A stretch of 64,000 nt of DNA from Ginglymostoma cirratum (lineage: Eukaryota): positions 31,315,572-31,379,571 of the forward strand of contig JAHRHZ010000024.1 of assembly GCA_024137785.1 (NCBI GenBank). The letters are read 5' to 3'. Shown here in pieces: positions 1 through 64,000 of this stretch. The notes under the pieces were generated by a model, which was not told where the DNA came from, did no database searches, and saw nothing but the letters and a program-made list of their open reading frames with translations. The first letter of the stretch is position 1. Each line of letters opens with the position of its first letter. The position numbers and the translations under genes are program-made.

Positions 1-146
1 CATCAGAAAAATCTTTTTTCTGATGAAGGGTTTAGGCCCGAAACGTCAAGTTTTCCTGCTCCTATGATGCTGCTTGACCTGCTGTGTTCATCCAGCCCCA
101 TGCTTGTTATCTCGGATTCTCCAGCATCTGCAGTACCTTTTATCTC
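1..146 (+). mobile_element. Penelope-like terminal repeat, family A, with hammerhead-like core
   Basis: CTGATGA-AGGGTTTAGGCCC-GAAACGTC at 20-47. Positions 1-25 (catcagaaaa...ttttctgatg) form a fold-back centre. A 125/126 identical copy lies at 61223-61348. Confidence 0.7.
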
Positions 147-223
147 ATTAACAACGCTGATGCTGAGGGAACCAGGGTGAGACTAAGACGAAGGTAAGCA
201 GGCATAAGAGACCTGATAACAGC

Positions 224-331
224 CAGAGATAGCAAGAACTGCACATGCTGGAGTCAAAGACAACATAGTGTGGAGCTGGAGAAACACAGGCCAGGCAGTG
301 TCAGAGGAGCAGGAATGTTGACATTTCGGGA
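224..331 (-). mobile_element. Penelope-like terminal repeat, family A fragment
   Basis: gagatagcaagaactgcacatgctggag...ttgacatttcggg is the reverse complement of the family A end. Confidence 0.65.
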
Positions 332-856
332 TGATCTGTGTGTGAATATCCACGTGCATTAATACAAAGTCGGTCAGAACTATGAGTCAGTTGTGACACA
401 GATTTTCCTGGTTTTGAGAGAGTGATTGCTTTACACCTTTAAAATGTTATCATCTTTTGCAATTAATTGTTAATTATTTTGCTCCCTTTTCAATGATTAA
501 CCACCGGTTTAGTTTCCTAGCCAGGGCATCAGTCTGGATTTGGGCAGAATTGCTTGGGAAGTTGTGCTTCTATCACTCAATGCTCAGTTTTCAAGGGATA
601 TTCCATTTATTCTGGAGGTGAAGGGGCTAAACTATGTTGAAGACTCCTGAAATTCTCATCTAATTTTCTGCTTTTTAGAGGTTTTGTTCCTCCCAGAGGA
701 TAGCCAGGAGGCAGGCTTAATGTTTTGTGTTGCTTCACAGGAAGTATGACCAAAGTGAGCATGAACAGTGATTAATACCCTGCATGGGGAAAGAAAGTAA
801 TTGTTTGAGAATGCTCATCTGGCCCCTGAGTTGAGATACCTCCGTGCTCCCTCCCA

Positions 857-1160
857 TGAAAACCGAAAGAACTGCAGATACTGGAAATTAGAAACAAAAA
901 CAGGAATTGCTGGGAAAGCTCAGCAAGCTTGACAGCATCTGTGGAGAGAAATCAGAGTTAATGTTTTGGGTCCAGTGACCCTTCTTCAGAACTGATGGTA
1001 GCTAAGAAATGTTGGTTTTTATGCAGAAGATAGGGTGGTGGGGGGCGCTAATGAGTAAGTGATAGGTGGATATAGAACTCAGAGAGGGAAGAACAGTAGG
1101 ATAGACAAAGGAGTGGGTACTGATCAGCGTAGGAGAACGAATAGCTACTAATGGGGACAA
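857..1160 (-). mobile_element. Penelope-like terminal repeat, family B, with upstream purine/pyrimidine-biased segment
   Basis: tgaaaaccgaaagaactgcagat...gagttaatgttttgggtccagtgacccttcttcagaact; homologous to 59285-59416 and 36952-37049. Confidence 0.65.
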
Positions 1161-2241
1161 TGCGATTCCTTCCGTTGTCAGTCCAGAACTTCAACCCTCT
1201 TTCCCACCATTGCCCTAGACATGCGCAAAAGCTCCTGCAGGGAACATGATATTTGGTGTGGTGTCATCTTTAAAAATTACCATTTAATTTTGTTCGTTTG
1301 GCTGCACAGTCTGTTGTCACCATGAATCTTGTCTTCTCAAGTCTTGCGGCTTTCACTAAAACTGTTTCTAAGCCTTTTCATTCTCCACTGTTTGGCTGCT
1401 GGGCATGTACAATTCATGAGTGCTTTATCTGAGTGTAACTTAATGGATACTAATGTTTTTGACACATTTTGATGAACCGCTGCAATCTGGTTGTTTTAGC
1501 AGAGGTTTTTATTGACAGTCTAAGTGATCTTGGTCTCTTTAATTCCATAAAGCAATGATGCCAACTGGCTGTTGGTCTGCATTCTTTGCTGGACTTGGGC
1601 TTTGATTTGGCCCACAACGGTGAGTATAGGAACAATGTATTCCTGGTGATAGTGAAACTATTCTGAATTTTTGAAAGCCCATTCTGACAAAATGCTGTTA
1701 TGATCAGACCAGTGACTGGATGCTGTTTTCTATGCATTCGATCTTGAATAACTTTTTTTCAGCATTCCTGTGGCTGGGAATCTGTTTTTCTGTGCACATA
1801 GACAACATTCGTGCACACCAGGGATTTCCAAATCCAGAAATTAATTCTGGGAACAGTGTGGCCCACCGATTTGCATATGCGGACCCTCAGAGCGGTTGTG
1901 CAGCCGCACACCATAGGGAACACAGATTGGAAAGCCATCCTTGACTTTCCTAGCTGATGATATTGCAGTGAGTCAGGAAAATGACAGGTCGTTCGTTTCC
2001 TCTTTCACTGCCAAACCCACACTCCACTTCCTATTTCAGGGTGTGTGCAGTCAAAGCTGCAGGATAGTCGTTTGCAGCCAAGCATATCAGGTTTGACTTG
2101 GTTATGTTTTGGGAACATGTGTATGGTTTACTTATACTGGTTGTGATTACAATAGTAGCACTCCAGGCTAATTTGCTATATGTCATTGGAAAGCTACACA
2201 TATCTGTGTAGCTGCTGCTTGTGGTCCTTATGTTTTGCCTT

Positions 2242-2625
2242 AGACCATAAGACTTAGGAGCTGAAATTAGGCCATTTGGCCCATCGAGTCTGCTCCGCTA
2301 TTCAATCATGGCTGATAAGTTCCTCAACCCCATTCTCCTGCTTTCTCCCCATAACCCTTGATAATCAAGAACTTGTCTATCTTAGTCTTAAATATACTTA
2401 ATGACCTGGCCTCCACAGTCTTCTGTGGCAGTGAATTCCATAGATTCACCACTCCCTGGCTGAAGAAGTTTCTCCTTATCTCTGTTCCAAAAGGTCTTCC
2501 CTTTAGTCTAAGGCTCTGCCCTCGGGTCCTAGACTCTCCTACCAATGGAAGCATCTTCCCAACATCCATTTTGTCCAGGCCATTCAGTATTCTAAAAGTT
2601 TCAATTAGATCCCCCCCTCATCCAT
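2242..2625 (-). mobile_element. CR1/HER1 LINE 3' end
   Basis: ORF 2324..2569 gives TRGQSLRLKGRPFGTEIRRNFFSQGVVNLWNSLP, the CR1 ORF2 C-terminus; a short-repeat tail is at 2242. Confidence 0.9.
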
Positions 2626-2924
2626 TAACATATAACAGAAGAAACTAAAACACCATGGCATCTTTGATCGTCACTCCTAGAAATATCTTAAAAGAATTTC
2701 ATAGCGAATGAACAATGATATGGAATTCTCACAGCGGCCTCTTGAACTGTGAAATTTGTGAAAGTGTAAATTAGTTAGGAACAAGTAATTAATGTTAATT
2801 AAATTTAGAATTCTTCTAAACAGTTTGCATCTGGAGTTAACATTTAAAGTTGTACCGTATTTGGGTTTATTTACAGTTCTGTCACTGAATAACAGTGCCA
2901 TGAGTATGAGTACAAGGCTGGTCA

Positions 2925-3842
2925 CTCCTCAGCCTCTGACGCTCCAGGGAAAATAGCCCCAGTATATTCAGCCTCTCCCTAGAGCTCAAACCCTCCGACC
3001 CTAGCTACCTCCTTGTAAATCTTTTCTGAACATTTTGAAGTTTCACAACACCCTTCCTATTGCAGGGAGACCAAAATTCCAATACTGACCTAACCAATGT
3101 CTTGTACAGCCACAACAGGACCTGCCAACTCCGATACTCAATGCACTGACCAATAAAGGTGAGCATACCAAATGCCGCCTTCATTATCCTGTCTACCTGT
3201 GACTCCACTTTCAAGGAACAATGAGCCTGCACTCCAAGGTTTATTAGTTCAGCAACATTCCCCAGGACCTTGCCATTAAGTGTACAAATCCTGCCCTGAT
3301 TCGCCTTTGCAAAATGCAACACCTCTCATTTATCCAAATTAAACTCCATCTGCCGCTCCTTGGCCATTGGTCCATCTAATCAAGATCCCATTGTGCTGAG
3401 GTAATCTTCTTAGCTGTCCACTACTCTTCCAACTTTGGTGCCGTCTGCAAACTTACTAAGCATACCTCTTATGTTTACATCCAAATCATTTATATAAATG
3501 ATGAAAAGCAGTGGACCTAGCACTGATCCTTGTGGCACACTGTTGGTCACAGGCCTCCACTTTGAAAAGCAACCCTCTATCACCACCCTCTTGCCTTTTA
3601 CCTTCAATTCTGTATCCACCTATTCCGTGTGATCTAACCTTGCTAACCAGTCTACCATAAGGAATCGTGTCAAAAGCCTTACTGCATTCTATTGTCCACT
3701 GCTCTGCTCTCATCAATCCTCTTCATCACTTCTTCAGAAAACTCAATCAAGTTATTGAGACATGATTTTCCACCACAAAGCCATGTTGACTATCCCTAGT
3801 CAGTCCTAGCCTTTCCAAATCCATGTAAATCTTGTATCTCTT
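2925..3842 (-). mobile_element. CR1/HER1 LINE RT fragment
   Basis: [41 protein letters not shown] and LYKTLVR are spread over frameshifted ORFs. Confidence 0.92.
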
Positions 3843-4324
3843 TTCTCCCCACACTTGAATGGCTCCCTTGTGTTATTGCCAGTTTTCTCATTCTCTATAC
3901 AGCCCCCCTCTCATACACACAGGGAGCAAGGATCTCAAATCTGTTGGACAAGCTCAAGGGCTGAGGCTCCTTTGGCAGTACCTCTGGATCCCTTTACCTG
4001 TCTCACTGGTAGTCACACTCTCCTGTTCCTGACCACTGACTGAATTGTTGACCCCCCTGAAGCTAAATGAAGCAAAGTAGGACAGACCAACTGAGCACAG
4101 GTAAAAATCACAACGAACCGTCCATAACCTGGCAGCTTGTCAGACCAAGGTAAGCATTGTGTTCATGAAGTTTGGTGTTAAACTTTACTTTTTGTACTGT
4201 GGCTCTCAGTTTCTTGTGAATATGTGTTGATTAGTTGCAGCATTGTGCTCGTGGAACACTTGGCTGCTCTTGGCGTAAATTTGGATTGGATCGTTTGCTT
4301 GACATGAGTGTTAAAGTCAGCTGA

Positions 4325-4510
4325 AACAAAAGCAAATTGTTGTAGATACTGGAAATAAAACAGAAAATATTGGACAAACTCATCAAGTCAGGCGGTATCT
4401 GCTGAAAGAGAAACAAAGTTAACATTTTCAGGTTGATGATAAATTAAATTAGGCCAAAATATTAATGTCCTTTTTCCACAGATGTCTACAAGACCACCTG
4501 ATTATTTCCA
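4325..4510. mobile_element. Old fold-back Penelope-like terminal repeat
   Basis: Degenerate family-B-like arms in opposite orientation (aaacagaaaatattggacaaactca... / ...attatttccaacatttctatttt). Confidence 0.5.
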
Positions 4511-4820
4511 ACATTTCTATTTTGATTTAAGTTTAAGTACTGCTGAAGACGTGTGACAATAAATGTTTTTTATCGTAATTTTTTGTTTTGAAACAAAAAA
4601 AATGACAAAGTTTTTGTTGCATTTAGTGAGTTATGACATAAGGAATAACTTTCACATAAACTGATTTCTTAACTGGGAAATGGAAATGCACAGTAACACT
4701 GCTGTGTGTGTGTTTTGTTCAAATCATTCCCTTGTGTAGTTGAAATTGATTTTGAGCTTTTTGTAATTCTGGTGTAATTTTAACAAGATAATGATTGGAA
4801 CATTTTTCTCCATTTTTCAG

Positions 4821-5075
4821 TTGGAAGATGGCCATAGTCTGTTTGATTACAACGTGGGACTGAATGATATCATTCAGCTTTTGATTCGCCAGCCTACTTC
4901 GTCTACAGTGAAGAAAAAAGAGAATGAGGTTGAGCTCTCAGACAGTGACTCAGGATGTAGCTCATCACAGAGTGAATGTGACAAAACCTCTTCTAGTGAA
5001 GAAACTAGCAAGAAAAATCGTCCAGGGACATCAACACGATCATTTCTCATAGATCCAGGCTTTGGGTTGTACAAG
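4821..5075 (+). CDS. UHRF2: UHRF2-like E3 ligase, internal coding exon (C-terminal UBL domain + linker), phase 0/0
   Basis: Acceptor ctccatttttcag| precedes 85 open codons, LEDGHSLFDYNVGLNDIIQLLIR...LIDPGFGLYK. This matches the UHRF UBL end (LFDYxVGLNDIIQLL) and the UHRF2-type LIDPGFGxYK. The exon ends at AAG|GCAAGT. Confidence 0.9.
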
Positions 5076-6675
5076 GCAAGTTACTGTTTAACATGCAAAT
5101 AATTTAACCTCAAATTTAAACACTTCAAGTATGATTCAGGGATTGGGTGCATTGCACAATTAAACAATGGTAAGTTAACTAATACTTGTTGAGGACGATC
5201 AGAACGACTGCCAAAATCTTCTGTCCTTTTAACCGCAGCACTTTTTTCAAGCTAATTGGAAATGGATGTATGTTTCCAAGGCAGGAGAAGGGACGCTACT
5301 GTTAAAGGTGGCAGTCATGTCCATCCATGCACGTACAATTGCATCCATGACATTGCGCTATTAGTGGGAAAGAAAAAGAGCTGCTTTTTTAAAACACAAC
5401 CTTCTAGGTCTGTTAAGATGGTGAAGATAAAATGCAGACATCATGACATTTCTAGCATGTTTTTGCATTTTACTGAGGAAGCTTTGGCTTAATTTTGATT
5501 TCACCCTTCTGACTGAAGCAAGCTGAAGGAACTCTTCCATCATGCCCCTGTTTTTGCAATGTAGTTGCATCTAGACTAAAGAAAATATTTTCAGTCAATC
5601 TATGGGATCACCCCAAACTGGCAAATGTTAGTAAACCATTTTCTGTTTCACTGGCACAGTACTAAGTGTCGCTCCAGTTTTGCACTTGTGGTTTCAGTGC
5701 TGCACTTAGTGATGGCGTTGGTCACAAATGCAACTAGATAGAGATACGCTAAGGTTATTTGATATATCTTGTGGGAAATGGGAAGAAGGTCAAGAGTGGT
5801 GCAAGCTTTTTGATTTTGTGGATAGCGTATCATGCTAACCCTTGACTGAAAGGGTGGTGTCACATTTTCCCAGCACTGAATCCTTCACCTTGACCTTTTA
5901 GAGATTGCAAATGGGTTCACTGATGCATGTACCACTGATAAATGCCATAGTTTATGAATTGTAAGATGGGAGTTGGTTTTAAACTAAAACTTGGGCTGAC
6001 ATTCAAGAATGTGTTACTCATATCCTGCCATGAATTTTTCCCCATTGGATGCATGACACGAAAATGAAGCTGCAGCCACAGCTACAGAATTATAATTTGT
6101 AACTTAATTTTTTACCTTCATCTACCTTGAAATTTAAGATGTTGATTTGTTAATAATCAATCTTGGCTGGAAGGAAGAGGTGCTATGCCATGCAAAGATC
6201 TTGTAGGGGAGGAAAATATGTTAATGGTTCAAATCATTTTTTTATTCAAGAATTAGGGATGCCATAGAATTTTCTAATGTCTGAGCTATCTTTGTCAAGG
6301 GAGAAGGCACAAAGTTGGTGGGGTGTTTATTGTTTGTTTTGGCCCCTGCATTTCCAGATATACTGCCAAAAATGCAGTATCTAAACCCTTGAATGTAAGA
6401 TGTTAACTTGCCAGAGATTTATTAATGATTATTTTCTCCCCTCTCCTTTTGAAACTCCAGCTTTTGCTTGGCTCTAGCTGCACTTGGACTAGGCACCCAA
6501 TGCTACTTTCTCTCAAAATGACAATTCTCCACTGTTGTTTTGGATTAATGACTTGGCAGGCAATTGGAGGAATTGCAGTTGATTGGGCTTCACATACGCT
6601 TCCTATCAGGGACAATGAGAACCCCTCACTCCCCAGAATATCCCAGGACCATATAGTAGGTCACTGGACTAGAGA

Positions 6676-7030
6676 GGGGAGGTGATGGCTTAGTGGTATT
6701 ATCACTGGACTGTTAATCCAGAGACGCAGATAATGTCCAAGGGACCTGGGTTTGAATCCTGCCATGGCAGATGGTGGAATTTGAATTCAGTAAATATCTG
6801 GAATTAAGAGTCTAAGGCTGACCAGGAATCCATTGTCGATTGTTGGAAAAAACCCATCTGGTTCCCTAATGTCCTTTTAGGGAAGGAAATTGTCATCCTT
6901 GCCTGGTCTGACCTACATGTGACTCCAGACCCACGGCAATGCAGTTGACTCTTAACTGTCCTCTGGGCAATTAGGGATGGGTAATAAATGCTGCCTAGCC
7001 AGCGACGCCCTCATCCCTTAAATAAATAAA
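6676..7030 (+). mobile_element. tRNA-headed SINE (here 'family S'), full length; shares head and tail with the LINE at 49253
   Basis: A-box TGGCTTAGTGG at 6686-6696 and B-box GGTTTGAATCC at 6749-6759. Tail gggcaattagggatgggtaataaatgctgcctagccagcgacgccctcatccc(taaa)n. Confidence 0.88.
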
Positions 7031-7514
7031 GGAAAAAAATGGCTTTAGCTGAAGGCGAGTATGGCACAGAGGTCTGTATGATGCGATGGCGTCACGGGAA
7101 CCACAGCACGTGGCAAGAATCCATTCAGAAATAGCAGTTCCTATATTTAACAGTTTGACTGCTCTATAGTTGTCACACTCCAACTTTGGGTAGAGACTGA
7201 GGCGTGCAGATTTGTGATTGGAGTGGGGAAGGAGTCTCATTTAAGATGTCATGCTACCTACCTTGGGTGTTGAAAATTACAGGCATTAGACAAGATGAAA
7301 TAGAAAAAACTTGGCAAAAGTATGATGGAAATACTTCTGCATCAAGTAAGTTTTTGACAGTAAGGAATGCGTGCCAATTCAAGTTTCGTTTAATTTGTTC
7401 ATGGGATGTGGGTGTTTTTGGCTAGACCAGTACTTACTGCCCATCGCAAATTACTTTAAGAACATGGAGAACTGCCTTTTTGAGCTGTTGCACTCCTTGG
7501 GGTGTTGGAGTAGA

Positions 7515-7545
7515 GTGTGTGTGTGTGTGTGAGAGAGAGATAGAT
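7515..7545. repeat. (TG)n(GA)n microsatellite
   Basis: Direct reading of the sequence. Confidence 0.9.
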
Positions 7546-9024
7546 GGATGATTGGATTACAGCATAATTCGGTTTTCATTTTAGGATAATGCATTCAGTG
7601 CTTATTTTAAAACTTCCAATTCAAAAGTGGAAATAAAAACTATTGAAGTTTTCTATGGGAATCATTCATGTTAATAACACTGTCTTTATAATGTAACATG
7701 CTTACATGAACTGCTTCCATTAGAAATGTGGATATAAGGATTAATAATGGAATAAGTTGACACGGTATTGTTTGCAAATGTTATATACCACTGTTGGATG
7801 GGCATTTCAGCCCAGGAAGTAATTGTATTAACGAAGGAAAAGGGAAATAATTGGTTCCAAGTGAGGTGTTGGGGGTGGGGGTGAGGTAAGAGAAGAGGAA
7901 GGGAGGGAATGGAAATAACTAAGAGGGTAGCACACAGAAGATCAGAGACAGGAAGACAGTCAGGATGGGCAGAAGAGTTTCTCTGTTACCCACTTGGCAG
8001 TTTCAATTTTTTTTTGTAGAAGGGTCAGTTTGAGTAGAAAATTGCATAGAAGGTGGTGAGAAGAGGACTGCTATACTGGAATTAGATTGGCTTCTTGATT
8101 GGAGGCAGGTAGCATAAACATTAGTGTGAGGTTTGGATGTGGTTATGATAGCCAGCAAGCAGAGAAAACAGTACATTTAGACTGGCCTAATACGAGGGCA
8201 ACACCATCTCCAAATCAAGTTTTAAAGAACCCAAAACTTGACACTAATGATTTTTAAGCAGTTATGTGTGTGTGCAATTCTCTGTGATGAAATATGTGAA
8301 TGTGTTTTGAGCCTAGTTGTGATGTTTATCATCTAATCTGGCCTGTCAAATAATTCACAGCCAGAAGCAGGCTTTTTAACCCAATAAGAGCATGCCAGTA
8401 TTTGTGCTTCTGGGGGGCCCCCCCCCCCACCTGACCCTATGAACACATCATCTTGTATCTTTCATGCGAATGAGCTTCCCTATGAATGCTCTTATCCCAT
8501 TTATTTCAGTGACTTCCAATGGGGGTGATGCCTCTGACATTTCTTCTGATTTCCCTGTTAGATTATGAGCGAGTGCCTGATATTTAATTTTCCTGGTTCT
8601 GGTCTCACCCACATTTTATCTTTCTACCCTCTCAAATCCTTTCATTGCTTTGAAGGCCTCTCAGGTTACATCTCAGTTTTCCTTTTGGCAAAGAAAAATG
8701 TCAGTGATAGCGGTCTACAGCACAGAAAATGGTCCTTCAATCCATTGAGTCAGTTCCAATCAAAAACAACCACCTAGCTATTCTAATCCCATTTTCTAGC
8801 ACTTGGCCCATAGCCATATGTGCCTTGGCAATGCAAATGCATATCCAAATACTTCTTAAATGCTATGAGGGTTTCTGCCTCTACCACCATTACAGGCAGC
8901 GAGTTCCAGATTTCTGCCACCCTCAGGGGACTGGTTCTTCTTGTTCCCTTCACACCTCTTGCCCTTTATCTTAAGCCTGTGCCCCCAGTAATGTTTGTTC
9001 TACCTAAGCCCCTCATAATTTCTT

Positions 9025-9345
9025 TTTAGCTTTATTGTTAAGTACTCAAATGAGTACAGTGAAAAGATTATAAGTTCCCACTTACAGTGCCATCTTAAGT
9101 ACAAAGATACCTAGATGCAGCTTCTTCAGTTACAAGATCTTAGAAAAACAGAGAAATAAAAAGTTCAGCATTGCAGAAATAAATGTTCAGAACAACTTTC
9201 AACCCAGGCCATGCTCGCACCTAGCCTCCACTCCACTCCAGATAGAGCACCAGATCATTCCAGGCTTCACCTCCAAGGTTCATGAGGCTTGGAGATCGAT
9301 CTGGAACCACATTGAGACTGGGAGTCCACTGACTATTAAGCAATT
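9025..9345 (-). mobile_element. Non-autonomous element with a ttttcactgtac...acaataaa tail
   Basis: The reverse complement of tttattgttaagtactcaaatgagtacagtgaaaag resembles the tails near 18915-18955 and 32535-32592. Confidence 0.45.
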
Positions 9346-9349
9346 CCCA

Positions 9350-9580
9350 GTACTCCCTACCTGCATTCACCTATCACCATCCCACCTACCTTCCCCAGCC
9401 CCACTCCTCTTCTGTCTCTGTTTATTTACCAGCTGCCTTCCCCCTCCCCATTTCTGAAGAAGGGTCCTGACATGAAACTTCAACTTTCCTGCTCCTCTGA
9501 TGCTGCCTGGCCTGCTGTGTTCCTCCAGCTCCACACTTCGTTGTCTCTGACTCCAGCATCTGCAGTTCTTGCTATCTCTC
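9350..9580 (+). mobile_element. Penelope-like terminal repeat, family A (long form)
   Basis: Pyrimidine-rich leader, then cccatttctgaagaagggtcctgacatgaaac...gcagttcttgctatctct. An inverted homologue lies at 60017-60300. Confidence 0.7.
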
Positions 9581-11644
9581 CAGTCTATCCAATCTCTCTT
9601 CATAAGTAAAATTCTCCGGACCAGTGAAAATCCTGGCATATCTCTTATGTACCCTCTCCAGTGCAATCACGTCTCTCCAACAATGTAGATTCTAGAACTG
9701 CACATAGTACTCTACTCTAGCTGGTGCCTAACCAATGTTAGTTAAGGTTCCAACATAACATCCCTCCTCTTAAACTCTGTTCCTTGACCAATTAAGGCAA
9801 GTATCCCATGTGCTTTTTTAACCACTTTATCCAACTGCCTGGATGCCTTAAGGCACCATTGGACCTGCACATCAAGGTCCCTCCAATCCTTGTTGCTTCC
9901 CAGGATCCTACCATTCAATCATTTGCAGGATCCAATCATTTACGATTGGTCAAGACAAACAAGGCATCATCTCACATTTACCTAGATTGAATTTCATTTG
10001 CCATTGATCAGCCCATCTGACTAACACATCTATATCCTCTTGTAATCTAAGGCTATCCTCACAATTTATCTCCCCGACCCCACCAGTTTTCATATCATCT
10101 GCAAACTTACTGATCAACCTTCCTTCATTCAAGCCTAAATCATTTATATATACCATAAATAGCAATGGCCCCAACACTGATCTCTTTGGGACCCTCCTGA
10201 ACACAGGCTTCAAGTTTCAAAGTCACCACTTGACCACTACCTTGTGCGCCTTGAACCAATTCTGTATCCAATTAGGCAAATTTCCTGGGATCCCATGGGC
10301 TCTTACATTTGCAAAGAACAAGTTTGGTTTTTCAGTTAATCTCTCAGTTCATCTAGTAAACTTTTCTTATGTCTACTTCACTAGTGTCCATGTATATCTT
10401 TATGATGTGGAATCCAGAACTATTCACAGTACTCTTAAGTGTGCTTTAACCAAGATTCTGTGCACACCTTCACTGTTATTAAATTCTTCCTTCTAGAAAT
10501 GAACCCCAGTGATTTCTTTGTTTTTTAAATGATCTCTTTATTAATCTACAGTGCTATGTGGAGTGTCAGTGTGTCCTGATATACGAATATGTTCAGCCTG
10601 ACTCCCTACTGCCACAATTAACTTAGGGTCTTAAGCACTCCCTCTGGGACAAGAGGATTCAGGACAGCAAGTAAAAGCTAGCAAGGTTTGACATTGGACA
10701 TTTCTACATTGAGTGTCCTTAAAATGTAGAATGGACATTCAATGAGTGGAAGTTAAACCCCTGGGATTGTTAAGAAACTGTTGGACACTAGAGCAACAGG
10801 ACTTAGTTTCTGCTTGAGCTAAGATGACTCAGTGGCAGTTTCTGAAAAAGTTTTTTTTTGAACGTTAAGTTGTTTGGATGAGGAGATGTGCAAAATGAAG
10901 CTGCATTGTTTTGTTAATTGGAAATTCATTTTGGTTTGCAATTTCTTTCACTGTGTTTCCTGATTTTGAGCCTAGGGAAACCTCATGAAATAGGTAGTAT
11001 GACCATGTTGACAACCTCAGTATTATTTCTCTACCTTGCCTTCACGGGTGTGGCCACTGTTAAGTGCATCATCATCAATAGCAAGGAAATCTAGGGATGG
11101 ACCATCAGGGCCTGGCAAACTGCACATTTCCCTGCCTTCTAACATCACTGATTCTGCCAGACTTTAGGTGCTGATTGTGAAACTTCTCCATTCCACTAGC
11201 ATTTGTGCCCTTCCCTTTTTGGCTAAAATCTAGCGTTAGGCCTACAGACTGCCCAAGCCTTTCATGGTTTCATAAGCCTCTTGTCTTTTTTTTCCATTCT
11301 TTGTTTATGTTCCCTGTCCCTAATCTATTTTTGCCACCACTCACCACCACCACCTCCAACTTGAGTTGGAATTCAGTCTAGACCGAGGTCATAAAACATT
11401 ATACTCAGTGCTGGTCAATAAAGGAGTACATCAATATAGTAGAGTCTGTCCTGTCCATTGTGGTTACTAGCACACCACATGTTTAAGTTAAACATACCAG
11501 TGGAAATATTTATGTAAAAAAAATTGATCCTCAAGGCAGTTTTGATTGGCTTTTATCAAGTAGTGGATTTGGACTTTGGCAAAACTGGAATGACTCCACT
11601 GGGCATCCCACAATTTCATAATGCGACTGCTTTGGCAAGATGAG

Positions 11645-13560
11645 TGGGCCGTTCAGCCCATCAAGCCTGTTATATCACATGTTGATATCATGGCTGATCC
11701 GATAATCCTCAACTCCACTTTTCTGACTTTTCGCCATAATTCTCGATTCCATTACTAATTAAAAATCTGTCTACCTCAGCCTTGATATACATAAAGACCC
11801 AGCCTCAACAGCTCTCTGCGGTAAATAATTCCACACATTCACTACCCACTTGGTCCTCACCTCTGTCTTAACTGTGACCCCTTATACTGAGATTATATCC
11901 TGTGGTCCTAGACTCTCCCAGAAGGGCAAACAACCTCAGCATCTGTCAACCTCCCTTAGTGTCTTATATGTTTTACTGAGGACGCCTCTCATTTGTTCTA
12001 GATTTCAACCCACTCAAAATCTTTTATCAAGACAGTCTCTCCATACCGGAGGTCAACCTGGTGAACCTTCTCTGGACAGTCTCCAATGCCACTATAATCT
12101 TTCCTTCAATGAGGAGACCAAAACCATTCACAGTATTTTATTTGTGACCTAACTAATATCTTGTATAGTTTTAGTAAGATCTCACTATTTTTACGCTCCA
12201 GTCCTTTGGGAATAAAGGCCAACATTCCATTTGGCTTGCCTGTTAAAATTGTACTTCACCTTGTAGGCATGATGACCCCAGATACCTCTGTGATGCAATC
12301 TTTCTCCATTTAATTGACATTCAGCTCCTCTATTCTTCCTGCCAAAGTACATGTTTCCACATCACATTCCATTTGCCAAGTTTTGACCATTCACTTAACC
12401 TACCTGGTTCCTTTTGGCTCAGTTGGCTGGATGGCTGGTTTGTGATGCTGAGTGATGTGAACGGTTAATTCCTGCACTAGCTGAGCTTACCATGAAGGAC
12501 ATTCCTTCTCGGCCTCGCCCTTCGTCTGAGGTACAGTAACCTTGGGTTAAACCACCACCAGTCATTTCTCTCTAATGAGAGAGCAGCCTTATGGTCTGGT
12601 AGGACATTAACGACTTTATCTTTTACCAATACGTACTGGTTTATGTTTCCTTTTTTTTTTGTATGCATGTGTTCTGTTGACAGTTTTCAAGTTGTCTGGG
12701 ATGTTTCCAGAATCTAAGGACTTGTGGAAAATTACAACAGCGCATCCAAAATCTCTGCAGCTACTTTTCTTCCCATTTATCCTAGGATACAACCCATCTG
12801 GTCCAAGGGATATATTGGCCTTGTTTATTTTTCTCCCTGTAGTGATAGTTATTTTCTTTCCCCATTCGCTTCTTGATTGATTATTGTTTTTGGAATGCTA
12901 TTGGTGCCTTCCGCTGTGAAGACTGATGTAAAATATTTAAACAACTCTTGTGCCATTTCTTGGTTCCCCAATATTTACCCATTCTCCCCAGCTTTGTTCC
13001 CTTAGAAGCTTATGTTCATTTTCACCTCCGTCTTCCTTTTAATATATTTTTAAAAAATTCTCTTGCAATTCATTTTAATATTATTTGCTACTTTGGCATC
13101 ATTGCTATTTTCTCCCCCTTTTCTTTTTGATAACTTTTTTGTTGGCTTTTAAAACTCCCAGTCACTAACTTTTTTGCCTTATTGAATTTTTTTTTGTTTT
13201 AATTTGATATTGTAGTAAACTTCCTTGACTAACCATGACTCATTTATCCCTTTTCTAGGATCCTCCTTGCTCACTGGAATGTATCTGGTTCCTGAACTAG
13301 TGAACTAGTTCCTGAAATGTCCGCCATTGTTAATGAGCTGTCTTCAGCTAAACCACTTTCCCAGTCCACTCCAGCCAGTTCTGGAGAGTCTGCCCCTGTC
13401 TCATTACAATTCCCCTTGTTTAAGTTTAGCACAGTTCTTCCGACTCAAATTTCTAACTCTCTAACTGAATGCTAAATTCTAACATGTTACGGTCACTGTT
13501 TTGTATGGTACCTTTTACTCTGAAATCATTTATTAATCCTGCCTCATTGCACATTAATTT
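11645..13560 (-). mobile_element. Decayed, internally deleted CR1 LINE
   Basis: CR1 3' UTR (cagcccatcaagcctg...catggctgatc) and ORF2 remnants (SDRNMLEFSIQLE). Confidence 0.75.
12405..12625 (+). mobile_element. tRNA-headed SINE, second family
   Basis: A-box TGGCTCAGTTGG; tail ctctctaatgagagagcagccttatggtc...gactttatcttt. A decayed inverted copy lies at ~34975-35170. Confidence 0.65.
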
Positions 13561-14249
13561 GCCCTTCCATGAATCATTTGGTTTGTTATGGAAGAGGGAA
13601 TTCTGGTTGCCTTGTTTTATAGTGATTATTTGGAAATAATGAATCAGATTAACTGTCACAGTGTTCCATTTTGGTACAAATTTAGTGTTATATTAGTAAA
13701 TGTACCTGCATTTAAATCTTTTGATGCGGACACTACTTGATTTTGGTTTCAGCTCTTCGAAGAACTGTGTTAAAGTTGTTTTGTAAATCAGTCCCATTTA
13801 ACTTCACATTCACCTAATGCTGTCCTTTTACATTATGGAAGTTCTTTCCAATAGTATATTCCCAGTTTTAAATGGGACGCAGTACTGTTCTTTTTGTCAT
13901 GCTAAAAGCAAATGAATCATCCATTTCATTTTGTAAATTGTGACAGAACCAGATATTCACCTCTCATGAGAAGCGAACTTGAATATCTCGATAGCTACTG
14001 ATTTCCAATGAGGTGCAGATTCCTCAAGGAAAACAACTGATGGGAGGAAACAGCAAGTAATGAGGGTGGCTAATTCATTCTAGATTGTTACCACTTTCTG
14101 GGCAGAAAATCAGAGCGCACCTATCTGAAACCAGAAGTCAGTGAATTGTTATGCCGGTGGTATGCATGGGACCTTAGATTAGTCACATAGTTTAGAGAGA
14201 ATATTGTTCACTGCATTTTACTATAGTTGTAAATAAAATTAATTTTTGT

Positions 14250-14367
14250 AATTTCCTACATTACAACAACGAATAGCCTTCAAAAAGGTACTTTTTGGCT
14301 GTAAAGCCATGAAACATCGGCTGCTCGCGAAAAGCAATATGTAAACGTGAATCGTTTTCTTTCTTTC
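14250..14367 (+). mobile_element. DeuSINE (SacSINE1/AmnSINE1-like) 3' tail fragment
   Basis: tttcctacattacaaca...cttcaaaaaggtactttttggctgtaaagc matches the inverted tail at 54540-54690. Confidence 0.6.
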
Positions 14368-15104
14368 TAAGAGACAGTCTGACAAAATTAGCAAGGATAC
14401 TTGCAACAAATGTCACAAATGAAACCTAAATTTCTCTTGAATAATTTCAAAATACATCTTCCAACATTGAACTCCAGAAGTAAACTTCTTTAACTTCAGA
14501 AGTAATATAAATGGTGTCATGCTCATCCACTTTGTGCACAAAGGCACAAGGCAATGAATAAGACCAGGTGTGATTAGTAATAGACCCTGAGTTTCCAAGG
14601 ATATTTAGGGCTGTAATAATAGAATGGAAAGATGGTGTTGAGGTAGAGGATCAGCTGTGATCCAGAATGGTGGAGCTGGTTTGATTGACCTACTTCTGCT
14701 CCTGTCTTTAGCAATTATCTTATGAATTTGGAAAGGACCCTCATAGAATAAACAATGTGTATCTTCCATTATTAAGTTATTCAACATTCAGTATGCATCC
14801 AGGGTGAAGATAACATGTAAAACTTGAAACTGCAATGTCAGAGATGTTTTGTTTCGCTCATTCTGGTCCTGCTGGAGTTATTGTGGCTGCTATTTCTAAA
14901 TGCCTTGATGACCTGTTGTACAATACTGACTCTAGGATACCAAGATGATGTGTCTTAGTTTCATGAGAAGTCAAATAAGCACTGTTCACAAAGTCATGAT
15001 GCCATTCCTTGGTTTTCTGCCTCTGTCTGCTACTTTCTCTTAATGTTGAGTAATGTACTATTTTCTTCAAGGTGTTGCTCACTGCAGCCAGGCATTTGCA
15101 GCCA

Positions 15105-15541
15105 GACTGAGTAGACTGGGATTATACTCATTGGAATTCAGAAGAATGAGGGGAGGTCTTATAGAAACATATAAGATTATGAAGGGAATAGATAAAGTGG
15201 AGGCAGGGAGGTTGTTTCCGCTAGCAGGTGAAACTAGGACTAGAGGGCATAGCCTCAAAATAAAGTGAAGCAGATGTAGTACTGAGGTCAGGAGGAACTA
15301 CTTCACCCAAAGGGTTGTGAATCTGTGGAATTCCCTGCCCAGTGAAGCAGTTGAAGCTACCTCACTGAATGTTTTTAAGGCAAGGCTAGATACATTTTTG
15401 AAAGGTAAAGGAATTAAGGGTTATGGTGAGTGGGCGGGTAAGTGGAGCTGAGTCTCAAAGATCAGTCATGATCTTATTAAATGGCAGGGCAGGCTTGAGG
15501 GGCCAGATGGCCTACTCCTGCTCCTAGTTCTTATGTTCTTA
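15105..15541 (+). mobile_element. CR1/HER1 LINE 3' end
   Basis: RLSRLGLYSLEFRRMRGGLIETYKIMKGIDKV...TRGHSLKIK; (ttcttatg)n tail. Confidence 0.92.
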
Positions 15542-16589
15542 TTTTGCAGCACCTGGGCAATAATTTTGCCATAAGTACAGTAACTACTGGATAAACTCAG
15601 CAGATCTGGCAGCATCATTGGAGAAAGAAACAGAGTTAATATTTTGAGTCCAATATGATGATTCTTCTTGAAGGTAGGCCAGCATTTATTGCCCACCTGT
15701 AAGGCTCCACTGGATTTGTGGTCATCATTAAACTCCTAATTCCTGATTTCTTTTTTACAGTAATCATTAGACTCTTATTTCCAGATTTCACCTTATTGAA
15801 TTCAAATGCTGCTATCTACCAAGATTCCCCAGAACATTACCAAGATCACTAGATTAATAGTCTAATATTAATGAATGCTAGGTCATCGCATGCCTAATTG
15901 AGGTTAATCAAAGAAATTGAATTGTAACTAATTTTTGCTAACTTGTAATGTAGTCAGGTGATTTCAGGTTTCTGCAGTGATATGATTATTTTTGTTTATC
16001 AAAAATCACCAGTTAGGCCTTGTTGTGCTGTACACTTTTGAAGTCTGCTTTATAATTTTGCAGGTTCAGTCATGCAATTTTTTTGTGGATCCTTTTTCAG
16101 GCCATGATCCGTTGTGAGCTCATCGGTTTGAATTTTAATTTTAGAAAACAACTGTATTGCTGACTAAATTGCTCATGAAGAACCCATTTATTGCAGTCTA
16201 TCCGCAACAAGCGTCCCATTGTCTAAGTACTGTACCAAAAAATTAAGGTGGCAAAGCTGCTTTTACAGTAATCCTCTGCCCAGTGAATCTGCCAAAGAAA
16301 GAATTTGCATCTTATGAACCAAATTAATTGAGACACCCTTGAGGCTTAATGCATTAACTAATCAAATATCCCATTGATTTATTGAGCTTTTCATATCTCT
16401 ACATGCTTTAGCTGTGAGGGTGAATATACCACCAGGCCTAACTTATTGGAAAAGATAATGAAAAGACCTGCCCACTGGCAATTGTGTCTCTCATCCCTGA
16501 TGCATTTATATGCTACCTGGATGTCAAGGGCAATTATTTTCCTATTGCCTCTTGAGTTCACCTATTTTGTCCATTTTTGGAACAGGGTT

Positions 16590-17210
16590 GTAACGTAGTC
16601 ATGAAGTTAGCAGCTTTGTGTAACCCAAACCGAGCAGGTTGTGGCTGTCTAAGTGCAGCTTGGTAGTGTTGTGTCATCACTTTTTATCACTTTACTGAGG
16701 CAGAGTAGACTGATGAGGTGGTAATTGGTGTGATTGGATTTGTCCTGCCGTTTTTGGATATGGTAATTTTCTGTATTGTCGACTGAATGCCAGTGTTGGG
16801 ACTGCACTGAATTGGCCAGGTTAGGGGCTCAGTTGGTTCTGGAACACAAGTCTTCAGCACCACTGATGACACTCTCAGCATTTGCTGCATCCAGTTTTGT
16901 CAGCTACTTCTTGATATCATGTAGAGCAAATTGAGTTGGCTGAAATCTGGCATCTCTGTTGGCAGAGACCAAATGGATCATTTACTTGACATTTCTGCCT
17001 GAAGATCACTACAACTACTTCAATCTTAACTTTTGCACTAATGAGCTAGGATCTGCCATCGTCGATGGGAGGGGCTTTGTTTTTATTTGATATGCATGTG
17101 GGACATGAGCATCACTGGCTGGGCCAGCATTTATTACTCATCCTTAGTTGCCATTCAGAAGGTGATGGTGAGCTGCCACCTTGAACTGCTGCAGTCCATG
17201 TACCCATGCA
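16590..17210 (-). mobile_element. Fragments of the SINE-headed LINE family (internal piece plus 3' tail)
   Basis: VVLKTCVPE in ORF 16687..16890 corresponds to 50900-50930. The inverted tail gtgggacatgagcatcactggctgggccagcattta is near 17100. Confidence 0.7.
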
Positions 17211-18360
17211 GCTCTCTCTCATTTTGTTAGATATTCAGTTGTCCACAATCATTCACTACCAACTGCAGAAGGCTGCATTCAGAGCTTTGCCATGTTCTCA
17301 GTGTTCTGGGATTGGTGATTTCTACCTGTAGAGTGCCACTTCTGCTGTTAAGCATGTAGTCCATGTGCAGAGAGGTCCCTTTTTCTCCCCCAGAAGTGGC
17401 AAATGAGCACAAATTGGATCTGGGGTTTGAACACTGAATATATTTTGATTTTCAACTGACTTAGTTAATATAATCTTTAAAAGAACAATGTATTTATCCA
17501 CATCCTAGCTAGTGCATGGTATTAGTTGGCTTATTTAAGTACAGTGTGATTTAACAAGATCCACGATTATTTCAATCAAAAATAATTTGATAGTATAATT
17601 CCACAATGAAAATTTGATCAGTTGATGGATCTTGATTAACGTAGAATGAGGAATGCCTTTCAAGCTTATCTTAGAAACTGTACAGCGTCAGCTTGGAAAG
17701 TCAACTATTTTTTGAAGGCAGTTCCTTTGCTCCAAAGCTTAACTGAGATTGATTTTTCCTCCTTTATTGCTTAACTTTTAGGAAGATTAATAATCTGCTG
17801 TTTTGAATACATCATTATTCATAGCGTGGTCTCTCTTATCTATTCGAAATGGAACCCAATATTTCACTTGTTAACTGCTCTCTGCCTATACAGTTTCGAC
17901 TGTTACACTGTTCGTTCATTTTGTTGTTTTAACCTGATGTAATTAAAAGCTCTTGTGATACTGTTGGTAATAGTGATACCAAATTAGGTACGAAACTGAG
18001 TTAAGCAATATTTGATTTTTTTCATATGGGATACTATATTCAAAACTATTAGGTGTACCTTGTGGAATTATGCCACATTTTAATGTTAACCACAACTTTT
18101 ATAAACATTTTAAGATTTTTGCCTTAATAGACATTTTTTACAGAACTTTGCTGTACTTTAAGTCATATTTGTATTAATTGTTAACTGCAATTCATGACCA
18201 ACTTTATGAATTGATAAGTAATATTATTGAGCTCAACCAAATATGAAGATAACTCAGTAATCCTCAATATTGACTATGTTCTAACAAGGATATTAGAGTC
18301 TATAGAGTGAAACCACATTGTAAGTGGACCGCTTAAACAAGAAAGTTCCTATGTTTAAGA

Positions 18361-18970
18361 GCCAAGATGGCCGTGGCAGAGTAAGCAGTGTTCAGGTTCC
18401 TGTGGCCTGGTTTGTCCTGCTCGTGTGCAATTTTCTTTTTTTCATTTTCCTTCTACCCCTCCTTTTCTACCTCAAACTTGCGTTATAAAGAGAGCACTTC
18501 AGCAGGAGGCAGCTTCAATGGGCTCTGAAACAGTGGTGGCGTTTTTAGAGACAGCGTGGCTACAGAGTCGGTCGGTCGGTTGACCTGTGATGCCTGGAGC
18601 GGGTCTCTAGTTTCTGTGTGGTGTTGGCCCCTGAACAGTGGTATGACGAGGAATGGGAAGCCTGGAGCAGGAAGCATGCTCGGTGGCATAGTGTGAGCTG
18701 GCGTAGCCCGGAACGGGACTCTTTCTGCGGCATGGTTTGGACGGGGAAACCTAGAGTGGGACACTGTCTGTGGCATGGCATGAGCTGGAAAGCGCAGAGC
18801 GGGTCTCTAGTGGTGGTATCCTGTAGCAGTGGAGAAGGAAATGTTGGACTGTCTTTAAGCTATCTTTGTTTATTTAATTCTGTGAATGCTGCTTGTGTAC
18901 AAGAATTGTACACACTTTTCACGGTATTTTGTATTGAATACATGTGACAATAAAGGATACTTAATTCAAT
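18361..18970 (+). mobile_element. GC/CpG-rich non-autonomous retroelement-like insertion
   Basis: Starts gccaagatggccg and ends cacttttcacggta...catgtgacaataaa. It is much more GC-rich than its flanks; related tails are near 32535-32592 and 9025. Confidence 0.55.
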
Positions 18971-19624
18971 AGCTCGCAAAACGAGTATTAAATAAAGATT
19001 TACATATTTTGGAAGTCATGTGATCCCACTGTATATAGTAATTTATAGTGTGTTGATTCATGTTAGAACAGGCTTTCACTGTATTGAGAGTGTGTGTAAC
19101 ATGGTTGGTGCTTAGTGTTTTGAGAGATTCTATAGAAACAGTCTTAACTATACCTATTCTTATATATCAAATTCACCAGTAATTTTTTGATTCACACATG
19201 GAACATGAGTTTCAGATTATTTCCCTTTTACTCCTGTATTAGTGACGTCACCATTGTTAATCCTGTTGTGTGTGTGCCATTGCATGCGAAGGAAATAGAA
19301 TATCACGAATAAACCATTCTAAATTCAGAACTACTGTCACCTTAAAGAGTGAAAGAAAGAAGAAAATTCCCATGGCAGGTAGCTGAATCTAAGTATAATT
19401 TTTATGCTTTTTAGATTTCCCAAGCCTGTCGCCTGAGTTCCTTTATTAGAGCTTTTGGATGTAGTTATGGTTTGTTCCCAAATCTGCAAAGAATTCCTTC
19501 ATTGTTTGTTAATTCTGGTATAATTGGTACAGTGGTGTGTACGTTGCACATTAGTAATATGGAATAATTGACAGTTGTACTGAGCCTAAACTAAAAGCAA
19601 TTTTTTTGAATGTGGAGTTGTACA

Positions 19625-19950
19625 TTATGTCAGTAGTGTATACGTTATGTTGGCAGTGCACCATCTACAGCATACACTGCAGGTCCACAGCACCTTCCAT
19701 TTGCAATCACTTCCATCTAGAAGAACAAGGGCAGCAGATGCATGGGAACACCACCACCTGCAAGTTCCCCTGCAAACAGCACACCATCCTCTCTTGGAAA
19801 TATATTGCTCATTTTTCACTGTTGTTGGATCAGAATCCAGAAGATCCCTTCCTAACATTATGGACATCCCTGCAGCAAATGGATTCAACAAATTCAAGGG
19901 TGTAATTAGGGATGGGCTGTAAGTGCTGGTCTAGCCAATGAAATGCACAC
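19625..19950 (+). mobile_element. 3' fragment of the SINE-headed LINE family
   Basis: ADAWEHHHLQVPLQ reading and the tail align with 51995-52340. Confidence 0.85.
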
Positions 19951-21197
19951 CAGTATTTCCCTTTTCTCTTTTGATGTGAATGATGGGTTAAGTGCCCACA
20001 TCTTTTTCTGTGCTGTAATTTAAAAGAATTTTGATAGGTTGAACCAAGATCGAACTAAATGCAAAGCCTCAACCTAAAACTGTAATTTCATGCATAATAA
20101 TCCCCAAATGGATGCACAGAGTTTAAAAAACACAGCTTCACTTTGGAACTGGTTGTACTGTACTTGTTACTGGAGTGCTTGATGGCTGAGTGCCAAAACT
20201 GAAAGAAATTACCTTTCCCGGTACTGTATTCCCTTTTCTTAATCACAAGTTCAAACACCTCCTTGTGTTTGAAAACAAAAACACAAGCTGGGAAAACTGA
20301 GTGCAGCATACGCCTGTGATCTGTGTCTGATCGCAGAGAACTGTAACATATTGTTGTTTTGACATCCCCATTTCTGTTATTTTGAAAATAAAACACAGGT
20401 AGAGTTTCTGTTTAAGATAAAATCATCAATTCTGGCCTATAATTGATACCACTTTGTGTTCCATCCCTACGCCTTTCTGAGTTTCTTTTCAACCATATTT
20501 ACATATCATTGAATATAAAATCAACCTTGAAGAAGTGCAGTTATGCAGTCTATTATAGTAAAGAAAACTATAACTTTAAAAATATATAAAGTACTCTGTA
20601 CAGTGAACAGTGGTTACTTTGTAAAAATAAAAGTTTGATTTAATGCAGGCAAAAATGCATTTGTCCCCAAAAATTTAAGCATTTTAGAGCACCATCAGTA
20701 ATCTGATTTTAAAATGACTGAAAATAAACTGTTTTAAAAAGAAATGCATATCAGTTTCTACTTAGATTGCGGTAAGGTATTCTGTTCTTTTAGTTTTTTT
20801 TTAAATTGTAAGGACACTCGGCCTTCCAAAATGTCTGTTCATGTCCGTGCATTAAAAACATCTAGTTTAATTTTTGGAGCTACCTTGAAGGCTTAAACAT
20901 AAGGGCAGTCTACGGAGATTCCCAGTGATAGTTCAGTTTACGGACACAGCCAGTTTTGAGGACAGTTTTATTTAAATGGCTATATTTTTAAAATTATCAG
21001 TAAAGGCTGCAGAAATTTGAGTCACACTGCGTGCACTTTTGCACTTAATATGATGCTGGGAAGGAAAAATGCAATGGAGCTGAAATTCCATGCTGCTTTT
21101 CTTTATAGCTGTATTTGTTTATGCAATTCAACTAATTATTTCTGAAAATGTTTCCTTGAACAAACTAAAACTATATAACAAACTATAAACAATGCTC

Positions 21198-21291
21198 CGA
21201 TAACAAGGTGTGGAGCTGGATGAACACAGCAGGCCAGGCTGCATCAGAGGAGCAGGAAAGCTGACGTTTCGGGTGCGGACCCCTCATCAGA
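21198..21291 (-). mobile_element. Penelope-like family A insertion with 11-bp TSD
   Basis: aaacaatgctc at 21187-21197 and 21292-21302. The minus strand reads CTGATGA-GGGGTCCGCACCC-GAAACGTC. Confidence 0.8.
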
Positions 21292-21449
21292 AAACAATGC
21301 TCAAACCTGTATTTCCTGTTCCATAGCAGACTATTACATTTGACTGTCCCAAAATGTAACTTTCAATTATCTAGAATTTCCTCTTAGATGAAAGAGATTT
21401 GAGGAAGTACCAAACAAAATCGTCTAGGTATTTTTAAGCAACTTAGTTG

Positions 21450-21542
21450 GATGTGTTATGGCACACCTACAAGAAAGGTGGGATTTGAACCCAGGCCTCC
21501 AGACCCAGAGGTAGAGACACTACTACAGTGTCAAAAGAGCCA
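21450..21542 (-). mobile_element. tRNA-like SINE head, third family
   Basis: The minus strand has B-box GGTTCAAATCCC. Related pieces are at ~26215-26290 and ~31085-31186. Confidence 0.6.
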
Positions 21543-22081
21543 GTATCAAATTGGTCTATGTTGACTTTGTTTACAATAGTTTGTTCAATGCCTTCTAACA
21601 CGTATGATTATGACCTATGAAACCAATGTTATTTCGTTTAAAAACAACAAATCAAAGTCAACAATTTCAATATTGTGCTTGTGTTTCTGTCTGTCTTTAA
21701 GGTTAAATTAGTAAATTACTGGATGTTTGTTCACAATGAGACCTTTAAAACATGGGAATAAGTAAAGAGAGCAGAAATGATGGACAGAATCATGTTAGTC
21801 TCAAAAAAAGCAAAGTGTGATGGGGCAAAAAAGGGGAGGGACTTCTGCTGGGGTGGGTTGGGTTTTCTCACACATTTATATTCTTCTCTAATCATCTTAC
21901 ATTCATGGGCAGGTAATCGTTAAAGTTAATGGTCAGGCAAGCAGCAGGTTCTCCTACTGCCGGGACTTTCCAAGCTCCAATTTCCTGTCACCTTATTTAA
22001 AGCACACCCGGATAGCATGTCTCTCTTTGCGAGCCAGGTGTGCTGTTCAATTCTGCTCTTCACCTCTATCCAACCCGAGAG

Positions 22082-22535
22082 ATGTCAGAGATTTGGGGGG
22101 AAAAGCAGTGCCGTAGTTCAGTGATGCCTTGCTAGAGAGTCTCCTAATGGCTGTCCAGGAAAGCTTTACTCTACTCCAGGGATAGAGAAGGGCAGCTACC
22201 CTGACTGGTGAAGGCAGCCTTAGCAGAGGTGATTGTGAGATCAGTGTCTGGGGGGCAGCTCAAAAAAACCTGAGATAACAAAGTGTAGAGCTGGCTGAAC
22301 ACAGCAGACCAAGCAGCATTAGAGGAACAGGACCCATTTCTGAGGAAGGGTCTAGACCTGAAATGTCAGCTTTCCTGCTCCTCTGATGCTGCTTTGCCTG
22401 CTGTGTTCATCCAGCTCTACACCTTGTTATCTCAGATTCTCCTGCATCTGCAGTTCCTACTATCTCAAAAGAACCTGGCTGCTTTGCTGCAAGGTGGGTG
22501 GTGAGGGGTGAATGACCTACTTTGTTCTGCCAGGG
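22082..22535 (+). pseudogene. Relic Myb/SANT-like DNA-binding ORF, probably from a PIF/Harbinger transposon
   Basis: Manual translation across stops, frameshifts and one insertion: AVP*FSDALLESLLMAV...LYSRD...P*LVKAALAEV...EISVWGQLKRTWLLCCK...VNDLLCSAR. Confidence 0.6.
22270..22466. mobile_element. Fold-back Penelope-like family A insertion
   Basis: Inverted arms 22270-22332 and ~22375-22434 surround a hammerhead-like core. The flanking duplication ctcaaaa(a/g)aacctg is at 22259-22272 and 22464-22477. Confidence 0.8.
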
Positions 22536-23421
22536 TGTATCACTGAATACTCAATGCTTCATGCCCTAATGAGTGTGAGTCAGCATTGCAAGGTTGTTAC
22601 GACGTAAAAGTGTCGCCGAAAAGACTGGGCCGTGTGCACATTTCCATCGGATCAGGGAAATATCAGTGTCTTGTCACATTATTGCAACTAGCAATGTAGC
22701 ACTCCTTGTACTACAGTGCTACTGACTATCACACATCAACCATGGTTTGCAGTTAAAACAGAAAACATTCAGCAGCTCATATATCATCAATTCACGGACC
22801 TTTCATCACAACTAGATGAACATGCACCACTAAACGCCTTTCACTAAATACTTACATGGGGCGACTACAGATCTCCAAAAGGTGGCTTTGGGATGAATAC
22901 TTCACAGGAATATCAGGCACCCATCTTTTAATGTTTTTAAACATTAGACCCCTCTCTGTATCTTACATTGCAGACAAAATTCAGAGGCACCCATGTTGAT
23001 GTCTCTTAATTGTTCAGTTCCTCTGGAGAAGACAACCAGGGGAAATGTGCATAGACAGATGTGTGAGGAAGTCTGACACAAGGCTTCTTACCCTCTTCAT
23101 GGAGCAAGCAACTGAACTCTGAACTCCCAGGAGAGGAAGGGAAAGGTGCCTGTGTCAAAGGGAACATTGGATATTTACAGCCTTGTAGTGAAGAAGTCTT
23201 CAAGCAGCTACTTCCAGGTGCACATCAAACACTAATGTCTTGATAAAATATTGAGTAAAGCTGGCAGCTCGCAACAATAATACATAATTATTTTCTTATA
23301 GAGCCTTCAGATTCTATTCCTAAACCAAGGCAAAAAACAGAAGAGCCCTGGCCTCAATGCCGTTCTCTACCAGCATCTGGAGCACACCTTTCAGGAGGCA
23401 CAGTTATGAATCACAAAGGAT

Positions 23422-23788
23422 GGGAGGTTGCAGCCTTGTGGTCATATCACTGGATAGTAATCCAGCTCCCCAGGCTCATATTTCTGGGAACTTGGGATGG
23501 AATCCCACCATGGGAAATGATGAAATTTGAATTCAGTAAAAATCTGGGCTTTAGAGAAAAGCTGGTCCAATGGCAACCCATGAATTGTTGCAAAGACCCA
23601 TCTAATTCACCAATGACCTTCAGGGGAGCAAAACTTTCCACCCTCACCTGGTTTGGCCTAGATGTAGACTAAACTAAAAGGTTGACTCTCAACTGTCTTC
23701 TAAAAAGGCCTAGGTCAGCTCAAAGGCAGTTAACATGGGCAAAATATACTGGCCTTGCTGGTGACACCCACATCCCATACAAGAATGA
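23422..23788 (+). mobile_element. tRNA-headed SINE family S, older full-length copy
   Basis: Collinear with 6676-7030, with ~20 nt extra before the tail. Confidence 0.8.
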
Positions 23789-24739
23789 GGAAAGTACAGT
23801 CAAGGTCTTCCTCCACACACGTCACTGGTGCAGAGATTTTCACCTTAGCAGGAAGTGTGTCTGGAGTGGTCTTGGGGTCACGTTCTGGTGAGCAAAGCAC
23901 TGATGGAGTGGATGTGGGGTTGGCGTCGGCAGAGCGTGTGGAGAAGAGCTTCCTGATAATTCCATTACAAACAGTGAACCTCCACACTAGCCCATTGGTC
24001 AATCAACAGAGATGTGTAGGCCTGCATGGGACAATCTGGTAGAAGTGCCAACAATCTCACATTAACTGGGTGAAAGGAAGAGACATTTGGTCTGATCTTA
24101 TTGCTCTGACATGAAAGCACCTGGCTTGATTTGTGGACAGGCTGGCGCTGCCATGGAGAGACAGGTCCTGCAGAGAAATCCATGTACAGAGACCTTTGCT
24201 CCACCTCTCAGGCCACAGATGAACTCATTTGCTATCTAGTAGAAAGACAGGGGCAGTCATGGCAGTTTAATTTCCTTTCGCTTACCCTGGCCCTTGCAGG
24301 AAGTAAGTATGTGCCATTGCACATTGACAGAGAGGAGGAATAATAGTGAGGTATCCAGGGATTGTCATCTCGGAACAGTCCAATGGCTCCCTGTTTGGGA
24401 AGGGACATTCGAGAAAGCAGTTGTGCAGTATGTAAGTGTTCTGACTGATTCCTGGATAATGAGTATATATCAATGTAGCCTGCAGTGACTGATAAGCAGG
24501 ATATTGGCGAAGTGAAGTTGCCTCCCATTCAGGAATCTGGCTGGATGAGGCCATGGTGCTCTGAGCACCATCTGGATATATTAGTCCATCCTTTGCACCT
24601 GAGAAAACGCGACATGGCCAGAACTCCAACCGCTCAGATACCCTATTTGTCCATTGTTCCTCCCTTCCTCCTCCTCTTAATTTTAGTGGTACTGCAGCTG
24701 GATCAAGTTGGTTAAACGTCTGGCAGGGAAGTACTGATA

Positions 24740-25935
24740 GGAACATGTGAAATAGGAGCAGATGTGGAGGTCACCTGATCCTTCAACCCTGTTCCATCAT
24801 TCAGTCAAATCATGGCTGCTCTTTGTTTGAAATTATATTCTCTCTTCTACCCCTGATAACCTTTGATTCCCTTTTGCCTATGAAGAATCTACCTATATTC
24901 ACCTTGAAATTAATGACCTGGTCTCCACTGCCTTCTACCTTCCAAAGTCCAAGGAGAAAATGTTCTTCTCACCTTTGTCCTAAAAGGGCAGTCACAGAGT
25001 CATAGAGATATACAGCACAGAAACAGACTCATCAGTCCAACTCGTCCGTGCCAACCAGATATCCTGTTTAAATCTAGTCCCATTTGCCAGCATTTGGCCC
25101 ATATCCCTCTAAACCATTCCTATTCATATACCCATTGGATGCCTTTTAAATGTTGTAATTGTACCTGCCTCCACCACCTCCTCTGGCAGTTCATTCCATA
25201 CTCGCACCATTCTCTGAGTGAAAACGTTGCCCCTTAGATCCCTTTTATAATTCCCCCCCCCCCCTTAAACCTATGCCCTCTAGTTTTAGACTCACCCACC
25301 CCAGGGAAAAGACCTTGCCTACTTACCCTATCCATGCCCTAATGATTTTATAAACGCCTGTAAGGCCCCTCAGCTTCCGAAACTCCAGGCAGAATAGCCC
25401 CAGCCTATTCGGCCTCTCCCTATAGCAAATCATTGATTTTTATACACTGTACCTTTGTTCAGAACTCACCCTCGAGAATAAGTATCCTTGCCATGTCCAT
25501 CTTGTCAAAACTATTCAGGATCTTGTAAATTTCAAACAAATCACCCCTCACTCATCTCAACCCTAGTCGAAACAATCTCAGCCTGTCCAATCTTTCCTCG
25601 TTAGAAAACATACTCATTCAAGGTAACAATCCAGTAAACCTCATCTGAACTACCTTGAAAATATTTATATCCTTCCTTTAATGAGGAGACCACACATGTG
25701 AGGTCTCGCCAATGCTTGTATAATTGAAGCAAAATCCTTACTTGCTTGTTCAGTTCCTCTCATAATAAAGGATAGCACTCCAATAGCCCCCTTAATCACT
25801 TGCTGGACCTACATACTGACTTTAAGACCGATGAGAATTATTTTCTCTGAGGGTTGTATAATTTTGGAACTCTGCTTTAGAGCACCTAGATCCCTCTGCA
25901 TCTCAGAATTCTGCAGTAATTCTCCCTTTAAGTAA
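24740..25935 (-). mobile_element. CR1 LINE 3' part with a younger HER1-like 3' end nested at ~24990-25425
   Basis: Two successive CR1 3' UTRs; the inner one begins cacagagtcatagagatatacagcacagaaacagac. Confidence 0.8.
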
Positions 25936-27090
25936 TACTAATTTTTTAATTCTGTAATTAAAGTTGCGTGATTCATTTCCCCACACACACACACATCTGT
26001 GTGTACCTATATCATGTTTAGAGTTGGATTTTAAAATAGTGGCATGTAGTTATTGATAATTTGTATGAAGGGTACTTTTTTTGGGAAAAAAAACTAAGGT
26101 CCAGAACAGTGAGCTCATCCAGAATATGTCTGACAGCAGGTGACTGAACCCCTGCAGTTTAAGCGCAATAGTTTTTTTTTTATTTAAACTACTTTTCTAA
26201 TCAACCTATTCAGGTATGTTATTACACATCTCTGGAACAGATGGTACTTGTAACTTGTCTTGGGGTAGAGCCATTACCAATTGCATCACAAATGTGGGGT
26301 TTGTAACCCTCGGTTCGGAATCATCCAGAAATGTTTTCTAATTTGGAAAGCCTAGAGAATGAACTTTTTATGGCAGTTCTGCGGAGACCTGACTGGGGTC
26401 AGAAGCAAGTTTTAGTTTTTTCACCTTACAAGAGCATATGACAGTTCAGAAACAAAATCCAGTCACCTCAGTAGAAAAAAATAGTTTGTTGAGCTGCTAA
26501 GACAATTTCATTTAGAAATCTGTGAATCTTTAGGACAGAGATAGCTTAGACACTCAGAATTGTAGAAAAGTACATTATCAGCAGATTTGTAAAAGACTCA
26601 TCAAATTGTCTTCACAGTCCACAGAATGTTAAGTAGAACCCTAAGGAGTTGGGAGACTTTAATCCCTGTAACAGAGTGTTGGCAAACAGGTTAAAACTTT
26701 TTGTTTTGCAGTGTGTCTTAAAACTTTTATTTTTTGTTTTGTGTAATAAACTCTTGTTCTGTTGTTAAAGAAATTCTGCTGGCTTGTGTTACTGTTTCAA
26801 GATACTTGGTCTCTGACCTACTCCTGTAGCCACTATATGACTACCGCAATTCAGTTTCTCGTCAATGGTAACTCATGGGATGATAGTGTGCATATTTTTG
26901 TCATCTTGATCTTTCCTTTGTGCTAATTGCAAAATGCATGAAAATCAATCTGCCACTTGGACTTCATTATCTCCTGTGGTAGAGCCCTACAATCTTGGAT
27001 CAGCCTCATCCCAAATCCGAAATTTCAGGTGCAGGGGCTTGTGAATGTTTGCATGTGCATGAATGCTTGAACAATGGTATTTTCGAGTTT

Positions 27091-27440
27091 GTGGCGGCAC
27101 CCTGACTCAGTGGTTAGCACTGTCGCGTCACAGTGCCAGGGACCCAGGTTTGATTCCACCCTTGGGCGACTGTCTGTCTGGAGATTGCACATACTCCATG
27201 TGTCTGTGTAGGTTTCCCCCGCGCGCTCTGGTTTCCTCCCACAGTTGAAAGATGTGCAGATTAGGTGGATTAACCATGCTAAATTGCCCTCAGTGTCCAA
27301 GGATGAGTAGGCTAGACGTGTTAACCATGGGAAGTGCAGGGTTACAGGGATAGGGTGGGTTTGGATGGGGTGCTCTTCAGAAGGTCGATGTGGACTTGTT
27401 GAGCCAAATGGCCTGTTCCCACATCGTAGGGATTCTGTGA
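27091..27440 (+). mobile_element. HE1-like V-SINE, full length
   Basis: tRNA head (ctcagtggttagcactg; ggtttgattcc), V-domain-like ggtttcctcccacag...gatgtgcagattaggtggatt, and a CR1-type tail (aatggcctg...tagggattctgtga). Confidence 0.88.
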
Positions 27441-29134
27441 ACATCCGTGAACTATTATGATTCCTACAGTCAATATGTTTGCGACCTATTTTCATTTGTG
27501 ACCCCTTTTCAGGCTTGTTGGCATCAGTCAGTGTGGTTGCTTTACTTGGGCATACTTGTGGGTCCAGTCAGCTGTCACACATTACGCTGTAAGCATCTAA
27601 CCACAACAAGCAAGAGTGACTGTGACTGAGAGTTCTCAATAGCTGGTTGACCCCCAGACAGTCTTCGTCCTGTCACTGAGCATTTTCACAAAAAAAAACA
27701 CCTTGCTTGTGAAGGAGCCACATTATTAAAGATGTTTTTACTCATTGGAGCTTGGACGAAGAAATCCACCCTGACAGTACACGCTTCATATACTTGGTTG
27801 GGTTTGTGAACACACATGTATTATGTTTTCACCTAACCTAATTCCAATGGGTTGGAATGTTGATAAATATTTGTAGCATGTTGAGGAGTGCCGAAGAGGT
27901 GTCTGACCATGAGGTTGGGAAAGTCAACATGCTTGAAAGGTTCTGAGAAACTAACACAAAACTTAAACTTGTGGTCAGGATTTGGAAATTTCACCTTGTG
28001 GCCTATTTAAGTTTTCAGGCTGCCCTTGTTAAATCTCTGGCAGGTCAGGAATGTTCTACTCAACTTGTCAGGAGAAGCATTCCGTGATGAGATTGTTACG
28101 GAGGCATAGCAGATAACTTATGTGAGCTTCTTATCTATTTGACATTCATCACCTTGTTAGCATGGTAATTTTCTGTTCACCTGGTGGATTCTGGTTAAGT
28201 TTCGCAATAAGATCTATTGTTTCTTTATGTACATTGCTGGCAAGCTGCCTTACCCCTCTTCTTTGAGTCTGTTTGTTCCCACTCCTCCTGTTTACAGGCC
28301 AATATTGAGAGGAATGCAATCAAGAAAGGCAACTGGCTTGATCAGACGGATCATTTGTTCCCCTGTTCTCCCCTCTGTTGATGGGGCTCTTCTCTTGCTC
28401 TTTCCTTTGGCCTTGCATTCTTTTTGTAATGAAAGATTGTTATCCACGGGAAAATAAAATGCACTGAATAAGTTACCATAGTAACATATTGGCTTGTTTA
28501 TCATGTGTTCATCTGTCCAAAAGCGCATCAGCAGCACTATTTTAGAGAAAACACCTCCATTCAAGCTGTTGCCAAATTATATGCAAGTATGGAAATTCCT
28601 ACAAGTTCAATATAGTGTACATTCAGACATTGTTTTTCGCTTTTTAAACAACTAAAGTAACATAAGCAATTTTGATAAAATATACGTAATTATTTTTGCA
28701 TTATCTCAACTTGAATTAGAACTTCGAATTAAACAACTTTGAAGTAAGCAAGGGTTGTAGCACTCATTTGAGAAAAGCTCTAACAATATTGATTTCTATT
28801 TGGCCAAACGTAGCAGGCTTCTCTTATGAGGGTTATTTCTGAGAAGTCCTATGGTTAATCATTAACAGCTTATATTACTTGGTAATATTATGCCTACAGG
28901 TAGCCTTTATCTTTTGATCACAGTACTCAATATCCATGTACATGCTTTTTCAGTGTTTATTCCATAGCACTTGTTGTACTGTTGGACTACTTGCCCAGCA
29001 TCTGGGTCTGAGTTTCATGTATCACCAGTAGACATGTTTTTGCTGTTTAGGGTAGGTGTTGGTAGAGCTCCCACTGTGAACTGTTGAGCCTGCCTTAGTG
29101 TGTTATGACTGTGGGGCAAGCTTGCTTGGAGTAA

Positions 29135-29272
29135 TACACACATACATGTATGCACATGTAAATTCACACGTAAATGCACGCACACGCAAGCGTGCACAAA
29201 TGCACAAACACACAGACACATAAAAACACATTGCACTCCCAGAAACAGGTGCACATGCACACATGCGTGCAC
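29135..29272. repeat. Degenerate (CA)n / alternating purine-pyrimidine tract
   Basis: acacacatacatgtatgcacatg...gcacacatgcgtgcac. Confidence 0.8.
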
Positions 29273-30549
29273 ATCAGATGCTGACCTGAGTAATGGATCA
29301 GTCAGCCTCAGGTTGAATATTGGCTAAGCATGTCTCAGCCACTTATGTGCAGCAGACCTTGTGTGGAGAATTTAACTTTTGTACTCTCTGTAACTTGCCA
29401 AATGCCAGTGGAAATTTTAAATGTTGTTACCTTGTTCCGTGTATTTGTTGTACCTCCCCGAATATTCTACTCTTTGAAATATACTTCCTTTCAAAGCACA
29501 GTAGAGGGGATGGGCAGTGAGGAATTGACGCATTCAACATTCTCTTGAACCGATTGGATTGTCCGATCTGTCCTTATTATTTGTTTGTTCTTCTCCTGTA
29601 TTAGTAGCTGCCTGTTTTCAGCAAGTGGGAAAAGGTTCATTGTCCAGTACTTAATTTAAAGAATAGAAGAACAACAAATTGTCCAAACATACAATAGTTT
29701 GTTGAAAGTATTTAGGTGCTCCCCAGAAACTCTTTTGCTAAAGGCACTGCCCAATGTAACACTAACCTGTGCAGACTAAAAAGTTCTAGGTTTTCGTCCT
29801 AATATTTGCGGATCTCCTTTGGAACAGAGATTTGGGATAAGCAATATTTTCTCCATCTCAATCATAAGGAGAAGCAAAAATTCAATCTGAGTTTCTCATC
29901 TGTTGACCCCTGGTAGTAAATAGTCATTCATCGTTATTTGAACATGGGATTTAAGTTGGCATGTAACCTGTTGACTGTTACCACTTTGGTTCACATGAAG
30001 GGCAAGAATTAGTGAGAGGTACTGGTGGGATGTGCTTGCATACTATGCTGAGTGAGCCCTTTTAGGAAAGTAGGGAGAAGTGTCACTGAGTCGGAGAGGG
30101 GAGTGTTAATTGCAATATGAGTCCATTCTTGGATACAAGAATTTCAAATTTACAATATCTATTCCTGCAATTGGTGGCCATATAATTATTGTTTTCACAT
30201 TTCCCATGCAGACATTTGGCGTAATTCAGAGAACCATTACAGATCTGGATGGTTTTGGTTAGTACTTCCAAGGAGCCTTTTTGGAGTCCAGTATGTTGGA
30301 AGGATATTTACGCCAGTTTTGTTAAGGAGAAAAGATTGGAAAGAACGTAAAAACAAGACCAATTTCTGTCATTTCCAAAGATTGAATGGAAACGTATCGT
30401 TCTTGATGTAACTTTAACAGTTTTATTTTCCACACAGATCTCTGGATTAAGATAATTAGGGTTTTGTTCCTTGTTTAAAAATACAATAAATAATCAACTT
30501 TAAAATGTAACTCCTTCATATTATTATGGATTGTGGATATTTCAGCTTT

Positions 30550-30780
30550 TTCCCCTCCAAGGCAGACACCATCCTGATTTGAAGCTGAATCGCCATTCCT
30601 TCACTTTTGCTGGGTCAAAATCCTGGCACTCCTTTCCTGATAGCACTTTGGGTATCCCTATGCATCAAGGACTGCAGCAGTTGAAGAAGGCAGTTCATCA
30701 CCACCTTCTCTAAGGCTGTGGGTGATGTGTAACAAACACTACCTTATCTAGTAGTGCCAACATCCTATGAACAAATACTA
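30550..30780 (+). mobile_element. 3' tail fragment of the SINE-headed LINE family
   Basis: gggtcaaaatcctgg...ggactgcagcagttgaagaaggcagttcatcaccaccttctc aligns with 52140-52360. Confidence 0.8.
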
Positions 30781-31004
30781 AAATTCGTACAAACTTGCTC
30801 ATCGTAGCTCATCCTCAACATATATAAGAAGAACATGCATTGAAAAGAAGTGAAGATGCAAAAGGCTGCCTGTTAAGGGATTTCCTGCCATACAGAATGA
30901 ATATTCATGGCTCGGATCTGCACCAAAACAGTTCTGCTCACAAGTTCTGAATGTGCAGTGCTACTTTGGTTTTACTCTTTAAAAGAAAAGTCAGCAACAG
31001 TAAG

Positions 31005-32030
31005 GTCCAGTGGCTAAAAGCAAGGAATTATACAGTTCCAGGAGATCTCCATAAGATTTCCTCAGGATAAATGTTTTCTAATTGACCTGTTTGGTGACAT
31101 CATTATATAGCTGCTGGAGTAGGTGGGACTTGAACCTAGACATCCTCGCTCAGGTAGGGGTAACACCATAGAACTATAAGATCCCCAGCCCCTCAATGTA
31201 GTGCCCTGGGCCCAACCTTCGTCAGCTGCTTCATCAGTAATTTATCCTCCATCATTAGGTCAGAAGTGGGGATGTGCAATTGTCAGCAAAGTTCGGCACA
31301 ATTAGTGAGTAGCAAGTGCTAGGTACAGGCCATCCCCAACAAGTGAGAAAACAAATTTTACACCTTGACTTTCAACAATATTACCAGGTTGGATTTCCCA
31401 TTACCTACATCCTGGTGGCTGTCATTGACCAGAAGGGGAACTGGACCAGCCATATACATACTATGTACATGAACAATTCAGAGGCTGGGAATCCCGCAGG
31501 AAATAAGTCAACCCCTGACTCCCCAAAGCTTGTTCTCTACCTTTAAGGCACCAGTCAGGAGTGTGTGGAATACTCCATACTTGCCTGGATGATTTCAGCA
31601 CTAACAACACTCAAGAAGCTTGATAGAATCCAGAACAACCACAAGCATTCACTCCCTTCACCACTAGCACTCAATAGCAACAGTGTGCCCTAACTCCAAG
31701 TTGCACTACGGAGATTCGCCAGGGCTCCTTCGAAAGCACCTTCCAAACCCTGTACCTGCCTCATCTAAAAGGACAAGAGCAGTATAACAACAGCACTACC
31801 TACAAGTTCCCCTTTAAGCCACATACCATCCTGACATTGAACTGTATCGCAGTTCCTTCATGTCATTGGGTCGTAATCCTGGGTCAGTCTCCCTAATACC
31901 ACTGTGGGTGTCCTTACCCCCATAAACTACAGTGGCTCAATAAGTGGCTCACCACCACCACCTCAAGGCAATTAGGGATTGGTAATAAATGCCGATCCAG
32001 CCAGCAACATCCACACCTTGTGAATCAGTT
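31005..32030 (+). mobile_element. RT-to-tail fragment of the SINE-headed LINE family, interrupted by a SINE head at ~31075-31190
   Basis: cagctgcttcatcagt...catcattaggtcagaagtggggatg and the downstream sequence align with 51380-52360. Confidence 0.85.
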
Positions 32031-32199
32031 TTAAACATATAAAGAAACTCTGTTCAAGACAGTAATGTACTTCTTTCCATGTGTCAGTGAGTCCAGACAT
32101 CTGCCTTCCAGCTGAAGGTCTAGAGTAACCCATATCATCTTAATTTGAGATGTAGGCATAGCGTAAAGCCTGTGAGCCTCTGCATCTCTATAAGAATCA

Positions 32200-32600
32200 A
32201 CCAACTGAGCATGGGATTCTGACGTGGGAAGACTGAGCAGTGAGGGAGGTTCCCCGGCATCTACAGGCGGCAAGAACAGGCAGCTGAGGTCTCCCAGATT
32301 GCGAGCTAAGCAGAGGAGATTGAGGCCCTTGCAAGCAGTCATCAAAGACTGTTGAACTTAACTTTATTCCTTTGTTTTTCTAATTTATGTTAAGAAGAAC
32401 TTTAACGTTAACTATAACCTTATTTTCTACTTATTCTATGAAGATCTGTAATGCTTAACTTTTTAACTTTGTTTCTTTTACTACTTTGCACCTGAATTTT
32501 TTTGCACCTGAGATGACACCATGTGATGACATTAGACACTTTAGTCACTGTACTCCAACACTTCTGTACTTGAATACACATGACAATAAAATCTCAATCT
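32200..32600 (+). mobile_element. Non-autonomous element related to 18361-18970 by its tail
   Basis: GC-rich 5' part, T-rich 3' part, ending cacatgacaataaaatctcaatcta. Confidence 0.45.
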
Positions 32601-32778
32601 ATATTGTAATATTAGATATTGTCACTTAAGCTGTATATTAATACAGAGGAGTTACAACAGAAAAAGCGACTATTTGCCCAATTAATTTGTTTTCGGTGTT
32701 AACTCAGATCGATAGCAAGTTGCTTTAACACTATAATAACACACAACCATCCTGCTTCCAAATCTCTTCACACATTGT

Positions 32779-32822
32779 TAACCAGATATTCATATTAACC
32801 AGATATTCATTTACCCAGATAC
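32779..32822. repeat. ~17-bp tandem repeat, about 2.5 copies
   Basis: taaccagatattcatat taaccagatattcatt tacccagata. Confidence 0.8.
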
Positions 32823-34634
32823 ACCACTGTTAGTCTTTTTGAACCTTCGAGCTCTGTAAGCATCAACAGAATGTTTCTTTCATTAAGCTGCCAATTAGAT
32901 CTGGTGTACACTGCCGTCATGACATTCCTCCAATCGTTGAGAAAACAGCAGCGTTTGCAAACTACCTGAAGCTGTGAAATCTCTCATGATTGTAAGAGAT
33001 TTCCCAGTTTTTCAATAAAGAGGATGATTGTTGCTACTAATTCTAATGCCTCCTTAGATTAATTGGTAAAGCTGAGTTACAATTTCAGTAATTGTGATTT
33101 AAGCATTTGGTGATCAGGAGTGCAAAGTCTGCCCAAATCTGAATGCGTGTTTGTGACTGATGTGCCTCATTCACTTCCTTCAAGATGCCTGCTGAGTTTG
33201 AAATATTTCCCTGTGATACTGCATCTCTAGATTGAGAGTAAGACTGCCAACCCAGTGGAAAGTTTGTCTTCGGAATTTAGCAACAAAATCTTTCAAGATC
33301 ATTTGTGCCAGTAACATTCTCAAAGTCACTTCCAAATTTCAGCCCCATATGGAGTTTGGCTTCAAGGGTTTGGCAGTCTTGCTGCATTGTAGTGGGAGTC
33401 ACATATATTTGAGTGAGAGGCCTGGCTTTGTGAAACACCCTTTTTTCCCAATAAAACACATCATTTTATATTGTGTATTTCAAGATCTTTGGAAGAGATC
33501 AGTATGGAAATGAAAGTATATCAGTAATGACATGTCAACAGCACTGTTTACTGGAGGCAGGCTGAATATTTAAATCCATTTGCCATTTTCATTGATCATT
33601 CTTCCATTTATTTTTCAAGATGAATGGAAAATCCTGACTGCAAGATTTTCAATAATCTCGTCAGTGGTTTAACCCAGATCTTACTGAGACAACTTAAAAG
33701 TTATCTTAAACTCTAGTGCAAGCTGTCAATTACATAAGCACTTACCTGCACATATCGAATTTAATACTGGCAGTGTGAAGTAACAGAGAGACTTGCTTAA
33801 GCCTAAACTCTGTTTTACTCATTGGGCCAAATCGGAAGGGTAGTAACTCATAACTAATCATGTTCACTAACACATACCGATTATGCTAGTGAATAAAATC
33901 ACTTTTTAGTATGATCCTGTGATACAGAGGTATTAGTGTAAACCCAGTTGCATTTATTTAATAACATTTTGAAACATTGTTTACATGTTTAAATCTTGTA
34001 AAATAAAAGCACAGGGATATTATCCTCATTTGTCCACCAGGACCGAAATGTGCCAGATTTCATGCCCAGTGTCTTCAAAGGAAACATGAATGTACATATG
34101 TATTCTCAAGATGTTGGGGCAAAGCACTTCATAGAAAATGAAGTATTTTTCAAAAAGTCATTGATGAAGTCAAATGCAGTAGCCAACTTACACACAACAC
34201 ACTCCCACCAACAGGAATATGATAAGAGAACTGATAAAACTAAACTTTTGTACTCTAATCCCTGGAGTGGGAGTTGAACCTACAGCATTCTGATATTGTG
34301 GTAAGAGTCCTGCCATGGAGGCACAGCTGATGGAGCTCCTAGCAATGGCGCCACAAATACACTGTGTTGCCTGGCTGTTGGAAGGTGGGGATGATACAAG
34401 GGAGTGGGCAAAGGGAAAGATTGAGTTTGTCTTGTGTCCTGATTATAATCCAGTACAAATGATTGGAATGTTTTGTAGGAGTTAGATGGGATTAAGACTA
34501 AATGTTGATGTGATTTCCTGCGTAGTCAAATTCCTCTTCATACTTCTGTCCAGGCTCACAATGAAGGATAGCAACAAGTTGCCAGTGCCCCTGGGGAAGG
34601 GAGAAAACTGTTAACTTCCATCTGTCCTGAACAA

Positions 34635-34750
34635 TCTTTTTCTCTTTCTCCCTCTCCCTCTCTCTCTCTGCTTGCCCTTTCTGCCCTTCCTCCCCATTTC
34701 CTTTCCTTTCCTGTTCTTATCTAATTTCCTGCCTGCTCCCCACTTTGTCT
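34635..34750. repeat. Polypyrimidine low-complexity tract
   Basis: Mostly C/T on the + strand. Confidence 0.8.
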
Positions 34751-36879
34751 TTTCATCAGTTACTTCATTAAATACTGAGGCCCTTTATGTCAACAGTTAT
34801 TTTAACAGTTTCAGACCTACCTCGGGCACGATGGGCTGGTCAGTGCAGTAAATAGTCTGAACATCTTTTGTTCAGCTATGTAAATGAAGTTTAAATCTGT
34901 ACTAACTTAATCTTTGTGTGCAACAGTAGGATTCCTTTTTTGACCTTAATTGGATGTTGTAAAATAATTAGACATTATTTGCAAAGGACCATAGGCATCT
35001 CTTTCCATTAGAGAGAAATTATTGAGGTTGTGTGTGTGAGGATAGCTTGAGGACTCCACTCCACAAGTGTGGGACAGCCAAGGAGGCTGGGCCTCCACGT
35101 ATTACCAAGACCGTTGCAGGGATTGTACCTGAGCCAAAGGCATCAATCTGCAACACACTAAGCATTTAGGGACCTGAGATGTTTTGTATATGCATTCAAA
35201 TGTACTTATCCATTCTTTCCAAAGGCAGACTGAAGCACTAAGTGAGGCTAGCCTGAATTGTTAAACTGTTTATATTCTGGACAGCGAGTGAATGCGTGGA
35301 GAAGCTGTTGTGATGAAATCCCATTTTAAATTAACTAACAGGAGAATTTTGTTAGAGAACAAGAAATATCATAGAAGCGTTGAGCAATATCCTTGTTAGC
35401 AGAATTGCTTAAATTCTGAACATTATGTCTCTGCACCCCTGGCCAGTAAGTTTCTTCGCCCTAGTTGTTTGGCTGACAGTTTCTCTTTTTCCTCCTAATC
35501 TGAGTGAGTCTGCCCTTCTCAGGCCTTCTTCAATTAAGTAGTTTACCAGTAAACCTGATACTGTTGAGTTTGTACAAGGCTGAGTGACATATTGTATATA
35601 ATTTGGCAGTGATTACTACATTTTATACTCCTCCAAATTTGCATAGTATTATATGGCTTGCTATCTGCCTTTGTACATCTGTTTCTCATCACATTTGTCT
35701 GTCCTCATGTGCGCACTTTCTCATTCTTGTTCAGCTTCGAATCAGCAGTGTCACAGAACAACACAACAGAGAACTGAACAGTCCACTTTTTAACTCTTTG
35801 CACATTGGCGGCTTAATAATGGTGTATTTCAGGTAGGTGAGTTAGCATATCACTGAACAGCTAAACTAATCACAATAATGGCTGCCAGTATTAAGGAAAA
35901 ACATTCATTTGCTTTATTACGTGGCATAAGAATGTTTCCAGATCCTCAAGAAGACTTGCTGTGGACAAAATGGTGCACAATTGGTCCATTGTGTCATGGA
36001 TTGTGTGGTGCTGAGTAAGGTGACATTGCTCATGAGGAAGAACCGATAAATTGGGATGAGATACACCTTCTGCAGGTATCAAAGTTCGACTGAACTGTGA
36101 CAACTATTTCCCAGAGCAATTGCAGTCGCCCCTGGAGTTAATTAAGTATTAATTATGGTATTAAGATGTAACCATTCTAACCTGATCTTCATTGCCCCAT
36201 CTTTTTATCATGATGGAACAGTATGGTTCGAGGGAAATCGTCATTGTAGTGGCATAGACAGAGATGGGTGTCAGGTCGGCTCACTTACTAGCTGCCGCCA
36301 GGACCCTTCAAAAGGGCTTAGAGTTGGACTTCCACTTGTTTTTGTCTTACCAGGAAAGGTTAGAGGGATTAAAGCTTGTGCTAACTCCTAGCTAAACATA
36401 AAATCAACCCTCCCAACTCACCTCTGCTCCCTCCAACCCCAAATTAAATGGCAATGTGCAATTTAGAAGGAACATTGTCCCACCCTGTTCCTGATCAGTA
36501 TTTCATTTCTCCGCAACCCTTGACTCAACATGACCCAGCCACGCTGTCCTAGTCAGACCCATGCTAACTGCTAGACTTACCGCTAGCCCTCATCCACTTG
36601 CCTGTCACCCCACCAGCCTCCCCATCACCCACCTGTTCCTTTTCCCCCTCATTTGCCTTCTCTCAGTAGCTGTCAAAGTGGTTTAAGGAGTTTTAAATTG
36701 TAGAATATGGCAACTATTGCTAAATAGGGGGATGTGGTTTCAGTTGCTGATCCTCTCTGCTGCTTGCTGCAGCATTCCTGAATTTTATCCATGCCGCTTT
36801 GGCTAGAATGGCATCTGGCCTGAAAGTTCACCACCCAGTAAACTGCTACAAAAGCAACCGGGCCACCTTTCTGTCTGAA

Positions 36880-37352
36880 AGATGGCATGTGGCACAGCGG
36901 TTAGCACTGCTGCCTCATAGTGCCAGGGGTCCAGGTTCAGTTTCATTTGTGAACAAAAACAAAGTTGCTGGAAAAGCTCAGCAGGTCTGGCAGCATCTGT
37001 GAAGGAGAAAACAAGAGTTAATGTTTTGGGTCCGGTGACCCTTCCTCAGTTACATTTGTGGGTGACTGCTTGTGTGGAGTTTGCAGGTTCCCCCCGTGTC
37101 TGCATGGGTTTCCTCTGGGTGCTCCAATTTCCTCCCACAGTCTCCAAAAATGTGCAGGTTGCGCGGTTTCACCATTTTTAAAAAATAGCCTGATAGTGTT
37201 CAGGAATGTGCAGGTTAGGTGTGTTTGCCTTGGTTAAAAAAACAACCCATGGGATATTACAGGAATGGAGTTAAGGTGGGGTGGGTCTGGGTGGAATGCT
37301 CTTCGGAGGGTCGGTGCAGACTCTTTTTGCAGTGTAGGGATTCTATGATATT
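36880..37352 (+). mobile_element. HE1-like V-SINE with a Penelope-like family B fragment (36952-37049, minus strand) inserted near its B-box
   Basis: SINE head gtggcacagcggttagcactgctgcctca; flanking duplication tcagtt(t/a)catttgtg at 36937-36951 and 37046-37060. Confidence 0.85.
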
Positions 37353-38544
37353 ATGAAATGGTTCTAAGATAGGGATTCCGACCTAGCTCAGAAGATTCAG
37401 GGACCATATAGTTAGTTGTTAAAAGTGGCAATTTAACATTGCTGTTATAGTTGAGAGAATGCACTTTCCTGCTTGATTAGCTTACAATCATCTGAATCTG
37501 AATTGCATGTGAACTATCACTGCTTTGGAAAGAGTTGGAGACTGAATTAGCAAAAGAATTTTGTGTTTCCCTGGTAGCCATTTGCAAGATGTATACAGGA
37601 CTGTGAGATGCTTTGTTGGAAACTAAGTCAGGTCGAAATCACTTGAAAGGTCTAACACAGCAAAAGAGACCTAGATTAAGAAGCTTTCTAAAGTCAGTTT
37701 GGGACAAATCAAAAGATTGTAAACAGCCCATGCTGTAAGTTTGTACGTGATTGGAGAAATTAATTTTATAATTCCTGAAATAAATTAATAACTTGAATTA
37801 GTTTTATGTCCATTGCTTCAAATATTCTGGGGTTTGTGATATATTTGAGCTCAATTTTAGCTTTCTCTTATGGAAGATTTTACCTGGAAGACTTGGCAGT
37901 TTTCGGACCGGCAAGTACATTTGTGAATTTCAGGGCAAGGAGCATGTCGTTCTTTCAGCATCAACACCAAACCTGAGAACTTTCTCTGTTCTTTGGCCAA
38001 AGTGAATGGCCAAGGAAATATTTCAAAAATAACCTGCTCTTGGCTGGTGACATCATTTGCCATTTTGACCTATGATCTGGGATGACGTTAATAAATCTTA
38101 AGGAATTTATTGTGACTTGCCATAGAGAATTTTGAGCTTTGCGTAGAATTGTGTTAGTCCGTTATTAATAATAACTATACAGAGCATCCTGAAACCTTGG
38201 CTTAGCAGACATGACACCCATCCATCTTCCAAAGAATTCCTCTTTTTAGCCTGAGCAAATGGTTATTGAGGTAATAAAGGTCTCAGAAGCCACAGTTAAA
38301 TGTTCCTGAGTAATAAAAGGCCACCTGCTTAAGCAACCGTTTTGAACAGAAATTTTTATCTATTATTCAGCTGGTCAGGCAGCATCTGTGGAAAGAGAAG
38401 CAGAGTTGTTCTTTCAAGGTAAAAATGACATCCTTGGAACAGTCATATTGATGAGAATGGTTCAGAGGGTGGGCAACTTCAGTTAAATGAAGGTCAGTGG
38501 GAGATGTTAAGACTGTTCTCCTTAAAAAGAGAAACTGAAATAGG

Positions 38545-39065
38545 ACCTGGCACAATTATTCAAAATCGTGGAAAGTGGACGGTGTAGATTAGCAGCTATT
38601 GTTCCTACTCATGAAGAGATGAGAGTGACAGGGCACAAATTTTAAGTCATTATGGAAGGAAGGAAAGAAAGTGATTTGAGAAGTAACTACATCACATAGT
38701 AAGAGATAGTAAGAACTGCCGATGCTGGAATCTGAGATAACACAGTGTGGTGCTGGTGGAACGCAGCAGGCCAGGCAGCATCAGAGGAACATCCTCTGCT
38801 GCTGTCTGGCCTGCTGTGTTCCTCCAGCTCGACACTCTACATCACGTTGTAGTTGGTTAGATTTGCAATACACTGCCTGAGAGTGTGATGGCTGCAGATT
38901 CAATTGCAAACTTCAAAAGGGAATGAGACGGTTATTTTAAAATGGAGAATGTGCTGGTTTACATGGAGAAGTTGAGAGTGAACAAAATTGAATTGCTTAT
39001 TTAGAGAGTTGGGTCAGACGCAATTGGCCTAATAGCCTCTTTCAGCATGGTAAACGGAATCTGTG
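38545..39065 (+). mobile_element. Old CR1 3' end containing a fold-back Penelope-like insertion (~38700-38836)
   Basis: CR1-like acagggcacaaattttaag...caatacactgcctgagagtgtg; duplicated ctacatcac at 38687-38695 and 38837-38845. Confidence 0.7.
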
Positions 39066-39343
39066 ATCCTGTGCTGAACCTTTACTGATCAGAAAAAATA
39101 TGCTTTTATGTGTTTCTCATTATTGTTAAACCCATAACTTGTAGATGCCTTATTTGACAGTCTAATTCTTGATTAGCCACATGATCGGAGAAGGTTCTTT
39201 CAGTGAGATTTACCTTTATGAAGTCTTGAACAGGATTGCTATTAAGAACTTAAAAAAAAACAAATGTGATTTAAGAAATGAATAACTTGCTTGAATTTGC
39301 ATAGCTTCACACATGCTGGGGTTTTCACTTAGTGTAAGTACAG

Positions 39344-39556
39344 CCATTTTGTGCATAATGCTTCTGTAATCTGAATTGGTTTACAGATGTTCCTTAATCT
39401 GATGATTTGGGTCCTTTGTTGGAAATTCATTTACAAACAACTGGGGACCCATTTTGTGCATAATGCTTCTGTAATCTGAATTGGTTTACAGATGTTCCTT
39501 AATCTGATGATTTAGCTCCTTTGTTGGAAATTCATTTACAAACAACTGGGAACCCA
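39344..39556. repeat. 105-bp tandem duplication
   Basis: Units start at 39344 and 39449 and differ at 3 positions; cca microhomology at the junctions. Confidence 0.95.
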
Positions 39557-39775
39557 CTGGTTCATTAAGGATAAATGAAGAGACACATGACCTGTCTTGC
39601 ATTTAGCATCTTCTGTCATGTTAATCCTGTATTATGCTTGAGTCTGCCATCTCTTTCCTGGGGGGCAGGTTCTCTTGCTCAGATGCTGTCCAGTCAGAAG
39701 CTTTAATGTGGCTTTTGAATAATAATTCTCCCTGCATGATGCAAATGGTGAGTGTGAGCAGAAACCTATTATTTC

Positions 39776-39978
39776 TCAACAAAGTTGGAAGTCACGCAAT
39801 ACCAGATTATAGTTCAACAGGTTTATTTGAAATCACAAGCTTTCGTAGAACTGCTCCTTTGTCACTCCACCTGCTCTGAAAGCTTATGGTTTCAAATAAA
39901 CCTGTTGGACTATAACCCCCGGTGTCGTGTGACTTCTAACTTTTTCCACCCCAGTCCAACACTGGCATCTACACGTCA
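39776..39978. mobile_element. Fold-back Penelope-like terminal repeat, family C
   Basis: Arms aaagttggaagtcac...aacaggtttatttgaaatcacaagctttc and gaaagcttatggtttcaaataaacctgttg...gtgacttctaacttt. Confidence 0.7.
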
Positions 39979-40867
39979 TGTTTGTCAACATAGGCCATTG
40001 GCTGGAAATTCCTCTCACCCGTGCCTTCAAACTTCCTAATCTAGTGTGGCTGCTTCTCTTATACTGATGTCTTTGTTGCTGAAATTGCCCAGTCAGTGTT
40101 GGATTATGGATTGGAATCCTTACATTCATGATGTGAAGCTGGGTCTTGCAGCCTTCATGTCTCATTTGGAATTCTTCAATCTCAACATTTTGAGATTATG
40201 ATAAATAACTAGTATTGGGAGTTACATCTTGTTACTGCTTCATTATGCAGTGTTATCATTAGGCTTTTACGGCACTTAAGCCAATATGCTTTGATATTAA
40301 TGTCAGTATACATCCCTGGTGGAATTTGTAATTTTTAAACAAAAATATTTCTCTCTTTGAAGTGACAAAATGTATAATCCTCTTATACTGCTTGGCATTT
40401 TCAAAATTTGAGTGCTAAAAGCACACAGGTTTAATTTTCCTACTAATAGGCTTTGCTGAAAACTTGCTGGAATGACAAAGTCCCTGCAGCACAGCTATGT
40501 AAAAATTTCATGTGCGTAGCTTTATACTTTACTGGGTTATTTTATCTTCCTTCAAGCAAATGCTACATGTGTAGTTCTATTTAAAATTGTGTCCAAAATC
40601 TAACTGTCTGAATTTTGGAGAAATCAAGTATGTTCAAAATGCATTCATCACTGCATCCTTCTACTGAAAGGGACTGCACAACAAGAATGAGTGTTTAGTG
40701 TTCAAATGCATTCCCTCACGCACAGGGTCTAGTTACAATTCTCCGTCTCTCTTTCATCTGATACCTTGCTCAGGTTTGAGCAATTTCAAACCATCTGTAT
40801 TTCCATTTGTCAACTCTGTAAATCTGCTAAATTGCTGTTAAGTTTGTCTTTATTTAGAATCACAGAA

Positions 40868-40950
40868 GCTCTTTGGACTGTGGGAGGAAATCAGAGCAAG
40901 CCCACGCAGACACAGGGAGAATGTGCAAACTCCACACAGACAGTCGCCCC
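40868..40950 (-). mobile_element. HE1-like V-SINE internal fragment
   Basis: ctttggactgtgggaggaaa...gagaatgtgcaaactccacacagacagtcgccc. Confidence 0.8.
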
Positions 40951-43039
40951 GGTCAGAAGTCTAACTGATTTTGTCTTCTGAATGATTATAGCCACTCTTC
41001 TGCTTGCCAGAGTTGTGTGTGACAACTTTTGTGAATTCTCTGTTCAACCCCCTCCCACCTTATTTGTGCCATTATTTGCCCTTAAAAGAAAGCTTTTTGA
41101 CTTTCTTTTCTTCAGTGCTTTTAATTTCAGAATGGGACCATCCCCATTGTGTTCTAGCATTAATATTTATGTCTGCCAGTTCTTTTGCATGCTTTGCCCT
41201 TTGAATTCACGTCAGATCTCTAGTCCCTGTGATATTCTTCTTGTAATCTGTGATATTTGTGCCAAAAGTTTTACACCCCCAAATCCTGTTTCCATTTCCT
41301 TCACTTTTTGTACACAGTATCTTTACTGCTTACAAATTCGTCATCTTTCTAAAAAGTAAAACTGTCCTCTTTGCCTCTTGTCTTTCTTACTCTATTTTCT
41401 GAATCAATGGAGACTCCTTTTGAAGGTTACGTTATTTTGAAAGTTCAGACCAAGTTCATACTGGGCAATAGTGTTTTTGTTCTGGCTGGTGGTTGTTTTC
41501 CATGTTGTGATTCTGGGCCTCTGACTTTGAACAATCAGTTTGTTAATTTAGCGTTTCAGAGCAAGATACAATCATGCTATCTTCCACCACTATGTTTGTG
41601 GTCTAGTTTATATTTATACTGTGCTATCTGTGATTGATGGCTAATCATACCCTTGATTTCGCATTTTTAAAATCATAATGCTGTTTCTTTTAAATCAGCA
41701 ATCTCATTGTTACTGTACACAGATTATTTCACTCTGCATTCAGCAATTTCTTTCATACCCTTAGTTACTGTCAGTAAATGTAGTTCCATTCCTACTGTGG
41801 TGCAATTAAGCTGTGGAAATTTCATTCCTATTGAGCTCTTTCTGAAGCACAGAATTTCATGATTTTAGTAACAACTACGATCTTTCTGTAGGTTTTATTC
41901 CATTGTTCAGTCTTGCCAGCTCTTTAATTGTGAAGAGGAGCCTGCCTTTTTAAATGTGTTTGTTTTCTCTTTATTGTCAAATGCTGTTGTTTGCCCTTAA
42001 GATCACTTAACTCTAGAAAGTGTATCTAAAATTTAAGTATCTATTCAATATCTGGAGAGCCACTTGGATAGATTTAATATCTCTCACCAAGATGGAACAC
42101 AAGATTTCTTCAATGGGCAATCCCTCTCTCACCTAATTTCTAATCTCTGTTTGGTTCCTGTTTGGAGAGACTGCTGCTTTCTCATCAACACTACTGCAGT
42201 CATTGCTACTCTGAATGCAGCTCATTTCTTTTAATTGCCAGTTGCATTCGTTGTCTGTGTAATCCATACTGTGGTGAAATTGATACTCATTGCACATTCT
42301 CTGTCCATTACCTCATTTGCTCCTTGGGTTCCCACAGTGCAGAGCTTCCAACCTGCCTCTTTTCGTCCTACCATTTTCAAAACACAAGCTTTGCCTCCAC
42401 TTCTGAATTTTTTTTAATGCATTCAATTCATGGTAGTGCTGGATGCTATGAATCTTGGTGCTTTACCTTTATTTCCGAAAGAAATGACGAAAAATTGTAA
42501 CAATCCAGTCAGTTAGGGAATGAACTTTAGACATTGACATCACTTGTTGAACATAGCTTGAGTTGTAGAATGTTTCCTTCCCTTTTTTGGTTGGTTGTAT
42601 GGTGACTAACTCATTCCGATGTGCTTTTACTTTCAGACATTATTTACAAGCTAATTACATGAATAATGTCTGCATCTCTCCTTAACATTACTATCTGGAT
42701 TTGCCAAGTAAACTATAGTGACAGTTTTGAAGTCTCTACGCTCTGTATGTCAAAATTCTTCCAATTTAGGGACTGATATGTAAACAGGTTGATGGAGAGA
42801 ATTGAAAAATGTGAAGCAAATGCTAAGTTACCTGCTGAAGCATTCCTCACTCTTCAAATTTCATAACATTCCTCCTATTTTCCTCTGCTTTTAACCTGTG
42901 ATAACCTGGTACGTTTGCCTTATTGGTTAGGCCAACCCATTAGAAATGCCTGTTGTAAAATAGAGTTGACCAGTGACTCAAAGTAGTTATGGTGATAAAG
43001 TGAGCGCTTATGGAATTTGAATGACATTCAATGGAATCA

Positions 43040-44640
43040 GAATGATACTACAGAGTGGGAGGCTGTTAGGCACATCATGCTTTTGCCAACTCTTGAATGA
43101 ATCCTACATCCTGCTCATTCCCAAAAGAATTCTGCAATTTTCTCCTTAAAATATTGACTTTTTTTTAATATGACTATTGAGAAATTGCCTTCACCACACT
43201 TCAGAACATTCCAGATGCAAAAAAGATTTTGTAATAACCATTCTTTTTAGCCAATTGCTTTAAATCGGAGTTGTCTGGCTACGAACACTTCTGTCACTGG
43301 AAACAATTTCTAATTACTTACACAATTATTTTCTTGATTTTGAAAACAGCCTTCTCAGCTTGATCTGCCACCATTAATGATTCGTGTCCATATATCTCTG
43401 TTCCTGCACTCCACTCAGAATTTTGCACATTACTTTCTGTTGCTGTCCCTCATCCTCCCAACCAAAATGTAACACTTCACAGTTTTATCTGCCAATGTTA
43501 CCCATCTGTCTTTCATGAATTCTCTTGAAGTTCTTATAGAATCATAGAATCCCTCCAGTGCAGAAAGAGGCCATTCAGCCCATCATATTTTCACCATTCC
43601 ATTGAAGAGCATCCACCCAGACCCCTCCCCATGCCCGTAACATTGCATTTATCATGGCTAGTCTACCTAGCCTAACATTCCGGGACACTACAGACAATTT
43701 AGCATGGCTAATCTACCTAACTTGCACATCCTTGTTAGAAGGAAACCGGAGCACCCGGAGGAGACCCATGCAGGCATGGGGAGAATGTGCAAACTCCACA
43801 CAGATAGTCACCTGAGGCTGAAATCAAACCCAGGGCCCTGGTGCTGCGAGGCAACAGCGCTAATCACTGAGCCACCTTGTTCTTCTCAATAACTATTTCT
43901 CCAAGTTTTGTATTATCTGCAAACTTAATATCCAAATCATTCATATATATCAAACATGGTTTGATATATATCTTGCAAAACCCCACTGCATTAGTCTGCC
44001 CTGCCTGAGGAACAAAGTGTTCACCAATATTTGCCTTTTTCTTGTTTGGCCAATTCTGTATCCATGGTGTCACTGTCCCTTTAATCCCATTGGCTATACT
44101 TCTGCTGATAAATATATTTCAGGTGGTACTTGGACACTATCTTTTGAAAGACATACATCGCATCAAAGCACACTACTCTAATGAATTACTTCCATTGTAT
44201 TATTTCACCGAAGAAATAAATCAAGTTAGTCAAACATCAGTTGTCTTTAATAAATCTGTGCTTACTCTCGCTTACTAGCCCAACTTTTCAAAACCCAAGT
44301 TAAATTTGAATGTGATGTCTTCCCACCATGAACCTTAGACTGATTGGCTTATGGATGCTTGATTTATCCTGCTGTCCCTTTCTGAATAGGAATGTAATAC
44401 TCTCAATCCACCAGCAGTTTTGGCACCATTCCTTTCTGAAAGGAAGGTAGTGGCCAAAAGGTCTTCATTTCTACACTTACTTCCTCAGTAACCTAAGATC
44501 TATTGAATTTGGACTGGGTAACTTTGAAGTATCTTCCTATGGATTCTTACTCCTGCCAATGACACTAAATTTTTCCTCCTTTAATATTACATTGGCAGAC
44601 TATTTTTCATGAAGACGCATACAAAGCTTTCACCAATGCC
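43040..44640 (-). mobile_element. Old CR1 LINE remnant
   Basis: IYMNDLDIKFADNTKLG in ORF 43864..44073; interrupted by an HE1-like SINE. Confidence 0.65.
43536..43877 (-). mobile_element. HE1-like V-SINE, full length
   Basis: Reverse-complement homologue of 27091-27440 with a (ctatgatt)n tail. Confidence 0.88.
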
Positions 44641-44715
44641 TTAGCCATAGCTCCTTTTTGGTGGCTAGTTGGTCTTGGTCTTTCTTTGACTGCCATTTTA
44701 TTCTTTGCGTTTTTA

Positions 44716-45584
44716 TGTTATTACGATCAAGGCTAGAGGAGTGCATTGTCTCTTTAGTCCCACTACTCCATTGGTCACAACATAAAATAAAAAAATTTTT
44801 GCAGGTACAAAGATGGCCAATTAAATTTCTTGTCCAGATTAGGTTTTAAACAGAAGAGCTATCAGCCAATTTCTTAATAGACCCAAGTTATGGGTTAATT
44901 ATCAAAACAAACCCTAATAAAAATGCAATAATTCTTTAACATACCCAGTCAGTTAAAGTAAGTATAAATACATGTCCCTCTAAATATCTCCAGAATGCAC
45001 ATGTAAGCACAGGTACTCTTCAGGAAAACAGCAAACAAATTTACTCTGCAGAGATTGACATCCTGGAAAAAAGCACTCTAATCAATGGCTTATTCTTAAA
45101 GGCAGATGGATAAAGTATACTATATTTTGGAGTCTGTGCCCTGACATGCTGGCACGTGTGATCAGGTCACTAATCATACAGTGTTGTCTCTGGAATCTTG
45201 CAGACACAGCTTGTTCGAGAAATGCAATCTTGAAGCGTTCCTTCAGTGACTCTTTTAAAATAATAGGTTTCCCCAAACTCAGCAAGAGGGTTTTCTATTC
45301 AGAAATGAGAGCAATCAGCTGGACACCTTGTTCTCAGCAAGCTTTCCCCCAATTGTCTAGGGTAAAACAAGAACCTCTCCAAACCAGTTACTGTTCAAAA
45401 ATCACCACAACATGTTTCTCAACAAAGCAAGCTGTTATTACTAGTTCTGCGATTTCTAGGAAGCCTTGTTTTAAACAAAAACAGTATCCACAATGAACTT
45501 TCAATTACCTCTCAAAAAATCTATGTTTACAAAATTTTAAGTACATTCATTTCCACAATTTTTCAAAATGTAGGTCCTTCAACA
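44716..45584 (-). mobile_element. Possible solo LTR
   Basis: ~870-bp block bounded by tgtt... and ...aaca, with A-rich composition unlike its flanks. No clear TSD and no second copy. Confidence 0.35.
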
Positions 45585-46397
45585 GTATTAAATATGACCT
45601 GTCTTCATGTGACAGTGTTAGCTACAAATATTACTATTTGCCCTCTTTCTGTGAATCTCTTTTTTTGTGTTTCAATTCTGTTCTATATTTTAAATATTCA
45701 AAGGCCCCAATCACAGTCTAACTTCTATATCTTTGGAACTCTGGAGATCTCTCACTTTAGATCTTCCTGTTCCACACATAGAAATATGCCTGCATCTATC
45801 TCTATCCACTTCCGAAAACTGCCCAGCACTTAGCGGCCGTTTTGCCTACCACTTGTTACTTGGATTTTGCCCTGGTGGATAGGATTTTTGAACCTCCCAA
45901 ACTCCCTCAACTCCATCCCCAGTTAGGTAATTTTACACTTGATTGTAGCTAGTTGCTGAGATGTCAAGTTTATGGTTATGCCTTGGGTCAGTGGCACAGT
46001 GTAACTAAAACTTTATAGCACAATGCATGTCAACACATTGAGAGAATCTAATTTCCACTTGTGACACTGAAATACTCCCAGCGTTCATGCACTGTCACTT
46101 AGGGAAAGAAAGGATTGGATTACAAGAATTAATGCTTGGATGAATAAGAGGAGTGAAGAATTGAAGGTTGAGTGCCTTTTTGCATAGATACACTGTGCTT
46201 CTTGGCTTTCTGTGGCCCATTTGAAGTTTGCCTTCAATAGCTCATCTGTGTATGCAATAATGACGTGGATAGAATGTCAGGAGTAGTAACCGTTAAACTC
46301 CAAATCACAGATGTGGTTGTAAAGAAATAATGATTTGCGCAATTAGTACCCTGATTGGCTTTGTTCCAGATGATTGCAAATTGATGACTTCAGTTGT

Positions 46398-47249
46398 GGA
46401 TGTTGCAGGTTACAGAGGGACAAAGATAAGCTGCAGAGCTGGGCTGAGAGGTGGCAAATGGAGTTTAATGCGGAAAACTGTGAGGTGATTCACTTTGGAA
46501 GGAGTAACAGGAATACAGAGTACTGGGCCAATGGTAAGGTTCTCGGTAGTGTGAACGAGCAGAGAGATCTCAGTGTCCATGTGCATTGATCCCTGAAAGT
46601 TGCCACCCAGGTTGATAGGGTTGTTAAGAAGGCATATGGTGTGTTAGGTTTCATTGGTAGAGGGATTGTATTTTGGACCCATGAGGTCATGTTGCAGCTG
46701 TACAAAACTCTGATGCACCCGCACTTGGAGTATTGCGTACAGTTCTGGTCACCGCATTATAGGAAGGATGTGGAAGCATTGGAAAAGGTGCAGAGGAGAT
46801 TTACCAGGATGTTGCCTGGTATGGAGGGAAGGTCTTATGAGGAAAGGCTGAGGGACTTGGGACTGTTTTCGTTAGAGAGAAGAATGTTAAGAGGTGACTT
46901 AATAGAGACATACAAGATGATCAGAGGATTAGATAGGGTGGACAGTGAGAGCCTTTTTCCTCGGATGGTGATGGCTATCACGAGGGGACGTAGCTTTAAA
47001 TTGAGGGATGATAGGTGTAGGACAGATGTCAGAGGTAGATTCTTTACTCAGAGAGTAGTAAGGGCGTGGAATGCCCTGCCTGCAACAGTAGTAGACTCAC
47101 CATCTTTAAGGGCATCTAAATGGTCATTGGATAAACATATGGATGATAATGGAATATGTAGGTTAGATGGGCTTCAGATTGGTTTCACAGGTCGACGCAA
47201 CATCGAGGGCCGAAGGGCGTGTACTGCGCTGTAATGTTCTATGTTCTAA
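46398..47249 (+). mobile_element. Young 5'-truncated CR1/HER1 LINE
   Basis: ORFs 46374 and 46641 share a frame with one stop (46587-46589): WAERWQMEFN...HLEYCVQFWSP...RFFTQRVVRAWNALP; (atgttct)n tail. Confidence 0.95.
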
Positions 47250-48071
47250 GGATTTAAGAGTGGTGTGTCTGCAGTGATGTTGATGACAGTGAGTCAAGTC
47301 ATTCGGATCTGTTTGCTGTCTCAGGAGTAATCTTTGCTGACGGATCAGGCCAGAATTATTATTTACCTGGTGCTACCAAGAAAATTTGTGTGAATTTAAA
47401 CACAGTTTTCCCTCCTGCATTAGGTAGGGGCAAAAATGTTAGCAAGGGAAAACTATTTGACTTTTGATACTGCAATTAACTCTTTACTAACAGTTACTTG
47501 GTGTACATTCATTTAATGGTAATTTGTTTTAAAAGTTACATTTAAAAGCTGGCTGAGGAGAAAAGATTTTAAGTGGAGAGATATAGAATTTGCTTGAATT
47601 GGAATATTTTATGATTCTTATGCACTGTTACACCAATAGTTTTAATTATAACTGACCATTCATTTTTCAGGGACTTTATCTGACTTCTCTGAGAGAATTA
47701 TGTTTGTGAATGACTTTTCCTTGTCACTTTGGAAATCCATGCTACACACCAAATTGCTTTAATGTCCTTGTTTAATCTTACTCTGTGTTCCTTAAAGTTA
47801 ACTTGTGGAGTGAGAAAAATCAGGGCATTTGCTTGCTATGATTGTTCAGGGAAGGGACAAAATGCAAGTGTCTTTCTGGGTCTTGAGAATCTTCGTCCTT
47901 GTTGGTATTTTTGGACTTACTATATTTGAAGTACTTGGAGATTCTGCAAGAATAAACATTTCAAAAGTCACAGTTTACTGTCATCAGTGTTTTCTCCAAT
48001 TAATGGATTTACTTTAAGGGACATCGGAATGCAGCAAGCCATTCCCAACAGGTGTAAGTGGGTATAGGGTC

Positions 48072-48203
48072 AGAGATAGTAGGAACTGCAGATGCTGGAG
48101 AATCTGAGATAACAAGGTGTAGAGCTGGATGAACACAGCAGGCCAAGCAGCATCAGAGGAGCAGGAAAGCTGACGTTTCAGGCCTAGACCCTTCTTCAGA
48201 AAA
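48072..48203 (-). mobile_element. Penelope-like family A insertion
   Basis: agatagtaggaactgcagatgctggag...ctgacgtttcaggcctagacccttcttcagaaa; agggtca flanks both sides. Confidence 0.8.
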
Positions 48204-49252
48204 AAAAGGGTCACAGGAGGTTGTAGGGGTATGCTGGATTAATGATTACTTTGAAACAAATCCAGAGAGGCTTTGGCAGACGAGTGAAGATTTCACAGTT
48301 GAGCTGATGGCTGAAAAGACTCATACAGGACATAATGTAGGTGGTGAGTTTGAGTTTGTTCAGGATGAGCCTTGAGAGACTATAAGAGCACTGTTGTGAT
48401 GAAGGTATGAAGTTAGACTGAGGGGGCAGAAATGCATGATGTTTGACGGAAAGAGTCGAGTCAAAATGATTGAATGTGAAGATTGAAGCAGAACTGAACA
48501 GGATGTCGAGGTTCTGCCTCATTAAATTCAGTCTGGACGGACAAATAAGTTGGAGTGAAGCATTGGGTTAAGTGGGAGGAATCCAGTATTAGCCGGAACC
48601 ACTAATGTAGGAAGATGTTATTTAATACATTAAAGGTGCTGTGAAGATATAATTTATTTGGTATGTGTAAAATGAAGTGATTGCCATGACTTCAGAGGTG
48701 TGATGAAAACTGATGACAAGTTGAATGTGTTTAAAGGAGTTACTATATTTTTCTTAGAGATGTGCATTTTAGAGAATAGGTACGTGTTGGCAGTTTAGGG
48801 AGAGCCAGTTGACCTTAGCTTTTGATGGCAGCATGATGCATAAGAGGATGGCGTCCAAGGAATGGCTAGTTGTTGGACAGGAGTTATTGGGCCAGAGGAG
48901 AACTGGGAAGGTGCAAGATCATGAAGGTGTAGGTTGTCATAGAACTCACTGCATGATTTTATAGATGTCACCAATGCATATTAGAAGGTTTAGGAGGAGT
49001 TGAGACCTGAATGTTTTGAGAATACGGAAATGACGATATAGGTGCAAGGGGAGAAATGGTAGCAGGTAATGTGTTGGCTGCATTAATGTAAGTAGGAAGA
49101 GAACCATGCCCAGACAGTGCCACAAAGATAGAACATAGCAAAACAACACTGAGAAATCTTCGTAATGTTATTTCCAATGTTCCACTGTCCTGAACTTTAC
49201 TGTAACGAGAATTTTGTAGCTGAAGTTTTGGTTTTGAAACAGTTGATAAAAT

Positions 49253-52200
49253 GGGGAGGTGATAGCCTCATGGTTTTTATTGCTAGATTATAAATCCAGA
49301 AACTCAGTTAATTGTTGGGGGACCCAGATTCAAATCCGGCCATGACAGGTAGTGGAATTTCATTTCAATAAAATATATCTGTAATTAGGAATCTACTGAT
49401 GACCATGAAACCATTTGTTGGAAAACTCATTTGGCTCATGAATGTCCTTCAGGGAAGGAAATCTGCCATCCTCACCTATTTTTGACTACTTGTTACTCCA
49501 GACCCACAGTAGTGTGGTTGACTCTCAAATGCACTGAAATGGCTGAAGAAGCCACTCAATTGTATCATTTGCTACAAAATTTCAGCAAAGAATTGAAACT
49601 AGACAGACCACCTGGCATTGGAAAGGACAATGGCAGAAGCAGCCCTGTCAGCCCCACAAAGTCATCCTCACTAACATCTAGTGCCAAAATTGGGACAGCT
49701 GTCTCTCAGCCTAATGAAACAAAAGCCTGACATAGTCATTCTCACAGAATCATACCTCACATACTATGTCCCAGATATCACCATTCCTCGATTTGTCCTG
49801 TGCCCCAGGGAGGACAAAATCAGCAGAGGTGATGACACAGTGTTATACAGTCAGGGGAAGTTGTCTGGGAGGCCTCGACATTGTCTCTCGATCTCATGAA
49901 TTCTCATGGCTTCAGGTTAAATATGATAAGAAAACCTCCTGCTGGTTACCAGGCAACGTCCTCCCTTCACTGATCAATCAGTGCTCCTCCAAGATGAACT
50001 GAACAATTGGAGAAGGCACTGGGTGTGGCAAGGGCACATAATGCACTCTGGGATTTCAGTGCCCACCACCAAGAGTGGCTCAGCAGCAGGATAACTGACT
50101 GATCTGGTCAGGTCCTAGCGGATGTAGCTGCTAGACTTGGTTTACACCAGCTAATGACAGAACAAAGAAGAGGGAGAAATATACTTGACCTCATCCTTAC
50201 CAATCTGCTGGCTGTAGGTACATCTATCTATGACGGTATCAGTAAGAGTGACTGCCACATAGTCCTTGTTGGAGACAAAGTTCCTGCTTCATGTGGAGAA
50301 TAACCTCCATTGTCTTATGTGGCACAACAACCATGCTAAATGGGACAGACTTCGAACAGATCTCGCAACTCAAGATTGGGCATCCATAAGGCACTGTGGG
50401 CCATCAATCGTAGCAGAATTGTACTCTGGTACAATCTGCAAACTCTTAGCTCAGCATACCCCCACTTAACCATTACCACCGAGCCAGAGGATCAACCCTA
50501 GTTCAATGAAGAGTGCAGGAGGTCATCTCAGGAGCAACACCCATGTAAAACTAAAAGTGAGGTGTTGACCTGGTGGACCTGACAAAGCACGTAAGCACAA
50601 GTGGTAGACAGAGCTACGCAACAACCAACAGGTCAGATCTAGGTTCTGCAGTCCTGCCATATCTAGTCATGAATGGTGGTGGACAATTCAACAACTCATT
50701 GGAGGAACACAAATATCCCATCCTCAATGATGGAAAAGCCCAACAAGTGGGTGCAGCTAGCTTCAGCCAGAAATGCCACATGAATGATCCATCTTAGACC
50801 TTCTCTAGTTGTCCCCCGCATCACAGATACTACTTCAGCCATTTTAATTCACCCTATGTGATATTTGCAAAGGCTATAGGCCCTGACAACATTCGGGCAA
50901 TAGTGCTGAAGACTTGTGCTCAAGAACCTGTTGCTCCACTAGCCACACTTCTAGTACCACACAGCACTGGGTAAATTGCCCAGGTATGACCAGTACACAA
51001 AAAGCAGGCAAATCCAACCTGACCAATTACTGCCCCATCAGTCTACTCTTGATCATCAGTAAAGTAATGGAAGGTGTAATCAACAGTGCTATCAAGCAGC
51101 ACCTGCTCAGCAATAACCTGCTCAGTGACGGCCAGTTTGGGTTCTGCCAGGGCCACTCAACACCTTATCTCATTACACCCTTGGTTCAAACATAGACAAA
51201 AGAGCTGAATTCCAGAGGTGAGGTGAGAGTGACAGCCCTTGACATCAGAACTACATTCAACCAGGTTTGGCATCAAGAAGCCCTGGCAAAACTGGAACCA
51301 ATGGGTATCGGGGGCAAACACTCCATAGGTTGAAGTCAAACCTGACACATAGGAAGATGTTTGTGGTTTTTGGAAGTCAATCATCTCAGCTCCAGGACAT
51401 CTCTGCAGGAGCTCTTCAGGGTAGTATCCCAAGCCCGACCATATTCAGTTGCTTCATCAATGACCTTGCTTCCATCATAAGGTCAGAAGTGGGGATATTT
51501 GCTGATGATTGCACAATATTCAACACCATTTGCAACTCCCCAGATACTGAAGCAGTTCATGTTTGAATGCATTAAGGTTTGGGCACAATTGGCACGTAAC
51601 ATTTGTGCCATACAAATGCCAGGCATTGATCGTATCCAATATGAGATAATCTAACTACTACCCCATAACAATCAATGGTGTTAATATCATTGAATCCCTC
51701 ACTATCAACATTGTTGGGTAACCATTGACCAGAAACTCAACTGGACTCACCACATAAACAGAGTGGCTATGAGAACAGGTCAGAAGCTAGGAATACTGAG
51801 GCAAGTAAATTGCCTGAATCCTCAAAGCCTGTCCACCAACTACAAGGCACAAGTCAGGAGTGTGATGGAATACTCCCCATTTGTCTGGATGAGTGCAGTT
51901 CCAAAATCACTGAAGAATCTTGACACCGTCCAGGACAAAGCGGCTTGCTTGATTGACACTACATTCGCAAGTATCCACTCCCTCCACAAGTGACGGTCAG
52001 TAGCAGCAGTGTGTACTATCTACTGACGCAGTCCAGAAATTCAGCCAAGATCTTTATGCAACACTTTCCAAACCCATAACACTTCCATCTAGAAGATCAA
52101 GGGTGGCAGATACATGGGAACACCACCACCTGCAAGTTCCCCTCCAAGCCACTCACCATCCTGACTTGGAAATATTTTGTCACTTCTTCACTTTCATTGA

Positions 52201-52371
52201 GTCAAAATCCTGGAATCCCCTCCAGAAGAGTATTGTGGTTCTATCTACAGCATGTGGACTGCAGCGGTCCAAGAAGGCAACTCGCCACCACCTTCCTAAG
52301 CGCAACTAGAGACAGGTAATAAACTCTGGCTAGCCTACAACGCTCATGTCCCACAAGTGAATAAACAAAAA
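49253..52371 (+). mobile_element. Apparently full-length, decayed CR1-group non-LTR retrotransposon: tRNA-SINE head + single APE-RT ORF + tail
   Basis: The head (49253-~49560) aligns with the SINE at 6676. APE motifs: KVILTNI, PDIVILTESYL, DFSAHHQEW, ILDLILTN, SDCHIV. RT motifs: NYCPISLL..ISKVME, QFGF, ALDIRTTFNQVWHQ, QGSI..P.IFSCFINDL, FADD. C-terminus YKAQVRSVMEYS. The tail ends gtgaataaacaaaaa. Confidence 0.9.
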
Positions 52372-53524
52372 TTGAAGGCACAAAGAAACATCTAATTCGA
52401 AAGTCTAATAGGGAAGGGTTGTAACCTCTACTTGATACACATGTGACATATGTAGAAGACCAAATGCTATGATCTTGTGCAGACTTTTTGTCTTGGTTAA
52501 ATGTAACTGAAAGATGAGCAATAATTCACTTTTTCATTAAGCATCTAAATGCTCTAGTGGTCATTAACTTAGAATAACAAGATTAAACACCAAGGCCAGG
52601 TCATTTCCTATTGAGTGTTTGGTCTGTGAGCAGAGAGTATCACTGACAGCAGAAGCTGTGTAGTTTGTCTGTACAGACACCCCGCATATGTGTAACATCT
52701 GGACAAGAAGCAACCTGAGATGGAGGGTGAGTGAGAGAAGATGAGAAACCTGTGAATCCTTGAGAAATCTTCCTAGTGATTTTGTGATTATTTCAAATAA
52801 CAAATAATTGAAATGTTTTGATCCAAAGTAATATTTTTGTTAGGGACATGCTTCTGTCTTATTGGGATGCTTTTGAACCATAAGGGGGAAAATTTTGTAC
52901 TGGATTCTGGCTGCAGTGCAATTCAAAAGCTTCTATGGTGTATAAATATAATGTATTATTGTAAAGCGTGAACTATCTTGAGCCTATGACCATCATTCTT
53001 ACCTACACTGACTCAAAGTTCTTATCATCTTATCATCCCTTCATCTGTTTTGTCCCCTTGAATACCTCTGGGTTGTCCAACACCAAGGATTTGAACCTCC
53101 TTGATAATGTCCTGAGAAGAACAAAGGCTTCATCTTGGCCCCTCTACCCTCTGACTACTGATTGCATCTCTCTACCTGATCATACTGGGTTAAACTTAAC
53201 TGTTTTCATGTCAGATTTAACTATAATCAACCATCAAGATCACATTCATTTAGCCCTATAGTGTTGCCGCCTTCCTGGGTTTAGTTCAACCTCTCTGTAA
53301 CAGAGTTTCTTAGGCATTTCTTAGTAGTTCAGATACTCTGTGTTCTTGTCGTGTCCCAATGTTAACTCTCCACACCATCACCTTCTCTAAAACTCTGCTG
53401 TCACAATGCCCTGCATTAATTGCTGTTCATCCATCATCATGTCCTCAATCTTTATTTTTTTCTTTAATCCTCCCTCAGCATTAATTTAAAATCCCTTTTG
53501 TCTAGCCCTGTCTCTACAGTATTG

Positions 53525-53960
53525 ACCATGAGAGCAAGGAATTTGGGCCTTGAGCCTGACCCCCAATTGAATAAGAACACAACTAATCTGTTTGTGGCCT
53601 CAACTCCACATTCCCATCCAATCCTGATTATCTGAGATTCATAACTAACAAGGAAGCCAGTGGACCTCTGACTTAAAAAAATTTTTCAATAACCTGTACC
53701 TCTCTGGGGAAGAGACACCTAAAGACAAAAAACCCTCACAGAAAAAAAATTCTCATCTCCAGATTAAATGGGAGATGCCTTCATTTATAAACTGGGCATC
53801 TAGTTGCAGACTCTGCCGCAAAAGGAAACACTATTTCTGCATCCAAACAACCAAGAATTCTTCAAGATCTTATATGTTTCAATAAGTCATCTCTCATTCT
53901 TCTAAGCTCCAGTGTATACTGGTCCAACCTTTCCTCATAAGATAACCACCTCCATCACAG
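53525..53960 (-). mobile_element. Old CR1 3' end
   Basis: Similar to 2242-2625 and 11645-12000. Confidence 0.65.
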
Positions 53961-54124
53961 GCTGGGATCAGTATAGCTTTGTCGATGCTGTTTTCTTTGA
54001 TCAGGCTTTGTGTGCATGCCAGCTCCCTTTATTTTTGTCATTAGCAACAGAGTCTTCGCTGCTCTTGGTCTTGATGCTCAAACCCTTTCTCTAAACATCT
54101 CCAGTTCTGTGACAGTCTTCTTAA

Positions 54125-54347
54125 GGATAAAGATGGCAGATTTCCTTCCCTAAAGGACATTTTTGGAAAAGATGGGTTTTTTTGATGATTGAGAATGGTC
54201 ACCATTAACTGAGACTAGCTTTCAGTTCTGGATTTTGTTAATTGAATTTAAACTCTGCCAGCTGCTGTGGTGGGATTTGAACCCCTGTTACCCTGCGTAT
54301 CTGGATTGGCAGTCTAGTGACATTACCACCACATCACCATCTCCTCT
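54125..54347 (-). mobile_element. 5' part of SINE family S or of the SINE-headed LINE
   Basis: The minus strand has B-box GGTTCAAATCCC and gtcctttagggaaggaaatctgccatc. Confidence 0.8.
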
Positions 54348-54539
54348 CAAAGTATGGTGATCAAATTGAAACCTGCAAAAGTCAATTACTATCAAATTAT
54401 TTTCTACATCTTTGTTCTACGGACTACTTCCTAAACTCTGAAGTAAGAAAAAGCTAGCTCCTCCAAAGAGACAGTACATGGGCCAAGGGACAAATGTCCA
54501 CTTTCTGTGAGTGTCATATCACTCTTTTAACTTGTGTTT

Positions 54540-55110
54540 GTTTTGTACCATTCACAACTTCATGGCATCCCAACATGTTTCACAGTCAATGAACCACTTC
54601 TCAAGTGAGGTCTCTGTTTGTAGTATAGGAAGGGCAGCAGCTGGTTTGTGTACAAACAACAATACAAATAACCAGAAAATCAGGTTTGGTTAGAGACAAA
54701 AAAACTGCAGATGCTGGAATCCAAGATAGACAAAGTGATCCTGAAGAAAGGTAATATCCGAAACGTTGACTTCTCCTTTCCTCCAGATGCAGCCTACTTT
54801 GCTGTGTTCTTCCAGCTTCCTGTTTGTCTAAATCAGTTTTAGTTGTTGGCTGCGAGATCAACTTTGGAAAGATAACAGGAAGAACTTCCCTGCTGTACGA
54901 AACAATGCCATTGAATCTTTAATATCTGCCAGCACAGCAACATTGGGTCACAATTTAACATTTCATCTGCAAGACGGCACCTCTGGCAGGACATACTCCT
55001 CCAGTACTACATTGGATTGTCTGTTGAATTTTGTGTTCACGTCTGGTGTAAGGCTTGAATTTATGACCTGCTAATTTGGAGTTATCCGTACTACCAACTG
55101 ATCACAGCTA
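54540..55110 (-). mobile_element. DeuSINE (SacSINE1/AmnSINE1-like) interrupted by a fold-back Penelope-like repeat at ~54692-54830
   Basis: The minus strand reads gtagtactggaggagt...gaggtgccgtcttgcagatgaaatgttaaa, resembling the recalled Deu domain; a tRNA-like head is near 55050-55110. Confidence 0.65.
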
Positions 55111-55189
55111 GCATCTTAAAATGCCAACAAAATGATAATGCTGCAGATACACTGCCAAGTGATGGACGTGATCACTTTGTTTGTAAATT

Positions 55190-57320
55190 AGAAGAACAAT
55201 GTGCAGGTATAGACCATTCAGCCCCCTTGGGCCTGCTCTACTATTCCATAAGATCATGGCTGATCTGCTGTAGCCTCAACCATACTTTCCTATCTGTTCT
55301 CAATAACCCTTGACATTCCTGTCGATCAAAAATCAATTGAACCCATTGATCGAATCAATCTAACTTGAATATCACAGCCACCACAAGCCTGTGTGACAAA
55401 GAATTTCACATAGACCCCCTGAAGAAAGGAAATTCTCTTCAGCTCTACTTTAGATGGGAGGTCCAAAATCTTTGAATTGTGTTCCTTAACTCTGATTTCT
55501 CTCTCAAGGGGAATTCCCTCTCTGCATCAACCCTGACAAGTCCCCACAAATCATCAATCTTTCAATAAGATGACCTCTCATTCTTCTAAACTCCCATCGG
55601 TATAGGCCCAGCCTGCTCAACTGTTCCCCAGAAAATAATCCCTTCATCCCAAGAATCAGTTGATCTTAATCTTTTCTCAAGTGCATCTTATGCAATTATG
55701 TTGTTTCTCAAGTAAACAGACCAAAACTCTGCACAGTAATGTACTAGTGGTCTCACTAACATCTTTTAAATCTGTAGCAACGCGTCTTTCCGTCTTTTAT
55801 ATTCATTCCCCTTGCAATAAATGCCAACATACCATTTACCTTCCTTATCATTTGCTGCAACTTCAGACTAACATTGTGTGGCTTATGTAGCAGGGCTGCC
55901 AGATCCCTCAGTATTGCTAAGTATTTCAATCTCTCTCCATTTAAATAATAGGCTGCTATTCTATTCAACCTGCCAAAATGGACAAATGGTTCTCATTTTC
56001 CCACTTTAACTACCAAACTATATGTGACTCAATTAACTTATTTAAATCCATTTTTTAGAATCTGTTCTTTGACAAAGTACTTGCCTAATAATCTCTACGT
56101 TACTTACAAATGTAGCAAAAGTATGTTTAGTCCCGAAAATTTTGGCATTACTGCAAATACTTGAGAGGCAGTACTGATCCCTGTGGCACCCCATTGGTAA
56201 CAACTTGCACATCCATAAATGACCCATTTATTCCTGCTCTCTGTTTACTATTGGCTAACCAGTCCTGCATCCATGAACATTTCTATAATAAACTTTGATG
56301 TGGCACTATATCGAATGCCTTTTGGAAATTCAAGTACAACATATTTACAGGTTCCCCTTTATTCACTTTGCATGTTTCTTCCTCAAATAACTCCAATGAA
56401 TTAATCCGTAAATACTTCCCTTTTACAAATCCCTGTTGAATCTGCCTGCCACTTTAATAATGGATTGTAACATTTTCCTTATGATAGATGTTGGGCTAAC
56501 TGGCTTTAGTTTCCTGCTTTCGGTTTCCTTTTATCGAATAGAGATATTATATTTTCAATTTTCCGATCCTCTTGATCTTTCAAGAATCTTGGGAATTTCA
56601 GAATATCGCAATCACGCATCTATTATTTCTAAAGTTACTTCTTTTAAGAGCTTAAGCTGTAGGCCATCGGGTGTAGAAGAGTTATCAGCCTTTAATTCTC
56701 ATATTCCCCCTGCCTTATACCTCATGATTTTCAAGTATTCCTGAAATGCTTTTGTCATTTCTAAATGAAGATGGACATACACTATCTGTTCAAAGTTTCT
56801 ATTGGTTTATTGGTTCCCCAGCTTCACTCTTCAAAGGACCAATGCTCATTTTAATCATTATTTTCCTTTTAAAATACTTGAGAAACTCGTACTATTCTAG
56901 CAAGGTTTTTCTCATTATCAATTTTTTCTTTTTGGCAAGTATTTTGTTAGTTTCTAAAATCTCACAGTATTTTATGTTTTTTCTTTAATTTGATATTACC
57001 CTTAACTTCTTCAGTTATTAGGACACTGATCATGGAGTCATTTTTACCAAATGGAATATATCTTTGTTGAGTTTTAAAATATAACTTCAAAATGTCTGTC
57101 GGTGCTTCTCTATGGTCCTATCTTTTAACCTATGTTCCCAGTTCACTTTAGCCAACTCTAACTTTATAATCTTATAATTACTGTACCTTTACCTAAGTTT
57201 AATACTTTAGTCTTAGACTCACATTTCTCTTCTTCAATTGAATTTCATATTTGATCTTGGTATGATTACTATTGAGTAGAATTTCCTTTGCTTGAAGCCC
57301 TGAATTAATTCTGTCTCATT
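55190..57320 (-). mobile_element. Decayed CR1 LINE (~2.1 kb)
   Basis: YYLNGERL...RDLAALLH...QQMIRKVNGMLAFIARG; VPQGSVL-type DNA near 56170; 3' UTR near 55200. Confidence 0.85.
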
Positions 57321-57874
57321 GTTTGCTTCCTGGTTGACATTGGTGCCCAAGCATGAGGAAAAAATAAAATCAGCAAGTTCTGAGAATTGTCAGCAGTCGG
57401 GCAAAATCTCCAGAGAGAGAGAAATAACATTAGTGTTTCTGTTTGATAAGTGACCTCAACATGAACTCAGTTTTTCACTCCTCAGATGCTGACAGATCTA
57501 CTGAGCATTTTCAGTATTTTGTTTTTATCTTGAGCTCCAACCTTGACAATATTCTTCATTTGCATAATTTTCTTTTCAAATCAAGGTATAAAATGGCAAA
57601 TTTAAATGGAATCAAAAGTTGAATTACTTTGAACCTCGTATTTCAACTTGTTTTCTTCCCATTCTTCATCATTATGAACACTGTGGATGTTCATCTAGTT
57701 ATCTATGAAATGTTATGCATACCTAGCATCATTATTACATGTAGAGGTGTGAGACAATTGAAGTTTTAGTACTACTGTGTGGAAAATTAACTCATTGAGT
57801 AGTTGCATATAAGAAGAACGTAATTTCATCTGAAAAGTTACTGATATTTCCTTTTTTTAAATATTATGTTGCAG

Positions 57875-58161
57875 ATAAATGAGTTGGTGGATGCCCGTGA
57901 TTTGGTAATCGGAGCCTGGTTTGAAGCTCACATTGTAAATATCACACGAAACACAAAGGGACAGAAAAATAGTGCATCAAAAAACGATGCCAATGGAAAT
58001 GAAAGGACAAGAGCACATGTTCAAAATGTTAAAGATCTCTCGGACCAAGATCAGTCACAGCACTGTAGTGGGACTACATCAAATAATTTGGACTGTACAC
58101 CATCTACTTCCAATGTGGATTCTGCAGATGATGACATTGTGTATCATATCAAGTATGATGA
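57875..58161 (+). CDS. UHRF2: UHRF2-like coding exon (N-terminal tandem Tudor domain), phase 0/2
   Basis: INELVDARDLVIGAWFEAHIVNITR...LDCTPSTSNVDSADDDIVYHIKYDE. AHI, the long insert and PSTSN/YDE fit UHRF2 better than UHRF1. Donor GA|GTAAGT. Confidence 0.92.
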
Positions 58162-58399
58162 GTAAGTCTAGTTCCCACTGCTCCAAGATACATACAAATA
58201 TTTTAGCATAACAAATTGGCTACTTTGTTCAGATAATTATATATGTATGAAAACTTTGAAAAAACTGTACATTAGAATGTCATTGAAGTAAAAGTTTAGC
58301 AGTAAATATGATGTCTATAATGCCATTACCTTTTTGGTTTTTTTTTACAGTCTACACTACCTCTTATGTAACTGTCTATTTTCTGTTTTGCACAAGAAG

Positions 58400-58850
58400 A
58401 GGTATTAAAGGTTATGAATTGGAACACAAAGGAAGATGCTGGGCAAGTTATCAGTCGAAGGCAACATTTTTCATATCTAAAACTTGCTACTGGTTTGCAC
58501 CTTCATAAAGCTTAGGCTTGTCTCTAACTGGAGTATTGTGGCCTTTTCTGGACCCCGTTTTAATGCAGAAAGTGATGGCATTAGAAAGGGTGCAAAAATG
58601 GATTGAGTGTGGTTCTAGGGATGATGAACTTCAGTTTATGGATAAGTTGAGAAGCGTGGGTTGTTTTCCTTGGAGAAGAATAGATTGAGAGGATGTTTGA
58701 TGGGTACTTCAAAATCATGAAATGTGTAGATAGAGTATGTAGAGAAACTGGGCGACAGGTTCAAGAGCGAGAAGAGGCCTGGTTAAAGTAATAGATAAAA
58801 GGACCAAAGGTTAGGATTTGGAATGCCCTCCCTGAGAGTGTTTTGGACAC
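58400..58850 (+). mobile_element. Old CR1 3' fragment
   Basis: ctggagtattgtg...ttctggacccc, ttagaaagggtgcaaaa and tttggaatgccctccctgag. Confidence 0.7.
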
Positions 58851-59164
58851 AGATGAGATGGGGAAGTTCCATATAGAAACACATCTTTAAGTTAGATAGA
58901 AATGATAATTATGGTGCAAAATGATAAGGGGGACGAGGAAAACTTGGAACATAACTTTTCTTAAAAAACGGAAAAGATCTTGGCAAGAAATTCGAGTTGA
59001 TCAGTGGGGCAAACTGGGCACTGTTGACTAGGCTGCCCTTTATATGTAGTATGTAAGTTCCATTGCAATCATGGCAGTTAAATGTCAGGCGCTGTGCAGA
59101 GTGGAATGGCCAGTCCAACGTTGTCCTTTTGTGCCACTGACCTAAGTGTATTTCCCAACATAAT

Positions 59165-59640
59165 GAAAACAAAGAAAATACAACAACAACAAAAACGGAA
59201 ATTTCTGGAAAAGTTCAGCTGGTCCGGCAGCATCTGTGAAAAAAAAATCAGAGTTAACGTTTCGGGTCCGGTGACCTGAGTTCTCAGGACGGGTCACCGG
59301 ACCCAAAATGTTAACTCTGATGTTTTCTTCACAGATGCTGCCAGACCTGCTGAGCTTTTCCACCAACTTCTGTTTTTGTTCCTGATTTACAGCATCTGCA
59401 GTTCTTTCGGTTTTCAATTAAAACAGAGAAAATGCTGGAGAAACTCTGGTCAGATCTGGCAGTATCTGTGGAGAAAGAGACTGTGATCATGTCTCAAGTC
59501 CAATGTGGCCCTTTCCCAGAACTATGAAGAAGAAAAGTCAGTTGGATTCAAAATGTTATCTCTGTTTCTGTCTGTACAGAGAATTTCTCCAGCACTTTCT
59601 GTCGTTTATTTCAGATATTCAGCATTTCCAAATTTCATTT
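59165..59640. mobile_element. Two adjacent fold-back Penelope-like repeats (family B 59165-59416; older copy 59420-59640)
   Basis: Long inverted arms centred at ~59280: gagttaacgtttcgggtccggtgacc / gggtcaccggacccaaaatgttaactc. Confidence 0.8.
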
Positions 59641-60016
59641 GAATTTCTAGCCATGTGTATATGGAGCATCTTTGTTCTGTTGATTTCATATGTTTCTGTG
59701 GAGCAAAGTGAAAACCCCTTAAGAAACGAAAGTCCTACTACCCGAATCAGCTGTTAATTTTCCCCAGGTGTTTTTTGATTTATACATTTCCAGGCTTTTG
59801 TTTTGTCTTAGCTGAGTGCAGTCTTAGCTGAACAGCATGCAGGAGCTGAATTTTACCGAGATTTAAGTGAGGGTATGGCAAATAACACACAGAATTTTGA
59901 ATTATTAACTGAAGTTAAGTGGGAAATGATTAGCAATCGAAATGTTGCCTTTTTAATGTGTTGTAATTTCATGTCACAATACTGAAGCTTTTCAAATGAT
60001 GGGATATAAGTCACTC

Positions 60017-60300
60017 AGAGATAGCAAGAACTGCAAATGGTGGAATCAGAGACAACACATCGTGGAGCTGGAGGAACACAGCAGGCCAGGCAGCATCAGA
60101 GGAGCAGGAAAGGGAAGTTTTGGGTCAGGACCCTTCTTCAGAAATGGGGAGGAGGAAGGGAGCTGCGTAATAAATAGAGAGGAGAGGTGGAGCCGGGGAA
60201 GGTAGTGGGTTGGTGATAGGTGAGTGCAGGTAGGAAGTGGTGGGGATTGGTCAGTGGGATGGGCAGGGTGGGTAGGTGGGAGAGAAGATGGACAGGTTTT
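60017..60300 (-). mobile_element. Penelope-like family A (long form)
   Basis: Reverse-complement homologue of 9350-9580. Confidence 0.75.
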
Positions 60301-61222
60301 CAAATGATGGTACTGTTTGTGAAAGGTGTGAAGGACGAAGTGATTGAGTATTGTGAAATTGATATTTGTGTTTTTGGTCTACTGCTGCCATTTAGCTGTG
60401 GGCATGTTGCAGCTCTGTAGCTGGCAACTGCAGGAAATGCATCACTGTTCTATTAAGTATTCCTAAATGCCATGCAGACATTTATATCAAGCCAGGACTA
60501 TAACTTGTGCCCTACTTTCTAGTATTGCAGCATTCAGTTTCTTTTATTTGCTCGGAAGCAAGTTGTCTTGTTTTGCACCAAAACACAGTTGTTAAAAGTA
60601 TGCGTGTTTGGTAGTAAGTTGACTGAATTTAAAATTGATCTTGTGCTTAAAAACAAAACAAGCAGTTGACTGGAATAATTAAAATTTCCTTTGCACTTGT
60701 ATTTATTTCCATTTTAAAGTAATATAATCTTTTTCTGAAAGAAATGGTCTTTCCTCACTTCTTGCAACTCAAGGTGCTCACTCAGGTGTCTGGATGTGAA
60801 GTCATTGAGCAACTTTTGCTATCTCTCTCAAATTGTCCCATTTATTTTTCAGACGTTAGGTGTTCACCTGGTGGAACAATGCAGGAAACTAGTTTACATA
60901 CGTAAATGGAAGTTTTCACCAAAGTTGGCTGATTTATCAGGAGAACCCCTAAAGAAATTCCTGACAATCATGTCAGCCATCTTATTCAACAACAGTGTGA
61001 AATTGTAGCTGAGCCTGGTCCTTGGGCTTAAGCAGCAACTGTACTCATGCGCTTTCAATTATGATTGGAAATATTGGAACATTCTTCTCAGACTGTCCTC
61101 AGGGACTTGTGACTAGCTCAACCATTACTGTGGTTGCGATTGTCTAATTCTGCAAATTGAACCTTGAACTAAACTTGCCTGGTTTTTGATGTTTTGTCTT
61201 GGTCAGCGCAGAGAAACAAATA

Positions 61223-61348
61223 TGATGAAGGGTTTAGGCCCGAAACGTCAAGTTTTCCTGCTCCTATGATGCTGCTTGACCTGCTGTGTTCATCCAGCCC
61301 CATGCTTGTTGTCTCGGATTCTCCAGCATCTGCAGTACCTTTTATCTC
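61223..61348 (+). mobile_element. Penelope-like family A copy
   Basis: 125/126 identical to 21-146. Confidence 0.8.
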
Positions 61349-63699
61349 TGATACATGTTTTATTGAGCCAGGTTCAGTCATATGATATTGCATTCCAGTC
61401 TTGTGAAATAATCTCATCCTGTTTTTTTTAATATCTATTAGTTTAACAATGGTTTTCTCAACTAACTTTGACTCTGGGAACTATAACTGTTTGATCTACC
61501 TTCAATATGTCAGTGTCAGCCTCACTGTATGTTTGGCCAAAATAATCTGTTTCTGATTCAGGTTTGGAAGTGTCGAGTAACCTTCCTGAACCAAATTTTA
61601 GGTATTCGTTATTGCACATCAGTAACTCTGCTTCAGCTGTATATATCAAATACCTTGAGTGGAAAACCAGTTAAAAACTGTTCGGTTAACCACCTTATGC
61701 CTGTGCTTGAATGCACAAGTTTGAGAGATCTATGGTGCATGCAAGACTATTGTACTTCTGGTGCACTAGTACTTTGTACTTCTGATCTGCAAGTCCATCG
61801 CTGTGCTGGACTCTTCAAATCAAACTACCAAGAAATTTATACGGGCAGTTTCTGTCTTGATTCTATGGAGTGTACACTCAGTGCATCTGTTTACAAGAGT
61901 CTAATTTGGTGAACTTCGTATGAGTACCTGAATACTACTGGAGTACAATACTTGTAAAACATGCAATCCACCACTAGCTAGTTACTGCAAGCTTTGCATT
62001 GTTTGCATAGCTTTGACCATAACCCACTGGAATTATCTGTTGTTAAAGAAAAAAAGAATCCAAGCCCCTGTTGATCCTCTCAGGTCCCATCACCAGTCAG
62101 ACCTGTAGGTTGGCAACACCATGGAATATAACAGCTGTCTTGGGCCCAATTCCAATAACTGAATATTACCATAAAGATATAACAACAGAAAATGCTGGAA
62201 TAACTCAATAGATGCTGTGGTATTTGTGGGGAGTAAAACAGCTAATATGTCAGGTCTGTAACCTTTCATCACGACTACCTGTTGAAAGATCACAGATGTG
62301 TAACATTGGGCTAGATTTTAAGGAAATCGGGAGACTCTGTGGAAGTCAAAAAATGGCAAGTGGGATCCAATGCTGCATCTCCTTCCCACATCTGGCACAC
62401 CAATGTCCACCAGTGTAGGTTAGAAATGTGGACCATGATCCTGCATGCCCCAGTCCCAACTTGGCTGGCTCTACTGTGATGACAGGCATCTCATAGAGCC
62501 CTACAGTTTTCATGGAGCCACACCAGCTTTTAAAAGACTCTTGTTTCCCAGCACTTTGGCAATATTGTGACCATTGATTAGATGAAAGAACCTTAAGAAA
62601 GGAAAGGTGCAGAAAGCTATCTACACATTTGGTTTGATGCACATGCGCAAATGACCATGGGACACCAGTCTCCAATAACGGTGTCTCTGTCATGCCATTA
62701 TGCTTCTGTGCCTGTGCGGATGAGGTCTTGACGTTTAGGTGAGGGGATGATCCATCATCATTCTATCGGGAGGCTGCGCTCCAATCAAGGCCTTTGGAGC
62801 TGGAAAATTGTATTCACATATTTTATGTTTGCTTTCACAAACAACTTCATTTACGACCATGTCTCAACTAATATGGGTATCAATCTCCCAATAAGGTATG
62901 GAATGTCTGATTTAAGACTCTCAGCTCACTGATTTGCATTTGCAATCAAAAATCTAACTGAACAAATATTGATTCTAATTGAAAATCTGAATCTCGCAGA
63001 CAGAAACACTTACATTGCCATGGAAGTTCCAGATTTTGCTTACATCTTTATGATGAGCAGTGGCATCACACTGCAACACTCCATTTCTATGCAGGCATGC
63101 TCATTGCTGCACCTAACCCGTAAATGCGGCTGCTGAGAAATTATACTTCCGTTTTGAAAACCTGTAGCATCAGTGGAAATTTTGAACAATTGTAGGCCCA
63201 TACACATTGACCATAATAGATTGATTTGTGTCTCAGTTTTTTCAATTAAATGAAAAACAAAGTACAATAACTTTGAGATCTCTAGAATTTTGGTTTCTTT
63301 TTTACTAAGAGGGTACAGTGTGCATGATCATCAAACTGACATGCACTGCATCCGTCATCTGCAATTGTTCGCTCTCTTTTTGGAGCTGAGTATTTACAAT
63401 TTTCTCGATGTCTGTCTCTGAACCAAAATGTTCCAGTCTCTAAAATTGGATAAGATGGGGCCTGATGTTCAAAGTCTGCTGCTGGCCCATTCCATGAAAA
63501 TGGTGGTTGGAATGCTGCTCCACAAGGTTTGCAGCAGTGCGGTCTCCCATGGGCAAGTTGAGGCTTTCTGATGGGACTGATCCCGATGTTGTGAATGGGT
63601 AACCCTTGGGGTGTGTGTACAGAATTGTGTTGCACTTAATTTTGGACCCCTGTATGCATTAAATTTGGAGATCTGTTCTAAGTGAGTGCATTACATTTT

Positions 63700-63895
63700 G
63701 AAATGCTCAGCAGCTCTGGCAGCATCTGTGGAGAGAGAGAGAGACAAAACTTAACATTCCAGGTCTATGACCAGTTCTCACAAAATGTCATTGAACTATG
63801 GAATTCACTGTTTTTTCCCTCCGCAGCAGCTGCCTGTCCTGCTGAGTATTTCCAGCACCTACTGTTATTTCAGATTTAAACTATCTGCAGCACTT
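63700..63895. mobile_element. Old fold-back Penelope-like repeat
   Basis: gctcagcagctctggcagcatctgtggagag... / ...ctgcctgtcctgctgagtatttccagca. Confidence 0.6.
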
Positions 63896-64000
63896 CACTT
63901 GGTTGGTTTGCTTAACTGATAAATGTACAAATTCAGAGAACAAATTGCACATCAACCGCTTTGGAACTTCTGGAGGCCATTTTCTTTGCCTTGTAGAAGA

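Follow-up and report, generated by a model that had tools for sequence, protein, structure and literature searches.

A tRNA-headed Zenon LINE and its family

The window analysed here, a stretch of 64,000 nucleotides from Ginglymostoma cirratum, carries at 49253..52371 (+) what we read as a decayed full-length copy of a tRNA-headed elasmobranch Zenon LINE. Its first part, a tRNA-type head with SINE body (49253..49531, +), is common to a stand-alone SINE family in an alignment of SINE and LINE heads; in 288 aligned columns it agrees with the SINE at 6676-6958 at 72.6% (E 3e-37). We built a column majority from the commonest codon per column of 27 full-length copies (3289 columns). It contains both box motifs of a tRNA-type promoter: the A box at 49263..49273 (+; column shares 0.81-0.96 among the 27 copies) and the B box at 49327..49337 (+; 0.52-0.93, with the minimum at a CpG), each of them decayed in the window copy. 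A run of ARAGORN over the window returned no tRNA, and the tRNA model of Rfam matched the SINE copy only weakly, at 17 bits (E 0.93), under the gathering threshold. Downstream, a long reading frame (49538..52309, +) starts after a TGA at 49535 and spans 977 codons in the column majority; its first in-frame ATG is codon 170, which lies within the endonuclease. A conserved AUG opens a 35-codon short frame (49593..49681, +; stop at column 451), which runs out of phase across the beginning of the long frame. This AUG at 49593 is TTG in the window copy and ATG in 21 of the 27 copies, and by eye it is present in six of seven published elasmobranch Zenon 5′ ends. We placed the APE endonuclease region (49658..50320, +, end approximate) through the corresponding open frame in copy L033 (PF14529, E 6e-14; PF03372, E 5e-10) and the reverse transcriptase region (50998..51634, +, ends approximate) with copy L037 (PF00078, E 9e-15) and tblastn back to the window. 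The element closes with a 3′ tail common to the SINE and an A-rich end (52294..52371, +), for which a hairpin is predicted in sister copies; within the window this tail matches 6959-7036 at 70% (E 0.001). The window copy is dead: it lies 16.2% from the column majority and carries frameshifts and stops that break it in every frame, the long one included.

This arrangement had been described in an original prediction made from the letters alone, and we confirm the observation as a whole. The two boxes and the KVILTNI codons from 49658 are present in the sequence, no tail match follows the head, and the sole shared tail sits at the far end of the element. The prediction also held the head to be collinear with two stand-alone SINEs, at 6676 and 23422; the second of these is not a typical SINE copy, most of its closest relatives being LINE heads. 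Further old Zenon-family fragments lie in the window at 16508-17198 (-), 19708-19852, 30550-30714 and 31170-31916; in the first of these the tail stands ahead of a mid-ORF piece, which suggests two pieces or a rearrangement.

The head–ORF–tail structure of the family is fixed. We searched the 4.36-Gb genome with a query across the head–endonuclease junction and scored the best 40 of 4082 candidates; all 40 span the junction, at 74-78% apart from the self match, and 26 of the 29 other fetched loci start no more than 35 nt into the head. With an independent query of the endonuclease only (7689 candidates, best 40 scored, 30 fetched), 22 of 29 other copies reach the head, the remaining seven are cut at positions 106-334, within body or linker, and none of the 29 has a different shared 5′ end. 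A body–linker query returned 30 hits, 29 of which continue into the ORF and one of which is internally deleted. Among 40 longer fetched loci, 26 are full length (3136-3289 nt), and full-length copies have short A-rich 3′ ends, the poly-A type of end that characterizes CR1-Zenon. Copies lie at a median of 6.9% from the column majority, and no intact copy was seen among the 118 scored, the longest open stretch being 730 aa, with stops. Only ~290 nt precede the frame, leaving no space for ORF1. Contigs from four sequencing runs cover all 30 bins and are uninformative on start, strand and level. Neither a junction private to this locus nor a fetched copy with another 5′ end or an ORF1 turned up, and the predicted interpretation is supported. 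Target-site duplications, to which the prediction had also looked, are absent from the family in the 40 longer stretches examined, where the best shared words are 5-8 nt and lie away from the junctions.

By sequence, the window element matches a published family, the elasmobranch CR1-Zenon elements (PMC13343379). Three motifs from our copies match one, one and six rows of Table S2 of that paper, Zenon rows only. The published elasmobranch Zenons (RhiTyp_Zenon-1, CarCar_Zenon-1, ScyCan_Zenon-1, HypSab_Zenon-1 and SquAca_Zenon-1/2/3) share with the copies described here a single APE–RT ORF, the absence of ORF1 and an A-rich end; the published length is 3293 nt against 3289 columns here, and the first 400 nt of RhiTyp_Zenon-1 match our copies almost letter for letter by eye. 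All seven elasmobranch consensuses, from five shark and ray species, begin with the same head, and hagfish and coelacanth Zenons have another start and carry T4-T6 runs (first 400 nt, by eye in each case). The tRNA-type head is thus present in the deposited sequences and unremarked in the text, the words tRNA, promoter, polymerase and Pol III being absent from its main part; the head, the shared SINE and the terminator loss reported below are undiscussed there. The sequence family and its lack of ORF1 are already known, and the proposed mechanism and the terminator loss are new. The premise of the original prediction that ORF1 is the norm fails for these elements, as the Zenon clade is without ORF1 irrespective of the head (PMC13343379). 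Copies with an intact ORF2 have been reported in stingray (3 of 612) and whale shark (1 of 1419); Table S3 of PMC13343379 has a garbled entry (675852) for the intact ORF2 copies of SquAca_Zenon-1.

In a quick RT tree of 61 of 84 rows, from which 23 proteins were left out for short overlap and which holds no named Zenon reference, the family groups with amphioxus and moth proteins in a clade of 35 rows (SH-aLRT 98). Its RT matches the host CR1 at 33% and stands on a separate branch. Canonical vertebrate CR1, which has an esterase ORF1 or descends from elements with one, was ruled out as an identification, there being no room for ORF1 and the RT lying outside the host CR1 branch. A word-indexed protein search gave one distant hit. 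P0006 and P0009 are full-length relatives on contigs of only 3.6-4.0 kb.

Coding capacity and sense-strand T tracts

The long frame is the single stop-free frame of the column majority, and it holds both the APE and the RT domains. We compared variants by their spread among copies, with CpG-type changes excluded. Variants private to one copy have pN/pS values of 0.92-1.03 and those common to at least five copies 0.21-0.33, the latter comprising 37 silent changes, 25 replacements and two stops. This purifying selection on shared variants implies that the source elements made a working protein; together with the stop-free frame of the column majority, it supports the prediction that the element was once autonomous. 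The conserved out-of-phase ATG opens a frame over the basic N-terminus, near the Met of the full-length relative P0006. Because of this conserved ATG and the 169 codons without an in-frame AUG, we propose that translation begins at a non-standard start.

Transcription by human Pol III ends at T4 as well as at interrupted tracts, T3VT and T2VT2 among them (PMC3141230), so a 3.3-kb RNA made by Pol III must be without such tracts, on the sense strand only. The sense column majority has no TTTT and two TTT, against 13.9 TTT expected; for A, C and G the triple runs number 50, 47 and 37. On a dinucleotide expectation, the observed/expected ratio of TTT is 0.14, the lowest of the 64 trinucleotides (next 0.59), and 5-nt windows with four T are represented by no site against 7.3 expected (0/500 simulations). 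Tracts of A, C and G are at the expected level, the antisense strand has no such shortage of T tracts, and the missing classes are those at which human Pol III was shown to stop (PMC3141230). T4 on its own is borderline (P 0.014-0.18, depending on the null), the signal lying in T3 and interrupted tracts. Synonymous redrawing of the ORF gives 19.7 T3 runs, with a minimum of 10 in 3000 redraws, against the two observed; Phe is encoded by TTC and TTT at 16:1, compared with 114:77 in other C/T-ending pairs (p 0.004). In the LINE head, G or C occupies two positions at which the SINE carries TTT. Two further pile-ups made by another method, the copies of which partly overlap the first set of 27, have no site either (4/400 and 8/400 simulations).

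Other retroelements of the same genome served as controls. Two CR1 families have 19 and 17 sites and a Penelope-like family 16, against 21.4, 16.7 and 15.5 expected; these families were built by the other pile-up method and have a T content of 25-26%, against 20% in Zenon. Within the window, the controls correspond to a young canonical CR1 copy at 46410-47114 (+), with relatives at 94-95%, one of which (L156) has a 634-aa open frame to its 3′ end; to an older CR1 copy at 9965-10315 (-), at ~77% to its relatives; and to a Penelope-like element with RT at 3074-3619 (-; 15108 candidates), relatives of which carry what we take to be a GIY-YIG-like frame. In dead Zenon copies, sites reappear as divergence grows (rho 0.53, p 0.005), and the window copy has 19. 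Since dead copies gain T sites with age, mutation is not what excludes such sites. Among to-T variants, 1 of 31 shared ones and 72 of 625 private ones create TTT, which is not clearly fewer.

The Phe content of the family protein is 1.7%, compared with 1.5% in amphioxus P0005, 2.3-3.1% in other near invertebrate proteins and ~4-6% in distant ones; the Phe-poor nearest invertebrate Zenon-like proteins are P0005, P0006, P0010, P0015, P0016 and P0023, with 1.5-2.9% Phe. These sequences may mean that T avoidance is older than the head, or that the relatives are read by Pol III too. A search for headless Zenon DNA in metagenome, viral and genome contigs found no close relative and two distant loci (28-35%), which have normal TTT. 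The full-length comparison covers headed Zenon copies, and T avoidance may be a clade trait that predates the head.

The stand-alone SINE and deletion derivatives

The stand-alone SINE at 6676..7036 (+) consists of LINE positions 1-279 followed directly by the ~72 nt with which the LINE ends. Its family (39 other scored matches, at 88-89%) has diagnostic letters of its own and is on that account a separate lineage. A second, SINE-sized element at 23419..23795 (+) carries LINE-type head letters and appears to be an old internally deleted derivative; judging from its best matches, LINE heads for the most part, it seems to have arisen by a one-off deletion within a LINE copy. One-off LINE deletions with other breakpoints are seen in L199, L214, L224 and the element at 23419, and contigs of the sequencing runs join tail letters near head position 130. 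This pattern fits the birth of SINEs by internal deletion of the LINE, and the likely source of the head itself is an older SINE that a Zenon captured in the ancestor of sharks and rays. At L006, L010, L216, L217 and L237, a LINE head has a stand-alone SINE copy no more than ~1.5 kb away.

The SINE body may resemble AmnSINE2. By eye, it mismatches the Meta and Deu consensus sequences. An assignment to MetaSINE was rejected because the body mismatches the 66-bp Meta domain (by eye against the consensus in PMC7245038 Fig. S4), and a motif search of the MetaSINE supplement (all files but one) and the hagfish supplement gave no sequence match. SacSINE1/CmiSINE (PMC5499810), which are Deu/CORE SINEs with L2 tails, appear unrelated.

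Transcription of the element and comparison with known systems

We consider it likely that this autonomous Zenon LINE is transcribed by Pol III from its internal A and B boxes. The drive by a tRNA-type promoter that the original prediction had proposed is thereby backed indirectly, through the strand-specific loss of terminator-like T tracts. TFIIIC would bind the two boxes, and Pol III would start at the first G, read through 3.3 kb and end, like SINEs, at the first T run of the 3′ flank. The uncapped RNA would then be translated via a non-standard start, which is the weakest step. Efficient translation of uncapped RNA is unusual, as are Pol III transcripts of 3.3 kb. From established LINE biology, the protein would bind the 3′ tail, insert copies by target-primed reverse transcription and also mobilize the SINEs that share the tail. 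The Pol III RNA may be independent of ORF1p by analogy with Alu, which needs ORF1p when driven by Pol II and does not when driven by Pol III (Kroutter 2009, PMC2666806, in the part cited here). The full account, that of an autonomous coding element with a 3.3-kb Pol III-made RNA that is translated without a cap or in-frame AUG, has had terminators purged from its whole coding sequence, has been kept since the shark/ray split and sheds SINEs by internal deletion, seems to us on balance probable.

The same features could belong to an ORF1-less Zenon that is transcribed by Pol II and uses a captured SINE as its 5′ UTR. The boxes would then be chromatin anchors or simply carried along, and the sense strand would be poor in T for another reason, for example avoidance of U-rich decay, splice or polyadenylation signals, or inheritance from the clade. 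ORF1 is missing in all Zenons regardless of the head (PMC13343379), near invertebrate relatives are likewise Phe-poor, a tRNA-like stretch within an RTE family is on record with no Pol III claim in the passages of PMC5786205 cited here, and translation would be easier with a capped RNA. However, T tracts stay at chance level in retroelements of this genome that are presumably transcribed by Pol II, and the loss in Zenon is confined to the sense strand and covers precisely those kinds of motif at which Pol III terminates. The copies moreover share their first base with the SINE, and the head is retained in five shark and ray species, so that we regard Pol II transcription of this kind as rather unlikely.

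Translation of an uncapped RNA would be avoided if Pol III made the RNA that is reverse-transcribed and the protein came from a capped Pol II RNA, for instance by read-through from host promoters. Such a division would account for the terminator loss and the precise 5′ end, and 39% of whale shark Zenon-like copies lie in introns (bioRxiv 10.1101/443036). We think it quite improbable, however, as purifying selection is simplest if a single RNA is both message and template, and as a ribosome scanning a capped RNA would meet several upstream AUGs, none of them in-frame. A fusion that arose by chance at the locus, or a non-autonomous chimera that relies on a conventional LINE for its mobility in trans, would suit the broken state of every copy seen in the genome, and because the best candidates alone were scored, a distant parent that differs at its 5′ end may have escaped notice. 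Against either stand the same junction in all 40 scored matches and in five species, the stop-free frame of the column majority, the low pN/pS of shared variants and the small numbers of intact ORF2 copies reported from stingray and whale shark, which together make this barely credible.

The divide between LINEs and SINEs rests on the polymerase, a LINE being a Pol II message and a SINE a non-coding Pol III RNA. If Zenon is indeed transcribed by Pol III, it would cross this divide, as a coding RNA that Pol III makes in nature and that has ten times the length of a SINE. Such an element would pose a direct and testable question on cap- and AUG-independent translation, would show in a natural setting whether the requirement for ORF1p depends on the polymerase, as has been claimed, and would provide a route to SINE birth via simple deletion. 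The T-tract count could serve as a cheap screen of repeat libraries for more LINEs read by Pol III.

With tRNA-derived SINEs (SINE2) the element shares the head with A and B boxes, the precise 5′ start, the LINE-type tail and the absence of T4 from the sense strand. Unlike SINE2 elements, which are short, non-coding and non-autonomous, it is 3.3 kb long and has an endonuclease–RT under purifying selection. R2 elements resemble it in having one ORF without a start AUG and in being translated from an uncapped RNA, and differ in their endonuclease and in obtaining this RNA through ribozyme cleavage of a Pol I transcript. We found no report of an autonomous LINE read by Pol III in the literature searched, which lay outside the Repbase/Dfam notes, most subscription papers and bioRxiv supplements. 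In the passages of Kojima 2018 (PMC5786205) cited here and below, SINEs cannot encode protein and LINEs use Pol II. That paper, alone in the literature searched, names RTE-1_DAn, which with its relatives is a LINE with a tRNA-like stretch matching SINE2, as here; it differs in belonging to the RTE clade, and its single mention in those passages, as a nuisance hit, gives no position and no Pol III role. Bivalve SINEs have only their tails in common with Zenons in the part of PMC11481361 drawn on here. Bov-tA, AfroSINE and WALLSI, SINEs of RTE and Vingi LINEs, share both a 5′ part and a 3′ tail with their LINE, as here, and these bipartite SINEs are short derivatives by internal deletion, to which the deleted copies described above correspond (PMC5786205). 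In them, the tRNA head is joined onto a deleted LINE, and the LINE is taken as made by Pol II (PMC5786205), whereas in Zenon the head stands on a full-length autonomous LINE, and one of a CR1-group clade.
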